A stretch of DNA of 62,978 bases, filler included, from Hyphochytrium catenoides (taxonomy: Eukaryota > Protista > Hyphochytriomycota): NCBI GenBank assembly GCA_900088475.1. It is 9 parts of 9 records of this genome, joined end to end, with 100 filler letters (N's around TTAATTAATTAA, not from the genome) between each part and the next. Parts side by side here need not be neighbours in the genome. Positions count along the whole stretch, not along the records: positions 33,731 to 41,839 come from FLMG01000244.1; 8 more parts are not named here. One strand, written 5' to 3'. The notes beneath the pieces were generated by a model. That model ran no database searches. It was not told where the DNA came from and saw only the letters and a list, made by a program, of their open reading frames with translations. The number at the start of each line of letters is the position of its first letter. Within the stretch, counting starts at the first letter, position 1. The position numbers and the translations under genes were made by a program. Below are positions 1 through 62,978 of the stretch, piece by piece.

Positions 1-736
1 AGACATCTCAGAGCTTGGCTTCACCCACACTTTGTACTGATAGGGGTCATGGGCACAGGTGGACACTTAGCGATGATGCTGTTTGTAGGCACGGTGGAGT
101 GAAAGGAGAAGGAACGACGAGATAGAAAGTAATGAAGCTGGAAGCAGATATTGATAGAGCTATCAAACAGATTAAAGAGCCCCAGAAGTCGGCGAGTGGA
201 GTGGGCCAGTGAAGCCGGCGAGCCGCCCATATGATGCCGGGTCAGCAGCAAGAGTAAGTAAAATAAGTATAAAGGCATAGGGTTAAAGAGGAGTCATATG
301 TTTCAGTGCATGCAAGAGAGGATGGTAAGAGGAAGAGACCAGGTGCAGTTACGAGATAGACATAAGAATACGGAGGAAGAACAGAGAGAGACAGACAAGC
401 AGAGAGTGAGTGAGACAGAAAAGAGACAGAGATAGAGAGAAGAAGACATAGAAGACAAAGAGAGATGGAGAGAAGGGCGTGAGGGGACTGTCCAACCTTG
501 GCGTACTGTGAGAGATACTCTAGACAGGTGATGCTAAGCTGGAATTTCTTGCTCTTGGTGAGCTTACCAAAGCAGGTCCCGAGATGAATTAGCTCGTCTC
601 GGCCAATGTTTGTTCCCTGTCGCATTAAACTCTCGCTGGAGGAGGGATCATTGAGAGAAAATTGTCAGGGCATGCCATAGGAGAGCGGGCCATCAGACAC
701 TTTTGGAGTTACGAAGATGCAAAACGAGAGACATGG

Positions 737-769
<33 letters not shown>

Positions 770-1746
770 AAGAGAGACAGAGAGAGAAAAGCGAACGGGA
801 CTGAGAAAAGAAAGTGTGAAAAAAAATGATAGAGAGAGACAGAGCGAAAAGGGCGAACGAAATGAGAGAGTGAAAGAAGGAGAGAGAGAGACACAGAGAG
901 ACAGAGAAGAAGGTTGAACGAGGTTCGACACTGCAATGCCAAGGCAGAAGAGAACGTTATAAGGCTCGTCCCTGGAAAGGCACCCCGCCTCACCTGACGT
1001 AATAGACTCGATCATTGTGGAGTCTGAAGGTGTACTTTTCATCTGGTCTATCAATCAAGAGCTTGATGTTTTTTCCGATGCTGCAGACAAAACCGACAAG
1101 CTAGGCGGTTAGCCCTCTATATGGTGCTTCGCTCCTCACTTCGCTTCTCAACTTACTACTTGGCTAGCTTCTCAAACACCGCTCTCGTCTCTTCTTCTGT
1201 AAGTGGCCGCATCGTCACTCTGCTCTTGCTTGTCTTTCCGGTTCGATGTCTCTGTCTCTTCGTGTCCCTCCTGCAGTCCCAGCTGTCCGGACCTGTCTCG
1301 CTATAGGTATAGCAGTGAGCTCTAGGACCTGTGCTATCTGCTGGAAGCGTGGCGTTTAGCAGATGACAGCATCATGGGCTGATCGAGCACCTCGTCGGAG
1401 GCAGATGGAAGATGCGAAGCCAGACGGCAAAGGAAAAGACACAAACTGCTGGAGCGCACCCATCAACATTCATTCGGAATAGAAGTATATATATCCTGAA
1501 TAAAATGAGACTAAAGCAGTTTTATACTTGATTATTGCGCTTTAGGTCAGAAGCTGCGGCTTCTGAAGCCTCTATTTGCCTGTGTCGAACCACAGTCCAC
1601 CGTCAACTGCAGAGTCTCTCGATGGCTCGTCCACAGCGATGTCAGAGCCAGGACTTCGATCAGAGGTTACCTTCCATAAGGATATTAACAGGGAGGATCT
1701 ATACAGCTGCAGTTATAGCACTGCTCTGGCTGGGGGAAAGGTTGCG

Positions 1747-3152
1747 TTATTGAGACCGTACGGGCCTCATGCTAGGCTCCTCCTGTGGCCCTGCTGTGCC
1801 TAGCCCAAAAAGCTTTAGAATGACATACGCAAACATGGCTAGCATCCACAAAGGGGCCGTGAGCAGGCAGATAATGATCCCTATAGGAGCGCCAATTGCC
1901 ACCACCGCGCCCAGTGTGCAGATCATGATAAGGTTGAGAATCCACGGCTGCACCTCTTCAAAGAGAGGGTGACGGGTGATGATCCCAGGTAAGAAAGCCT
2001 CCATCAACACGTTTGATATGTCTCTGTTGTAAAACAGGGAGGAAAGACATCAACAACCAAAGGTATTGGTTAGTAGAAAGAAGGATGGGCGACTCTGTGA
2101 TCAAAAGCAAACATTGAGGCAATGCGCAAAGAATGGCAATACAGGCACTGCTGAAGAGATGATACGGTCAACGAGCACAAATAGAAAAGCCGATTGGCAG
2201 AGGCAGGATGCTTAAGATAGAGAACTGCGAGCGAGCAAAACAAGGAGATTGGTCCGGGACATTAAAGGTACAGATGTGTGGGGAGACATGGTAGGGCTTA
2301 CCTCACGTTCGACAGCAGAAATCCAAGCATCATCATCATGGTACCAATAAAGTTATCTGGCGCAACGTGCGAGCTGAAACGGTCGCTCCTCCTCTTCTTT
2401 CGCCGGCGGAGAAGATCAAACCCGTCGCCATGAGCTTGGCTTTGCCGCGCAGATTTCATGAATTTTACGAGACTGGCGGGTGTGTACGGTGTGTTGAGCG
2501 GGGTGATACCGCACAGGAAGGAGTCCTATCAGGGGGAGAAAGAGAGGCAACAGTAAAATCTCATGTGAGCAAGCGGCTGGGGTGATCCAGGGACTTGCCA
2601 GAGTCCAAAAACGAGGAGGAACGGAGTGGTTAAACAACTGTTGAGAAGAAACAGGCCACTATGACAAAGGTGAAATTAACTTGTCGTAGAAACGGAAGCA
2701 GGTTGAGGACGCCTGGGGAAAGGAGAAGCCCACTTAGCAAGAAAGATGGGCGAGGTTTGTCTACATGCGCAATAACTGATCGTGGATGGGGACATAGAGG
2801 GTTGGGGGCATTGCCCCCTTTCCAAAAGAGGTTGAAGAGGAGGCACTCACCGATCTTGACTTGCCCGAGTTCTTGATGGACCTTNNNNNNNNNNNNNNNN
2901 NNNNNNNNNNNNNNNNNNNNNNNNNNNNNNNNNNTGGGGGTTGGCTATGGGGTTTGCCTCTGATGAGCTGAGGGAGCCATGACTTTCATCCACTTCAGTG
3001 CTTTGTTGCCAGTCAGGGCCAGATTCCGACCCGTCATCTGTAGAGGTAGGATGCAGTGGTTCAGAGTAATCCCTCAAAGTGGACGCTGTGCCAAGTCTGT
3101 CTGACGAGCTTCGCGAGCGACGATCTCCACGTCTGGGATGTCTGCGCGGCAT
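1747..3152 (-). CDS. Hypothetical spliced membrane protein, interrupted by an N gap, possibly degenerate
   Basis: Low-complexity N-terminal ORF 2847-3152 and a last exon 1747-2010 with two hydrophobic segments (WILNLIMICTLGAVVAIGAPIGIIICLLTAPLWMLAMFAYVILKLFGL); exon chain not fully resolved. Confidence 0.35.
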
Positions 3153-5531
3153 CCTTTCCGTGGTAGAGTGTACTCAGTGGCTCATATACAGGTTTATGGC
3201 AGCCAGCACAACCAGATCGCCTTTCGAAGATTATTGCATTTGAAGAACACCCATCTTAGCCCCAGACAGAAACGGTGCTCAGTGCTCTCTCTTGGTCTAT
3301 GACCACTTGGTAGCGGATGTTGGAGTCAGAAGCTGGGCTGAACCCTAAACACTTGGTAGACGCAGGCCAGGGAGAGCTGGGCGGCAGTGAAGCGGCAGGA
3401 GGAGAGAGATGTTTCTGAAGCTTCTGTTGCTTGACAGCACGGATTGGAAGTGGAAGTTGGCGTGCAGGTAAGAAGAAGATGCAGCCCCGCACCTGTGGAC
3501 TTTTATTGTAGCTGCGGCGTAGGATCTCTTCTGCCCCTTCTTTCCCGTTTAGAGTCTTTATGCATGTAGACAGCTCTATCTAGCAGGGACTGTTGCCGTC
3601 CCTTTCCCTACGCCTCTCTCATCTCTATCCACTCAAAGCGGATATCTATATGTACATGCGTACATACCTCTCTCGGCTCAGATATAAGCTGGTCTCATCG
3701 CTCTGTCTCTCTGTCCATGTCACTCTGTATGGCGCTTTGGGTGGACTCTGTCACGTTGCTCTATCAATCCTTGAACCTTGCCCATTTTTCCCTCAACCTG
3801 ACCGAATGTTCCCAGCGGGTGTATTCCCAATAGACAATGGCTTCATTGCGAATACCTTATGTTATAAATGACATGTCATGTTTTTGGGGGATAATAACTC
3901 TGCCGAGCTTGTGGGATCTTCTTTTATCTGCATCTTCAGGTCTTCAAGTGGTGCTCCAGACTGCAGACAGGCTGCAGATGACGTTGAGCTTTCTTCCTCA
4001 TCATCAGCCCACAAATGGCTACAAATGGCAGAGAGGGAGAACCATAAGGTTGTGCCCTAGTAGAGTCATCGGGATGTACCTACCAATACCAAGAAAGCTG
4101 GAAATGCCTTACAGGATAGATTAATTCTTAAGAAAACTCCATTGACTGCTTGGTCTCGATGATGTTGAATAAGAATTGCAGTCCTTGGGGAGAGGATAGT
4201 CTGTTCTTCGTAGAGGATTGCTCGAGCTAGGAAATAATGGGGAAGCAAGAAGAAAATATTGTCTTCGGAGAGATCAAGGGTGATAGTATCTTGATGGCAA
4301 GACCAAAGACGCTTCTTAAATTAAAGAGGCCGACTCACACATGTCTAGCTACTGTTTCGGCGGAGTTTTGCTCCGGAGTTCACACTCATCATTGCTGCAG
4401 TGCTGGAGGAGAAACAGTTGTCAAGTTTGCCGCCCACCTGGCAATAGTAGACTTCCTTCTATTATTAGTACTCCCCAGTCCTCCATCCTGACGACGTCTG
4501 CCTACTTTGCGCCCTTTGTTTCAAGTTCTTTTAGCGGTTTTCTCTCTCATTTTGTGTATGTAGGCGGGTGGTCAGAGACACAATGATGAGAGGAGCGGAG
4601 CGAGGAAATAATAGATAGTAAGAGGACTCGTTGTTGGCCCCTGTTGCGGATCTATGGCAATCATTACCAGTTGCTGCTTTTATACCAGCGCTTCCACTTT
4701 AGGTTGCAGCAGACGTCTTTCATAGACTCTACAGCCGGAAGATGGCACGCTTCAAGGTACCTGATGAACGCACAATAAGGATCTCGCGACGCCAAAAAGT
4801 ACTGCCAACAACGGCCAGCTGACAGGCTCTGAAGGAAGCATTAGAGCGCTTCGTAAAGAACAACACAGCACTTGCTCTTAAGCGTACGGACCCAGAATTT
4901 TTCAGCAAGCAGTAGCCTACTAGGACGAAGGTGCACCTCTTCTAATCAGGGAAGATGGCCTCTGCCACTATAAAGAATAATCACTAATAAGATGTATCAT
5001 CTATTTCAAGGTGTCAGACGGTCGATAGAGGACCACCCCAAGAGCCCGTCATCACTGGCGTTGGGACCGGTGGAGCGTACAACTTCAAGCTGCTCTGGAA
5101 GTGAGTGGCTCCTTCTCGGCAACTCCATAGGAAGAGATTGCAAAGCGCATTGCAGCGCCAATGGGGATGACTCCGATGGCATCGTCGCAAGCGATATAAT
5201 AGCACCGACCACCACAAGCCTCTATTGCTAGGTTTACGCAACCAGAGAACCCGCTATCGAGGAGCGGTCAACAAAAAAGAGACATATAGGCAGGCAAAAG
5301 AACCTGATATTATACCGGGGCGAATAGAGGGATCGGATTCATCACGAGTTGTCTATTAATAAGTGACATGATTTCCTTTTATAGTGGTCGGCTAAAAGGA
5401 GCCTATAGCAGTGACAAAGTTCTGGCACTTGGCCAGCATTGCTCTGGGTCCAGGTGGAGGTAGAGAGGAGGAGGATGAATGCAGTTCTATGCAGTGTTAT
5501 AGGATTTAGCAGTCTTCTGAGGACTGAATAA

Positions 5532-6383
5532 CTAGACAGCGGCCGGTGACAGCGGGAGCAGCCGTCTCAACCCCGTCGTCCGATTTAGAGAATATCGTTG
5601 CAGAAGACCCATTTCCAATTGCTGCACCACTGTCTTGCTCAGAGATATCAGATCTTCTTGCTGCTGATGTGTGAAGATCGGCCATGACTTTGAATCAGCT
5701 ATAAAGAGTGAACCTATTCGGAAACCCTCCCTTGTAACTAGTGGGGTTGCGGCGTAGAAGCGGACATGCGGTGGCCCTTGAACACCGGGATAGGACGAGA
5801 GTAGAGGATGTTTGGACGCATCCAGAACAACAAAGGGGTCATCGGACCTCAGGACGAACTGGCAGATGGTATTTTCGCGTGGCGCTTCGCAGAAGTCTAT
5901 ACCCTTCTTTGCCTTGACCCATAGTCTCTGATCGTCAATGAAACAGATCCCGCACATTGGTGCCTTGAAAAGTTGAACCGCCAAATGGACGATGCGTTCG
6001 TAAGGCTCTTCAGGGGCCGTGTCCATTATATGGAGAGACTTTAGCTTTGCGACTCTTGCCACCTCAATTCGAGAGATCAGCTGATTTCGACTGCTACAGT
6101 TTCCCGGACAGTCGCAGGTGAGATCGCAGCGGGAAGGGGGTTTCACCGTTCGCGTTGCCTTTTCATCGCCAATAGTGCTGCCTGTCTTGGACATGCCGCC
6201 CATAGGTAGGTTGAATGATAGCGAGCGTTTTGTTGGAAAGGGCTGGACATCAGAGGATGGTAGGAAGCATTCTGCTGTGAGGCGCATAGCATCGTGACAA
6301 GAAGGTCCTACTACTTTTGGCCGTGATAGGGGAATGTTGTTCGACAACAACAGTGGAAGGAGGGAGGAGGTCTCGTTCGGCAT
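5532..6383 (-). CDS. Stand-alone GAF-domain sensor protein, intronless, 283 aa
   Basis: Classic GAF signature: IMDTAPEEPYERIVHLAVQLFKAPMCGICFIDDQRLWVK...PRENTICQFVL...VVLDASKHP...GPPHVRFYAATPLVTREGFRIGSLFIAD; no output domain before the stop. Confidence 0.9.
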   Translation of the reverse strand: MPNETSSLLPLLLSNNIPLSRPKVVGPSCHDAMRLTAECFLPSSDVQPFPTKRSLSFNLPMGGMSKTGSTIGDEKATRTVKPPSRCDLTCDCPGNCSSRNQLISRIEVARVAKLKSLHIMDTAPEEPYERIVHLAVQLFKAPMCGICFIDDQRLWVKAKKGIDFCEAPRENTICQFVLRSDDPFVVLDASKHPLLSSYPGVQGPPHVRFYAATPLVTREGFRIGSLFIADSKSWPIFTHQQQEDLISLSKTVVQQLEMGLLQRYSLNRTTGLRRLLPLSPAAV

Positions 6384-9264
6384 TCTTTCAAATACGAAGG
6401 CTGTTGGTGATCAGCGTCTTGTTGTTAGTGGTGGTGGCTCCGTTCGTTGTTGCTGCTAGTCCGCCCGCCGGCGTGTCTCTTCTTGCTTGATGAGGAGGAT
6501 TTTTATGAATGATGGGCGGAAGAAAGAAGTCGGCTCTCCGCAGAGGATGGGCGAATAGATCAAGTAGTAGAGAGACACCGACGAATAGAGAGACATCGAC
6601 GAATGAGGAGAAGAAGGACCAGGATGGACGACAAGCTGACGCTGCTCGGCCCATCAACCTGCCCTGCCCTGCCCTGCGCTACTACCACCTAGAATAAATA
6701 TGAGACAGCAGCCGCTCCACCAGGGCCTTGTCGTCGGATGATGGCGATGAACGATAATAATAAAAAAAAAAAGCCGGAACGGGAGTAACGTAGTAACAAG
6801 ACATAGATTTCGGTGTTGGTGTCGACATGCTCTGCTGCTATTCTTGGGTGACCAGGAAGATGGGGATTATTAGCTGGATTATTTACTACGGAACAGGGCT
6901 GTTCCTCATTGTGGACAACGAGCAGGCATCAGTCGAATGTAACGACCACCTTCGCCCCAATTCCTATACCTCTTTTATTTTCTTCGATCGGATTTTACTT
7001 CTATATTCCTTATAGGGGGGCCTGGAGCTGTAATAATTAAGGGTTTATGTTTTTCCTTTGTTGTAACTCTTGAGTGCGGTAGTTTCGATATAAAAAACAA
7101 TGTGGCACGACCCTTCACGTCTCTGACTGTTGGTCTTCGTAGTAACAATAGAAACAACTCAACGCGCCATCGTCGTCGTCAAGTGGCGGAGCTCGTCTAC
7201 CAGTAGCAGCAAGTGCTTCTATCTACTACTCTAGCATCCTCCTCTTCTGTAGGGAGGTAAAGTGAGAAGTAAGCTCCTCCGTTGCTGCTCACCTTTGAGA
7301 GCTCCTCGCTCTATCTACTACATCATCACCATCATCGTTCAAATAAACAAGGTAGATACAGGTAGTAGGCAGGTGATGAGGATGAGAAGCAGCAGCATGA
7401 TAATAATAATAGGAGGACTCTATAATAATACGGATGACGTGCTAACTAACATGCATCATCGTCATCTTCTCCAAGCTCCGTCTTTTTACATTCTCTCTTT
7501 CTACAAGGAGCAGCTTCTTATTATTAGGCCCTCCTGCTGTCTTGTCTGATGATGAATGATGTTATAACGAAGAGCGAGAAGGAAGAGGTCGTTTCGCAGC
7601 AAAGACGGCGAGGAGGTGCTGGGCGCATCATTAACTCAGGACAACAACTACTGCTGCATCCAAAGAGTCGGCTTATATACTTTGTTAATATCATCTCACC
7701 TTCTTCTTCGTCGGTATTAACAACACCTTGTGACTAATGGAGGAGGGTCATCAACAATGGCCAAGCTCCTCTTCTTCTTCTTTCCTCCGGAGACTGGTCA
7801 CAAGCGGTACAATTGTCCCTAAATAACGAAGGAGAATGCAACTCAGAGCATTGCTGCTGCATGACCACTGCTCCATCTTGCTGCAGAACCTGGGTATGAT
7901 GTATTATGCTACCATCATCTTACGACGACGACCACTACTACCAGCAGATTGAGTTATTATCAATGAGCAGTGCATAGAAGAGTACTAACCTACAGATGCT
8001 GCTGCTAACCGTCTAACAATATTGCCCACCAATGGCCCTGCCATCATTCATTCCTCATTCTTATATATATGAAACCTTCGGCCCGACCGAGAAGCTTGAA
8101 CAAACGTGCTTACCGAGAGGTAGGACAAGGGAGCCTATCGCAACGCAACCAGGTCGCAAAGTAGCTGAAGTATAAAGTAGTTGATGCAAAGTTGTGCGCA
8201 GAGTCAGAGTCAACGCTAACAACCCTGCAACCTTATTTATCATGCATCATCTTATTACTATTCTATTGGCCTATAAGGCGGCGTTGTCGTTCACAATAAT
8301 AAAGAGGAACAACTCAAGCATCATCATCTGCTAATGCTCCCAACAAGCAAATGGATCAGCTTCGAAGAAGCAGTATCGTATCTGCACCTAGGCAGTCCAA
8401 GATGACACCGGGTCTTTGGGCCCATCTTGACATTCACCTTTCTGCTTACTTTCTCTATAACACTTACCATGCTCTTTGATTTTCCTTCAACAGACTACGC
8501 CCACCCTGAGCCCTTCGCTGCCCAGACCTCATGCTTGTAAACCATGGAAGATGTACTTTCGAACCACAAGAACAACTAAAGCCTGATTCATCATGTCGCG
8601 GTCGCTGACTATAGACTGTTGTGTCGTGGAACTTGGCGAGCTGCAGCTGCGAACTTCTGACAAGGAGCTCTCCTTCTACCACGAGGTCCCACCACCACTA
8701 TTAAGCTTCAGCAGATTGCACCTCCCACCACCTTCCACGTACTCCTTTCATCGTAGTCATAGCAACCTAACACATCAGACGCATCACTTCTAAATCGACC
8801 TGTTCTGTGCGGCCGAACACTATGCCCAAAATGATGGGTAGGCAGAATCTCTGGAGTAGCTGAAGACTGCTTCTTAGGTAGTACTGAGAAGAAGTAAACG
8901 GAAGAAGAGAATACTTCTTATTAGCAATCAGCAGATAGCATTATCCCAGCATCATCAACATATCAAACTTTTTGCGTGATGTATTGAGCGGCATGCGCAA
9001 GAGACGCATCGGTAGACAACTTCGATCCTGCTGCCCAGTATACCTCAGGGCGAACAAGGTTCTTACAGAAGTTTAGTTTTGCTGATCTTCATCAATCAGA
9101 ACAAACAACGTACATGGCATCGACATCGCTCAGGCGACTAATAAAGAATGCTTGATAGACAGGACTAGGGTTATCTTCATCAATTATTAGTTCGATTATG
9201 TGATACGAGTGAACAGAGTCCTCCCCTTCCTTCTGATAAAGACTGCAGGTCTTCTTACGCTGGC

Positions 9265-10177
9265 TTACCTGCCACTCACGCCCTTCGCTGGCCGCCGCAT
9301 GTACCTAAATAAAAGTGTACGGCCCCCAACGACCGTCTCCTCCATCCTTTCCCTCTGGGGGTCTTGCAGCGTACTCATCGAGATCCACCACTAAGGATCC
9401 CAGCTCCTGGAAACCGTGCATCGCGAAGGTTCTGTGGCCCGCTTCTGAAGCGTGAACCCAGCAGAAAACGTCGGCAGCATCAGCTTTCTCGGTTCCCCAT
9501 CGTATGAGGGCCGAGCCCACGCCGCGAGATTGATGGGGTGGAGAGACAGCAATCGCAATCATTATCATGCACTTTGTGTCTTCATCTGGCATCAGAATCT
9601 TCTGCCAACGCTGCATGTCGTGGTTCGTTATTGACTCAAGCAGCTGGATCTTGTCGCGATGCTTAACGTTGTGGGCTTGGTCCTTCTCTTTTTTGTCCCC
9701 ATTCTTCTCTGTTTTTGATGAAGCTTCGTGACGTTGTCTACTTGAGTCCGCTTCCTCTATCTCCATTCCGAAGAAGGACTGCTGGCTCTGTTGGTGTCCA
9801 TCTTCACCAGCGATTAGGTGCTCCTCCTCTCTTCCTGCTTTGTGCTCAAGGTTAGGATGCCCTCGATGTGCTGAAGATAGCGCAGTCGGTGGCTTCTCCG
9901 TGTGACCGCGAATAGGCCAGCACGCCCAGCCCAGGATGGTGGAAGTGTAGTTGTCAACGGCCTTCAGCACTGTGTAACGTCCGGAGTCGTTTTGAAGCCA
10001 GGAAGAAAGAGGCTCCGCCATTATGTCTGAAGAGGCAGAAGAATAGTCCTTGCCCAGTAATTTCACCTGCGTGTGACGATCTGTTGCGAACGCCTCAGAA
10101 AATATAGCGAATAGTGAGGTGAGGTCAGTGAGCGTAAGTCGCTGAAGCGTGTAAGGGATGGGAGGAGTTGAAGTCAT
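9265..10177 (-). CDS. GNAT-family N-acetyltransferase of fungal type, intronless, with a 4-bp duplication near the 3' end
   Basis: Acetyl-CoA motif IAVSPPHQSRGVGSALIRWG followed by WVHASEAGHRTFAMHGF. The ORF as assembled stops at 9305; removing one TTTA copy extends it to TAA at 9265. Confidence 0.85.
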
Positions 10178-10802
10178 GGCTAGTGGTGGGCGACGACGAC
10201 GATATTATAATATAGATCCACCGCGACGACGGACCGTCCCGCGCACAGAGAAGTTCTTCTTCTACTTAGTTAGGCAGCCTTCAGGACCAACAAGTAGCAG
10301 GGCTATGGATCGTTGCTATCCCGACGAGGAGGTAGGTAGGAGGGAGGAGGTGCCTTATTTGTCCTCCACCAGCGCATGCACTTAGTCCTCCTCCTCCTCA
10401 GCCCTGCTTCCTACCACCTCCTGCTGCTTTTCTTGTTGATACTAAAACGGCTAAGACTGGTGCAAGTTTCATTGAGTTTGGACAAAAGCCGCAAAATTGA
10501 GGAGGTAGCGTTGCCAGCAATAATCATCAAAAATCTATAGGTTGTTACAGAGATCGCGTGTTAAAATAATGTATCTCTTTGACTTTTTGGCTGGTCACGG
10601 TCGTCAGGAGACATTGGATGCCCCTCTGATGTCATACACTCGCTACCGGCGCCACAGAACAAGATCCTTGTCCGCCGCTCGTTATTAACAAGCACATAAC
10701 GGAGATGTGCTACGGAGGCAGCTCAATATCAAGAAGAACGAACTTCTTTATTCAGAGATGATGATGTCCCTTATTGCAAATAAGTTCATCATCGCTCAAC
10801 TC

Positions 10803-10902
10803 NNNNNNNNNNNNNNNNNNNNNNNNNNNNNNNNNNNNNNNNNNNNTTAATTAATTAANNNNNNNNNNNNNNNNNNNNNNNNNNNNNNNNNNNNNNNNNN
10901 NN
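10803..10902. other. Artificial contig-joining spacer N44-TTAATTAATTAA-N44 (also at 20549-20648, 33631-33730, 41840-41939, 48188-48287, 50856-50955, 58055-58154, 61203-61302)
   Basis: Identical 100-bp structure occurs eight times; the 12-mer gives stops in all six frames; genes are cut at these points. Confidence 0.97.
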
Positions 10903-11541
10903 ATAGAAAGGCACCTGGACGACATCCCTTTCCACTGTGTCAGAGGAAAGAAGCTTCACGCCGAGGCGCTCCAGCCCTTCCAGCGCAGAGCCTGAGAACT
11001 CCTCTTGCAGGTAATTGCCTCCGTCCGAACTCTGGCGAGGGAGTGAGAGAGAGAGACAAAGAAAAAGAGAAAGTGAGAAGCGCAGGACAGAGTGAGCGGA
11101 TTAGCTGCAGGAGGAGAGGAAGAGAGAGCGGAATGTGTTAGAGGCTTTGGGTCGCAAGAGAGCCAGTTTGACGAAGGAGAAGCGATGGTGTCAGCACCTC
11201 TTGCTGCTGGGAGAGCTCCAGATGCGTTGGCAGAGGCACTGGCTTTGGGACGGGAAAGAGCACGTCGTTTGAGATATCTCCCGTCCCTTCCAAGGCCTCC
11301 TTCGCCATCATTCCCACGCGCAGATCAGCCGTGAGAGTGGGCGATTGCTCTTAGGTATCTCTTCTATCCAGCTCGTTCCCTCGCCTCGCCGCAGCCGAGG
11401 CCTCTGGGGTGGAAGCCTCTTTAAGTGCTCAGGGCAGGGAAGAGAGAGTACTGTGGATCTCCTATCCTGTCTGGTCTCCTCCTCAGCCTGCGGCTCATTG
11501 TAGGTCGCCTCTTACCTTCCTCAAACCCTGGTCTGTCTGTG

Positions 11542-11592
<51 letters not shown>

Positions 11593-12270
11593 TGCTGGCT
11601 TGCTCGCTGTCTCAGGAAGGAGGCTTCATGAACAGCAGCAATGCGACCATGAGGAAGAAGGAAAGATGTGACAGAAAAAGAGAAAGAGAGAACCGATTGC
11701 GAATCTCCCGAACATAAAGTTAGGCTTCCTCACCCAAGAAACCCCAAAGAGTGATGGTCCACTTCTTCCTCCCTCTGTTCTCCTTTCACGGCATCACCGC
11801 CTACGTATGTACGTACTTACAAGGTCTACAGAGCTCCCCCTGGAGAGGTTGATTCCCCTGGAGGAGCTCTGAAGCACTACCGCCAAACTGTTACGTTTCA
11901 AACTCGTTGGGAAGAGTGAGAGAGAGAGAGAGAGAGAGAGAAAGAGACAGAGAGAGAGAGAGAGACAAAGAAAGAGTAGGGAGAGAGAGAGAGGGACAGA
12001 GAGAGAGACAGAGAGAGAGAGAGAGAAGAAGAAGAAGAAATATACAGCTGCCACTCTTGGAAGGAAAGCACCAAGCTTGCGCCCCTGATGAGCACAGCGA
12101 GAAAGGGCGACGAGAGCAAGGTAAAAAGAGGAAAGAGGGAGCCACACACAGAGAAAGAGAGAGAGACAGCAAGAGCGACAGAGGAGGTCCCGCAGAAGTG
12201 AAGGGGCTGGGAGGGAAGCAGATGGCGCTACTCGGAGAATAGTGCTACTGGGAGAGAAGAAGGGAGGTAC

Positions 12271-12306
<36 letters not shown>

Positions 12307-12313
12307 ACAGAGT

Positions 12314-14883
12314 ATGAGCATGGAAGGAGGAGCGGAGCAGTCGACCAGCCCATCATTCCGTAAGATGTCCGCTCAGAAGCTGTACGAGAGTCACTGGAGC
12401 AATGTCGTGGAGACAGCGATCGCAGAGTATAGAGACAAACAAGAGAAAAAGACGGAAGAGAGAAGAAGACAGCAGAGAAGAGAGAAGAGAGAAGGCTGGG
12501 GCACGCCTATCGTCCTGCGCTACGGCGTCAAGTGCTCCTCCAACTCATTAGCAGAGAAAGAGGAGAGAGGAGAAAGAGAGAGGAGTGGGCCAGCAGACAT
12601 TCTCCTGGTCGAGCAGCTTCTGCATCTGTTGAAGATCAACAGCGACCAGAAAGGAAAGAAGAAAGAGAGAGAGAGCGATGGAGAGAAAGACAGAGCTCAA
12701 GAGAGAGAGAGGACGGGCAGTGTAGAGCAAGAGGAGACAGCTTTAAGAGAGAGACAAGATGAGAAAGAGAGCGAGGAAGAGGACTTTCCAGTGCCGGAAG
12801 AGTATGAGGGAGGCTTTAGCTCCGAGACAGAGTTCCTCGGCTCCTCCTCCTCAGAAGAAGAAGAAGCGGGAGACATTGACACCAATGACGCAGAAGAGAA
12901 AGAGGAAGAACCGCTTGAGGAGAAGGCCCTTCTCTCGCCTCTGTCTCTCTCTCTTTCTCTGGACGGAAAGGAGAGAGAGAAGACAGAGAGAGACACAACG
13001 GCTTCTCCCTCCCTGGCAGTCTTCCCACTTCCTGCTATGGAGCCTTCAGAAGAAGAGGATGAGGAGGAAGAAGAAGAAGATGATGAGCTTTCTGCCTTTC
13101 TCTTTAGAAAAGAAGTCATAGCTACCGAGAGAGAGAGACCACCGCTGCCAACTAGTGCCTCTGCTAGATCCTTTACTCCCCATAACGCACGACAAAGAGA
13201 AGAGAGAGAGACAGTGGAAGAGAGAGACGAAGAAGTCGTCTTCAACATGCAAGAGTTGTGCCTCTCAGATAAAGAAAGAGACTCATCACGATGCGAGAGA
13301 GAGGATAAAAGAGAGAGAGAAGAAGAGAGAAAGGGATCTCGACGCCAACCTCTCAGGGCACTCAAGGGGCAGACAATGGCCCAACGGCTGAATCTCCTGC
13401 CATCTGGACCAGGAGCAAGCGATGGGAGCAGCTGTGTGAAGGAGAAGCAAGGGAAGGAAAAGACTGCGAGAAACAACGCTCTGGATGAGAAAGAAAGAGA
13501 GAAGAGCAACGAGGAGGAGCTAAGGATCTTCTTAGAAGAGAGAGAAAGAGACGAGAAAGAGGAAAGTAGTGTTCCTCTCTTCCTCCAGCATGTCAGGGGC
13601 GGCGTTATCTTCGACCAAGAGATAGTCTCCCCCTTCCTTGCAGCTTTGATGCCTGCCCTGTCTTCCTCTCATGTTGACATTCCCAAGGGAAAAGAGGAGC
13701 AGGCTGAAGAAGAAGAGAGACAATGCTCTACTCTCATTCTCACTACGACAGAGCGACTGGGCGAGTGGGAGAAGGAGCTGAGCGCCTCTTGGCCGTCAAT
13801 AACCTACTTCTCTCTCTCGGGCAGACGGAGATTGCCCCGTAGCGGCCTGGCAGGCTTTCAAATCGTCCTCTCAATGTACTCGACAGTAGCAGCGACGGGA
13901 AGGAAGAGCAGTCACCCATTGCGAACAGAGGTAACCACTGACAAGGTGCAGGGACAAAGCCGAAGAAGCGGAGGAGAGAGAAAGTGTACTACCGGGCTTG
14001 TATAGATGCAAGGACTAGTACTAGGGGATGAAGAAAGAGAAAGCGGGAGAGACGGAGAGAGAAAAGGGGGCAGGACAGAGAGAAGGAAGAAAGAATAGGA
14101 CTCGGTCTGACATTGGCAGCAGGGCCGCTTCATGAGCGTGACGAGTGGCTTTGAAGGAGCGGTTGGGTCAGTATTGCATCAGCAGACTTGGCGTCGCGTT
14201 GTCTTCGATGCGGCGCAGGAGCTGAACAACTTGCATACAGTCAGGTGACACAAAGAGAGAACCCTGACGCTCTCTTCTCTCAGTCGCTCTTTCTTTTTGT
14301 CCCTCTTCCGTCCTATATCTCGTCACAACCATCATTTTACTTTGACCTTACTAAAAACTGTTCCTACCTCTTCCTCTTCAGATCGCAGAGTGCCCAGAGC
14401 TTAGAAAGAGACATTACTTGGTGCTTGGTCACGAAGAGTGTACGTGCCTGGGACGTGAGAGGATGGAAAGCCTTCCTTTTCCGTTGGTTGTCTCAAAGTC
14501 TGCTCTCTGAATGTACCAGGGCCTTGCGATGAAGGATAACTGGCGGAATCTCTTCCATTTGCTGGGTGTCCCTCACACTTGCTCCATGTCAACTGCTCTA
14601 GCGCACTTGGTGAGTGATCTATACGTCGAGCATATCATCTCCTGATTCCTCTCTCACTAGGGACCTCAGACCTTCCCTATCTCCTATGATGTCTGTCCTT
14701 CAAGCAAGATTTGGCATAGTCCTTTCGTTCCCTTATCACTAATATTTCTCTCGCTCTCTCCCTTGGCTTAAGGTCCTTCGACGCTATGATCCATTCAAGA
14801 TGGTCCAGCAGATGAAGCAGCAGGAGGAGCAGGAGAAGGAGAACCGCCGCGCCAGAAAGATGAGAGCGTTAAAGCTCATATAA
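12314..14883 (+). CDS. Acidic low-complexity protein with a degenerate SNF2/RAD5-like ATPase N-lobe (multi-exon)
   Basis: Exon 1 12314-13930 (GT at 13931), exon about 14120-14244 VLHQQTWRRVVFDAAQELNN, exon from 14382 SAQSLERDITWCLVT, last exon ending TAA 14881-14883. Motif order VRGGVIFD / TLILT / WEKEL / IVLSMYSTV / WRRVVFD / WCLVT mirrors SNF2_N. Confidence 0.65.
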
Positions 14884-15235
14884 AGTGAGAAGGAAGTAAA
14901 TGAGGGAAATGGAGAGCTGGAGGATGGAAGATAATGCCTCCCAACCCCTGCCGCGCTCTGCTCCTTAACGTTATGGCATAACAGCAGATACCGGCAGCCT
15001 TGACTGAAGCGATGCTTGCTGAGCGGACGCAGTCAGATTATCCACGTTTTTTGGACCCTACTTTCACAGATCCAAGGCAGGGAACACAGCGAAGGAGCTA
15101 ACCAAGTGGATAGGCGACATGGGCATACTTATCAGCGTGGAGAAGAAGGCTTTTGCTGTCGTTAAGAGACTATATAGCAATTGGCGGACAGAGCCACAAG
15201 CGACAACCAGAAGGGCAGGCCGCAACCCTCCCAAG

Positions 15236-17829
15236 TTATTCTGTCTTAGGCTTCTGAGACGGGCGCCGAGGAGCAGCGGCGGTGCCAAAGAGCTTATCTC
15301 TAACGAAGAAGAAGCTAGAGAAGACTACCCAGACAGAGAAGATGAGGAGTATAGCTGCAGGCAAAGTGCAGATGCCAGAGAAGACCATCAGGCGAAGTGA
15401 CTTCGCAAAGACATGAGGCTCCCCTCTTACTGGCTGACAGCTGTCCTGGCTCAGAGTGGTATCGTCCGGGAACGTTGTGGGCAGGAAGCGGTACTCGAAG
15501 GCAGTCTCCCCTTTCACGCCATACAGCCTAAAAACGGAACCAAAGACAAGACCTTAGACATAAGCGAGGCCCGCGAAGTAGAAAGCGCAACCTACACAGG
15601 CCATAGCGACTCCTCTCTCTACCTTTCGACATGACCTCAGTCTTATCCTAGCAGTAGGCCCATCCCATCACCGTACAACCTTTATCTCTATGCTCGACCA
15701 TGACATTCATAGGTTCCGTCTTCGCGACCTTTCTTCTACTTGTCCGTTCTCTTCTACGATAGGTATACTTGCTTACCTGGCAGTCACCTCTGGGACGCCC
15801 GTCTCTTCATCTCGAGTATCCCAGTGAATCTCAAGTTCGCCAAAGTTGAGAAAAGCGTAGTGAAGGTCCCAGCGTGGGCGGTAGGGCCAGGGTAATACAT
15901 AGTCCGCTACCCAGAAGAAAGGAGAGTACCAGGCAGTGCCCTGATATAACCCCAATCGACAGGAACCAGTGAGACCGTCAGGTTGAATTAAAGGATAGAA
16001 GTGAAGCGGAAAGCACATCCTGTAGATGAGTGCCTTACCCAGCTGTGAGTCATCCCACTGCTAGTGATTTCTGTCACTTTCACGCCGTTGCACACTGCTT
16101 GAGACACCTCCGCATAGTGGACATCACCGCTGGAGGTCAGGAAAGTATGAAAGTAGTAGACATAAGGCGAGTGTAACGGACAAAGAGCATAAAAATGATA
16201 GGGCTTACCTGAGGAAGACAACCCCTTTCACGCCGGTCTGGGCAATAAGGTCTAGCATCTGCTGTCTCCTTTTCTCAAAGCGGTTCCAGCTCTCTCCAAA
16301 CAGCTTGTCCGTCGGCACCAACTGTCAAAGACACGATATGTAGTTTGCGTTAGATGACCTGAGAGCAAATCACATCCTTTTCTGTTCAGTGGGAATTATC
16401 TCTATTGATTGTCTAAGTCTATGAAGATAAGGACCGTCTCTCACCTGGATGCTGCTCACGATGATATTGACAGCAGCAGTCGATGTTGATAGCTCCTGAG
16501 TGAGCCACTCCCATTGCTTTTTCCCAAGGAAGTCTCCCGCCTTGTTTTTATAATAGTCTCTATGGTACCTAAAAGTTTGAGAGATGTTGAGAACAAGAGA
16601 CACGCGATGAAGACGGGGTAATGAAAGACCGAGGCAAGAGGTCACCAGTGAAAGAACGAACTCGAAATAGAGGAGAAGGGATCACCGCTACGCATAATGA
16701 AGCAAGTCAGTGTTGAGGAGATGGTGAGATACAAAGGAGTTGCCAACGGGAAGTCTGCGCAGCGGGCCGACTCAAGGGCGGAAGGGTACCGGTCACACGA
16801 GGAAGGACGACCCCAATCTAGTAGCTAGGGAAGGTCATGGCTCCTCTACCTTGTGTCGAGCAAAATCACCTTCACTTGCTTATTGCCTGACCCATAGGTA
16901 TACGAGCTGTAGATGCCCTAATGAGAGAATGGAGTGCAGCGGCACGTAGGAGACAGTCAGAGACACTTCAGGGAAGCAGTGGCGGATCATCTGGAGATAT
17001 ATTTACCTTCTGCTTCCAGCGCGGAGAGTCTTCGGGTTCACCAATAAACTTGAGGAAGAGCTGCTGGGACGCTTCCTTGTAGGGGAACCACTTCCCACCA
17101 TCATTTCTTCCTGTCGGACAAAGGGTCAGTCCAACGGCAACCTCCCCACAGTCCACCATATTCTAGGTCGGCACCGTGTCTCTACGACTGGTACCCTCTC
17201 TTCTCGCCTCTTTCTGCTTGTTGAGAAAACTCTCTCCCTTGTGGCTCTCATCGGGGCGAGTAGCTTACCATAGTCATGGTCATCCCAGGTTCCAATGATG
17301 GGGACACGCTCTGTGAACTGCTTGTACTCTTGCTGGCTCAGCTGCTTTCTAGGAACGAGGATAAGCTAAGGGAAGGGTCCAGAACAATGGAGAACGGAAA
17401 CATAGATAAAGTAGAGAGAATTAGGCAAGAAGAGCTCTGGAAAAGCATTAAGACTGAAGCGTTGAGTGCGTTTTGACGCACTGACTTGTAAATCGCTTCA
17501 ATCTTGGAGGGCGGCGCATTGACAAAGGGGGTGAACGGCGGCTTGAAGCTCTTCAAGTCATTGAAGTCTTTGAAGTCTGCATAAATCTGGGAGACACAAA
17601 GAGTAAGGGAAAGTTATCTAGAGGAAAGACCATAAGGACTTACATTATCTCCCATCCAGATCCATAGGTCAGGGCTCTTACTATCAATAATAGGCCAGAG
17701 CGGCTGAGGGAACTTTGGGTTACTGCATGAGCCGAATGCGATCTTGTTAACCTCGTTCAGCGACGCAGCATGGGCCCAGCCCAAGCCAGTTGCAGCGGCA
17801 ATGGCTGCAACCAGCAAAGACTTGATCAT
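15236..17829 (-). CDS. phoD: PhoD-like alkaline phosphatase with signal peptide and C-terminal membrane anchor (about 10 exons)
   Basis: Exons give IAFGSC, PDLWIWMGDN-YAD, IGTWDDHDYG-NDGG, VILLDTR-YHRD, DFLGKKQWEWL, ESW, LS-GDVHYAE, EITSSGMTHS and NFGELEIHW; TM segment in last exon 15236-15517. Confidence 0.92.
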
Positions 17830-18598
17830 CCCTCCCGCTCTTTGATGGTGCTGGCCGTGTGGGTGTCGCACTTCACTCCTCTCACAATCCAAGGCAACTA
17901 TTTTTGACAACGACGAGCTCTTCTGCAGAACCGGAGAGGGTGGTGCAATCATGAAGCCACTGCCTCAAAGCAGTGAACCTGCAAACGGAAGAAGTCGTCT
18001 CCTATCTCTGGGATACAGGCAGACTGCTCCTAGCTAGGAGTAGACCAAAGCGTAGAAGCACGATGAAGCGCAGATTATGAAGCTTCTTTCACTTGAGTTG
18101 CGGTCCTAATGAGAGTGAAAGAATGTGACCAAAAAAACGCAGACAATCGATCTTCAAGAAGATGCGAAAGATCCGTCATATAACTCTATCGATAACCTCT
18201 AACGATGATTTGTTTATCGATCTTGTTGGCAGTAATCATTACGAACCTTAATTGATTTTCTTGGTACAGGCACCTACAAAGTACATGAACATTTTGAGAT
18301 GAAGTTGATCATCAATGCAAGCAGCAAGCAGCACCTTCTTGGCAATAATCTCCATCTGAAGGAGGCTCCGACTAGCTGCTTGGAATCAGGGAGCTCAAAA
18401 GCTCGGTCCACGAGATGGCGCAAAGATGAAGCTATCAAGAACGGGGCATGCAGGCTGCACTGTTCTAGCATCAATCTAAGTGATTCGCCTCACTCACACC
18501 TTCGTGATGGTCTAGGGAGCTACAGTTGTGAAGCTCTGGAGGTCCTGAGAAGAGGGAGAAGAGTGGCCCTGCCGTTCATTTTTAAAGCTCTTGAAAAG

Positions 18599-20548
18599 AT
18601 GTTCCGCGCGGACCGACCGATCAGTATAGAGGCCGCACGGTGCCCTTTCGATTGCTTATAAGCGCACCTGACTTGCGGCTGCAGACTCCGAAGGATGGCG
18701 GAATCAGGTGTCAATCGCACCAGTTCCAGCCTCTCCAAACTCACCCCGGGTTCTATCCACACTGGCTCCTCAATGTCTATTCAAAGTGCTGCAGATGACG
18801 TAGATAATTTGGGAGACTCTCTGGCAGCCACAGCGCCCTCCTCACCATCTTCACACTCCCTTCCTCCGCCGCACGATGAATTGGGAAGCTCTTTAACTTT
18901 GGGCCGCCATTCGCCAATCCCTCGATCCGCTAGTGCTCCTATCACAGAGAGTTCAGTCCAGACCCTTGTCGCTGATGACGTAACCAAGCCCGAACGAAGA
19001 GGCATTCCTCCGCCGTTAGATGTTTCCTCCCTCAAGGTAGCGTTCACAAGGGGAGCCCACCTGCCCCATGCTGACATCTCCCTCTTTCTACGGTCCACTC
19101 TGACCCAGTTCTAAACCTCTAAACTGTCTCTTTTGCCTGCTCTGCCAGCCTGGTCGGAATCTGGGTTCAGGGTTGTGGAGAAAGAGACGTGAAGACTCCC
19201 GTTCTCGGTTCACTGTTGTTGATGCACCAGATATAGACTCTGGGCTCTCCTCCGGCTCGAGCCCAGCGGCTAAAGTGACTGATGAGGGTGGTACTGGTAG
19301 CTCCTTGCTAGCAAGGAAATTTAAGGGTCGCAGGTATGTAGCCCTGATAAATTCTTGTGCAGGCCTATCTATATTTAAGGAGTGCAGCCCTGGGGCTCAT
19401 TCGGAGAACAGTAAAGCTTGCTCATGCGCTCCTCTTCACGAAATACAGTGATAGCTGAAGGGATTCTGATTGGGCAAAATTAGCTTCATCAACAACAAGG
19501 GTCGGAAGAGAGAGAGAAAGATAATATACGAAGACCGCTTCACGCAAGTTTTCTGACACTGCACCGTCACCGTTTCTGTTGACCGTTGATTCAGGAAGAA
19601 GACGAAGAAGAAAGGGAGATTTACAATCACGGAGATTGACCCAGTTTCACCAGACACTGCAGATTCCGGGGCTCAAGGGACTTATTCTCATGATGATGCC
19701 TCCGAAATAGTTGAGAGTCCTAGTAGCTGGATGGGTAGCAAGGTACGCATCAACAGATTTAAAAGATAGACCCAGGTGCACGGTTCTACCGCAAGAGGGT
19801 ATTTCGACCTAGTGAACGCTGGAACAAGCAACTCTCAAAATATTCCTTGCTATAGCAGTACGGCTGGTTTGAACAAGGCAGATGATCTGCCGCAAAGATA
19901 CAGGGCTTATTCCAACTCAGTCGCCGCTTTTGCACTTCTTGATAGGATCAACGTAGTCGGGTTCGAAGCGTTGCAGTCTCGGTTGAGGGTAAAGATGCTC
20001 GCAGCAGGATAAGAGGAATCCCAGCTTCCCCGCTCCTAAGATCGGAGACAAGAGATTCTGTCTCTTTCATTCCTGCGACTGCATCGCCTGTTGTTTTCTT
20101 CGAGGCGATGGATGTGCTTGAGAATGAAGTGAAGTCTGTCAGGGACCAGCTCGCTTTCCTCTCAGGTGCTTACTCGCCGAGATAGCAAGTGTCTCTTATT
20201 ATCTGTCTGCTTACAGCTCAGTCTATTTCTCTCTCTTGTCACTGTGCAGCTCAGCAGTTGCACACGCAAGGAATTTTGGAGCAGATGTCAGCAATCCTCC
20301 ATTCAAGGACAGCTGAACGCAACCGTGTCGCTACGAAAGAAGAAGATAAAGAGCCAGATGGCCAAGAAGAAAAGCCTGCTCCCGCGGCGGCTTGCAGCGT
20401 AGTCCTCCCTGTTCCAGGCCGTACCTCCTTGGAAGCTGTTAAAACAACAATCGTAAGTGCGAAGAAAAAGGCGAGCCCGAATGAGACTATTGGCTAAAGA
20501 GCGTGGCTGATGTCAGTCTGGGATTGCTCCATTTTCTCTTTGTGTTTG
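18599..20548 (+). CDS. Hypothetical multi-exon Ser/Pro-rich protein with a coiled-coil segment; probably runs into the gap
   Basis: Successive + strand ORF pieces bounded by GT/AG (18695-19036, about 19150-19333, 20070-20165, about 20235-20452); no recognisable family. Confidence 0.4.
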
Positions 20549-20649
20549 NNNNNNNNNNNNNNNNNNNNNNNNNNNNNNNNNNNNNNNNNNNNTTAATTAA
20601 TTAANNNNNNNNNNNNNNNNNNNNNNNNNNNNNNNNNNNNNNNNNNNNA

Positions 20650-22308
20650 AGCAGACGTCAACACCTTATCAATGTCCAAGTTCCCGCCGCTGCTTTCATG
20701 AGTGGTATCTCAGTCTCGCAGAGTCAGCAATTCCACGGCCTATCATCCATTCGTCCCTTGTCGAACAAGACAGCTAGGCGGGGTGTGGAAAAGACAAAGA
20801 AGGCAATCCAAAAGGAAGTGAATAAGGGCCTGGCAGAGAGCCGCGAGGAGTCTAGGGGCAAAGCAACATCTTTCATCACAGTGCAGACAAGAAGCGGTCT
20901 CACTGTCGAGCTACCAGAGATTACTGTGTCAGTCGATGGCGTCTACAGCACTAGAAGTACAAAGAGCAACATGGCACGCTCAAAGTCGATGGCCGTTGTC
21001 GCAGTTGACGCCAAGACCCACAAGCCGGTGGACCTACGCGTGTTTTCAACTTACTGCGCGAAGTGCGTTTACAGCGCAAAGAAGCGTGGGACAACGAAGC
21101 ATGATGGAGTGTGCAATAGGAACCTCTACGGAAGCATATGCACAGGAGAATCTAAGGCTGTGGAGTCTATTGCAAAGGAGCAATACGAAGGTCTCAAGCT
21201 CTACATTAAGCAGATTGTCTCTGATGGGGACCTGAGGACTCAGGCAGCGGCAAATGCAGGCTCTGATCATCATATAGGTAGGATACCATGTAGTGCACAC
21301 GCAACCAAGTGCTTGGCTGGCGCGCTTATCAAAGGATCGACAGAGATGAATGTTTCTCGACACCTGACAGTAGGGCGCTGCAAAGCCATGGCCAAGGAAG
21401 CCCTTCTTTGCGTTGGTGGGCTTAAGGGTATCTCCATATCGGACCCAGACTTCGACAGTCATGTGCAGAATGCTAGGGATCAGGTCATAAATATTGTGGC
21501 CCATCACTGCAACGATCACACTTCATGCTCTGTCTCCTTTTGCGAGTGGAAGAAGATGCAGAAGGACAAGCCCCAGTACTCTGTCCACGAGCTAAATCGG
21601 CGATACTGCCCACGCTTCCCTCCTCTGAACCTTACGGAGGAGGAGAGGAGAACCCTTACTCAGGTATTTGCCAGGGAGATAACGGAGGAAAGTGCGCACC
21701 TTCTAAGCCTGGAGATGACCACGAATGATAATGAGAGTCTCCATTCCGAAGTAGCAAAGATGACCGGAGGGAAGCGCCTCTGCTACACAAGAACGGATTC
21801 GTGGGAGGTGTGTGTGGCTGTGGCTGTGCTATCAAGACTGTCGTGGACCTGGGAAGAGCGAGTGTTAAGCACCCTGGGAGTTCCTGAAGACTCAGTGGCG
21901 AGAGGAGCGTTCTATCAGAAAAGGAATCACCTCAGAAAGTACCACAAGGACTTCAAGAAGCGCGACGCCTATAAGCAGCAGCGGAGGGATGCGAGAAAAC
22001 GGCAGGATCGCAGCCTTGAGACTGTGGCTGACGAGAATCTTAACTACTCTACCAATATTGTCTCTCTTAGTGGTGAAGCCAATGGTCTCGCGAAGCAACG
22101 TATACCGACTCCTGCGAGCACTACAAAGAAGCGGAAGAGGGTGCCGGCCGCATGTAAACGTTGTGAGTCTACGTCTCATCGCACGAATAAGTGTGACTTT
22201 CTCGGTGGTGGAGGAGTTCAGCCACTGAATAAGAAGGAGAAAAGACCCAGGAAACGAGTTGATGAGATTGACATGAGCTACATTATAAAAAACAATCTAC
22301 TAAGATAA
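20650..22308 (+). CDS. Kolobok/Mutator-like DDE transposase, 5'-truncated, with C-terminal CCHC knuckle
   Basis: Frame is open from the gap (SRRQHLINVQVPAAAFM...). Motifs ITVSVDG, STYCAKC..H..CNRN..GS..GES, IVSDGD, CSAHATK, HHCNDHTSC...FC, TTNDNESLHS and CKRCESTSHRTNKC; no stops or frameshifts. Confidence 0.88.
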   Translation, partial: SRRQHLINVQVPAAAFMSGISVSQSQQFHGLSSIRPLSNKTARRGVEKTKKAIQKEVNKGLAESREESRGKATSFITVQTRSGLTVELPEITVSVDGVYSTRSTKSNMARSKSMAVVAVDAKTHKPVDLRVFSTYCAKCVYSAKKRGTTKHDGVCNRNLYGSICTGESKAVESIAKEQYEGLKLYIKQIVSDGDLRTQAAANAGSDHHIGRIPCSAHATKCLAGALIKGSTEMNVSRHLTVGRCKAMAKEALLCVGGLKGISISDPDFDSHVQNARDQVINIVAHHCNDHTSCSVSFCEWKKMQKDKPQYSVHELNRRYCPRFPPLNLTEEERRTLTQVFAREITEESAHLLSLEMTTNDNESLHSEVAKMTGGKRLCYTRTDSWEVCVAVAVLSRLSWTWEERVLSTLGVPEDSVARGAFYQKRNHLRKYHKDFKKRDAYKQQRRDARKRQDRSLETVADENLNYSTNIVSLSGEANGLAKQRIPTPASTTKKRKRVPAACKRCESTSHRTNKCDFLGGGGVQPLNKKEKRPRKRVDEIDMSYIIKNNLLR

Positions 22309-22326
22309 TAGAGATTGATTTGCCCT

Positions 22327-23946
22327 CTATGATGCAGCTTTTTTAAAATGGGTGTATATGCCATCAGGTTCAGGCCACTTCTCTCTTACTGCTTTAATCA
22401 CACAGGGAGGAAGGTCTTTCCGATTCCCTTGGCCTCTTACATCAAAGACATTGGTGCTGTACCAGTAGTAGGCTATATGTCTCCTGTGACCTAAAGGCAT
22501 GGTGGAGCAGTCGTCAGCATCTTTATAGGAATCTTCTACAAAAGGGCATTCATCCCAGATGCGACGCACGTCGTCGGGCAGTGGGTATAGAGCCATCACA
22601 CAGTTAGTGAAGTGCAGAAATGAAGTGGAGCAGTACGCTCCATCGCATATACCACTGAATTGCTCTGGTGTCGGGGAGGGAGGAAGTTCGACTCTACCCG
22701 CCGTCCTCGAGGATTTGGCACCAAAGCTGGCGGTATCGGGGAATACGTAAGCGACGGGTAGCTGCTTCTTGCAATGATCTAGAAGAGGGCCATCCTCCCA
22801 AGTAAAGTCCAGAACATTAATCACCTTGTACGTTTTATCATCCTTAGTATAGATGATTGGAGCGTATGTTGTGATCACCATCAATCGCTTCTTAGGTTGA
22901 TAAGCCTCTCCAAGCTCGAAGTCGTCAGGCAGCTCTCGAGTAACCTTGCTTAACATCTGCGAAGCCACTCGACCATTTAGGAGGCTTTCTCCATCAGTGA
23001 GCTGTAGTTGTCTGATCTTAAAGTTCCTGCGTCGGGTTCCGACTGCGACGACAGGTTCAACGACCAGCTTCACCACATATAGACGTAGCTCTTTGCTCTC
23101 AGTAGTCAGAGCCGCATCCTCTGATGAGGTAATGAAGGTCCTTATAGATCCTGGTATCACTCCGCACTTATGTAAAAGCTGCATGAAGCGCTGTAATAGA
23201 GGTATGCAAGAACGGTGTTATTGAGAGGAAGACCATGCCACACAATTGAGTACCTCTTTGTCCGTGTGATGTCGTGCTCTTGGGGTTCTCGTCGCAGACT
23301 TTGCCGACTCTTTTAGTTGTCGAGGAGTACTCTTCTTGAGCCTTTTGAAGGTGCCACTGCTAGTGCCATCATTGGAGCCCTTGACTTCCTTTCGCTGCGC
23401 CTTATTACGCTTCAGCTTAGGAGTGATGCTAGTAATATCACAAGTCGCAGTGGCATTGGTTACTCTAAGTCTCATCTCATTAGCAGTGACCAGGGTAGGG
23501 CCGCTTTCACCGCCGCCGCCGCTTGTTGGTGGGCTTAGGAGAAGGGACGATTCCCGAACCAGAGAGTTACTTGGACTAGGAGAAGATGACGGTATTATGA
23601 CTTCTTCTGTTCCTCTTCTCAATCTTGATGACGCCTCATCCTCTTCAGTCCCACCAGAAGAAGCGGCAAAATTAGTAATGAGGTCTTCAGATATGCCCAT
23701 TTCCTGTGTCAGGAAAGTAGCGAAGAAACTGAAGGCGGTAGAGCTTAAGATAAGTTGGGGATGGCCACGAAGGAGGTCTAAGAACTGCCGGAGCTTCAGA
23801 GCCAGGTCATCGAGAATCGCTGCTTGTTTGTCAGATTTGGTAGCGCGACGCTTCTTCTGCCCTGCAGCAGGAGGAGCTCGAGCGCGTTCGGGACTGGACG
23901 ACGGTGCCTGCCCTCCACCATCATGTTCTTTTTCTTCTACCATCAT
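22327..23946 (-). CDS. KolX / P2X7-ballast-like accessory protein with putative OB fold; two exons (23946-23254, 23190-22327), about 518 aa
   Basis: A 63-nt GT..CAG intron (23253-23191) joins the two ORFs in frame. C-terminus RRHIAYYWYSTNVFDVRGQGNRKDLPPCVIKAVREKWPEPDGIYTHFK fits the ballast/KolX pattern R..AY...G.GNR..LP.C....R..P...G.Y..FK. Confidence 0.8.
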
Positions 23947-24595
23947 GAGACAGCACGGACAGAGACACTGGAAGAAGGATGATGATGAAGACCCCTGCTA
24001 TGACGGACGAAGGTCTCCATCCCACAGCATCATCGCACGAAGAGAGAAGAAGCTTGACTTTTCTCGTCTGAGTCGTGTGAACACGAGCACTTGCTCAATC
24101 GGCAATGATGAGCAGAAAAGCGCGGGAGATCACCTTATGACCCAATTTATTCATTTTTGTACCGACTAAGCAGCGACAATAGGTATCCTCAAGCCACCTC
24201 AGGCCATCCAAAGGGGTTTCTCATTTCTCCGAGACACCCCCTCATAGTCGAGCTTTTTCTAGAGCTTACTTTTTTAATCTAGGATAAGCCAGAGAGGTGC
24301 CTTACCCTAAAACGATTAAAAGACGGTTAGAGGGACTATAGGGTCCAGATTCATCACTTGTCACCAAATTTACAAAAGGGGCGTCCACCTTAACCACTGT
24401 TGCTTTTCCCAAAACGAATAAAAGGTTTCCTAGAAATATTGGGCAGCTAGCATGACACATTTCGAAGGTTGGCACGCCTTCCCTAAACCCCTTGAACAGT
24501 AAGATACCTTAAGGCGCAACTCACAAAACCTATGATCTCATTAACAACCGCCTAAGGGGGAACGGAATTACTGAAACGGCGAGGAGGGGCCCAGA

Positions 24596-24792
24596 ATAGA
24601 GAGAGAGAGAGAGAAGAAGAGAGAAAAGAGAGAGAGAGAGAGAGAAAAAGAGAGAGAGAGAGTTGAGACAGAGTCTTTAGAAATGTTCGGAAGTGAAAGA
24701 GGAAGGGGGCAGACAGAGAGAGAGGGAACTGGTACTAAGGAAGAGACATGGATGAGGTTGGGAACATTTGTAGGAGGAAAGGAAAGGAATGG

Positions 24793-24851
<59 letters not shown>

Positions 24852-25163
24852 AACCTTTTTGAAGCGGCTCCTGAAGATCATGACGACTGCCACTCAGCTG
24901 ATCGTAAGACAAGAACTCAAAGACGCCATTCATCATTTTCCCCCGCCTTTTGCTCTCTTCACTCGCTCTGTCTCTTCTCTGCCGTACTGCAGTCCTTCAC
25001 TGTCCTTCTCTCTTTTTCTCTTTCTCGAAAAAAAGTCTCTCTCCTTCTTTGAAGCCATTGATCTTAGGTTGCCCCTTTTCCAAATGTCTCCTGGGTTTGT
25101 TGCCCTTGAGGTTGGGACATTACGACAGAAGCAAAAGACAGTTTGTTGACAACAAGACTGCGT

Positions 25164-25215
<52 letters not shown>

Positions 25216-26092
25216 TTCTCTTTTTCTCTCTCTCTTCCTCTCCGTCTCATCTTTCTATCCTTCTGTCTATCGTCTCCCTTTATTTTGCGCAAACCTTTAT
25301 GTCTTCCCTTACTGGCTCTCTTACCGATCAGTCTTGCCGCAAGATCCCTCTTTGTTCTTCTTTTGGCTATTGAGGTTGTGATCTCTCTCTCTCTTTCTCT
25401 CTCGCCTCCCTCCCGTCTCTCTCTCTCTCTTTGTCTCTCTCTCTCTCGTTTTCGGATCTCTTCTCTTGTGTACACGTCTTGCCCGTCCTTCAACTTCAAA
25501 CCTTGCCACAGGATTATTACGACAGGAAGGGCGCATGGAGCTCTTCTAATCATGAAGGGGAGAGAAGACACTGGCTGAGAGAAAGAGAGAGAACGAAGAG
25601 AGAGAAGTATAGATAGATAGATAGGTAGATAGATAGATAGATAGGGAGAGAGAGAGAGAGAAAGAAGAGGTTGTTCGTGCTTATTTTGCAGCCAAGGAAG
25701 ATATGACATCCGATTTCCTCCATTCGTAGCTCGAATGCCCCAGTTTCTTCTCACTTCCTCTTCTCTTCTCTTTCTCTTTCTTTTCTCTTGTTCTTTCTTC
25801 TCTCTCTGTCTCTCTTTCTTCCTCTACCTTCTCTTTCCCTGTTGGCTGTCTCTCCCTCTTTCTCTGTCTCGCCCTTCTATCTCACTTCTCCTTGTCCTGC
25901 CTGCACTTCCGACGCTCTCACGTGATTCTGTCTCTTCTGTTTTGGACACTAAACTGAATTAGACTCATGGCTGTTGTTTGTCTCTTGTCCCTCTCTCTCT
26001 CGCTTTTGCCCCGTCCTGTCTCCCTTTCCACCTGCCCTTCTCTTTATCTCCTACCCAAAGCAGGAGAGAGAGAGAGAAGAGAAAGAGAGAGA

Positions 26093-26154
<62 letters not shown>

Positions 26155-26314
26155 GGAAAAAGGAGTCAAGAGAAGGGCAGAACTTCAGTTTAGACGCTGC
26201 GTGTGCACTGAGTTTGTACCCGCGAGCGTCAGATTGTTGTCCGCCGCCTAGTTGCGCAAGAAAGGGAAGACAAGGAACGAAAGAGAGAGAGATTGGTGGC
26301 AAAAGAGGAAAAAC

Positions 26315-26353
<39 letters not shown>

Positions 26354-26514
26354 GAAAAAGAGGCTGGGATTATCTTCCTGTCTATTCCTCTCGTCGGACT
26401 TATGGGCGTAGAGTGGTGGCTGCGCAGGTGATGATCTTCAGGTGATGAAGGAGCTTCTTTGTCCTTCCCTCCATCATCGTCACATTGTAAATTTGAGCTC
26501 CTGCTCTGAACTCA

Positions 26515-26555
<41 letters not shown>

Positions 26556-27060
26556 TCTCTCTGTGTCTCTCCCTATTTTTCTCTTCTTCTGCTTTCCACT
26601 GCTTTTAGCGAATCTCTGCCTCTCCTTCTCTCCTTTTCTCTTCTCGTCTTTTTCTACTACTCTGGCTCCACTAAAAAGTCGCCTTCATTCGTTAAGAAAC
26701 ACACTTTCTCTCTCTCACTCTGTCTCTGTGTGTCTCTCTCCCCAAGGTGTCTCTCCTCTCCCTTTCCCTTCTGCTTGCCCACGTCTGGCTGGAAAAGGAT
26801 GAGAAGGGCGATGAATCAGCCTAGTCTTGCATTCTCCTACTATCTCTCTTTCTCTTCTCTTCTTTCTCTCTCTCCCTCTCTCTCTCTTATTTCTCTTTGT
26901 CTCTTGCCCATGTTGTCTTCGTCTGCTCCTTTCCGGATAGGAGAGAGCTTCTTCTTGCCTTTCTAATCCCTCATCATTCTCCAAATTTCTCTCTCTTCTC
27001 CACATCCATCAGGAGAAGAAGAAGACAAAGCCTCGCTGCCTACGTGAAAACGAAAGAAAG
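24596..27060. repeat. Dense (AG)n/(CT)n and (AGAT)n microsatellite region; such tracts fill most introns and intergenic DNA in the window
   Basis: Long perfect dinucleotide runs, e.g. about 24793-24846, 25166-25211 and 26096-26150; AGAT run about 25608-25643. Confidence 0.95.
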
Positions 27061-27129
27061 GAAGAGAAACTCTTTCTCTCTCCTCCTCAACATTTAAAAG
27101 CAGCAAGGAATAATCCAACGAAAAGGACA

Positions 27130-27380
27130 ATGATCAGCCTAGGAAAGACAGCTCTCTTGAGCTTTCTCTCTCTCTCTTTCTCTCTTTCCTCTCTCTCCTC
27201 TCTCCCGCGTGCGGTGGAGGCGCTGGCTCCTGGTCCTAAGGATGTGACTGCAGTGCTTTTTGAATGGAAGTTTGAGTCGATCGAGAGAGAGTGCGAGAAA
27301 CTAGGGAAGCTTGGCTATGGATTTGTTCAAGTCTCTCCTCCTCAGGAGCATATCCAAGGCTCCGAATGGTGGTAAGTGAA

Positions 27381-27432
<52 letters not shown>

Positions 27433-27620
27433 AAAGCAGGAAATAGAAGAGCTTAATGAGAGAAGAAAACAATGATAGAGAGAGACAAAAGGTTAGAGGG
27501 GCTATTTTTCTTCTTCGTTCGTATGTTCCTTCCTCTTGTTCTTTCTCCTTTGTCTTCTTGCTTAAATTAATGTCTCTCTCTCTTCTTCTTCCTCCTCTCT
27601 CTCCCACGCTCTTTCTTTCT

Positions 27621-27656
<36 letters not shown>

Positions 27657-28887
27657 CTTTCTCACAAAAAGGACGAGTTACCAGCCTGTGAGCTATAAAA
27701 TCGCGGGGCGCCTGGGTGACCGTGAGGCCTTCAAGAAAATGGTAGATACCTGCAATCGTGCCGGCGTAAAAATCATCGCCGATGCTGTTATCAACCACAT
27801 GTCAGCAGGGGGCCGCGGGGCTCCAGGAACTGGAGGATCCCCGTTCACAAAGTATAACTACCCTGGTATCTACCAGGACCAAGATTTTCACCGCTGTCGA
27901 TCTAACATTGAAGGTGGCGATTATACCAGTAANNNNNNNNNNNNNNNNNNNNNNNNNNNNNNNNNNTCTCTCTCTCTCTCCCTCCCTCTCTTTCTTTCTT
28001 AGGGCTTGTTCCTCTCTCTCAGAGTTTGCTGCTCTCTCTCGCTCTCTCTTCGTTCCTTGGCCTCTTCTTGCCCAATGAACAGATCTTCTTCTATATTTTG
28101 TTAGTACTTTTACCTCTTGCTGCTGCCTCTTTATTTCCCATCATTCATTCTTCTCTACTTCTCTGTTCTCCGTAGTCCCTTCTTGCCCTCCTCATCTCTT
28201 CTTCTCACTCTCTTTGTCTGTCATCTTTGTCCTCTCTCTCTCTCTCTCTGCTTCTCTTTTCCCCACCGATCTTCTCTCTCTCTCTCCCATTCCTCTCTCT
28301 CTCTCTTTCACCCAGGAAACCGCCAGCGCGTCCAGGAGTGCGAACTTGAAAGCCTGGCCGACTTGGACACGAGCTCCGAGTATGTCCGTCAACGGATTGC
28401 GCAGTACTTTAATGACCTGCTCGACCTGGGCGTCACCGGCTTTAGGGTGGACGCGGTCAAGCATATGGCTCCTCAGGATCTGGCTGGGATCAAGGCCAAG
28501 ATCAAGAACCCGAGTGTTTATTGGGCACAAGAGGTGATCTTTGGCGCGGGAGAGGCGATCAAGCCTGAAGAGTATCTGGGCACGGGAGAAGTTCAAGGTA
28601 ATAATTGACGCATCCTTCTTCAAAAACAATGGAATTAGGGTACAATGCCAGCAAAAAGGGAGGAAAAAGAAAGTAGAGCAGTAGTGATGAAGTAGGCAAT
28701 AATGGAGAAGAGAGGAGAAAAGATAAACGAGAAAAAAATGGAAGGAGGTGAGAGAGGCCGCAATAGTAATAAGAGAGAAGTCGAAAGTAGAGAAGAGCGA
28801 GTTTTCAATAGTGGGAGATAGAAAGAGGAGGGTGGTGGTCTTCTGCCCTATTCAGAACCTGGATCCAAGCTCTCTCTCCTCTCTCTC

Positions 28888-28920
<33 letters not shown>

Positions 28921-30072
28921 TCCGCGCTTTCTTTCTCCTCCCACTTCATCTCATCACTCATCCCTTCACACATACTGACATCATTCTCACTTCTCCTCAA
29001 TGCAGAGTTCCGCTACTCTACGACTCTGAAGGCTGCCTTCCAGCGTACCGACCAAAAGCTCGCCAACCTCAAGAACTTTGGTGAATCGTGGGGCTTTCTG
29101 AAGAGCGAACAGGCCAACGTCTTCGTGACCAACCATGACACCGAGCGCAACGGGATGACGCTCTCCTTCAGAGACAACAATCGTTACACTCTCGCCCATG
29201 TTTTCATGCTTGCTTGGCCGTATGGGACGGCGGGAGTGCACTCCGGGTACGATTTTTCTCAGAGCAACACGGGCCAGGGGCCGCCCAACGGCGGGACGGT
29301 CCGGAATTGTCACCAGGACGGCTGGCAGTGCCAACATACCTGGCGGCCGATCGCGAACATGGTCCAATTTCGGAATGCCGTCCGAGGAGAGCCGGTAACG
29401 GACTGGTGGGATAACGGGCAGCATGCGATAGCCTTCGGTCGGGGCCGGAAGGGCTTTGTTGTCCTAAACAATGAGGACGGTCCTATTACACAGGTGTTCA
29501 AGACCAGCCTGGCCCCTGGCCGGTATTGTGACGTCCAACACGGAGATGTGACCGAAAGTGGGACCTGTTCCGGACCGACGGTCGATGTTGACGCTAACGG
29601 CCAGTTCTCGGCCACGGTCCCGGCCCAGGAGGCGATTGCCCTTTATCGGATGATCGGCGGCTCTTCCTCCTCCCCTGTCTCTCCCTCTCTCTCTCCCCCG
29701 GCAGGTCCGACTTCTTCTTCTCCTTCTCGTCCAACGAGTGCTCTTCCTCCTCCGGTCACGGGAGGAGAAGGAGCGTCTTTCTCGGTGAGAGCGGAGACGA
29801 AGTGGGGAGAGAACCTCTTCCTTGTGGGGAACATACCCGAGCTTGGCAGCTGGAACCCTTCTCTCTCTCTCCCACTCTCTCCCTCTTCTTACCCTGAGTG
29901 GAAGGTGGATGTACCGCTTTCGGCAGGGAAGAAGTTCGAGTACAAATATATCAAGAAAGAAGAGAGAGACGGAAAGACGACCGTCACCTGGGAAGGAGGA
30001 GAGAACAGAGTTGCGATTGTCCCTTCACAAGGAAGTAAGCGAGCAAGACTAACGGACACATGGCGCAGCTAG
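27130..30072 (+). CDS. amy: Secreted GH13 alpha-amylase (actinobacterial type) with C-terminal CBM20; exons 27130-27371, 27672-27928, 28316-28597, 29006-30072
   Basis: [50 protein letters not shown]; catalytic [12 protein letters not shown] and VTNHDTER; CBM20 [22 protein letters not shown]...FEYKYIKK...WEGGENR. Splice phases are consistent. Confidence 0.95.
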
Positions 30073-30951
30073 ACAGAAAAAAGACAATTCACCGTGAGAG
30101 CAAAGGAAAAAGTGAGAGAGACTGGCCTCATCCTTCCCTTCCTTTATTATCTCTTCCGTTTCTTTCTGCTTCTCCTTTTGCCACTATTTGTTTCCATGCT
30201 TTCTCTCTTTAATTTTCTTATGCTTTTTGTCTGACTGAAGCTTTCTCATTGTCTTTTCCCTTGGAAAAAGAATGGAAAAAGTCTAATGCTCTCTTAATGC
30301 TTTTCTCCAAAAAGATTGTTTTCTCTAATGATGATGATAGAGCTAATGAAGGAACTTTCTTATCTTTCTATCAATAGCGTCTCTTCTTTCTCTTGTCTCT
30401 CTCTCTCTTCCGTTCTTCCTCCTCCTCTCTCTTTCTTCTCCCTCTTCTGCCTTTTGGCTTCTGCGTTTTCTCCCCTGTTAATTCTCTTCTCTCTCCTCCT
30501 GCTGCCTTTTTGGTTCTCCTCGTATTGGCTCTCTCTTGGCTTGTTTGGTTCTTTGTGTCTTTCCTTCTAGCTTGGAGACGGAGGGTAGTAGAGGACAGAG
30601 AGATGGGGGCCACACAAAGAGAGAGAAAGAGAGAAGAGAAGAAGTCCAAGAAGAGATTAGAGGGTAACAGAGGACAGAGAGATGGGGCCACACAGAGACA
30701 GAGAAAGAGAGAAGAGAAGAAGAAGAAGAAGAAGAGAGATAACAAAAGATGAGAAAAGAAAGAGGACGGGAGCTCGGGAAGTCGGGAAAGAGGAAGGAGA
30801 CGAAGAAGTTATGAAAGAGTCAACCAAAGCGCTATTAAGCAAGCTCATTATGTTCAACTTCTTCCTTCTAGAATATTAAGTTAGTCAAGAGATGATGAGA
30901 GAGCTTGACTTTGTCTTTCTCTTCTTCTTCTTCTTCTTCTCTCTGTCTCTG

Positions 30952-30982
<31 letters not shown>

Positions 30983-31004
30983 CCTTCTCTCCCCGTCCTC
31001 TTGT

Positions 31005-33476
31005 TTATCTTCGGCTAGATGCAGCCGCTAGCTCCACCAGCTGCTCCACCTCTTTCTCACAGCTAAAGCCTGTGAAGCCATCCTTGCACTTGCAGCCAGA
31101 AGGGAGGCACTCTCCTCTTCCTCTGCAACTCTCAGGACAGACCTTTGAGCTTCCAAAAGAGAGAAGAGTCGCATCAGAGAGCACATCTTGTCTCTCTTCT
31201 CCCTTCTCCAGCACGTTTGCCGTGATGGTGGCGGACACAACTCGATTGCATTCTCGAATGTATGCCACCTTCGCGCTCTCGATAACGGACAAGTCACCGA
31301 CAGCCATGGCATCGCCGACGCAGAGAGCGTCGATGAAGAGAGACTCAAAGTCTTCCACATACTTGTCACATAGAGGAACGCTCCTGATTGCCTCCGCACA
31401 GACCGCACGGATGGCCTCTTTATCTAGTGAGGAAACGGAAGAGGAAGAGGCAGACGCGAGAGAGACTGTCTCTTCCTGTCGCTCTCCGTCAGAAGAAGAG
31501 AGACCACGAAGCTTAGACGAAGGAGAAGGGCGAAGGCTTGTATAGTTCCTTACAGGAGGAGACAGAGGCCCAGCGCCAAGTTTCTCTATCTTCTCATATC
31601 CCTTATGCAGGAGAGAGACGTCCTCAGAAGAGAGAAAACTCAAGTCATCTTCAGAGAGAGAAGAGACAACCTCTTGACAACCATCATTGATGCAGGAGAA
31701 GAGCGCGTCATTCACTTTATGAAGAGCGGCCAACTTTGCGGCGTTCCTCTCATCATTGTCCATATTGCCGTCCCAATTTCCTAGTAAACCGGTCGTGGAC
31801 GGATCCTTAAAGGCCGGGGACAGCTGAACAGCGACGTTGAGATGCGGATAATCAAACGCCGTCCACCTGCTGCAGAACACGTCCACATAGGTCGCCTGGT
31901 CCGCCTCAATAAAGATTCGGTAGCCTTCCGACCGGCGGCCGGCTAATTTCTCAATGGACAGCGCTCGGGTCGCTGACGTCGTTGGCGTTCCAGTTGAATA
32001 TAACAGCTTCCCCTCCTCAGTAAGCATCATTCGGACAACCGCAGGTCCGAAGCTCACAGCGACGCCCTGAATGCAACTGGGCGCCTTGTCCACACCACGG
32101 CCTATCGGTCCACATTTCTCCTGATAGAGATGGACCTTGAGGTTCTTGGACTCGAGTAGGCGGTAAAAGCCGGCCTCTTGGAAGTCAAATGTTAGGCCGT
32201 CCAAGGACCGGAAATGTGGATCGCCGTTGGCTTGACCGATCACGTTGCCTTTGACTTTGCGATTCAAGTCGAGTTGCTGCGTGCAGAAAGCAGACGTGCT
32301 GGATAGCCAATCTGCACGGACTTTGATGGTGTTTGACAAGATCTGTCCTTCCTTATCCGTGGTCGGACCGGTTGTCGAGCGAACCTTGAGCGCCTGGCAT
32401 TCCTCGTCGTCCGGACCGCCAAACGTCAGCTTCTTCTTGTCGAAAACCACGGCGTCGGACCCTGAAAGATGAACGACAACCTTCTTCTTCTTCTTCTCGT
32501 CGTCATTCATGGCGTTCTTTCCTCCAGGGCCAAGGCAGATCTTCCCTTTCAACACCTCGCCATCCACGAGGCAGTCCGGACAGTCTTTGGGGCCGTCGAG
32601 TTTTATCTCGAGAAGGTCGGCCGGGCAGGTCGGTGCTGGTTGACCGACCACCACTGGCCGACGATTGAGCGGAATCCGAGCATTCTGCGGAGGGTTCTTG
32701 GGATCGTTGGTGACCGATCCTCTGTATAGTCGGATATTGTCCACATCGATCGTCCCGGTAACGCCACCGCGGGTCAGGACCCAGAAGTAGATCGTGGACG
32801 GGACCTGACCGCCCGCGGGCACCACGGTCGAGAAGAACCGCCACTGCTGGTAGGTTCCTGGTTGAATGTTCTTAATATGATGATACGTCCGTGTCCCATT
32901 GCCCCAGATAACGTCGATGTAGAAGCCGGCAATCGCGTTATTGGCAGGGATGACCAGGTTCTCTGCCCGGAAGTAGGCGCCAAACGAGAAGGTTGAGGAC
33001 GGCGCAGCAGGAGAAGAAGAGGCAGACGAAGGAGACAGAACGGGATCGACGCGTACTGTTGGCTCCTTTTCTTCACCTTCTCCTCCTCTTCCTCCTCCTC
33101 CCCCCATGAGATCTCTCTTCTCTTGCTCAGTGAGGACCAGAGTGGTGAAGAAGCCATGGTCGTCTCCTTTTGTTGCCTCATTGCGCGAGACAGAGAGAGA
33201 GAGAAACTTGTTGCCGCTGTTGTCAGTAGAGAGAGAATAGCCTTTCCCATGGATCCACCAATAATCGGTGCTTTCAACGGTGGGATTCTTCACGATGTTC
33301 GTGGCTTGCTGCCCAAGGGTCCTCAGATTATCGGCGCCCACGATCGCACCAGCAGGCTTGGCCGTAGCCGTCGTAGTATTCTGTTGACCCGCAGTGAGAC
33401 GAAAGAGAAGGGAGGAGGAGAGGAAGAGGGAAGAAGAAAAGAGAAGAGGGAGAGAGAACAGTCGCAGTGGAGCCAT
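31005..33476 (-). CDS. Secreted protein, intronless, 823 aa: CBM-like beta-sandwich, von Willebrand D domain, C-terminal EGF-like domain
   Basis: Signal peptide; GDPHFRSLDGLTFDFQ and GLLGNWDGNMDND (vWD); CPESCRGRGECLPSGCKCKDGFTGFSCE (EGF); N-terminal ...GTIDVDNIRLY typical of galactose-binding-like folds. Confidence 0.8.
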   Translation of the reverse strand: MAPLRLFSLPLLFSSSLFLSSSLLFRLTAGQQNTTTATAKPAGAIVGADNLRTLGQQATNIVKNPTVESTDYWWIHGKGYSLSTDNSGNKFLSLSVSRNEATKGDDHGFFTTLVLTEQEKRDLMGGGGGRGGEGEEKEPTVRVDPVLSPSSASSSPAAPSSTFSFGAYFRAENLVIPANNAIAGFYIDVIWGNGTRTYHHIKNIQPGTYQQWRFFSTVVPAGGQVPSTIYFWVLTRGGVTGTIDVDNIRLYRGSVTNDPKNPPQNARIPLNRRPVVVGQPAPTCPADLLEIKLDGPKDCPDCLVDGEVLKGKICLGPGGKNAMNDDEKKKKKVVVHLSGSDAVVFDKKKLTFGGPDDEECQALKVRSTTGPTTDKEGQILSNTIKVRADWLSSTSAFCTQQLDLNRKVKGNVIGQANGDPHFRSLDGLTFDFQEAGFYRLLESKNLKVHLYQEKCGPIGRGVDKAPSCIQGVAVSFGPAVVRMMLTEEGKLLYSTGTPTTSATRALSIEKLAGRRSEGYRIFIEADQATYVDVFCSRWTAFDYPHLNVAVQLSPAFKDPSTTGLLGNWDGNMDNDERNAAKLAALHKVNDALFSCINDGCQEVVSSLSEDDLSFLSSEDVSLLHKGYEKIEKLGAGPLSPPVRNYTSLRPSPSSKLRGLSSSDGERQEETVSLASASSSSVSSLDKEAIRAVCAEAIRSVPLCDKYVEDFESLFIDALCVGDAMAVGDLSVIESAKVAYIRECNRVVSATITANVLEKGEERQDVLSDATLLSFGSSKVCPESCRGRGECLPSGCKCKDGFTGFSCEKEVEQLVELAAASSRR

Positions 33477-35550
33477 TGCTCTTCTTCTCGCTCGTGTTCT
33501 TCGCGCTGAACACCGAGAAGAGGGAAGAAACGGGATAAGAGAGAGTGTGTTTGTGGTGCAGATAGCGTTCTATTATGTGGTTTGTTTCCCGGGATTGGCG
33601 GTTTTGAAAATGATGATGACAACCCTAGTGNNNNNNNNNNNNNNNNNNNNNNNNNNNNNNNNNNNNNNNNNNNNTTAATTAATTAANNNNNNNNNNNNNN
33701 NNNNNNNNNNNNNNNNNNNNNNNNNNNNNNGACAGAGCACCTTCTCTCTCTCTCACTCTCTTGAGATCTGCTTCAGTCTCTCCTCTTGAGATCTACTGCA
33801 TCAGATTCTCATACTACACGCCGAGTATGAGGAGGAAGAAGACGTCGTAGAGCCATAGTTAACAGCAGGTAATAAGAATAAGCTGGTCCCCAACAAAGCC
33901 TAGCAATGCCTGCAAGAAAATGAAGAAGATTTGCTCTAGCAATGCCTGCAAGAAGCCGTTCACATAAAAATGAAGAAGATTTGCCCAGCCGCAGAAGAAG
34001 AAGAACGACGACGCCCCCAGAAGAAGACCAGCGGAGGAGAAAGTAGTTCAGTCCGCCTAGTAGAGCACCCAGCATGCCTCACACGTCACCTTTGCTTTTT
34101 TGATATCATAAGAAGGGTCTGGGTAATAAGGTAACTTCTTGTACTTAACAAGAAAGTTGTTCTTCCTCCTCTGGATTCATGTCCTGGTGCTATTAGTAGT
34201 AGAAGCGCCGACCAACATTTACAAAGAAGAGGGATAGAGCGGTGTTACTCCACTATCAGTAATAGCAGGGCGGGGACCACCACCACCTACATATTATTTA
34301 TAAAGAACTGGATGGAGGAGTCTCTAGTCGGTACCCGGAAGAAGGGACAGAAGAGGTTCTTTATGATGACTACTATTGTCGGACCACCACCCAGGACGGG
34401 AGCCAAGTAATAAGCAAAGCATGGATGATGATGGCCGCCGCGCGCCCTACTTCCTCTGCATTATTATTAGTTAGTTTGCTGCTGTGTAGATGAATAATGA
34501 TGAAGGCGGTGGCGGCGATCGGCACCACGAACCCCACAGCCTACTGCCAATGATGGCGGTGATGTCGCTTTTTTGTGTAGTGATGATGATAGCGTCCGTG
34601 GTTCTCACTCTATCTATTCGTTTTCAGTTCTTTCCATCACGATGATGATCATGCTCCTGCATCAAGCCGCTGTAAGTACTAGTAATTAATAATCGAAGGA
34701 ACTCCTGTTCTTCTGTAGAACTAAAAGCCTGCAGCCCGCCGTCCTTGTCCGAATATGTCCGGAAGTGGTGTTGGCTGAGGATGGCCGTTAGCGGTAGGAA
34801 ATGTGTTTTCCACCCTTCATCAGAACTTTCAAACACGAACGCAGAGACTGCACTGGAGGCGCAGCAGCAGCAGCAGCAGGCTGTTCGTTCTGATGATGAT
34901 GACAGGCCCCAATGAATGATGATGGTGGCAGAGAGGAGAGGTTTCTTTACCAACTGCACGAGGCAGGGTCAGTGACCGTCTTCTTGATTTGGAGCTCCCA
35001 CATGCTTCTTCTTTCTTCCTGGTCGACATTCCCACCGTCCCCGCTGCGCAGGCCTGGTGTCAAACCCCTGGGTGGTGGCCTTACTGGAGTGTAGACTCAT
35101 TGAGGGATCAGAAGCCAACTCTAATTGCCGCCCCTGCTCTAGAGGGAAGGTGATCATATATAGAGATGATAGTGCTTTCATGATGTCTATTGACGTAGTG
35201 TTGCTTTCCTGTCACACCCAGACGGTAGATGTGTGTGCGTAAAGAAGCGTTGGCTTAGCATGCCAGGGCGTAGGTTGTGGAAGGGGGGAAAGAGATTGCT
35301 GATGCAACGTCCTTTGCTGGTGCATCGTTGTCCGCGAGGACTTTAATGGAGGACGCGCAGTGCAACCCTGAATCAAGCTACAAGTGCTGTTGCCACAGAC
35401 AGTGAGCTGAAACAAAGAAGGTGCAGAACCGCTTAAGAGTGGTTCTCTCCGGTCTCAACGGAGATCTACAACTCTTGTTCTGCTCTCCTTAAAAAAGCAG
35501 CGCTTGACTGGCCTCCCTATCCATAACTCCGAAGGTTTCTATTATTGAGG

Positions 35551-38500
35551 ATGGCAGGGAAGGGCCCCCTAGCGGCGCCATTATCCCGTCGTCTTCGGTT
35601 CATGTTATCCTCGCTGAGAGGACCAACGTTGTGGGCCTGTAGGAGAACGTTGAGGGCTCCATCGTTTTCGCTTCTGAGCGTCCGGGGCACCTCTAGAGCC
35701 TTCTTCTCACCTTCTCTACAGTGCCCCAAGGCTCCTGCGGGTATCTCCGTCAACTCTGCAGAAGATAATGCCACAGGGACTAAGGCAGCGAAGAGCACTA
35801 TGGGGCCGGTATGACAATGATTCTGGGGTAAAGTGTGTATATGACAATCTGACCTGCATCTTTGAAGAGTGCGCGCCAGAAGCTCGAGAAGCTTGTCAGG
35901 GCGATCAAGCGGTACAAAGAGCTTTATGGTGACGTCAATCCTCCTTTTAGGTTTACCATTCCCACAGATGAGGGAGCGGAAGCCTGGCCAGAAGATCTCC
36001 GTGGCATGAAGCTCGGCCGTCGGATCTCTAATGTGAGGTGAGATGGCAGAGCCAATTTCTCCCAACTTTTGCATACAGCAAAGCTTACCGAGCTTGGTCC
36101 AAGGGTTCGTGGATGCTTCTCAAAAAATCCGGAGGCAGTGCAAGCCTTAAGAGACCTGGGCGTCACTTGGATTGACACGGAGTTTCTCGAGACCAATCAT
36201 GACCTGATAGTAGAGGCAGTGCAGACTTATGTCAAGCTCTATGGACAAGCGTTCGTGCTGAAAAACTTCACGGTTCCATCTGCTGAAGAGGAAGGCGGTA
36301 AGAAAGGGAAGTGGCAAAGAATATCGTTAGAAAAGAGCTTGTGTACAGTGAAAGAAGGTCAATATGTGAATGTACCGATACTTCGACATCTATTATAATG
36401 GCTGAAGGAGGTAGCCAAGGAGCCTCTTCTGGGACCAGGGCGGCAACCTCTACCTTTCCCTAGTCCGCCTAACGCCGTCTTACTTCTAGCATCCTTGTGG
36501 CCCAAGCATCTTCGCGGAATGAAGCTAGGTGCTATACTGCGGAAGTATCGCTACATTCAGCATCTTGTGCCGCAGGAGCGACGAAAACAGTTAGAAGAGC
36601 TAGGCTTTGACTGGGATCAAGCAGGGGGTCATACCCTGACCAGAATTCTTCCAGCCTTCGCCAGATATAGAGAGCTATACGGCACGAATAAGGTTGGCCA
36701 GCATCGGTGTTGATGGGGTCCCGGGGTGGGCCTCTTGCCTCTCAGGCCCCTCCCTTTCTTGTTACATTTCGTTGATTCCCCGTCTATCTTTTATACCTAT
36801 CAGGTGCCACGAGACTTTGTTGTTCCAAATGATCATACCCGATGGCCTATGGTCAGAACACATGGATTGGACTTAGGCGAAAAGATCTACCAAATTCGAA
36901 ACAATTTGAAGTATGTCAGGCAGTTTCCGACTTTCGTGCTTAAGCTCCATGACGCGGGACTCACATGGGATCGGGAGCCCGAGGACTGTGGCGGGGAAGA
37001 GGATGACCTAGAGACGGAGGAAAGTGTTTGGGAGACCTCTTCGGGAGCTCGACCTGGGGAAGCCCCATTCTCCATAGAAGACTTGAAAGCCGTTCTTGTC
37101 CTTCATAGGCGGCGGTATGGAGATACTACTATTGACCTCAATTTTGTCGTGCCACCTCCTGAACCCGACTACCGTTGGCCAGCCCATCTAACTGGCTTTC
37201 CGCTGGGCCGTCGATTGAAGAGCACACGTTTCGGCCGTGCTGCAATGGTAGAACTATTGCGCAATCACATAGATTTCGCCAGAGATTTGGGTTTTGCTTG
37301 GATCCAACCTAAAGTGAAGCCGATCCCTAGTAGGGAGCAGCAGTATGAGGCTTTAGCGATGTTTAAGCAGCGCCACGGTCATCTAATGGTTCCAAAGGGC
37401 TTCATCATCCCATACAACGCTGACTATCCCCCACATCTACATGGCTTGAACCTTGGCAACGCTGTGCGGCTTCTGCGGCGATCGCGATCGGCCTTGCCGC
37501 CTTCGCTTGCGAAGCAGCTAGACGCTTTGGGCTTTCAGTGGGACGGGACAGACATAGCACAAGGAGAGGTGACAAATCGCTTATTTGATAAGTTTTTAAG
37601 GGCGCTGAAGGAATATCAGTCAGTTCATGGTAGGACCGAGAGGCCCTTGCGTTGTGATACGAATCTGTCGTCTCGCTTTTTGTTCGTTGCTCTCCAAGCA
37701 CATTTAAACCCTCAGTACCCTGACATTCCTTGCACGACCGCATCTCTCTTTCCCTCTCTTTTCTTGTCGTCGTCAACGGACACTAACACTAGGAGACGAA
37801 ACTCAAACTTTCCCTCTTTAAAAAACATTCTTTCTGGGCAGGTCATCTCAACATTCCGGTAACATACGTGGTCCCCGCCACAGCAGATTTCTCTCCGTAC
37901 TTTCACGGCTATTATCTAGGACTCTCTTTCAAGTTTGCCCGGAGAGGCTCTCGCTTCACCGGGCCATCAGAGAGACGCCGCTTGATTGCCGAGTTTGGCT
38001 CAGTGTTTGAGGATGACTACGAGATGTTTTTCTCAGCATTGAAGGAGTACAAGGCAGCATTCGGTACGTGAAGTACATATCGCCAAAGAAAGCTACATGT
38101 TAGTCCATTGCTGGGGTACAACGAGGATCGAGCAGGAAGAGGGAAGGGTGTATGTGACACATCAGAACTTGATAATGGAGGTCGGTAGATAGAGCTGTTC
38201 AATCTCATGATGGAGGCGGCGTTCTCAAAGGCTTACTCTCCTCCCTTACTCAGGCAACTTGGAGATCCCACCTGACTTCGTGATTCCGGAGGGAAGCAGC
38301 AGCTTTTCCCAACATCTCCACGGCTATACGCTTGGCAATGCGCTCGCGTTGGTAATGGATGGTAGAAGGTCTTACTCTTCCCATAGGCGCAATGAGATAA
38401 GGGCTTTAGGACTGGATCTCCCTCCTTCACGGCGTAGCGAAGGACCTTCTGAGCGGCCCCACTTCAAGCGGTTTGTTAAGGCGCTGACAGAGTTCAAGCA

Positions 38501-39415
38501 GACTCATGGTTGGTGTTAGTCGGCGGATTTGCCGACATCCTTTACCCTTCTTTCTTCCGAATTCTCTAATATCTCTATCCCCGTATTATTAGCTTACAGG
38601 CTTTGCCATTGCACCTTGACTACCATATCAGAGAAACTATTTAGTATTAGCTCGCATGCATCTCAAACCTTTCTGGTGTAACTTCCTAGTACTTCATCCT
38701 CTATTCTGTCTGATTTCTGACTCGGCACGATTGACCGTAGGCCACGTCGAAGTTCCGCCGCGATATCTGGTACCTGAAAACACCTCTTTCTCGGTAGACT
38801 TGCATGGTATGAAGCTTGGCGCCATAGCTGCTTTGGCTCGGCAAGGTCTGGCCTTTAGGAACCAGTCAGAACGTGCGCTGCTAGCCGAGCTTGGTTTTTA
38901 TACCTCAAACAAGTTCCGCACACGCTTCGAAGTTTTCTTGACTGCGATGTCGGAGTACAAAGCACTATACGGTAAGACAGCAGCCGCATAACCCTATGAA
39001 TCGTTTATAATTTCCGGGAAACATCTAGGTCTCTACCTCCGCCAAGTCATCTCTATTGGCGTATAGAAGAGCGCCTACGCCTACTATCCGTGTTGTTACT
39101 ATCAGCTACATGTTTGGCTCACTTTAGAGTCACTGCGCTCACTGTCTAATGCCTTACTTATCTACGCCGCCGTTCTTCACCTGTCTTTCAGGTCACCTAA
39201 ACATTCCTCATTTCTACGTCATCCCGGAGGATCCTCGGTTCTCGAAAGAGTTGCATGCGTACGAGCTTGGGGAGGTAGTTCGACAAGTCAGACGAGGAAG
39301 TAACTTCAGCCAGCCATACGAGAGACTGCAGTTAGCCATGATCGGCTTCTCTGCAGATGAGACGTCCACTGAAGTTGAGGAACCAGCGAACGGACCAGTA
39401 AACACGCAATCGTGA
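35551..39415 (+). CDS. Helicase-associated (HA) domain repeat protein, nine repeats, multi-exon, with putative mitochondrial transit peptide
   Basis: Repeat consensus AL..YK..(Y/H)G.L.(V/I)P..F.(V/I)P.....(W/F)P..L.G..LG......R.........L..LGF.W seen nine times across exons; Arg/Ser/Leu-rich N-terminus lacking acidic residues. Confidence 0.85.
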
Positions 39416-39829
39416 CGTTAGGGGACAATACTAAGCACAAGAGTTATCAGTACGACGTCCATGGGACCTTAAGTTCGCTCATCTGCTCCACGTGAAGTGC
39501 TCTTACATACCATCGCTCAACTTTTTAACCCAAGAGGTAGACCTAAGCTTCAAATCAGTTCAAAAATAGGGGCAAAGATCATACCAGAGCATGATGAAAG
39601 AGAATCCATAGCATCGCCAAATGAGTAGCCTAAGAACCGAACTTCTTGAATTTGAGTTGTAAGCTTTTGACTAGGCTAATAGAGCTTGGATGCTCACTAC
39701 ACACTGATGCGTGACGCCAAGCCTAGGGTTATGCGCTTGTAGCGCCTTACTCGGGAAAGGATAAGAAGCCTGTGTGCTTGGAGGAAGAACGCGCGCCTCT
39801 ACTCATCACAACTGCCAGAGAAAGCTGAA

Positions 39830-41839
39830 TTATTTTCGGGATTTTTCAATGGCTCTTGAAGCCGCCCCAAGCCCTTTGCCAGCTCCTTTCTTCAATGCTG
39901 TCGGCTGGAGAAGACAACGTGAGTGGACAATCAAGGAAGAAGATGACTTGGCAAGACGCCATTTTATTGCCAACTTTGAAGAAGCAGAACTGTAGACAAG
40001 AGCAGTTCGCGGTATGAGAGGGGCTGAACTACAAAGAAGGCGAAACTGTCTGGACTGAGGAAGCTGTACGACAAAGATAGAGAATGAGTCCAAGCGCAAG
40101 CTACATACCCTAGCCTTAATGTCAGCACACTTGGGAATGTGCCGCTCCGCTGCCTTCTCGTTAAACCTTCGGCCACAATTAGGGCAAAGGATAAGGGATG
40201 GATCCGGCGCCGAGGGGACAGGCGGTGGAAGTTCTCTGCGGAGGACAAGGGGAGACTGAGCAAGACCTCGAAGTCAAAGGCATTTGATTAAGGAGCAAAT
40301 GGAGCTGTTAAAAGCAGCGAAGACGGACGTCAAGGAAGGGCTCCCGTGCAGTATCTTCAGTAGTAGGCAGGCACCTCCTCTCTTCTAACATCACTCACCT
40401 TCCTTCCTTTAGCGCTTGTGTCACCTCTTTGCTACCTTTCAACATATTTCGGAAAGCGCTGGACTGTTCCTTCCAGCTGGAAGATTTCTTTTCAACTACA
40501 GACGGGAGTTTCGAAGATAAGAGTTAAGGCAGATAAAGTGGATGTATCAGTGGAAATTGAAGCTACGAGGAAAGGGACAAGCTCGCCAATGACAGAATGC
40601 AGTAGCGGTGTAAATGTGAGCATCCCTGTAGAGCTAATGCTGAGGCTGGAACAGATAATGGCCATAAAAGAGAGCCACGGAGACAAAGAGCGAGACAGCG
40701 CACTAAAAAGATTGAAAGCCAACAAGAAGTCTAGCCTTTCACTTAGACAATCATACTTTTCTGACTATCAGCTCCGGCCTTCTTCTTAGCTCCCCCAGCC
40801 GAGGCCTTCGGTGGCGCCACTGGATTCCCGTTCTCGTCCTTCAGTTCACCTAAGCGTTTATCCTAGGAACACCACTTCTCAGTTACCCTACAGATCTGAC
40901 TTGATGCAATCTTCCCCTATGCTGCGATTCTGTTCTTCCCGAACCATTCACATCATGCCCTCGTACGACTATCGGGCCGTTCCCTTCGTCCATCTTTCTC
41001 TTTCTTATCCTTTCGTCTAAGCTGCATGATCCTTACCGACATATCAATGGGCTTTCTCTTAGATAGGAAGACCTTCTTGCAAACTTTCTACGTTGAGGAT
41101 AATTAGGAGTTCAGTTCGATGTGGCTTATAGTGCAATGTATGACTGCTATTAGCTAGGGGAGAGCTCACTTCACAACTAAGAGGATGAACTGAGAACGAG
41201 AAAAGACAGAAACGGCAGACATCAGCTCGATAAGTTCAGATAAGGCAGCGAGCTGGTAAGGAGTTACTGAGAGTGCGTGTCAAGACTAGAAAGCCCATCA
41301 AAGAGTAGCCAGGAGGTATGTAGTGAGACTCGCAACCGCGTCCGTCTTACCTCATGCTTAGCGAAGACGTCTTCTTTGAAAGAACGACCACAGTCAGGGC
41401 ACTGAACGGTAGGCCCTATATCCTCGTATTCACCCTTATTGAGAGCAAGTGGGGGGGGGAGGGGGATGGTTAGCAAAACAATGGAATTGAAGCTGCTACG
41501 GTGGGATGGACTCTAGATCGGACTTTCTCAATATGCTGAAGAGCATCAACAGGTAGAATGGCCTAAAGTACTCCACTTGCTTTGGAGCTACCGAAGGTCA
41601 AATGCACCACCTAAAAAAGCAAGTAAAGAGAGATGAAGCGAAGGACACGCGAGAGATATAACGAAAGGCGAAGGCTGAATGGAGAGACGAGACGATCCGC
41701 TATAATATGATATTCTTTGGAAGCTCAATGGGGAACAAGTCAAAGCACCATAATTAGGGCGAGGGTGACTTGCCTCTTGTGGCTCAGCAAACTGTGCAGC
41801 ATGGGGTGGCACGGGCTGGCTCAGCGCAGCCTCCGCAGA
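39830..41839 (-). CDS. ZC2HC1-like C2HC zinc-finger protein, 5' end lost in the gap
   Basis: Exons give CPDCGRSFKEDVFAKHE-KVCKKVF, SWKEQSSAFRNML, DPSLILCPNCGRRFNEKAAERHIPKC and last exon PTALKKGAGKG...KSRK stop. Confidence 0.85.
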
Positions 41840-41939
41840 NNNNNNNNNNNNNNNNNNNNNNNNNNNNNNNNNNNNNNNNNNNNTTAATTAATTAANNNNN
41901 NNNNNNNNNNNNNNNNNNNNNNNNNNNNNNNNNNNNNNN

Positions 41940-42126
41940 CAGCTAACCTGGCGCTATAATAGGCTCATTCTGGAGGTGCCGAGGTTGTCTTTGAAAGAGC
42001 AAAGACGATAGTGTGTCCAGGATGTGGATGAGGAGCTCTGCAACAAAGACAAGAATAGATAAGTGAGAATGGGAAGAAGAAAACCTCAGCTAATCGTGAG
42101 AATGGGACGACGGCACAGCTAGAGAG

Positions 42127-42171
<45 letters not shown>

Positions 42172-42542
42172 GTGTGCGCGAGAGAGGGAAACATATATAT
42201 ATACAGGGAGCGAGAGAGACAAAGATAGCAAAAGAGAACCAGTCTACGAATAGGAGGAGGACTGATCCAGGAGAGAGAGTATCTAAAGCAGAACGTCATC
42301 CGGACTCGGACTCGAGACGCAGCAGGTGGCACAGGCTTACCCTCTGCCTCTTCGTCCACAGCTGCATATTGCCGTAAGGTGGCAATCAGTACCGAAGGGG
42401 CATCATGGGCAAAGAGAAGCGCTTTCGCTAAGTCATTTCCTACAACGACGTTCTTCAGATGCCTCGCGGCCTGTAGGTGCGCCCTAAAGGGCAACGTGGC
42501 ATCCTGGAGCTGCCTGAGAGCGCTTGAAAGTCGCTCCTCCAT
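41940..42542 (-). CDS. ARMC8/Vid28-like armadillo protein, N-terminal fragment (3' part lost in the gap)
   Basis: LQAARHLKNVVVGNDLAKALL resembles the ARMC8 N-terminal KNxxIGN motif; followed by a GT donor and a microsatellite intron. Confidence 0.55.
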
Positions 42543-43444
42543 GCCTTGGGTCTGCCTGACTCCTATGAGAGCAGTGATGAGGTCCGTCCTACCTCTCTAG
42601 GACTTGCCAAGTGGAAGAAGGGCTCTTCCCAGCTCTCAAGGTCCATCTCACGACTGAGGTTTGCTTTGTCCTTGACTCTTCTCTTTCCTCGCTCTTCCTT
42701 GGCTCTCACACCAGTGTACTTCCTAGAGGAAAGGTCAGAAATGGTGCTGATATCACTTCCCTGCTCGAGAGAGGTCCCGAGCGCCATCGTGTGGAGCTTC
42801 AACCTCATCTGGTCTCTCTTCTTACCCTCTCTCTCCCTCTTTTCCTCCCTCTCTCTCTCTCTCTCTTTTCTCTGTCTCTCTGTCTCTCTCTCTCTCACTC
42901 TCACTCTCACTCTCTCACTCTCTCTCTCTCTCACTGTCTCTCTCTCTTTTGCTCTTTCTCTCTCATTTCTATTCCCCGCCAACTCACTGTTTCTCTGTTG
43001 TCGACCTCTGTCTATCAATAATGTCTCTCTGTCTGCCTCGTTTCTCTCTGTCTTCTGTCTTCTCTCATATCACGCTTGTGATGTTCTCACTAACCGTTAC
43101 TGGCTATCTCTATCCGTTATCATGTCGCTTGGTGTCTTCGCGTCCTCTCTACCCAGGCGCTCAGGCGCCAGCGCCGCAGAAGTGAGCCATCAGCCGGCAA
43201 CCGCCTCGCCTGTCCAGTTCAAATCTCTGCGTCTTCTTCCTCTCGAGCTCCCCCACGACACTCCTTCTCCATCATCGTCACATCCTGTCGTGCGCGATCA
43301 CTGCCAGTGTCTCCTAGAAGGAAGCAGAATTCAGACAAGCTGGGCTTTTGAGGCTGGAGGACTAGCCAAAGAGTAACCCGGCGTCCTAACATTCTTGACT
43401 CAGGATAGCGACTTGGTTCAGTCCAAGCGCTATAGCGAGATCTC

Positions 43445-44823
43445 ATGGTGAGGAATGGAGGTCATAGTGCTTGGACGAGAGGGAGATTTTCCAAAGATGA
43501 GGGAGGTGTCCTAAGCTTATAATGAGCGAAATAAAGAAAACCACTTCGCGATGGCGGGGTCTCTATCTCTCCCAACTCCATCTTCTGCTCTACTAACCTT
43601 CTGATAACAGGACTCGTTAGCTGGAAGAGACCTTCCGCTGCCAGTACTGGAGCAGCTAAACCACCTCACATCTGTGGAAGACTGCAAAGAGTAAGTCGTC
43701 CTCTGTCCGTACTTCGGTCGACTTGAAACTCCGAACCACCTGCTTCGGTTTCTTGAGTCGGGTGGTACTATCTTCTTAACCCAAAGCTCTCGCCTCTACT
43801 CTTGTCTCTGGGTGGTACAGTTGAGATGTTTGATCATTGCTGGCCTCTCATTCTCTCACCTGACAACCTCCACCTCTCACCTCCTGTTTATTAATCCCTT
43901 GTCTTAGAGTTCTATCCCGACACCTGTCGCCTCAAGGCTATGATGACAGAAGACTAAAGATCCTGAAAGACTTCCACTTTTCCAACTATGTATATCCTTT
44001 CTCATCCTGCTTACGCTCTCGCATCGCTGTAGTTCCCAGTGCACCCGTTAAACCTGTGTGGGCGTCTTGCTTTCTCTATCTGGTTAGGCGAGCATTTACT
44101 TCCCCCTACAAACTGACCTGCACACTTCTCCGTCCCCACGTTCAACCATTCTAGCACAACCTTAACTTACTCCTACTTTCACGAAGGAAAATCAGTTCTC
44201 TCTATCGCAGGCGTCAGCCTTCCTGTCCATCATGAAGGCGGTGCTGCATCGTGACATGGAGACCCCAAATGACTGCTTGGAACAGAGCTTTAAGCACTTT
44301 AAGGACATCCTCTTCAGCCATAGTGTGGATAAGGCTCCAAAGAGGTAAAGTTTGCTGCATTCGCAGTTGGTGAGGCCTAGAAGGAGGAAGGCTGACTCGA
44401 CCCGGCCCTTTCCTTTGTTCATGTACCCTCAACCCCCTGATGAGCAGCATTCAAATCTTTTCCAGGGATCAGGTTGCCCGAATCTTGACCTACGTCACCA
44501 ATAGGTAATGCCATATGCTCCTGCACTTGTGTCGGTCCATCGTCTTTCCTTGTCTGGCCACTGCCTGTTGGGATAGGGTCACAAAAGTAAAATCAGCTCC
44601 ATCTTCTGCTTCCCAGTTTATAACCTTTCTGTTCTGCTCCTTCACCTCTTGCTTCCTCAGCTACTACCGGCACTTCATCCTCTACAAGTACATCTTCACT
44701 CCCCGTCAGCAACACCAGCTCATTCAAACAGATCCAGCCGGTATTGAGAGACCAAAAGTGGCTCCACCTCTGGGTTACGCTATAGAGATAGTGAAGGATG
44801 CAGTCCCACCATCTGCCTCGTAG
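43445..44823 (+). CDS. CFAP119/CCDC189-like (C1a-32) flagellar central-apparatus protein, multi-exon
   Basis: Exons give AFLSIMK, SFKHFKDILFSHSVDKAPK, SIQIFSRDQVARILTYVTN and SYYRHFILYKYIFTP. Confidence 0.8.
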
Positions 44824-45224
44824 TAAGAGTGGTTTGGCTGGCGAAGAAAGAGGAACCAAGCATGTTGACAACCCAGGCAAGGGATATACATATATATATC
44901 GTTAATATGAATGTGTACAGGATGGTGCTATATGGGCTTGTTGAGGTATGTAGTGAGACACGTAGCCTAATAAAGGCGCAGCGTGCAGGCACTTGACAGA
45001 ACGGGGTAATAAATGGTGGCCATCGGACCGCCAAGGTCAGGAGTCTGGCAGCAGCAATGGCGATTCGGCCTTGGAGGGAGAAAGTAAGCCCAAAAAGTAG
45101 GGGAAGAGAGATAATCAGACAAGCCCTTGCTACCCACACTTCAGAGGTAGCCTAGGGTCGCTTGTTCTCAAGTTTGTAAGGGGATCTTCTGGCCACTTTT
45201 GTGAGGAGTCAAGTGATGGGGAGG

Positions 45225-46746
45225 CTAGAGTAGTAGAGAATAAACAGTGTTGGGCGTGGTACTTCTGTCAATTTTGACGAGCCCATGCGCCACAAGACTA
45301 TAAATTGTCTGCAAGACGGTCCTATCGTCGCATGGAAGTGACTGTTGCTTGAGCCCGGATGAGATCTGTGCCTTGAGGTCGGTCATAGACATTTCTCCGG
45401 AGTTCTCATGAAGGATTCTGACGGTTAACGCTGTCTTATTGCCTTCTGCGCCTGCTGAGCACAGCATATTTTTCATGAGTCGCTGAAGAACTTCCTCGAT
45501 TTGTCTCTCCTCGTTGCGCTTCGAGTGGCTTGCTGCCAGGTTCCTCTCTGATTCCTCCACGAGGACTAGCTTAGACTGTAGCTCCTCGTTCTCATCATAC
45601 ATCTTGCGCAATTCAGTCTCCCGATTCTGTAGCTGTCCTGCCAGTTCTTCACATTCTTCCTGTTGAGCTTTGAGTCGAGTGGCTGTCAGAGAGATCTCTT
45701 GCTCTATATCCTCCTTACTCGTTGAGCACTCTGCTTCCGTACTGGTCGTCTCTTTGCTTACGGAAATCACCGAGTCCACGTCTTCAATCTGCGATAGAGC
45801 GGCAGACGTGAGCGTCCGGGACCATATTTACTATCATACAGTGTACTCACCTTCTTGGATAGCTCCTGGATAACTAACTTCATCTCGGATATAGCGGACA
45901 TAATGTTCGCACGCTGGGAGTCAAGCTCCTCTATTTCACTATGGGCAGTCGTCTTTCCTCTGAGGATATTGTCTGCCCGTTCCTCAAGGTCCGCACAATC
46001 CCCCACTGCTTTATTATAGGCTTCTTGGGTACTGGCTATGCAGCCACGTATCCTCTCACGTTCACGCTCAAACTCATTTGCCTCGTCTTCAAGTTGGCTC
46101 TGGATCTTCTGTTCTTGAAACTCCTTCCATGACCAAAGAGGGCATCAGATCAGCTGTATGGTGAACAAATGGCGGCTTGGAGGTGTATAGAGTACCGGAG
46201 TTGTGAAGTCAGCAAGTTTCTTTTTAAGGCTCTTGATTGAGGCTGACAGAGCGTTATGACGAGACTTAAGGTTGGCAATTCTTGTTTTCTCTTCTGCGAG
46301 TTCATACTCTTCGACTATTGCCTCCATGGTACTAAACAAGGCTTGCGCCTGAAGCACGGTATTAGATAGCTTGCCGGTATTGCAACAGTGAAGAATCGCA
46401 CCTTGAGCTTCTTCCGTGGCTGAAAAGCTCCTGCTCTGGATCTTGACGGTATTCCGACAATAACTGCATTGCCGGCCCTGTAGTTTTAGCCCCAAAAGAG
46501 CGCGATGAATAAGTGGTTGCCACCTGGTACTGACCTGAGTCTGGCTTCAGAGCTACATTGTCCTTTATCAGACCCTCTTCTAGAATTGACGCTTTGCGAA
46601 CCTAGACATGGATGTCAACGGTGCCTTTGGTTGCAGAAAGGGGCTAAACACTATACCTGGATAGAGTCGAGACCCAAGGAGGTGAACTCTTGCTCACCAA
46701 GCGCTCTAGAGGTCTCCGCGAGTCGGTTGCAAATATCCGCCAACAT
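45225..46746 (-). CDS. Coiled-coil protein with C-terminal winged-helix-like domain, multi-exon, unknown function
   Basis: Heptad-rich exons; last exon ends ILHENSGEMSMTDLK...LQTIYSLVAHGLVKIDRS..PNTVYSLL. Confidence 0.6.
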
Positions 46747-47345
46747 GTCTTCTATAGTCGTCTTTTACTTCTCCCTGTCCCACAAACAATTTGGTACTGG
46801 TTGTTCTTATGGGTCCTCCCACAAAACCCAATAATCTTCACTAATGAAGAATCTCTTTGAACCAAACTTTCACAGAATCTGCAAATGGAGATTGGAATTT
46901 CGAAAACTCGCAATTTCAAACACTGAACCTGATCAGAGGTAACATAGGTGTTTGCATGCAATTTTGATAAGCGTAGTTTTCAGTGATCAATCGTAGTGTA
47001 TTGATTATTGAGTGAAAGAATGAACAGAAACCATCGAATGTGGAAACGAAAGATTTAATTTACGGATTCGGGATAAATGTGCGAAATGCGAAATGAAGGA
47101 GAAGTGGTGATAGTTTGTGATCGCGGATGCCGCACCACGAAAATCTTCATGAATGTTTCTGATGATGATGATGATGTAGAAGCTCAGCAGCAGCAGTTCA
47201 GCTCAATGGTAGGGCTGTCGTGCTTCAATCGAGACAACTCTTCTGCCGCGTCATAGCCAAGGCACTCCATGCACTTTTGAAGGATTCTGCAGTTGAAACA
47301 CGACGAGAGGGCGAGGACAGGAACTCTACTTGCGGACATAATATC

Positions 47346-47880
47346 ATGATGCCGACGACAACAAGACCTCAACATCAGCAACAGGAAGGTGGTGTGATGG
47401 TAAACGATGATGCTGTGTGTTTGTGTGGGTCGCTTTCACCACGAAGACAATTGTAGTCGCTGTGGCGGACCCGGTATTGGCTATCATCAGTGTGGGGTAT
47501 GTGGTCACTACATACCTAACGCATCCAGAAGAGCAGAGTCTTGCCTCCATTGCAGGGAGAGGGATGACCTACTATCCCCTTCCTCTACTAGTAGGGAGAG
47601 TGCGGGCGGAGAAAGCGGGGAATACCACCACCACCACCACGAGCAGATCGTTGTAGCGATGGGACGGAATGCCGATCTGGGGGTCCTCGCTCGGGCCATG
47701 CACCCTGCTCCCGATGTAGACACTTCATCCCTAACTCGGCGCATACATGCCGATACTGTGGAAGCAACCGTGAAGCTGCTGGATGCGGTGTTTCTATGCG
47801 TGGTGGTGGAGGGGGGACTCGTCACCGCGACGAGGAGCACGACACCGACCTGCAACGCAATACTACTTCTTCGGTTATGA
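47346..47880 (+). CDS. Small Cys/His-rich zinc-ribbon-like ORF, possibly frameshifted
   Basis: CSRCGG, CGVCGH and CLHC motifs plus a poly-His run in ORF 47407-47880. Confidence 0.35.
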
Positions 47881-48287
47881 ATGGTCAAATACAACCTCCG
47901 CGAACCGCTTTGTGGACTATGAGACCTTCTCAGTCTCGAATGAGATATGCTGACAGACACGAATTTCGAGCCGTACCTACACTGAATTTGCATAACCGTT
48001 CTGAGAGTGAGGCTGAGAGACGCAGACAAAGGAGCATATGGACCGCACTTACAAGCGATGCTCAGCGCGATCCGAGACCACAAACTTCTGTGCTAAGCGC
48101 GAACCATAACTCCTTAGCCGTCGTAAATGCCATCAATCCCTGCTCTAACTTAGAAGAAAATCCAGATCCTTTATCGCAATTCGAGTCNNNNNNNNNNNNN
48201 NNNNNNNNNNNNNNNNNNNNNNNNNNNNNNNTTAATTAATTAANNNNNNNNNNNNNNNNNNNNNNNNNNNNNNNNNNNNNNNNNNNN

Positions 48288-50053
48288 AGCACGGATGGAC
48301 AGCAGGGGAAGATAGGTCATCGTAGGAGCCAAGAAGAAAAAATGAAAGGACCATTGAGTGCAATAGAGACAGGGAGAGAGAGCAAGAGGTCCAGCTTCGA
48401 AGCTTGCTAACCTAGCAGTGAACAAAAAAGAAGAGCAAGGAAATAAAGACAAAGAAAAGACAGAGAGAAGGGAACCATTTTAATACCTCTTCCACGCTAG
48501 AGAAGGTAGCATAGCAGTGTGTGCGAAAGCGGTCCATCCAAAATCCTCCTTCGACCAGCTGGCCATACTCCTCCATCAGCAGCTGAGAGAAGAGAGACAG
48601 AAGCTGAGTCCCATGCATCGTCCCACATTTCCTTCCTAGGTTCTTCATCTTTCCCCCTTTCTCTCTCTCTCTGCCTCTCTCCCTCTCTCGGTACTTTTGT
48701 TCTCAATCTCATGTTGAGACCTCACCTTAGCTTCCTGGAGAGGGAACGGTCGCACAAAGTTGTCTACTCGAAGTGTTCTGCTTGGGGGCTTGCTAAAAGA
48801 GCAGCAAGAGAGTTATTGCGTCGAGGGCAATTGTCACGAGTCAAAGAAAGAAGGAGAGGATGGTGAAAGCAGCCTAGCCTAGGGGCAAAGAAGGGAGACA
48901 AATAAACAGCAAACAGAGAGGAGATGGAAGGGAAAGATGCTTCTAAAGGTGACCAGATAGTACTGCCTAGATTGTTAATCTCTTGCGGAATGAGAGCAAG
49001 CTTCTCGGAAGATAGAGTTAGGTGAACAACACAGGGGAAGAGATGATATGGCGCAGACGAGAAGAATAGAGAGAAACAGGGAGAGAGAGAGACGGTGATA
49101 TTACCTTGAAGAAGGAGGCTCTTTGTCCTCCTGCGTCCTTGCTCGTTTCGCTCTCGGTATGGTCCTGGCTGCCTAATGGGACAGTAAAGGAGTAAGAAAA
49201 GACCAAGAGTGAGCTAGAAGAGTGGGAGCCAAGACAAGGAGGTTAAGGCAGAAACTGAAGTAAGGTGAGATACGGCGATACGGACAAAGGGGGAGAGAGG
49301 GAAAAAGGAAGAGAATTCAAACATCGGAGAGGAGGACAGAAGTTACCTTCTCATCCTTAGTGTCGTCTTCTGTCTTGATCCTGCCTTCACTGGCTGTCCC
49401 ATTGTCACCTTCTCCTTCCTTTCTCTCTTCTCGGTCAGAGGGCGACAGGGTCGCGGTCTCTTGCAGTCTAGCCACCAGCTCGGCCTGTACACAGGAAGTT
49501 CAGAGAGAGAAAGACAGATTAGAATGACGAGGATGGGATCACAGGATTTCGTCAGTAATGCAAACATGGAAAAGAGAGAGGGGCCGAGAGAGAGAGAGGG
49601 AGCGAGAAGCGTTCGGCAGGGGCTCAGCCAGGTAAAGCGAATAAATAGTCTTTCTTCAAAGAGTTTTCAGCTTTGTTAGGTCATCAGCGCCCTCTGCCAT
49701 CCTCTCCCTGCTCCTCATCTCCCTCAAGCTTTCTCCTTCTCTGAATTCCTCCGCTTATCTCGTATGAAAGCATCTCTTTCACTCTTCTCTCTCTCTCTCT
49801 CATGAAACTCTCTCTCCTACAAGAGGTGTTCCAACCTTGGTTCCTTCCGTGTCTAGGCCGAGCTCCTTTAACTTGCGCTTTAGCTCTGGCACCTAACCAG
49901 CAAACAGTCGTCAGGATGTGGAATGGACGCAAAACGAGAGAGAAAGGGACAGTGACACAGAGCAAAGAGATACAACTGAGATGAGAAGATACGGAGAGGC
50001 GAATTAAACAGACAAAGAAAGCTCCTCTCTACCTTCAACTTCCCGATCTCCAT
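48288..50053 (-). CDS. Acinus-like protein (SAP domain plus RRM), 3' end lost in the gap
   Basis: Spliced SAP domain MEIGKLK-VPELKRKLKELGLDTEGTK-AELVARLQE; Acinus-type RRM SRTLRVDNFVRPFPLQEAK-LMEEYGQLVEGGFWMDRFRTHCYATFSSVEE. Confidence 0.88.
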
Positions 50054-51922
50054 CTTTTCTCTTTTGGCAGTCAGAGCTTCATAGAGACGCGAACCACCAG
50101 CCGGCCCCGCGGTGAGAGACGAGGGGAGAGGCGAGAGAGAGAGAGAGAGTCTCTCTTTATCTTCTGAAGGCAAGCGGCCGGCTTTGCCCAGAGAGAAAGA
50201 AAAGATGTGTGGAAAGAGGAGACGCGGCCAGGGTTTGAGGTTCCAGTGGCGCAGCGCCGTTCACTTCACTCTTTCTAGCTGTCTTTCTCTGTCTCTTTCT
50301 TCATCTGTCTCTCTGGTTTTTCTCTCTCTGTCTCTCTTTCTCTCTCTCTCCATAACTCTGTCTCACATCTTCCCCCTGACTCTGTCTCTCTCTCTGTCTC
50401 CTACTCCTAAGCCCATCGGGACTCTTCCTTCCATTTTTCAAGCCTCTGTCTTGACAGCACAACACTGATTTATCGTAGATTAGCGTGTCTCTGTCTCTCT
50501 CCCTCCCAATGTCTCTTCGCAAGTGCAGTATCCAAACCTATTATTACTCTTTCTCGGTCACCTAGCTCTTATTTACTTTCGAATCATATCTCTAACCCTC
50601 TGTCTCTCAGGTCTGGCGAAATACATTCAGAATGGATCTGGTGATTGTCAGCTTGATTCGGCAACATCATATTCACTCATCCTGAATGAGGATACCGAAA
50701 ATACTTCTGGAGGAGTTCTGAGAGGCGCTGTTGTTCACACTTTGTTCTGATGGATTCTTGGCTCCTCTGCCAGCGATGATGAAGCTTCAGAATGGACAGA
50801 GCAGCAGCAGCAGCAGCAGCAGGTGACAGGGGGGAGAGAGAGAGAGAGAGAGAGANNNNNNNNNNNNNNNNNNNNNNNNNNNNNNNNNNNNNNNNNNNNT
50901 TAATTAATTAANNNNNNNNNNNNNNNNNNNNNNNNNNNNNNNNNNNNNNNNNNNNTTGGAGGAGGACATGAACCGCTTGTCACTAAGAAGAGCTTATTAA
51001 AGAAGTCCTTTCTACTCGATAGATTTTTGCTCGCAAGCATCTGGGTCGTGGCAATGTGACCTGCGTGGGGATGAATACGTACCCTTACCAGCTGCTTCTT
51101 GGTCTTCTTCCTCCTTCTTGTCTATGTCTTTCTTTGACTTCTCATCTCTGAATGGTTCTTCTTCTCTTGACCGGCCTCGCATCTTCTGTTGCCAAACAAA
51201 ATGTGGAGGCTGGCTCCGGGTTCTATGATAAGAACTAGCTATAGGAGCGATTTGAGTCCATCATTTCAAAGAGATCAGATATCATCACTCGCATTGCCGT
51301 CCATACCAAGAACTAGATGCGATTGTTGAAGAAGGGTGGTGATGATGGGAAAGGATGAAATAGTTAGACTACACGGCCCGCTTCATATTGAGTGGGATAG
51401 TCGTCTCAGTAAGGCAGCAAGAGCAAAAGCGGCAAAAGAGAGAGAAATGACAAAGTGTGCCAAGAGCTTCAGCATTGGCAGCCAGTAATCTTTTCCATGG
51501 CCGTCTTATGCCAGCGCGCCCCAGCAGCTCGACACCTTTAGCTCTCTCCAGCAAACTTTAAGGTCTGAGCGGTCCTTTCTTGAGGCAAAGCCGACCTGAT
51601 CTCCCTCATGCCACTGCTGCTGCATCCCCTTCATCTACAGCTGACTACGGTTGGCCTATTTGGGGTGGACTCTCTCCACAAGTAGTAGGCAGCCCACCTT
51701 GCTCCAAACTCTGTGACTCTCTCGCTCTCTCCCTCACTCCCCACAGTCTTACATCCGTGCGCCCCACTCTCTCACAATCTTTCTCGGGCTCTCTTTCTCA
51801 ATCTCTCTCCCTCGTATCGCCCTCCCTATCTCTGCCGCAATCACTTTCTCCTTTCCTCGTTATCTCTCTCCCGCTCTCCTCTTCTTTTGCTCTTCCTCCC
51901 TTTAGAATGATGATGTTTATCT

Positions 51923-52433
51923 GCGGATGTAACACTCCGGGTCTCACTTGTAGTTGCCACGCGTCTCTCTTAAAGCTTATAAAACCGTTCTTCCTCTATT
52001 ACGATCCTCCCTCTATTCCTCTTCTTTGTTCCTCAATACTCTTGTCACACTCTCTTCCAGTTCGTGTCCGGTGTCGTTTTAGGGTCGTTCTCTTGGTTCT
52101 CCCTATGACGGATCATTCGCTGCCTTTGCTCTGTGTGCAAATGCATTCATGCCTCAAAGAACGAGAGGGGCTCAAAGAGAAAGAGAGAGAGAGAGTTCAG
52201 AGGTCCTCAGCGGCACTATTTCCTTAGCACTTGTTTCTTTATTCTCTCGTTCGCACTATTTGAGCGTTCCAGATGCACGCTAGCCTAGCACCGACGATCT
52301 ATACTTAGCGACCCTGGCAGTCAAGACTTCCACGCCTTGCTAAAGCCAAGCAGACTTTTGTGATTGACAGCCTAGGCAAAAGGCAGCAGCCATGAAGAGA
52401 ACTATGTCGTTAGACTGGCAACTTTTCTAGTAG
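51923..52433 (+). repeat. Diverged repeat, inverted copy of about 57600-58054
   Basis: GCGGATGTAACACTCCGGGTCTC...CTTGTCACACTCT at 51923-52066 matches the reverse complement of 57911-58054; two further collinear blocks (AGAGGTCCTCAGC; TTCCAGATGCA...GGCAGCAGCCATGAAGAGAAC...GTTAGACTGGCAA). Confidence 0.85.
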
Positions 52434-53821
52434 GCGATCTCTCTCCTCTCTCTCCCGCTCCTCGTCTCCCTTTCTCTCTCTTTCTCTTCTCCTCTTCTCG
52501 ATGTCTCTAATACATCTTTTGTTACTCTCTCGCCTGCCTTTGAGGGCCTTCTCGCTTTTCTTCTAACTCCCACCTCTGCTTATTATTTATTTATCTCAAA
52601 GTCCCTGTTACTTTCTCTTCACTCTCTCTTTTCACTTGTCTCTCTCCCTCTCTTCCTGCTCGTCTGGTGTGTCTCTCCCCCTCTCCCTTCCCATGTCTCC
52701 CGCTTTACTTATGGCTGCCTCTCTCTCCGCCTTCTTCATTCCTCTTGGCACGCTCTCTCTTGTGCTCCCGCTAACTCTCCAATCCTTTTTCCTCCTCCGA
52801 CAAGATGTCCGTTCCTCCTCTTTTCTCTCTCTCAGCAGGATGCTTTCCTCAGAATACCGGTTATGAATTAGCGTCCCAGTCGAACACAACTAGCTCAGCT
52901 CAACTCCTTTCTATGGCAGAGTGATTTAGAGGCAAGAGCGAGAGTCATAATATTTGAACCAGAGTGTCTCTGACTGTATGTTGATGTTGGTTGACTGCGG
53001 TTGATTGACTGAAGGACACGACGCCACTCCAGCCTGGCAAGACGAAGAAGTAGCCGTACCAAGTTGAATCGTCATCAGTTCCTTCTCCTCTGTGGCCGCT
53101 TCTAAGAAGTTTAAACGAGGGACTTTTTACCTCGCTTCCTAACCATAAAAGCCGAGCTTCTCTTCTAGAATCTACCACGAGCGACAAGACATGTGTGTAC
53201 TACTTGTGCTGGCTGCTGGCAGCGAAGTGGTCAGAACCCGTCCCGTGGCTGTCGAGCCCATTCGTCTTGTCGAGCGAGATAGACCTTTCTTGTCATGATC
53301 CTTACTCTTCTTCTTCTCTCGCATTTGTCCCACCGTGCTATTACGTCTTTGTAGCGTTTAGAGCCTCTTGGAATGCTTCCCGAGACTCGTCTCTCTTGTG
53401 CGCTAATGGTAGGCGGCACAGAGGAAGCCTAGGAAAGAACACTCTAGCGCTAACCGAATTATAAGTATCAGCTTTCCTTTCCCTTGTGGCTTGAGCGTCA
53501 ACGTTTACCTAGTTCTGAGTCGGTTCTCTATCACCTCATTGCTCCTCTTTTTATTGGCTTTCCCTTCTATAGCACCCTTCCTCTCTCATGTCTCGTGTAT
53601 ACGTTTCTATAACAATTCCATATTCGTCAATCCCTTTCTTATGCTAAATGCTGTCCCTCTTTGTCACTTCGTTCAATCTTCATTGTTCACAGTGTAACAT
53701 TATAATATGAGAAGCTGCTGCAGCTCTCGAGAAAGTGTGAAAAAGAAGGTGTCCTATCTGTACCTTGGCTGGCCAGGCCTCAGTTCAGACAAGCACCACG
53801 CAGAGGAAGACTTGCGGGAAC

Positions 53822-56734
53822 GGTGGAATATCCAGGGAGGGATATTAGGTTTTCCTGGCGCGGGTGTAGGATGGGGCTGACCTCCTACGTCACTTTCAGA
53901 TTTCCTCCGCCGTCAGCCTCAGCCTCTGCCGCCTGCTCAAATCTAGACACGGCGGCAACGGATAGAAGAAGCAAAGCTGACTAGACCTATGCGCTGCCGC
54001 AGAACAGTCACAGATAAAGTTCCGTTAGCTACGAGAGGCCACCAGATGGCGAGCTTCTTACAGCTGACGATCCGTCAGCGCTTACGACAGGCCAACATCT
54101 GATGCTCTCATGGTGATTCCTTTTTTTAGTAGCCTTTAGGACAGGGCAACACAGCTCGCTCCTTAACAAGGGCAGAGAGACTGTCAGGGTAGCCTTAGCC
54201 AGCAGGTTAATACACCGCTCACCCGGTTCTCTCATAGACGTGATTCCTTCGTCCGCAGCCTTTAAAGCAGGCTTAGGGTCACTGCGCTCCTTACAGGCTT
54301 TGGCCGTCACGAAGGCGAGCTACTAAACGGCGCTACGTCGTGGTACTTACGACAGACTAATACTCGATTTGCTTCATCCAGGCGTGGTCTGCCAGCCTTA
54401 AGACAGATATCTCGCGGTTCGTCAGCCTTGAGAGAGGCTAACCGACGGCTCGCTTCTTACAGAAGGCGTGGGCCGCCAGCTAAAGGCAGGCAGGCTCCTA
54501 CACGGCGCTCCGTCACGGTACTTCAGGACAGGCAATAAATGGCTCGCCTTCTCCAGGCGTGGTCCGTCAGCCTGAAGACAAGCGACCGTACCGCTCGCTT
54601 CATACGAGTTTAGTTCCGTCAGCTTACTCAAGATGGCCTCGTACACGCTCGCCTCTTCCATGGGAGGTGCGTCAGCCTAAAACAGCTAGCACAAATTTCG
54701 CCTAGTCTAGCCATAGGTCCAACTATGCCAGGCTATCGCGCTCGCAAATTCCAGGGAAAGGTCTGTCAGAAGTAACACAAGCTCACCTACGGCTCGCTTA
54801 ATACAGTTGTAGATCCAAAGAAAAGATAGGTACGGCGTTCCTCTGGCAACCGCGGAGAGCCCATTGCAATTGCTAGTCGTCTGCGCCGGCTGGAGAACCG
54901 TAGTCTGACAGACTTTGCTATACAAATCACTGCGGGGGATGTGAGCGGTACCTTTCGCCATGTTCTACTCCACGCTGGGGCTTCCTAATTGGCCCGCTAC
55001 ACACCCAAGGCGAGGGATGGCATCACTGATTGTCTACGCCTTTCGGCTGGGCGAGCTCTCCAGGTTTTTCTATTGTCGCATATTCACTCAATGGCCAACA
55101 TACAGCGCCACGGCTCCCACGTGGCGGCGCCGGCAGCTGTCGGACGGCTGGGAACTCTAAGTCTCATTAACGGTGCCATGACCGTGTTTGGGTGAAGCCC
55201 AACAACCTTGGTACATGGTAGTGGAGGGTGTCCAGCCCGGAGTCAGGCCGTGATAATCGACAATGTACAAAGAGGAAAAGGAGTTGATTGGTTTCGGCGC
55301 GGCACAGACGGTCTAAGGTTTAGAGTAGGGTGTAGCTCTACGGCCAAGAGTGGTGGGGTGTAGCTCGCCGGCGCCAGTTTGCATACCATGGATGAAGGCC
55401 TTCTCTTCCTTCTGCCACCACACCTCCTCACTGGGTCTCATCATCGTGCTCCAACACAAGGTGGAGCAGCCGCCCAGCATTACCCGTCCCGTCACGTATT
55501 GAGGAGCCCTAACCACAGCGCAATTCGGTTAGCCACCTCCTACCTCTGTTCGGGCTCTTCGGCTCAGGAAGAATGTCGAGCATTTGCACCTACCTCTCTC
55601 CGGACTCTTCGGCTCAGGAAGGATGTCGAGTACTGTTGCGCGGGGCCAGTTACACCTCTGCTATTATCATTCTGCGGATCAACCTACCGTCACGAGACAG
55701 CTCTCGGAAAGGATGTAGATGATAGCGCAGGACAGAAACAGCTTAATTGGCCTACCACGCAAAACGCTTACCTCGGGAGAGGAGCTCATCATCGCTTACG
55801 GACTTTGGGGCCCATTCAGGCGAGCGAGAGTTAGCGAGAAGAGAGCCGACAACAGTCTCACTGCAACATGACGTTTCTCAGCTCTCAGAAACAACCAGCA
55901 GCAGCCAGCGGACTCACACCAGAACGGGTGATAACTAACAATCAAGCGGGCAGGAGTCTCTCAAATATTTAACTTGGGGCACACCACACAACCCAGCGCC
56001 ACTACTACTTACTCTTTGGGGCCCAAGAGCCTCCTGGGGCACACTCACAACCCAGCAGCGCTACAACCACTCAATACTTTGGGGCCAAGAGCCTCCCTTC
56101 GCTTGACCCAGCCAGGCGGTACGGAAAGGTCCCAGCAGGCTAGTAATATCAGACGCCGTGTGACCCCCACCCAGAGGCCTCTTATACATCTTTTCCGCTC
56201 TTGTCACGGCATCCGGGAGAGCAGAAGGAAAGGTGGAATATCCAGGGAGGGATATTAGGTTTTCCTGGCGCGGGTGTAGGATGGGGCTGACCTCCTCCTA
56301 CGTCACTTTCAGATTTCCTCCGTCAGCCTCAGCCTCTACCGCCTGCTCAAATCTAGACACGGCGGCAACGGATAGAAGAAGCAAAGCTGACTAGACCTAT
56401 GCGCTGCCGCAGAACAGTCAACCGCCCGCCCACCCATCGATGCGGCTTTCTTGGACCAATGCTAGAGGTAGATGATAGTAGGTATTTAGTTATGTAGGTG
56501 AGGTGGTAAGGAGTGCGTACTTAACGCTTAGTTGTTTTTCGTTAGTTAGTGAGTTAGGACACGGCTACTACTTATAATGCGCCTGGGCCAAGAGCCTCCC
56601 TTCGCTTGACCCAGCCAGGCGGTACGGAAAGGTCCCAGCAGGCTAGTAATATCAGACGCCGTGTGACCCCCACCCAGAGGCTTCTTATACATCTTTTCCG
56701 CTCTTGTCACGGCATCCGGGAGAGCAGAAGGAAA
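53822..56734 (+). mobile_element. Non-autonomous split-direct-repeat element (PAT/Ngaro/TOC1-like, tyrosine-recombinase retrotransposon order)
   Basis: A1 53822-54010 matches A2 56232-56420 (189 bp); B1 56082-56231 matches B2 56585-56734 (150 bp, one mismatch); order A1...B1A2..B2; no TSD; no RT or YR ORF. Confidence 0.8.
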
Positions 56735-57482
56735 ACGCGCAAGTAGCAAAGGGTCTTCTACTTCAGAAAGAAGTTTATTAACTGAGGTATAGAGGGTAAG
56801 AGGGCGTCTCCCTTGCGAGAGAGTCAGTCTACCTGAGAAATGCAAAGATAAACGAGTAACATGCAAGAGAAGTAGTGTCCACAGGCTATTCTATTAACAT
56901 GCAAAGAGAAAGAGAGAAGAAAGGGAAAAGGAAGAGAGCATCCTTCGTCAGAGCCATTCGTTGCCGACTTTAGTCGGGACTACCCGCCCTGAGAAGAGTA
57001 CTCTCAAAAAGGAGAGGCCACCTCCCATACACCGGTGGTCGATCCGTGTCCAGTGTGCAATCAGCAGGTGGTTAGCAGCCGTCAGAGGAGATATACATAT
57101 AACAGATAGAGCGGAAGAGAAGAGAAGGGGAGAGACAACCAGACAAACAGGAAGAGAGGCAGAGAGGAAGGTGAAAAGTGAGAGTGAAGAGAAAGTAACA
57201 GTGAGTTTGGGAGAAAATAATAAGCAGAGGTGGGAGATAGAAGAAAAGCGAGAAAGTCCCCAAAGGCAGGCGAAAGAGTAACGACAGAAAAGCAGATTGA
57301 GAGAGGAAGATTATATAAGTTCTGAAAGAAAGACCAGAAGAGAGAGTTGGAGAGAACAAAAAAAAAGGGACAGGTGGAACTGACCAAATGACCAAATAGA
57401 GAAGAAAGGCAGAGTACTAGTGCAAACTCTAAAAGAAGAGGTATTAGAGATATGGAGAAGAGGGGAAGAGAAAGAGAGAGAA

Positions 57483-57537
<55 letters not shown>

Positions 57538-57556
57538 AAGAGAGAGGGAGAGAGAA

Positions 57557-57590
<34 letters not shown>

Positions 57591-57599
57591 TGAGAGAGA

Positions 57600-58054
57600 C
57601 TACTAGACACTTTTGCCAGTCTAACTATCTCGTTCTCTTCATGGCTGCTGCCTAACCAGAAAAGACTGCTTGGCTTTGGCAGTGCAAGGAGGTCCTGAGC
57701 GCCAGCGTTGCTAAGTAGAGGTCGCCATGGTAGCCTAGCCTGCATCTGGAAAGTTCAAATGATGCAAAAGAGAGATGAAAGAATTAATGTTAATGAAGTA
57801 GTAGTGCTGCTGAGGACCTCTGCTGAATGCAACTGCTGCACATGGAGGAAAGGCAGAGAATGATTCCTCATAGAGAGAACCAAGAGAGTTAGTGTAACAA
57901 AAAGACAGGGCACGGACTGGGAAAGAGTGTGACAAGATTGTTGAGGAACAAAGAAGAGGAATAGAGGGAGGATCGTAGTAGAGGAAGAGCGACCCCATAA
58001 GCTTTAAGAGAGACGCGTGGCAACTACAGGAGAGACCCGGAGTGTTACATCCGC
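57600..58054 (-). repeat. Second (inverted) copy of the 51923-52433 repeat, cut by the contig end
   Basis: See 51923-52433; also visible in the ORF track as the shared peptide FLYYDPPSIPLLCSS. Confidence 0.85.
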
Positions 58055-58155
58055 NNNNNNNNNNNNNNNNNNNNNNNNNNNNNNNNNNNNNNNNNNNNTT
58101 AATTAATTAANNNNNNNNNNNNNNNNNNNNNNNNNNNNNNNNNNNNNNNNNNNNG

Positions 58156-60087
58156 GAAAGAGTTAACCGAAGTGTTGAAACCATGGGAGGATACCAAGCT
58201 TCCATGCAAGTCAATCTTACGGGCGATACCAGGAGTCTTACCCTTAGCGTTACTGAGCAAGTTGGAAGCGATCTTAACTTGGGCTTTATGAGGTGTATGG
58301 CGGTCGGCGAGTGTCCAAGTTTTGACTGGTCCTCACTAACCTCCGAAGGAGGAATTCGTGGCTGGCAAAAAACATCTCCTTGTGGAGACCTGAGTGTCCC
58401 CAGGACGCCCTTCAATCTTACATTTGGCGAAGCAAATCTGACCAACAACATTGATACTGGATTTGAGCAGAACCTTATATTGGATTTGTCATCCTTCACA
58501 ATCAGAGTACCCATAGGACTGGGTGGCGCCTGGAGGGCAGATCCAGCAACCAACATGTCACTGGATGAAGGGATGGAGGGCGGATCACAGTTTGTCTTGG
58601 AGAATTTTAGCTTTGCGGAGGCGCAAGTGAGCTTACCGGGGAACGTGATGGTTTGTACCCAAGATGAGGACAGTGGTCGTCAGCCTAGGTGCGGCCCGGG
58701 TATTTATGTAAAGGACACTTCAGATCTCTACGTCTCTGACCTCCTGCTGGCCTCCAGAAGAAACCTGGTGGATATCAGCGACATTGAATATACTACTGCA
58801 GGCGGGAGCACGGTGGAGATCAACCATGATATGATGGTGTTGGCCATGTCTGACGACGAACCTGCGCTCAATAGCACTGTTGCCTTCAGAGAAAAGATAT
58901 CTCTAAAATTAGCAGAGCTGAACTTGACTACACTGTACGATCGAGCGGTTGCAAGAGCTACTACCATTCTGCCTCTGACGTCAAGGAAGGTTATATATGA
59001 ATATGCCTCGGGAGATTGCGACAAGATAACAGCCAAGCGGTGTTTCTACTTCGTCGTGCTAGCCGTGGCAATGGAGTCTAGTTTGCCATCCAAATCAGAC
59101 CCCAGCAAGTATCGTACACTGCGTCGTATCGCTATAGCGACACTGTCGGCCGAGGTGAAGGAGGCACCCTATGACAGCGGCACACGTATCTGTCCCGAAC
59201 CCTTCTATTCATTTCCAGGTAGCTGGTTCAACAGGTTGAACCCCACTGGCTATGACGCGGCACGTGGATCATCCGGTGCTGCTCCCTCAGCCAACGACTC
59301 TTCGGCTAGCGACTTCACGTTAGTGCTTGACTCTACAGGCAGGATTATCCAAGTTGATAAAGTGCTAGTTCATGGCAAACCCACTTCAAGAACAACTTTT
59401 CTATCAACATCATCAACGCCATGGTACTATGCCTTCGATTTTGAATCGTGGAGTGAAGGTGAAGAGCTTATTGCTTCAGGAATATACCGTGACAAGATTA
59501 CTGGAGCGACGTACGACCTTGATGCGGTCGGTGTGGATCTAATTATGGCAGCCTATGATGTTAAAGTCGATGCCAGAGTCATGAAGACCTGGATCCGCAT
59601 TCCTTTCCTTTTCCTGGTCATTGTAGCGGGGATATGCCTCCTGGCGCTGGTAGCGGAGGTCCTCTCGCGTGCTCATGTGCCTCTCTTGTATCAAAGGAGC
59701 ATGTATGAACTGCTTTGCCTAATGGCAAAGCGGGAGGGCCCTGTTGACATCTATAACGACAACGACATGAAGAACCAAGAGACCGACAACAAACACAAAA
59801 GGAGTGAGCCTAAGGTCGAAGCTATGGCATGGGAGCTTGTTGGCAGGACAAATGTCACGGGGCGGGGTAACGACATGTACCTGAGTCCTGTAGGAATGGA
59901 CGAGGTAGTAACAATGCAGCAGATTCCTATAGGCCCTATTGATCGTCCAGGTACAACTTTATCGGAAATTGCCAAGCGCTCAGAAAGCAACGGTGCTGAT
60001 GCAACTGATGAGCAGGCTACGCTACCAGAACACTTACGCTATTGTAAGAACTACCACGTCATACTTAGCCCATCCCTTGAGCCATAG
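58156..60087 (+). CDS. Unknown membrane glycoprotein, intronless in the visible part, 5'-truncated
   Basis: Frame open from the gap; more than 634 aa; many N-x-S/T sequons and paired Cys; TM helix IPFLFLVIVAGICLLALVAEVL followed by a cytosolic tail. Confidence 0.75.
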   Translation, partial: ERVNRSVETMGGYQASMQVNLTGDTRSLTLSVTEQVGSDLNLGFMRCMAVGECPSFDWSSLTSEGGIRGWQKTSPCGDLSVPRTPFNLTFGEANLTNNIDTGFEQNLILDLSSFTIRVPIGLGGAWRADPATNMSLDEGMEGGSQFVLENFSFAEAQVSLPGNVMVCTQDEDSGRQPRCGPGIYVKDTSDLYVSDLLLASRRNLVDISDIEYTTAGGSTVEINHDMMVLAMSDDEPALNSTVAFREKISLKLAELNLTTLYDRAVARATTILPLTSRKVIYEYASGDCDKITAKRCFYFVVLAVAMESSLPSKSDPSKYRTLRRIAIATLSAEVKEAPYDSGTRICPEPFYSFPGSWFNRLNPTGYDAARGSSGAAPSANDSSASDFTLVLDSTGRIIQVDKVLVHGKPTSRTTFLSTSSTPWYYAFDFESWSEGEELIASGIYRDKITGATYDLDAVGVDLIMAAYDVKVDARVMKTWIRIPFLFLVIVAGICLLALVAEVLSRAHVPLLYQRSMYELLCLMAKREGPVDIYNDNDMKNQETDNKHKRSEPKVEAMAWELVGRTNVTGRGNDMYLSPVGMDEVVTMQQIPIGPIDRPGTTLSEIAKRSESNGADATDEQATLPEHLRYCKNYHVILSPSLEP

Positions 60088-62978: not shown

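Follow-up and report, generated by a model that had tools for sequence, protein, structure and literature searches.

The genome of Hyphochytrium catenoides contains what is very probably the accessory gene of a multi-copy cut-and-paste transposon of the Kolobok superfamily, and its product would combine a basic N-terminal arm, an OB domain homologous to RPA70N and a reduced KolX/P2X7 ballast domain, an architecture that may point to a role in recruitment. The gene lies in a stretch of 62,978 nucleotides (the window), in which nine parts from nine records of the assembly GCA_900088475.1 are joined end to end with filler; all positions given below are counted from the first letter of the window. 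As far as sequence comparison can tell, the fusion of OB and ballast domain is not specific for this locus but is the usual architecture throughout a large lineage of two-gene elements that is so far unannotated.

The piece that contains the gene (20649-33630) is eukaryotic DNA with abundant GA/CT microsatellites. Two ORFs on its minus strand, 23946..23218 and 23184..22327, share one common frame. A GT at 23253-23252 and an AG at 23192-23191 delimit 63 nt with an in-frame TAA at 23220-23218, and removal of this predicted intron joins 231 and 287 codons to a 518-aa accessory protein (Table 1). The same spliced protein had been proposed in a preliminary description made from the sequence, and all strings quoted there are present in the translation, i.e., LYVVKL, KIRQLQLTDGESLLNGRVASQMLSKV, LMVITTY, KVINVLDF, the Cys cluster and the LPPC..WPEPDGIYTHF tail. 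Without intron removal, the ATG at 23184 still opens a 285-aa protein that consists of the OB and the ballast domain. The basic N-terminus, which had also been described, corresponds to exon 1, a basic, low-complexity region (36 K/R versus 27 D/E) with KKRR and KRLKK runs; the N-terminal arm of the protein is basic and probably disordered, and these runs are NLS-like. Exon 1 contains no recognised domain, as Pfam returned only a sub-threshold match to HipN, and on the same grounds a SAP motif was rejected for the window protein, although some relatives do have one. A search of NCBIfam with the accessory protein gave no match, a word-index protein search returned nothing for either exon 2 or the neighbouring transposase, and phmmer found no match of the single sequences among PDB sequences. 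The weak leads of a language-model feature search of a protein atlas are all OB-fold families (POT1, RPA, CDC24_OB3 and tRNA_anti-codon), while the same search with the C-domain alone gave no match.

Table 1. Features of the element part present in the window, and state of the canonical ballast motifs in its accessory protein.
Feature	Position	Strand	Details
Kolobok-type DDE transposase gene	20649..22308	+	Stop codon 22306-22308; 5' part beyond the piece edge; PF20700
Accessory gene exon 2	22327..23190	-	287 codons and stop codon; contains both folded domains
KolX/P2X7 ballast-like domain	22330..22695	-	Exon-2 residues 166-287; Pfam, family profile, domain model
RPA70N-like OB domain	22771..23160	-	Exon-2 residues 11-140; AF2, Foldseek, VIA-align, family profile
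Predicted intron	23191..23253	-	63 nt, GT..AG, in-frame TAA; sequence
Accessory gene exon 1 (predicted)	23254..23946	-	231 codons, basic, Ser/Thr/Ala-rich; ORF and translation
Terminal region of element	23947..24389		Upstream of accessory gene, ~440 bp; contig ends and sequence
TTAA, likely target-site duplication	24390..24393		Adjoins the inferred right terminus
Cys cluster 1 (PxWCxCxxC)			Absent
Cys cluster 2			Kept as C182-x4-C187...C197
Cys cluster 3			Single Cys, C263
Motif 3 of canonical ballast			Kept as LPPCVIKAVREKWPEPDGIYTH
R-H..AY motif of canonical ballast			Kept
Rat P2X7 R546, H547, R578 (nucleotide contacts)			Equivalents R237, H238 and R269 present
Rat P2X7 R574, K583 (nucleotide contacts)			Equivalents absent; I and E at these positions

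The AF2 model of exon 2, calculated with 150 aligned relatives (pLDDT 74, pTM 0.71), predicts an N-terminal helix followed by strands b1 (residues 38-46), b2 (57-65) and b3 (70-75), a second helix (77-86), and strands b4 (102-116) and b5 (119-133). In this model, the topology b1-b2-b3-helix-b4-b5 is that of a canonical OB fold; the confidence is poor for b1 (pLDDT 42-54) and good from b2 onward (83-90). When the PDB was searched with Foldseek, almost all of the best rows were Rfa1-N or RPA70N, with a weak E value of 5.5e-3 and a probability of up to 1.0, and TPP1, TEBP-beta and Est3 were also among the best rows. VIA-align against representatives placed RPA70N at the top with a Z score of 8.2 (107 aa, 3.5 Å) and Rfa1-N at 7.6, followed by TPP1 (7.3), RADX (7.0), TEBP-beta (6.7) and Est3 (6.5). 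A profile of the N-domain of the family (A3, 54 members) matches residues 5-89 of human RPA70 with an E value of 4.4e-4, and this alignment begins at the same N-terminal helix, LS/T-x-G-[AF]; 12 further RPA70N entries were matched, and yeast Rfa1-N appeared at a non-significant E of 0.7-0.9. The window protein alone gave no Rep-A_N match in Pfam at E ≤ 1, and because it barely matches Pfam by itself, the OB identity rests on family profiles and models.

With RPA70N (DBD-F; PF04057, Rep-A_N) the domain shares the topology, the N-terminal helix motif, the P-x-LQV strand, the SDG/vDG turn and the L-x-x-Q/s-L-N helix. D66 of the LTDG sequence is conserved in at least 90% of the relatives and invariant in the OB-domain alignment A3. 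Unlike RPA70N, the domain is transposon-encoded and fused to a ballast domain, and the identity between the two is 12-16%. The basic cleft of RPA70N is formed in the human protein by R31, R41, R43, K88 and R91, and in the profile alignment only the position of R43 is basic in the family consensus; R53-R55, K58 and R60 of the window protein are located nearby, at non-aligned positions. From the profiles and the predicted structure we conclude that RPA70N and the OB domain are homologous, though divergent, and that the domain is more than a generic OB fold. The preliminary description had suggested an RPA70N-like OB fold for this region, and the AlphaFold and Foldseek analyses bear this out, with a predicted OB barrel and RPA70N as top match by two aligners and by the family profile. 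The domain is RPA70N-like, and the protein is not an RPA70 orthologue because it contains a single OB domain, which is followed by the ballast domain instead of DBD-A, DBD-B and DBD-C.

For the C-terminal part of the protein, the Pfam family P2RX7_C (PF20478) matches only the last 47 aa, at 23.6 bits versus a cutoff of 23.5 bits. The profile of the family C-domain (A5, 139 sequences) has P2X7 as its sole significant match in the PDB, with an E value of 8.2e-8 over residues 489-593. In the whole-protein model, VIA-align of residues 166-286 gave one non-OB match, which is rat P2X7 (6u9v_A, residues 471-595; Z 6.0, 106 aa, 18% identity), and with the ballast domain modelled alone (pLDDT 89.8) rat P2X7 was the top match at Z 5.9, the next one being at 3.3. 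The Foldseek E values for this domain are above 1; P2X7 occupies 6 of the best 14 rows with query-normalised TM-scores of 0.40-0.48. The canonical ballast, in the ZCD definition used here for comparison, contains seven to eight Zn-coordinating cysteines in three clusters (PxWCxCx2C; LCCRx3GxCITT; LPSCC) (PMC7016195). Like the KolX/P2X7 ballast (PF20478; the 'ZCD' of Rump et al. 2020), the window domain is located C-terminally in the product of the second gene of a Kolobok-type element, it keeps LPxC-x3-[IV]R-x2-[FYW]P-x5-Y, R-H..AY and the second Cys cluster, and its predicted fold matches residues 471-595 of P2X7. Unlike it, the window domain has five conserved cysteines (C182, C187, C197, C215 and C263) instead of seven to eight, and it lacks both PxWCxCxxC and equivalents of R574 and K583. 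R237 and R269 are conserved in at least 90% of the family. As cluster 1 and two of the five GDP-contact residues are missing, the domain is, judged by its motifs, a reduced KolX/P2X7 ballast without the first Cys cluster; it probably retains one Zn site and perhaps nucleotide binding. The claim of a C-terminal ballast domain is thus upheld as regards kinship, with P2X7 as the sole match by both profile and fold, but what is present is a reduced version.

A full HMMER search of 1.84 billion representatives retrieved 214 relatives of the accessory protein at E ≤ 1e-3, including 25 at E ≤ 1e-10, and all 214 matches are confined to exon-2 residues ~160-287. In an alignment of 60 longer relatives, the region before the ballast domain is also common to them, with the pattern LT-x-GF...L, P-x-LQV, vDGD, l-s-x-Ln, G..i.l..f.p.y and a.l.v..f.vvG. 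When relatives were scanned singly with Pfam, P2RX7_C was detected in 19 of 61, Rep-A_N (PF04057) in 3 of 61 (best E 8.5e-4) and an N-terminal SAP domain in one of 61. In all four relatives that were looked up, the accessory gene and a transposase of the window type are arranged tail-to-tail. L001 (on an 83-kb contig), L002 and L003 have a convergent PF20700 transposase after the accessory gene, and L004 has a motif-sharing homologue; the partner of L004-L006 is an ORF of 738 aa that contains HxCNxH, TTN..ES and CCHC-knuckle motifs. When metagenomes were scanned with a conserved block of 48 aa, 28 loci were obtained, in which transposase ORFs were called by an HMM derived from five of these transposases. 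Of the 22 loci with 600 bp or more on the downstream side, 17 have a convergent transposase ORF at a distance of 36-405 bp. The lineage occurs widely in protist and environmental sequence that is unannotated. The preliminary description had reported the fusion for this locus, and it is real, but since the architecture is conserved in the relatives, it appears to belong to the family and not to the window locus alone.

In Kolobok transposons of the Kol0 lineage, KolX is known to be the second encoded protein, and its ballast fold has been published (PMC9587614). ZCD proteins have been described as short, 'without other conserved domains' and with N-termini 'without obvious homologs'. Unlike these described KolX/ZCD proteins, the window protein has an RPA70N-like OB domain before the ballast. 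A cnidarian P2X7-like cluster of the atlas is 175 aa long, and a shape search of the atlas returned separate P2RX7_C and RPA clusters and none with both domains. A description of an OB-KolX fusion was not found in the searchable full-text literature on KolX and Kolobok either, in line with the preliminary description, which knew of none. The fusion is a conserved and apparently undescribed variant of a known accessory protein, although full-length Repbase KolX proteins may hide a divergent OB domain. Compared by eye, the window ballast seems closest to the KolX-like second proteins of two piggyBac families, piggyBac-2_GrCh_2p and piggyBac-14_PI_2p (Data S6, PMC9587614). These also contain a reduced ballast without most of the canonical cysteines, and their ICxGxxC and R..AY...G.G.R..[IL]P.C...[IV]R..WP...G.Y..FK motifs are very similar; they differ in being under ~180 aa, in having no OB domain and in residing in piggyBac elements. 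As a replication/repair-type module on a DNA transposon, the window protein resembles Helitron RPA-like proteins, Kolobok DnaQ/lambda-type exonucleases, RecQ and the His-Me nuclease. The RPA-like proteins that Helitrons carry resemble the ssDNA-binding DBDs and are not known to resemble the N-terminal protein-interaction domain, and we know of none of these transposon accessory proteins, whether RPA-like, exonuclease, RecQ or His-Me, that is joined to a ballast domain. The fusion would represent a new type of accessory protein for the Kolobok superfamily, and with it Kolobok elements that carry a ballast domain, known from animals, are now also seen in protists and in environmental genomes.

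The transposase gene of the window is convergent with the accessory gene, and the ends of the two are separated by 18 bp; its ORF (20698..22308) is in a frame that is open back to the piece edge. The Pfam family PF20700, 'Mutator-like transposase', matches it with an E value of 1e-20 over profile positions 84-357 of 357. The translation contains, in this order, a D in VSVDGVYSTR, a CCHC finger, a D in IVSDGD, CxxH (CSAH), a Zn finger HHCNDHTSCSVSFC, an E in TNDNESLH and a C-terminal CCHC knuckle. The Kolobok layout consists of D, D, C/DxxH and a zinc finger before E, with an optional CCHC finger after the first D (PMC9587614). Both the C/DxxH signature and the zinc finger between CxxH and the catalytic E are present in the window transposase, and its catalytic motifs, as read from the translation, resemble the aligned Kolobok examples of the same paper. 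In 12 of ~18 distinct loci, the tail of the partner transposase continues beyond the CCHC knuckle and a basic run with a [LIMFV][LIMFV][DN]W motif, which is often repeated at the extreme C-terminus. The tail of the window transposase is acidic-hydrophobic (VDEIDMSYII) and does not have the W motif.

RPA70N is the protein-recruitment domain of RPA and binds short acidic/aromatic helices of ATRIP, RAD9, MRE11, p53, BLM, WRN and ETAA1; complexes of this kind appear in the titles of the PDB entries matched by Foldseek. TPP1, Est3 and TEBP-beta are mainly protein-binding OB folds as well. As these nearest OB relatives of the window domain chiefly bind proteins, docking and recruitment are favoured, by analogy, over high-affinity ssDNA binding. 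For the accessory protein, the preliminary description had proposed a coupling of nucleotide sensing to either ssDNA binding or the recruitment of repair proteins during transposition. The RPA70N-like domain would dock short acidic/aromatic peptides in the manner of RPA70N. Such a peptide might come from a repair or replication factor of the host or from the partner transposase, which has a conserved acidic/aromatic C-terminal tail, and the W motif of these tails is a candidate ligand. The module provided by the ballast domain would be Zn-stabilised and possibly able to bind guanine nucleotides, and OB and ballast domain together might connect the transposition complex with DNA repair or replication where the element is excised or inserted. 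A more specific proposal, possible but doubtful, is that this Kolobok lineage encodes an RPA70N mimic that docks on the transposase tail or on host checkpoint and repair proteins, with the ballast domain acting as a Zn/guanine-nucleotide switch. If this were true, the element could recruit repair to its own breaks or blunt checkpoint signalling, and the mimicry would provide the first functional context for the ballast domain that was later captured by P2X7.

The OB domain may instead be a true ssDNA binder of the RPA DBD-A/B or SSB type that coats and protects ssDNA or hairpin intermediates and is regulated by the ballast domain; this, too, seems rather unlikely. RADX, Teb1, the DBDs of RPA, SSB and POT1 are present lower in the structural list (Z 5-7), the accessory protein is basic, and an N-terminal SAP DNA-binding motif occurs in some relatives, but the best profile and structure matches are RPA70N and then TPP1, Est3 and TEBP-beta, OB folds that chiefly serve protein interaction, and aromatic residues for stacking on ssDNA were not identified in the OB domain. 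RPA70N itself is only a weak ssDNA binder. The recruitment role that is preferred here offers concrete candidate partners, i.e., the transposase tail and RPA70N-type peptides. The structure of the KolX/P2X7 ballast is solved, and to our knowledge no biochemical role is known for it outside the receptor. Its regular fusion to an RPA70N homologue beside a Kolobok transposase would suggest an ancestral ballast function in the DNA transactions of transposition, with a bearing on both transposon biology and the origin of the P2X7 ballast.

In three DNA sequencing runs of the host, contigs that cover 20649-24390 are ~5-9x deeper than the flank contigs, and the divergence of the dominant copies from the window is 1-3%, reaching up to ~5% over exon 1. 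Because of this depth and divergence, the element is multi-copy in the host, and the window contains one diverged copy. Among the indels listed between copies, those at 23122 and 23523 comprise 3 nt each and keep the frame of the coding sequence, while the single frame-breaking one lies inside the predicted 63-nt intron, where the dominant copies lack 1 nt at 23220. Within the sequences compared, the predicted intron is supported by this contrast between a 1-nt indel inside it and 3-nt indels in the listed flanking coding sequence. In the transposase core, 12 of the 15 differences listed between copies are on third codon positions, and this excess suggests purifying selection on the transposase.

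The divergence from the dominant copies also allows for a decaying, non-functional window copy, in which the 518-aa protein is an artefact of joined ORFs and only the 285-aa OB-ballast protein, or nothing, is made. Exon 1 is without a recognisable domain, and some relatives are only ~280 aa long, which fits such a shorter product. Decay is nevertheless improbable, as both ORFs are intact and in frame, the splice sites are canonical, the sole indel listed that is not a multiple of three falls into the intron, and most of the long relatives have ~100 or more residues before the OB domain.

The right terminus of the window element, ...GGGGCGTCCACC, was placed at 24389 because of the break in depth, a contig start and loose contig ends, and it reads ...CACC-3'. 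High-depth, multi-copy contigs end in the terminal region, with loose ends at 24395, and a unique-depth contig without any difference to the window starts at 24364, 30 nt before 24394, the first base after TTAA. The window thus holds the right-hand part of the element, the left end of which is beyond the piece edge, and an inverted-repeat search within the window was swamped by GA/CT microsatellites. A search for terminal inverted repeats (TIRs) in L001 also gave no convincing pair. The relative L017 is a complete element in which perfect 457-nt TIRs enclose both genes; its termini are 5'-GGCGAC...GTCGCC-3' (GG..CC), with TTAA on both sides. The hallmarks of Kolobok are TTAA duplications and 5'-RR...YY-3' termini (PMC9587614), and the TTAA, GG..CC termini and TIRs of L017 therefore represent Kolobok-type ends. 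'Mutator', the Pfam name of PF20700, was considered as superfamily and rejected, as both ends and motifs are Kolobok-type. On the basis of the motifs and of the ends of relatives, rather than of a formal phylogeny, the Kolobok label stands despite the Pfam name, and the label 'Mutator-like transposase' takes in elements with Kolobok hallmarks. The assignment as a Kolobok accessory gene, already made in the preliminary description, agrees with the convergent Kolobok-motif transposase and with the TIRs, TTAA and GG..CC of L017. That the gene is a host or domesticated gene merely beside a transposase remnant and outside any mobile element is highly improbable and largely refuted: the domestication of ballast-domain genes has precedents in P2X7 and Nanor (PMC9587614), and the window copy is seen in part and has ordinary host genes as neighbours (an amylase and a VWD protein), but the region is multi-copy in the host, the same convergent pair occurs in more than 20 independent loci, and L017 carries both genes within perfect TIRs flanked by TTAA duplications.

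The partner transposases, which are Kolobok-type DDE enzymes, have a common C-terminal tail, as seen at the C-terminal ends of the ORFs: a CCHC knuckle is accompanied by a run of basic residues and by a short [LIMFV][LIMFV][DN]W motif. Tails with this motif are encoded at the loci L007, L010, L014, L016, L017, L018, L020, L022, L023, L025, L030 and L034; the motif frequently occurs in more than one copy at the extreme C-terminus of the transposase. The tail is a candidate ligand of the RPA70N-like domain in the accessory protein. A SAP DNA-binding motif (PF02037, E 1e-8) is located N-terminally to the OB-ballast part at L003:777-1346 and in one member of the accessory-protein alignment; exon 1 of the window gene contains no match to PF02037.

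L017 carries a complete element with terminal inverted repeats (TIRs) of 457 nt each that include internal 50-nt subrepeats (5699-5748 and 5879-5928). The two TIRs are 100% identical, which suggests that the element inserted very recently. Its accessory ORF (6136-6975) is separate from its ballast match (7001-7144), which suggests an intervening intron or frameshift.

Features of the window and of the relative element at L017
Feature	Position	Strand	Description
Window transposase tail	22240-22305		acidic-hydrophobic, without W
Alpha-amylase gene	27130-30072	+	multi-exon; catalytic domain, C-terminal beta domain, CBM20 starch-binding domain
823-aa ORF	31005-33476	-	hydrophobic signal-peptide-like N-terminus, von Willebrand D domain, C-terminal EGF-like module
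Complete element	L017:5518-10359		4.8 kb

Several host contigs break or diverge at window positions 24198-24202, within the terminal region of the element, and this may reflect subfamily heterogeneity or internal rearrangement among copies. Two 151-nt contigs from a 2024 rhizosphere metagenome run (X4) are identical to the window at 22178-22328 and 22445-22595, and small shares of this stretch are present in three further metagenome runs (soil or unspecified). Soil seems to be a habitat of the host or of an organism with a near-identical element.

Among the neighbouring genes, the 823-aa ORF probably encodes a secreted or adhesive host protein. The introns of the alpha-amylase gene are packed with CT/GA microsatellites, and the gene contains an assembly gap (N) around 27930-27965. 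At 24590-26700, and in numerous intergenic or intronic stretches, (GA)n/(CT)n tracts reach great length; they generate spurious SLSL/ERER 'ORFs' and also dominate repeat searches.

What the first reader, a model, noticed from the sequence alone, without database searches (positions are those of the whole stretch)
35551..39415. Nine-repeat HA-domain protein with a mitochondrial-type presequence: candidate modular organellar nucleic-acid binder
Nine repeats of about 70 aa keep fixed structural residues but vary in the helix after LG (RRISNVR, AILRKYR, EKIYQIR, RRLKSTR, NAVRLLR, LSFKFAR, NALALVM, AIAALAR, EVVRQVR). There is no helicase or other catalytic domain. HA domains are predicted nucleic-acid-binding helical modules. 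The N-terminus is Arg/Ser/Leu-rich and acid-free. Inference: a PPR/OPR-like, code-bearing repeat system for organellar RNA or DNA.
Basis: partly seen in the sequence, partly recalled or inferred. Interest (0 to 1): 0.7.

Follow-up and report, generated by a model that had tools for sequence, protein, structure and literature searches.

The report
Nine-repeat HA-domain protein with presequence
This is a real nine-exon nuclear gene, under protein-level purifying selection, for a protein made of a mitochondrial-looking leader and nine "helicase-associated" (HA) three-helix domains; it belongs to a large, uncharacterised family of HA arrays whose members often carry organelle-type leaders, but a PPR-like recognition code is not supported.

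Summary
On the + strand, from ATG 35551 to the stop at 39415, a nine-exon, eight-intron model encodes about 860 aa. It has an 86-aa leader followed by nine HA (Pfam PF03457) repeats with a period of about 77 aa, and no other domain. Every exon from 2 to 9 hits the expected part of an independent HA profile (21-61 bits; best of 900 shuffles 7.2). Allelic variants in three genomic runs favour introns threefold over exons per base. In exons, 10 of 13 are synonymous. So the frames are right and the gene is constrained. No RNA data were found.

The leader has no acidic residue for 70 aa, net charge +11 and no signal-peptide core. Among 218 relatives, 24% have such N-termini, against 2.8% of internal control windows. 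A single repeat folds confidently and best matches 2KTA, the bacterial HA domain reported to bind DNA.

Organellar nucleic-acid binding is plausible. However, HA is an autonomous 75-aa domain, not a PPR/OPR hairpin. The geometry between repeats is not predicted with confidence, and no code is shown. Verdict: a new member of a known, functionally uncharacterised family, with a testable hypothesis for the whole family.

The parts
35551..35808 (+). Exon 1: 86-aa leader. It is Arg/Ser/Leu-rich, has no D/E for 70 aa and has no hydrophobic signal-peptide core. The ATG has A at -3 and G at +4.
35809..35867 (+). Intron 1 (59 nt, GT..AG, phase 0). It is needed because the frame of repeat 1 has no upstream ATG.
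   Evidence: one SNP
35868..36173 (+). HA repeat 1 (exon 2 and the start of exon 3), interrupted by intron 2 (36038-36103, 66 nt). Intron 2 removes an in-frame TGA. An alternative 60-nt intron, 36033-36092, fits as well.
   Evidence: seven SNPs of run X2 fall inside intron 2
36201..36620 (+). HA repeat 2 (end of exon 3 and exon 4), interrupted by intron 3 (36298-36489, 192 nt, phase 1).
36639..36971 (+). HA repeat 3 (end of exon 4 and start of exon 5), interrupted by intron 4 (36693-36803, 111 nt, phase 0).
36972..37073 (+). Acidic linker of about 35 aa between repeats 3 and 4 (net charge -11, pLDDT below 50). It is a likely hinge that splits the array into 3 + 6 repeats.
37074..37301 (+). HA repeat 4 (entirely within exon 5).
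   Evidence: 30.9 bits
37335..37547 (+). HA repeat 5 (entirely within exon 5). It is the repeat closest to the family consensus. It passes the Pfam HA threshold and was folded alone.
   Evidence: (61.3 bits)
37587..38011 (+). HA repeat 6, interrupted by intron 5 (37630-37841, 212 nt, phase 1, inside the Gly codon of the HG motif).
38021..38414 (+). HA repeat 7, interrupted by intron 6 (38064-38253, 190 nt, phase 1, same position in the repeat).
38463..38907 (+). HA repeat 8, interrupted by intron 7 (38509-38740, 232 nt, phase 1, same position in the repeat).
38923..39358 (+). HA repeat 9, interrupted by intron 8 (38972-39191, 220 nt, phase 1, same position in the repeat).
39359..39415 (+). Short acidic C-terminal tail and the stop codon (39413-39415).

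Best explanation
This is a functional nuclear gene of an intron-containing eukaryote whose nearest HA relatives are in stramenopiles. It encodes a protein of about 860 aa with a cleavable mitochondrial-type presequence followed by nine autonomous HA three-helix domains, arranged 3 + 6 around an acidic hinge. Shown: the gene structure, the nine HA domains, purifying selection on the protein, the presequence-like composition, and the HA fold. Inferred: the protein is imported into the mitochondrion. There the mostly abutting, mildly basic HA domains each contact nucleic acid through the surface formed by helix 2, the loop and helix 3. DNA is the more likely ligand, by analogy with the bacterial HA domain, but RNA is not excluded. 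The array would then bind an extended organellar target, as a genome-maintenance or gene-expression factor. It would work like an array of independent small DNA-binding domains (Myb, zinc-finger or mTERF style) rather than like a PPR solenoid.
For: Gene and selection: the profile hits on exons are complementary and in register. There are 20 SNPs in 1282 nt of intron against 13 in 2583 nt of exon. Of the exonic ones, 10 are synonymous and 3 are not. The indels seen in both deeper runs lie only in introns. Family: Pfam HA scores 44.1 bits, and all 100 language-model neighbours are HA clusters. Fold: the single-repeat model has pLDDT 90 and pTM 0.78. Its best PDB match is 2KTA, at Z 5.7 and 2.8 A over 62 residues, with TM 0.50/0.52. 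Ligand: HA domains are described as 'previously shown to bind DNA' (PMC12191111). Bacterial HA domains are fused to SF2 helicases, PLD nucleases, Mrr and RepA. Targeting: the leader has 70 acid-free residues, net charge +11 and a maximum 12-residue hydropathy of 0.92. Among relatives, 53 of 218 N-termini pass a crude presequence test, against 60 of 2181 internal Met windows. Presequence-like leaders recur across oomycete genera, and oomycetes have no plastid. Functional surface: HMM positions 46-64 are 0.30-0.65 identical between orthologues but only 0.03-0.31 identical between repeats, in 19 five-repeat orthologues.
Against: There is no RNA evidence for the model, for the 5' exon or for expression. 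No trained targeting predictor was available, and my presequence test is crude. Its control is internal windows of the same proteins, not other proteomes. The organism is unknown, so a primary-plastid transit peptide cannot be excluded. DNA binding is documented for one bacterial domain only, and I could not read that paper. Many HA-repeat relatives lack such leaders, and some are fused to AP2, CCT or UBA domains, which points to nuclear roles for part of the family. The repeats are only mildly basic (net +2 to +7), and two exons are acidic.
Confidence: 0.45

Rival explanations
1. The protein is the same, but it acts in the nucleus or cytosol as a chromatin- or DNA-binding, transcription-factor-like HA array. 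On this reading the Arg-rich N-terminus is not an import signal, or exon 1 is mis-modelled.
For: Some eukaryotic HA arrays are fused to AP2 (P0059), CCT (P0015) and UBA (P0058) domains. About half of the relatives have N-termini classed as 'other'. The 5' end has no RNA support.
Against: Seventy consecutive acid-free residues with net +11, directly after a well-placed ATG, are hard to explain otherwise. The frame of repeat 1 has no ATG of its own, so an upstream exon is required. Presequence-like leaders are ninefold enriched in the family.
Confidence: 0.27
2. This is the reader's reading in full: a PPR/OPR/TALE-like solenoid in which one or two residues of the helix after LG in each repeat specify one base of an organellar RNA or DNA. 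That would be a true recognition code.
For: Helix 2 varies between repeats in this protein. In oomycete orthologues it is conserved for each repeat. Most neighbouring repeats abut with almost no linker.
Against: The unit is a 75-aa domain that folds on its own, as shown by 2KTA, which was solved as a single domain. There are no PPR, OPR or TPR hits. The three-repeat model has pTM 0.49, and other HA arrays superpose at only TM 0.32-0.42 and about 6 A. The repeat-specific positions span some 20 residues plus parts of helix 1, not one or two code positions.
Confidence: 0.1
3. The HA array is a protein-protein scaffold, for example a subunit of a mitoribosome or another complex, and does not bind nucleic acid directly.
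For: Surfaces that are repeat-specific yet conserved between orthologues fit any specific partner. The net charge is weak. Below 2KTA, the weak structural matches (Z 3.3-4.2) include helical mitoribosomal proteins.
Against: Those Z-scores are within the noise for helical domains, as the tool's own note says. Bacterial HA domains are always found in nucleic-acid enzymes. DNA binding is reported for 2KTA.
Confidence: 0.12
4. It is a decaying pseudogene, or a chance string of ORFs, and is not a functional gene.
For: There is no RNA evidence. The reading frame is broken eight times in the genomic sequence.
Against: All eight breaks are bridged by GT..AG introns that restore the profile register. 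Ten of 13 exonic SNPs are synonymous, and SNP density in introns is three times higher. The two exonic indels appear only in low-depth run X3, in contigs of depth 6.2 and 3.9.
Confidence: 0.03

Closest known systems
HA domain of Bacteroides vulgatus putative helicase BVU_0683 (PDB 2KTA; Pfam PF03457)
   Same: The fold and motifs agree. Repeat 5 modelled alone aligns to 2KTA at Z 5.7 and 2.8 A over 62 residues with 26% identity. The profile of eukaryotic repeats finds 2KTA by sequence at E 0.012. The domain is reported to bind DNA.
   Different: The bacterial domain sits in one or a few copies at the C-terminus of an SF2 helicase. Here there are nine copies, no helicase, a targeting-type leader and a eukaryotic intron-bearing gene. 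The bacterial 'LGxW..QR' is replaced by 'LGxx[hydrophobic]xx[hydrophobic]R'.
Stramenopile 'helicase-associated domain-containing proteins', which are HA-only tandem arrays (for example oomycete P0001-P0031, Saprolegnia SPRG_08966, Chaetoceros CTEN210_18467)
   Same: The architecture is the same: 4-16 abutting HA repeats, no catalytic domain, and often a presequence-like N-terminus. None of them has a tested function.
   Different: Identity is only 28-42%, and no close orthologue (50% identity or more) exists among 1.84 billion cluster representatives. This gene has nine repeats, an acidic hinge, eight introns and a distinct 'FS for WP' subtype in repeats 6-9.
PPR / OPR / HPR organellar alpha-solenoid RNA-binding proteins
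   Same: Both are nuclear-encoded tandem helical repeats with an organelle-type leader and repeat-to-repeat variation on exposed helix positions. Both families are lineage-expanded.
   Different: The repeat here is about 77 aa with three helices and a long structured loop. It is not a 35-40-aa hairpin, and it is an autonomous domain. No solenoid is confidently predicted. There is no Pfam PPR/OPR hit, no known code, and the ligand is more likely DNA.
Arrays of small independent DNA-binding domains (Myb/SANT repeats, mTERF, C2H2 zinc-finger arrays)
   Same: This is how I think the protein works: each small helical domain makes its own contacts, and the array sums them over an extended site. Weak structural matches to a Myb domain (8ynu, Z 3.5) and to the Sap1 DNA-binding domain (6ext, Z 3.1) appear.
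   Different: There is no sequence relationship. The structural matches are at noise level. This is a functional analogy only.

Membership tests
Pfam HA (PF03457, helicase-associated domain) | Match to the Pfam HMM above the gathering score | tested here: met
   Exon 5 scores 44.1 bits against a cut-off of 28.4. Exons 2 and 4 give sub-threshold hits because introns split the domains.
Pfam HA (PF03457, helicase-associated domain) | Conserved motif pattern: helix 1 (L..AL..[YF]....G), then [VI]P..[FY].[VI]P, then [WFY][PS], then G..LG...[hydrophobic]...R, then L..[LF]G[FLV].[WFD] | tested here: met
   All nine repeats align in register to an independent family profile at 21-61 bits. Shuffled exons score 7.2 bits at most.
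Pfam HA (PF03457, helicase-associated domain) | Three-helix fold of the solved HA domain (2KTA) | tested here: met
   The single-repeat model has pLDDT 90.2. 2KTA is the top match of 48,161 chains at Z 5.7 and rmsd 2.8 A over 62 residues, and the next match is at Z 4.2. Foldseek gives TM 0.50/0.52.
Pfam HA (PF03457, helicase-associated domain) | Association with an SF2 helicase core (the origin of the family name; not required in eukaryotic members) | tested here: not met
   No helicase or other domain occurs in the gene or within the 8.1-kb piece. The same holds for most stramenopile relatives.
Pfam HA (PF03457, helicase-associated domain) | DNA binding | not testable with these tools
   There is only the literature statement for the bacterial domain (PMC12191111 citing Mills 2013). 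The primary paper is not held.
PPR/OPR/HPR alpha-solenoid organellar RNA binders | Helix-turn-helix repeat of 35-40 aa, recognised by PPR/OPR/TPR-type profiles | tested here: not met
   The period is about 77 aa, with three helices plus a loop of about 25 residues. Pfam finds HA only.
PPR/OPR/HPR alpha-solenoid organellar RNA binders | Repeats stack into one continuous superhelix | tested here: inconclusive
   The three-repeat model has pLDDT 80 but pTM 0.49. Other predicted HA arrays superpose at TM 0.42 or less. Coordinates and PAE could not be inspected. Short linkers leave a semi-rigid array possible.
PPR/OPR/HPR alpha-solenoid organellar RNA binders | Defined code positions that specify bases | tested here: inconclusive
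   Residues that are repeat-specific yet conserved between orthologues exist, but they spread over HMM positions 46-64, 74-78 and parts of helix 1. No targets are known.
Mitochondrial presequence proteins | N-terminal stretch that is acid-free, Arg-rich and potentially amphipathic, without a hydrophobic signal core | tested here: met
   The first D/E is at residue 71. There are 9 R and 2 K in the first 60 residues. The maximum 11-residue hydrophobic moment is 0.59, and the maximum 12-residue Kyte-Doolittle mean is 0.92.
Mitochondrial presequence proteins | Positive call by a trained predictor, or experimental import and cleavage | not testable with these tools
   TargetP, MitoFates, HECTAR and ASAFind are not available here, and there are no localisation data.

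The most novel reading that the evidence does not exclude
HA tandem arrays may be a lineage-expanded family of organelle-targeted, modular nucleic-acid-binding proteins in stramenopiles and other protists. That would make them the functional counterpart of PPR, OPR, HPR and mTERF proteins in lineages where organellar trans-acting factors are largely unknown. Mitochondrial members would carry presequences, like this gene and many oomycete proteins. Plastid members would carry a signal peptide followed by an aromatic residue. Each repeat's surface formed by helix 2, the loop and helix 3 would give it its own specificity.
Probability: 0.3. Interest if true: 0.75.

Novelty: new member of a known kind. 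Interest (0 to 1): 0.42.

Why it matters
In plants and green algae (PPR, OPR, mTERF) and in apicomplexans (HPR, RAP), the proteins that control organellar genomes belong to expanded helical-repeat families. A 2026 survey of alpha-solenoid organellar factors still names diatoms as unexplored (PMC13126933). HA-only arrays are numerous: 1,665 clusters at 50% identity match this one exon. They are annotated only as 'helicase-associated domain-containing protein', and I found no functional study of them. If many are imported into mitochondria or plastids and bind DNA or RNA through repeat-specific surfaces, they would be a missing class of organellar regulators and a possible new programmable scaffold. 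This gene on its own is one more family member. Its value is as a clean example: nine repeats, a clear leader, and evidence of selection.

Tried and rejected
- **RNA support:** The look-up of sequencing runs returned only genomic DNA holders and no RNA run. Read laying showed no splice joints, so the introns rest on sequence logic and variant patterns.
- **Word search with exon 5:** this gave a single relative. The tool's length window hides longer proteins.
- **Exhaustive search:** this gave no hit above 42% identity. Neither the protein's own entry nor a close orthologue is in the collection, and the organism stays unidentified.
- **Foldseek against the PDB:** nothing was significant for the three-repeat model or the single-repeat model. 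Only the exhaustive aligner put 2KTA clearly on top.
- **PDB sequence search with exon 5:** this gave nothing. A profile was needed to reach 2KTA.
- **DNA-level repeats:** none were found, so the array is old and is not a recent tandem duplication or a low-complexity artefact.
- **Literature:** the Mills 2013 paper and the supplements of the diatom organelle proteome are not held.
- **Mitoribosomal matches:** I considered reading the helical-protein matches (Z about 4) as a lead and rejected them as noise level.
- **Upstream signal-peptide exon:** two short hydrophobic ORFs lie about 1 kb upstream (34266-34490 and 34490-34642). That distance is far beyond any intron length in this gene, and they have no Pfam support.
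- There is therefore no whole-length search, fold or targeting run.
Full report
**Scope.** Only places 33731-41839 of the window are genome, and all work was confined to that range. I therefore never joined the exons into one protein for any tool or script, and every search used window references to single exons.

**1. The observation**

Six-frame reading shows no long ORF. It shows a chain of open stretches on the + strand that each carry HA-like motifs. Eight GT..AG introns join them. The exons are:

| Exon | Coordinates |
|---|---|
| 1 | 35551-35808 |
| 2 | 35868-36037 |
| 3 | 36104-36297 |
| 4 | 36490-36692 |
| 5 | 36804-37629 |
| 6 | 37842-38063 |
| 7 | 38254-38508 |
| 8 | 38741-38971 |
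| 9 | 39192-39415 |

- The total is 2583 nt, or 860 codons plus the stop.
- The introns are 59, 66, 192, 111, 212, 190, 232 and 220 nt long. Their G+C is 47%, against 52% in the exons.
- Intron 2 removes an in-frame TGA. A 60-nt alternative (36033-36092) fits equally well.

*Are the repeats more than chance?*

- Pfam finds HA (PF03457) above its threshold on exon 5 (44.1 against 28.4 bits) and weakly on exons 2 and 4. Introns split most repeats, which explains the weak hits.
- I therefore built a profile from 54 single repeats of relatives, leaving out the window's own sequence.
- Every exon from 2 to 9 hits this profile at 21-61 bits, and each hits the part of the profile the model predicts. 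For example, exon 6 matches profile positions 20-76 and then 5-16 of the next repeat.
- The best of 900 shuffled exons scores 7.2 bits.
- This gives nine repeats in register with a period of about 77 aa.
- No other Pfam domain is present in the gene, upstream, or downstream before the neighbouring gene.
- There is no repeat at the DNA level, so the array is old.

*Is it a live gene?*

- No RNA run holds the locus. The three holders are genomic DNA and show no splice joints.
- Their allelic differences are still informative. Of the listed variants inside the gene, 20 lie in 1282 nt of intron and 13 in 2583 nt of exon.
- Of the 13 exonic variants, 10 are synonymous in the predicted frames and 3 are conservative or mild changes.
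- The indels seen in both deeper runs lie only in predicted introns. Two exonic indels appear only in the low-depth run X3, in contigs of depth 6.2 and 3.9.
- This argues that the frames are right and that the protein is under purifying selection.

**2. What it is**

*The leader.*

- Exon 1 (86 aa) has no Asp or Glu for its first 70 residues.
- It has 9 Arg and 2 Lys in the first 60 residues, plus many Ser and Leu.
- Its amphipathic stretches reach a hydrophobic moment of 0.59.
- No stretch is hydrophobic enough for a signal peptide; the maximum 12-residue hydropathy is 0.92.
- The ATG has A at -3 and G at +4, and a stop closes the frame eight codons upstream.
- The frame of repeat 1 has no ATG of its own, so an upstream coding exon is required.

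*The domain.*

- Repeat 5 folded with 54 relatives gives a confident model with pLDDT 90 and pTM 0.78. It consists of helix 1, a loop of about 25 residues with a small beta bridge, helix 2 (the 'helix after LG'), and helix 3.
- Of 48,161 PDB representatives, the best match is 2KTA, the NMR structure of the HA domain of a Bacteroides vulgatus putative helicase. The match is Z 5.7 and 2.8 A over 62 residues at 26% identity. The next match is at Z 4.2.
- The family profile also finds 2KTA by sequence at E 0.012.
- A recent paper refers to HA domains as 'previously shown to bind DNA', citing the 2KTA paper. I could not read the primary paper.

*The family.*

- The exhaustive search finds 1,665 clusters at E up to 0.001, 624 at E up to 1e-10 and 79 at E up to 1e-30. 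None is above 42% identity. The protein itself and any close orthologue are therefore absent from the collection.
- Named relatives are HA-only arrays of oomycetes (Saprolegnia, Achlya, Aphanomyces, Phytophthora, Pythium and Globisporangium) and of diatoms (Chaetoceros, Epithemia). Bacterial relatives are SF2 helicases with C-terminal HA domains.
- All of the eukaryotic relatives are annotated only as hypothetical or 'helicase-associated domain-containing' proteins.
- The organism of the window could not be named.

*Array anatomy.*

- Most neighbouring repeats abut with 0-5 linker residues.
- A disordered, acidic stretch of about 35 residues (net charge -11) separates repeats 3 and 4.
- Repeats 6-9 are 35-38% identical to each other and 18-34% identical to repeats 1-4.
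- Repeats 6-9 share 'FS' in place of 'WP'. Each carries a phase-1 intron inside the Gly codon of the HG motif.
- Exons 6, 7 and 8 are symmetric, at 222, 255 and 231 nt. That half of the array probably grew by exon duplication long ago.

**3. How it most likely works**

*Targeting.* The character of the leader is shared across the family. By a crude test (no D/E, at least 3 K/R and at least 2 R in the first 25 residues), 53 of 218 relatives pass. Only 60 of 2181 internal windows starting at Met pass. Clear examples recur across oomycete genera, which have mitochondria but no plastid. Another 17 relatives start with a signal-peptide-like core. In about 10 of these, a Phe, Tyr or Leu follows a small-residue site, which resembles the diatom plastid signal as I know it. 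They are environmental sequences without taxonomy, so this is only a lead.

*Binding surface.* In 19 five-repeat oomycete orthologues I compared identity between orthologues at the same repeat with identity between repeats of one protein. Positions 46-64 of the profile cover helix 2, the loop and the start of helix 3. They score 0.30-0.65 between orthologues and 0.03-0.31 between repeats. The long loop at positions 31-43, apart from its invariant WP and G core positions, is poorly conserved in both comparisons. Each repeat therefore has its own constrained surface there. That fits repeat-specific recognition, but it does not identify the ligand.

*Array geometry.* The three-repeat model has good local confidence (pLDDT 80) but pTM 0.49. 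The nearest predicted HA arrays in the ESM Atlas superpose at only TM 0.32-0.42. The tools therefore do not show a fixed solenoid.

*My commitment.* The protein is imported into the mitochondrion and binds organellar DNA, less likely RNA, as an array of independent small domains. I give the whole chain 0.45. Separately, I give nucleic-acid binding about 0.65 and organellar localisation about 0.55. The rivals are:

- a nuclear or cytosolic DNA-binding role (0.27);
- a protein scaffold (0.12);
- a true PPR-like code (0.10);
- a pseudogene (0.03).

**4. Comparison with what is known**

Membership of Pfam HA is met on sequence, motifs and fold. The helicase association that gave the family its name is absent, as it is in most eukaryotic members. 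Membership of the PPR/OPR/HPR class fails on repeat length, on repeat type and on the profiles. The analogy is at most functional.

**5. Novelty**

The gene is a new member of a known but functionally uncharacterised family. I found no paper on eukaryotic HA arrays or their localisation. The family-wide enrichment of organelle-type leaders and the repeat-specific conserved surface are therefore, as far as I can tell, undescribed and testable.

**6. Verdict**

The organellar nucleic-acid binder reading is plausible, but the PPR-like code is not supported.
- Interest is 0.42.
- The most novel reading not excluded is that HA arrays are a protist counterpart of PPR/OPR/mTERF factors. I give it probability 0.3 and interest 0.75 if true.

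Noticed in passing
window 39833-41512, - strand: The neighbouring gene, convergent with the HA gene, has at least two exons that each carry a zf-C2HC_2 zinc finger (PF13913, 32.9 and 29.9 bits). It looks like a ZC2HC1-like protein.
   Followed up: partly
window 37630-39191 (introns 5-8) and exons 6-8: Four successive repeats carry a phase-1 intron at the identical codon, the Gly of the HG motif. Exons 6-8 are symmetric (222, 255 and 231 nt). Repeats 6-9 form a subtype that is 35-38% identical to each other and has 'FS' for 'WP'. This is a signature of ancient growth of the array by exon duplication.
   Followed up: yes
window 36046-36084: Seven SNPs within 39 nt occur in run X2 only, all inside predicted intron 2. 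This is a locally divergent haplotype.
   Followed up: partly
window 39785-39819: Contigs of all three DNA runs skip 33 nt here (AG..AG ends, 4 nt of ambiguity). The place is downstream of the stop codon. It is an indel difference between the window's assembly and the runs, in the 3' UTR or intergenic space.
   Followed up: no
relatives P0060, P0204, P0205, P0211, P0221, P0164, P0159, P0136, P0208, P0062: These HA-array proteins begin with a signal-peptide-like core that is followed by Phe, Tyr or Leu after a small-residue site. This resembles the bipartite plastid signal of diatoms. Most are environmental sequences without taxonomy.
   Followed up: partly
relatives P0059, P0015, P0058, P0055: Some eukaryotic HA arrays are fused to AP2, CCT, UBA or ribosomal L7Ae domains. 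Part of the family probably works in the nucleus or cytosol.
   Followed up: no
L001:1-6971 and P0033: In the oomycete-like contig, the HA gene lies next to a BK/Slo-type ion-channel gene on the opposite strand. P0033 of Pythium insidiosum is annotated as one protein with both channel and HA domains, which is probably a merged gene model of the same neighbourhood.
   Followed up: no
window 34430-34480, 34540-34620 and 34850-34900: Upstream of the gene there are two short hydrophobic ORFs, a CAG-repeat run and GATGAT-type low-complexity runs. There is no Pfam hit and the coding status is unknown.
   Followed up: partly

Follow-up and report, generated by a model that had tools for sequence, protein, structure and literature searches.

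Results

The locus at 53822-56734 holds two repeat sequences, A and B, each present twice and arranged around a long and a short interior segment (Table 1). It lies in the 7.1-kb piece to which the analysis was confined (positions 50956-58054); this piece belongs to a window, the whole stretch of DNA, of 62,978 nucleotides from Hyphochytrium catenoides. The piece has a GC content of about 50% and is mildly depleted in CpG, and a single copy of the element is visible when the piece is compared with itself by blastn. The B copies are gathered on one side: one end of the element reads BAB, and the other consists of A1 followed by the long interior.

Table 1. Coordinates of the element, its parts and the adjoining pentamer
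Feature	Position	Strand	Length	Description	Evidence
Whole element	53822-56734	+	2913 bp	A1 - I1 - B1 A2 - I2 - B2	
A1, left terminal repeat	53822-54010	+	189 bp	starts GGTGGAAT	self-comparison, pairwise alignment
I1, long interior	54011-56081	+	2071 bp	non-coding	
B1, internal copy of right terminal repeat	56082-56231	+	150 bp	ends GAAGGAAA	
A2, internal copy of left terminal repeat	56232-56420	+	189 bp	adjoins B1	
I2, short unique segment	56421-56584	+	164 bp	T-rich	
B2, right terminal repeat	56585-56734	+	150 bp	149/150 identical to B1	
Left flank pentamer GGAAC	53817-53821	+		first four bases are the GGAA of the B end (GGAAA); candidate crossover microhomology	

A first-pass annotation of this DNA had described split direct repeats, nearly identical between copies, in which the 189-bp left end and the 150-bp right end are joined internally as an exact B-A junction. 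Self-comparison and pairwise alignments reproduced every detail of that description. When A1 and A2 were aligned together with their flanks, 185 of 186 aligned bases were the same; the copies differ by one G/A substitution and by two 3-bp indels, which are opposite in sign and both lie within short triplet runs (CCT and CCG). The similarity between the A copies extends 5 nt further to the left, to 53817-53821, where GGAAC stands against GGAAA. In the blastn comparison of the piece against itself, 53817-54010 and 56227-56420 matched at 95.9% over 197 columns, 6 gap columns included (E = 2e-88), and B1 and B2 differed by a single C/T (E = 3e-73). Overall, the repeat pairs are about 99.4% identical. 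The last base of B1 is 56231 and the first of A2 is 56232, with zero bases between them, and the junction reads GAAGGAAA followed directly by GGTGGAAT. In the alignments with flanks, the left limit of the A1 similarity and the right limit of the B2 similarity both coincide with this B1/A2 junction; thus, if the element's right end is fused to its left end, the sequence of the internal B1A2 is obtained again. The repeats and their exact abutment are real, and they lie far beyond what chance would produce.

The 5' limit of B is less sharp. A 62-bp tandem pair at 55975-56096 (82% matches) runs into B1, its second copy overlapping the first 15 nt of the repeat, and over about 25 nt a weak likeness to the stretch preceding B1, and to its tandem copy, persists upstream of B2. 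Because of this resemblance to the 62-bp unit, B may ancestrally have extended about 25 nt further. Within A, a perfect 7-bp inverted repeat, AATATCC-N6-GGATATT, is found 6-25 nt from the start of the repeat (53827-53846 in A1, 56237-56256 in A2). It is present in both A copies and at no other site in the window, and may serve to bind a protein or to form a hairpin at the element end. A 120-nt region spanning B1A2 folded no better than shuffled sequences (z = -1.16).

Could this arrangement have arisen through a local rearrangement or an assembly artefact, A and B having been duplicated by template switching or by mis-joined reads with no mobile element involved? There is one instance of the element, without a match in the collections searched, which evidently lack the source genome, and both A1/A2 indels fall in triplet runs, which are prone to slippage and to long-read errors. 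However, the copies differ by two substitutions and two indels, and this lack of identity argues against a pure duplication by the assembler. To place A on the left of I1 and B on the right of a foreign 164-bp segment that matches nothing nearby, with limits that meet exactly, would further require several precise and independent events. We therefore regard an artefact or a local rearrangement as quite improbable.

The nature of I2 bears on several other explanations. Smith-Waterman scores of I2 against I1 and against either flank were within the range obtained with shuffled sequences, and I2 is thus unrelated to all of them. A tandem duplication followed by a deletion was rejected because the 164-bp I2 shows no relationship to the 2071-bp I1 or to the flanks. 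The pseudo-LTR arrangement of Penelope-like elements was rejected in turn: there, a full copy is followed by a second, 5'-truncated tandem copy, so that everything in the short unit also belongs to the long one (PMC8969392), whereas I2 is not a subset of I1, no RT was found, and GIY-YIG was absent from the Pfam results for the piece.

The layout is formally the same as that of two abutting units of one A…B family arranged head to tail, A1-I1-B1 (2410 bp) and A2-I2-B2 (503 bp). The units would be independent of each other and would adjoin by chance or by insertion at their own ends, and they need not be retroelements. That the shorter unit could exist alone has a parallel in Trypanosoma cruzi, where the A2-x-B2 part of VIPER is also found by itself as SIRE (PMC6681497). 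Against this explanation, the two units abut without an intervening base, neither has a target-site duplication (TSD), and terminal inverted repeats (TIRs), TG…CA termini and Helitron ends are all absent. Moreover, insertion at the family's own B/A junction is behaviour of the tyrosine-recombinase type, so that two separate units, which we consider unlikely, would largely collapse into a split-direct-repeat element.

The interior is built in part of repeats. Over its 5' third (about 54030-54810), I1 is made up of roughly nine degenerate subrepeats, which are marked by CGTCAGCCT and GCTCGCTTCTTACAG and spaced by 50-175 bp; each copy of A also carries CGTCAGCCT once, at 53911 in A1 and at 56321 in A2. 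A 50-bp tandem pair is found further on in I1, at 55539-55630. The longest ORF of the interior measures 151-156 aa. We scanned all 90 stop-to-stop fragments of at least 45 aa in the piece against Pfam. Of these, 45 derive from the element and the sequence immediately around it; they had no match to RT, RNase H, integrase or tyrosine recombinase (YR), or gag at E up to 1, and the remaining 45 likewise yielded no transposable-element domain at this threshold. The matches obtained across the 90 fragments were scattered and at chance level, the best having an E-value of 0.0034. The earlier statement that the interior is devoid of an RT, RNase H or YR ORF is thus borne out. Neither Rfam (E up to 1) nor ARAGORN detected an RNA gene in the piece, and there was no tRNA-derived or other RNA module.

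Since the architecture is that of autonomous elements, the locus might also be a split-direct-repeat element that was once autonomous and whose ORFs have decayed until they can no longer be recognised. Yet the repeats are still about 99.4% identical while no trace of RT, RNase H or YR is detected at E up to 1, and erosion this complete would have degraded the repeats too, unless they were homogenised. The interior is, in addition, made of subrepeats, and the length of 2.9 kb is far below the 6.5-10.5 kb of autonomous elements in the Ectocarpus library (PMC12477816). Such decay appears very unlikely.

The sequence CTTGCGGGAAC immediately precedes A1, and ACGCGCAAG immediately follows B2. The element itself begins with GGTGG… and ends with …GGAAA, between flanks reading …GGAAC and ACGCG…. 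No target-site duplication was found: the flanks have in common only the 4-nt GGAA, itself part of the junction, and direct or inverted similarity between them did not rise above that of shuffled sequences. GGAA both precedes A1 and ends B, and at the position next to A1 the flank has C as opposed to the A of the junction. This microhomology is limited to 4 nt, with a chance probability of about 1-2%. It would fit a circle junction recombining with a short matching target, and we treat it as only supportive of such an event. A related idea has been put forward for DIRS elements, according to which the site of integration is set by a short oligonucleotide of the circle junction, which then flanks the inserted element on both sides (PMC7192593). 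A palindromic target site, suggested by CTTGCG/CGCAAG and GAAGAC/GTCTTC in the flanks, was discarded, as 184 of 1000 shuffles scored at least as high.

The ends also speak against two further classes of element. An LTR derivative (TRIM, LARD or a pair of solo LTRs) was rejected because the two ends differ, one being A and the other B, with neither TG…CA termini nor a TSD; furthermore, no TGG-type primer-binding site follows A1, no purine tract precedes B, and no tRNA-like match was obtained. Helitrons in head-to-tail tandem, which insert between A and T and have a GC-rich hairpin ahead of their 3' CTRR, were set aside in the absence of 5' TC and 3' CTRR ends, the termini being GGTGG… and …GGAAA and the flanks …GGAAC and ACGCG….

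Relatives of the element were sought in several collections. Oligonucleotides of 25-28 nt from A and B had 0 exact matches in collections of metagenomes, prokaryote genomes and viral contigs. Since the source genome is evidently absent from these collections, the blank searches do not show that the element is present in a single copy. Four 17-20-mers from A and B were absent from the part of the PMC12477816 supplementary library available as line-wrapped text, which makes for a weak test. At the protein level, seven ATG-started ORFs of the piece had no exact match in a collection of 15 billion proteins, and a word search of the protein collection returned no candidate for a 78-aa ORF that crosses the B1-A2 junction. 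When the 156-aa ORF of the interior was compared exhaustively by phmmer with 1.84 billion representative proteins, one match was obtained, a repeat protein of 5033 aa. We rejected it as a relative: its E-value of 8e-8 is reached only by summing 39 matches at 25% identity, and the match is spurious. The protein is built of repeats of about 86 aa and illustrates how repeat proteins can inflate whole-sequence E-values.

The surroundings of the element contain a second, larger repeat structure. A diverged inverted repeat with arms of at least 760 bp (51923-52685 versus 58054-57122, 73-88% identical) encloses a unique spacer of 4.4 kb within which the element lies; its right arm is cut by the edge of the piece. 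Both arms are rich in (TC)n/(GA)n and pyrimidine-rich on the outward-reading strand, and they have neither a Pfam match nor recognisable coding content. The right arm includes a (GA)n-type microsatellite of about 145 bp at 57455-57599, with a shorter, degenerate (TC)n counterpart at 52435-52508 in the left arm, and these microsatellites give rise to many low-complexity repeat families in the self-comparison. An inverted repeat reaching up to the element was considered and rejected, no such extension being found. The arms may represent a different dispersed repeat present in two inverted copies, a larger element with long TIRs, or a foldback; they are taken to be unrelated to the split-direct-repeat element.

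Discussion

We think it likely that 53822-56734 is one complete retroelement of the DIRS order, a non-autonomous one of the split-direct-repeat type that is mobilised in trans. Two structural features support its membership of this order. The first is the layout, A1 - internal - B1 A2 - B2 with B1A2 corresponding to the joined termini; the published layout of PAT-like, Ngaro and VIPER-like elements places A1 at the 5' end, with the other three repeats grouped at the 3' end in the order B1, A2, B2 (PMC6681497, PMC8969392, PMC4157794). The second is the lack of a TSD: split-direct-repeat tyrosine-recombinase retrotransposons make none (PMC12278014, PMC8969392), and a TSD of 0 is given for DIRS-order entries of the Ectocarpus library (PMC12477816, Supplementary Material 3). 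Autonomous members encode RT/RNase H and a tyrosine recombinase. As none of these was found, the element could belong to the order only as a non-autonomous member. For such a member, the same termini would be expected in an autonomous RT-YR element of its genome, and further copies in other flanks. The first-pass annotation had read the locus as a split-direct-repeat retroelement, and this is supported in part, by a layout that is the published diagnostic one, by the missing coding capacity and by the failure of those alternatives that could be tested. The assignment stops short of a family, for PAT-like, Ngaro and VIPER-like elements are told apart by a methyltransferase domain and by RT and YR phylogeny (PMC4157794), that is, by protein content, and the present element encodes nothing.

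Among known elements, the description of Ngaro-N1_Ec32 from Ectocarpus fits the present one apart from size. According to PMC12477816, Ngaro-N1_Ec32 has an 'A-int-BAB' split repeat, no ORFs, interior tandem repeats and a TSD of 0, all as here, and measures 7756 bp as against 2913 bp; Supplementary Material 3 of that paper classes it as non-autonomous through the similarity of its repeats to an autonomous Ngaro. VIPER/SIRE of T. cruzi, in the VIPER-like superfamily, has the same A1 … B1 A2 B2 layout, and I2 recalls the unique sequence of about 30 bp between its A2 and B2 (PMC6681497). The non-autonomous SIRE corresponds to the A2-B2 block of VIPER, with an A2-unique-B2 arrangement of 185 + ~30 + 220 bp compared with 189 + 164 + 150 bp in our element (PMC6681497). 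This likeness is one of layout; VIPER encodes gag-like, YR and RT/RH proteins and our element none, the repeat lengths differ, and nothing ties the piece to a kinetoplastid.

Autonomous PAT-like and Ngaro elements are 5-10 kb long and encode RT/RH and YR (Goodwin & Poulter 2004; PMC4157794), domains that the present element is without; PAT elements also carry a methyltransferase domain, and there is none here. In DIRS1-like elements proper, the logic is the same, an internal copy of the joined termini serving as the restoring template, and a short junction oligonucleotide is held in common with the target, comparable to the GGAA found here (PMC7192593). Unlike those of DIRS1-like elements proper, the repeats of the present element are direct.

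TOC1 of Chlamydomonas reinhardtii is, like the present element, a non-autonomous member of the DIRS order. It is PAT-like and reportedly has a split repeat layout. Its length is about 5.7 kb and its host genome has about 64% GC, compared with about 50% in our piece. A preprint (bioRxiv 10.1101/2022.06.16.496473) counts it among the DIRS elements of Chlamydomonas, as non-autonomous and active in trans.

A replication model for split-repeat and DIRS elements has been summarised previously (PMC6681497, PMC7192593), and its steps can be projected onto this locus. Given the position of the BAB cluster on the right, the + strand would be the sense strand, and an RNA would run from inside A1 to inside B2. 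The RT of an autonomous relative, acting in trans, would copy this RNA. The internal B1A2 would serve as template and bridge, allowing the missing terminal bases to be restored and the two ends to be brought together in a B/A circle junction. A YR, likewise supplied in trans, would then recombine this junction with a chromosomal site sharing GGAA, leaving no duplication. The model also affects how the age of the insertion is to be read. The near identity of the repeats makes a recent insertion plausible. However, repeat identity is no simple clock if, as the model holds, each cycle rebuilds the terminal parts on the internal B1A2; and since only the junction-proximal outer parts would be re-copied each time, the changes that set A1 apart from A2 and B1 apart from B2 were perhaps inherited rather than acquired after insertion.

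A more ambitious interpretation of the same element is that it represents a minimal cis-template, still active today, in a lineage with uncatalogued YR retroelements, and that GGAAC on its left, as against GGAAA at the junction and the right end, preserves the trace of a strand exchange in which the 5-bp overlap contained one mismatch. We hold this to be a long shot. If true, it would provide direct sequence evidence for the integration of a circle junction by a tyrosine recombinase, and it would define the minimal cis requirements for mobilisation in trans, namely A, B and the BA bridge.

Non-autonomous split-direct-repeat elements are already known, SIRE, TOC1 and Ngaro-N1_Ec32 being examples. 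The element type is well described, and the present finding leaves existing knowledge of this kind of element unchanged. A correct call would nevertheless improve the repeat annotation of the source genome, because LTR finders miss or misclassify split-direct-repeat elements. The copy described here is short, ORF-less and nearly undiverged, and its A and B ends could serve as probes for a putative autonomous RT-YR partner. The replication model of split-repeat elements is still largely untested; owing to its small size, the element may offer a practical reporter for the steps of that model, from B1A2 bridging and the circle junction to oligonucleotide-guided integration.
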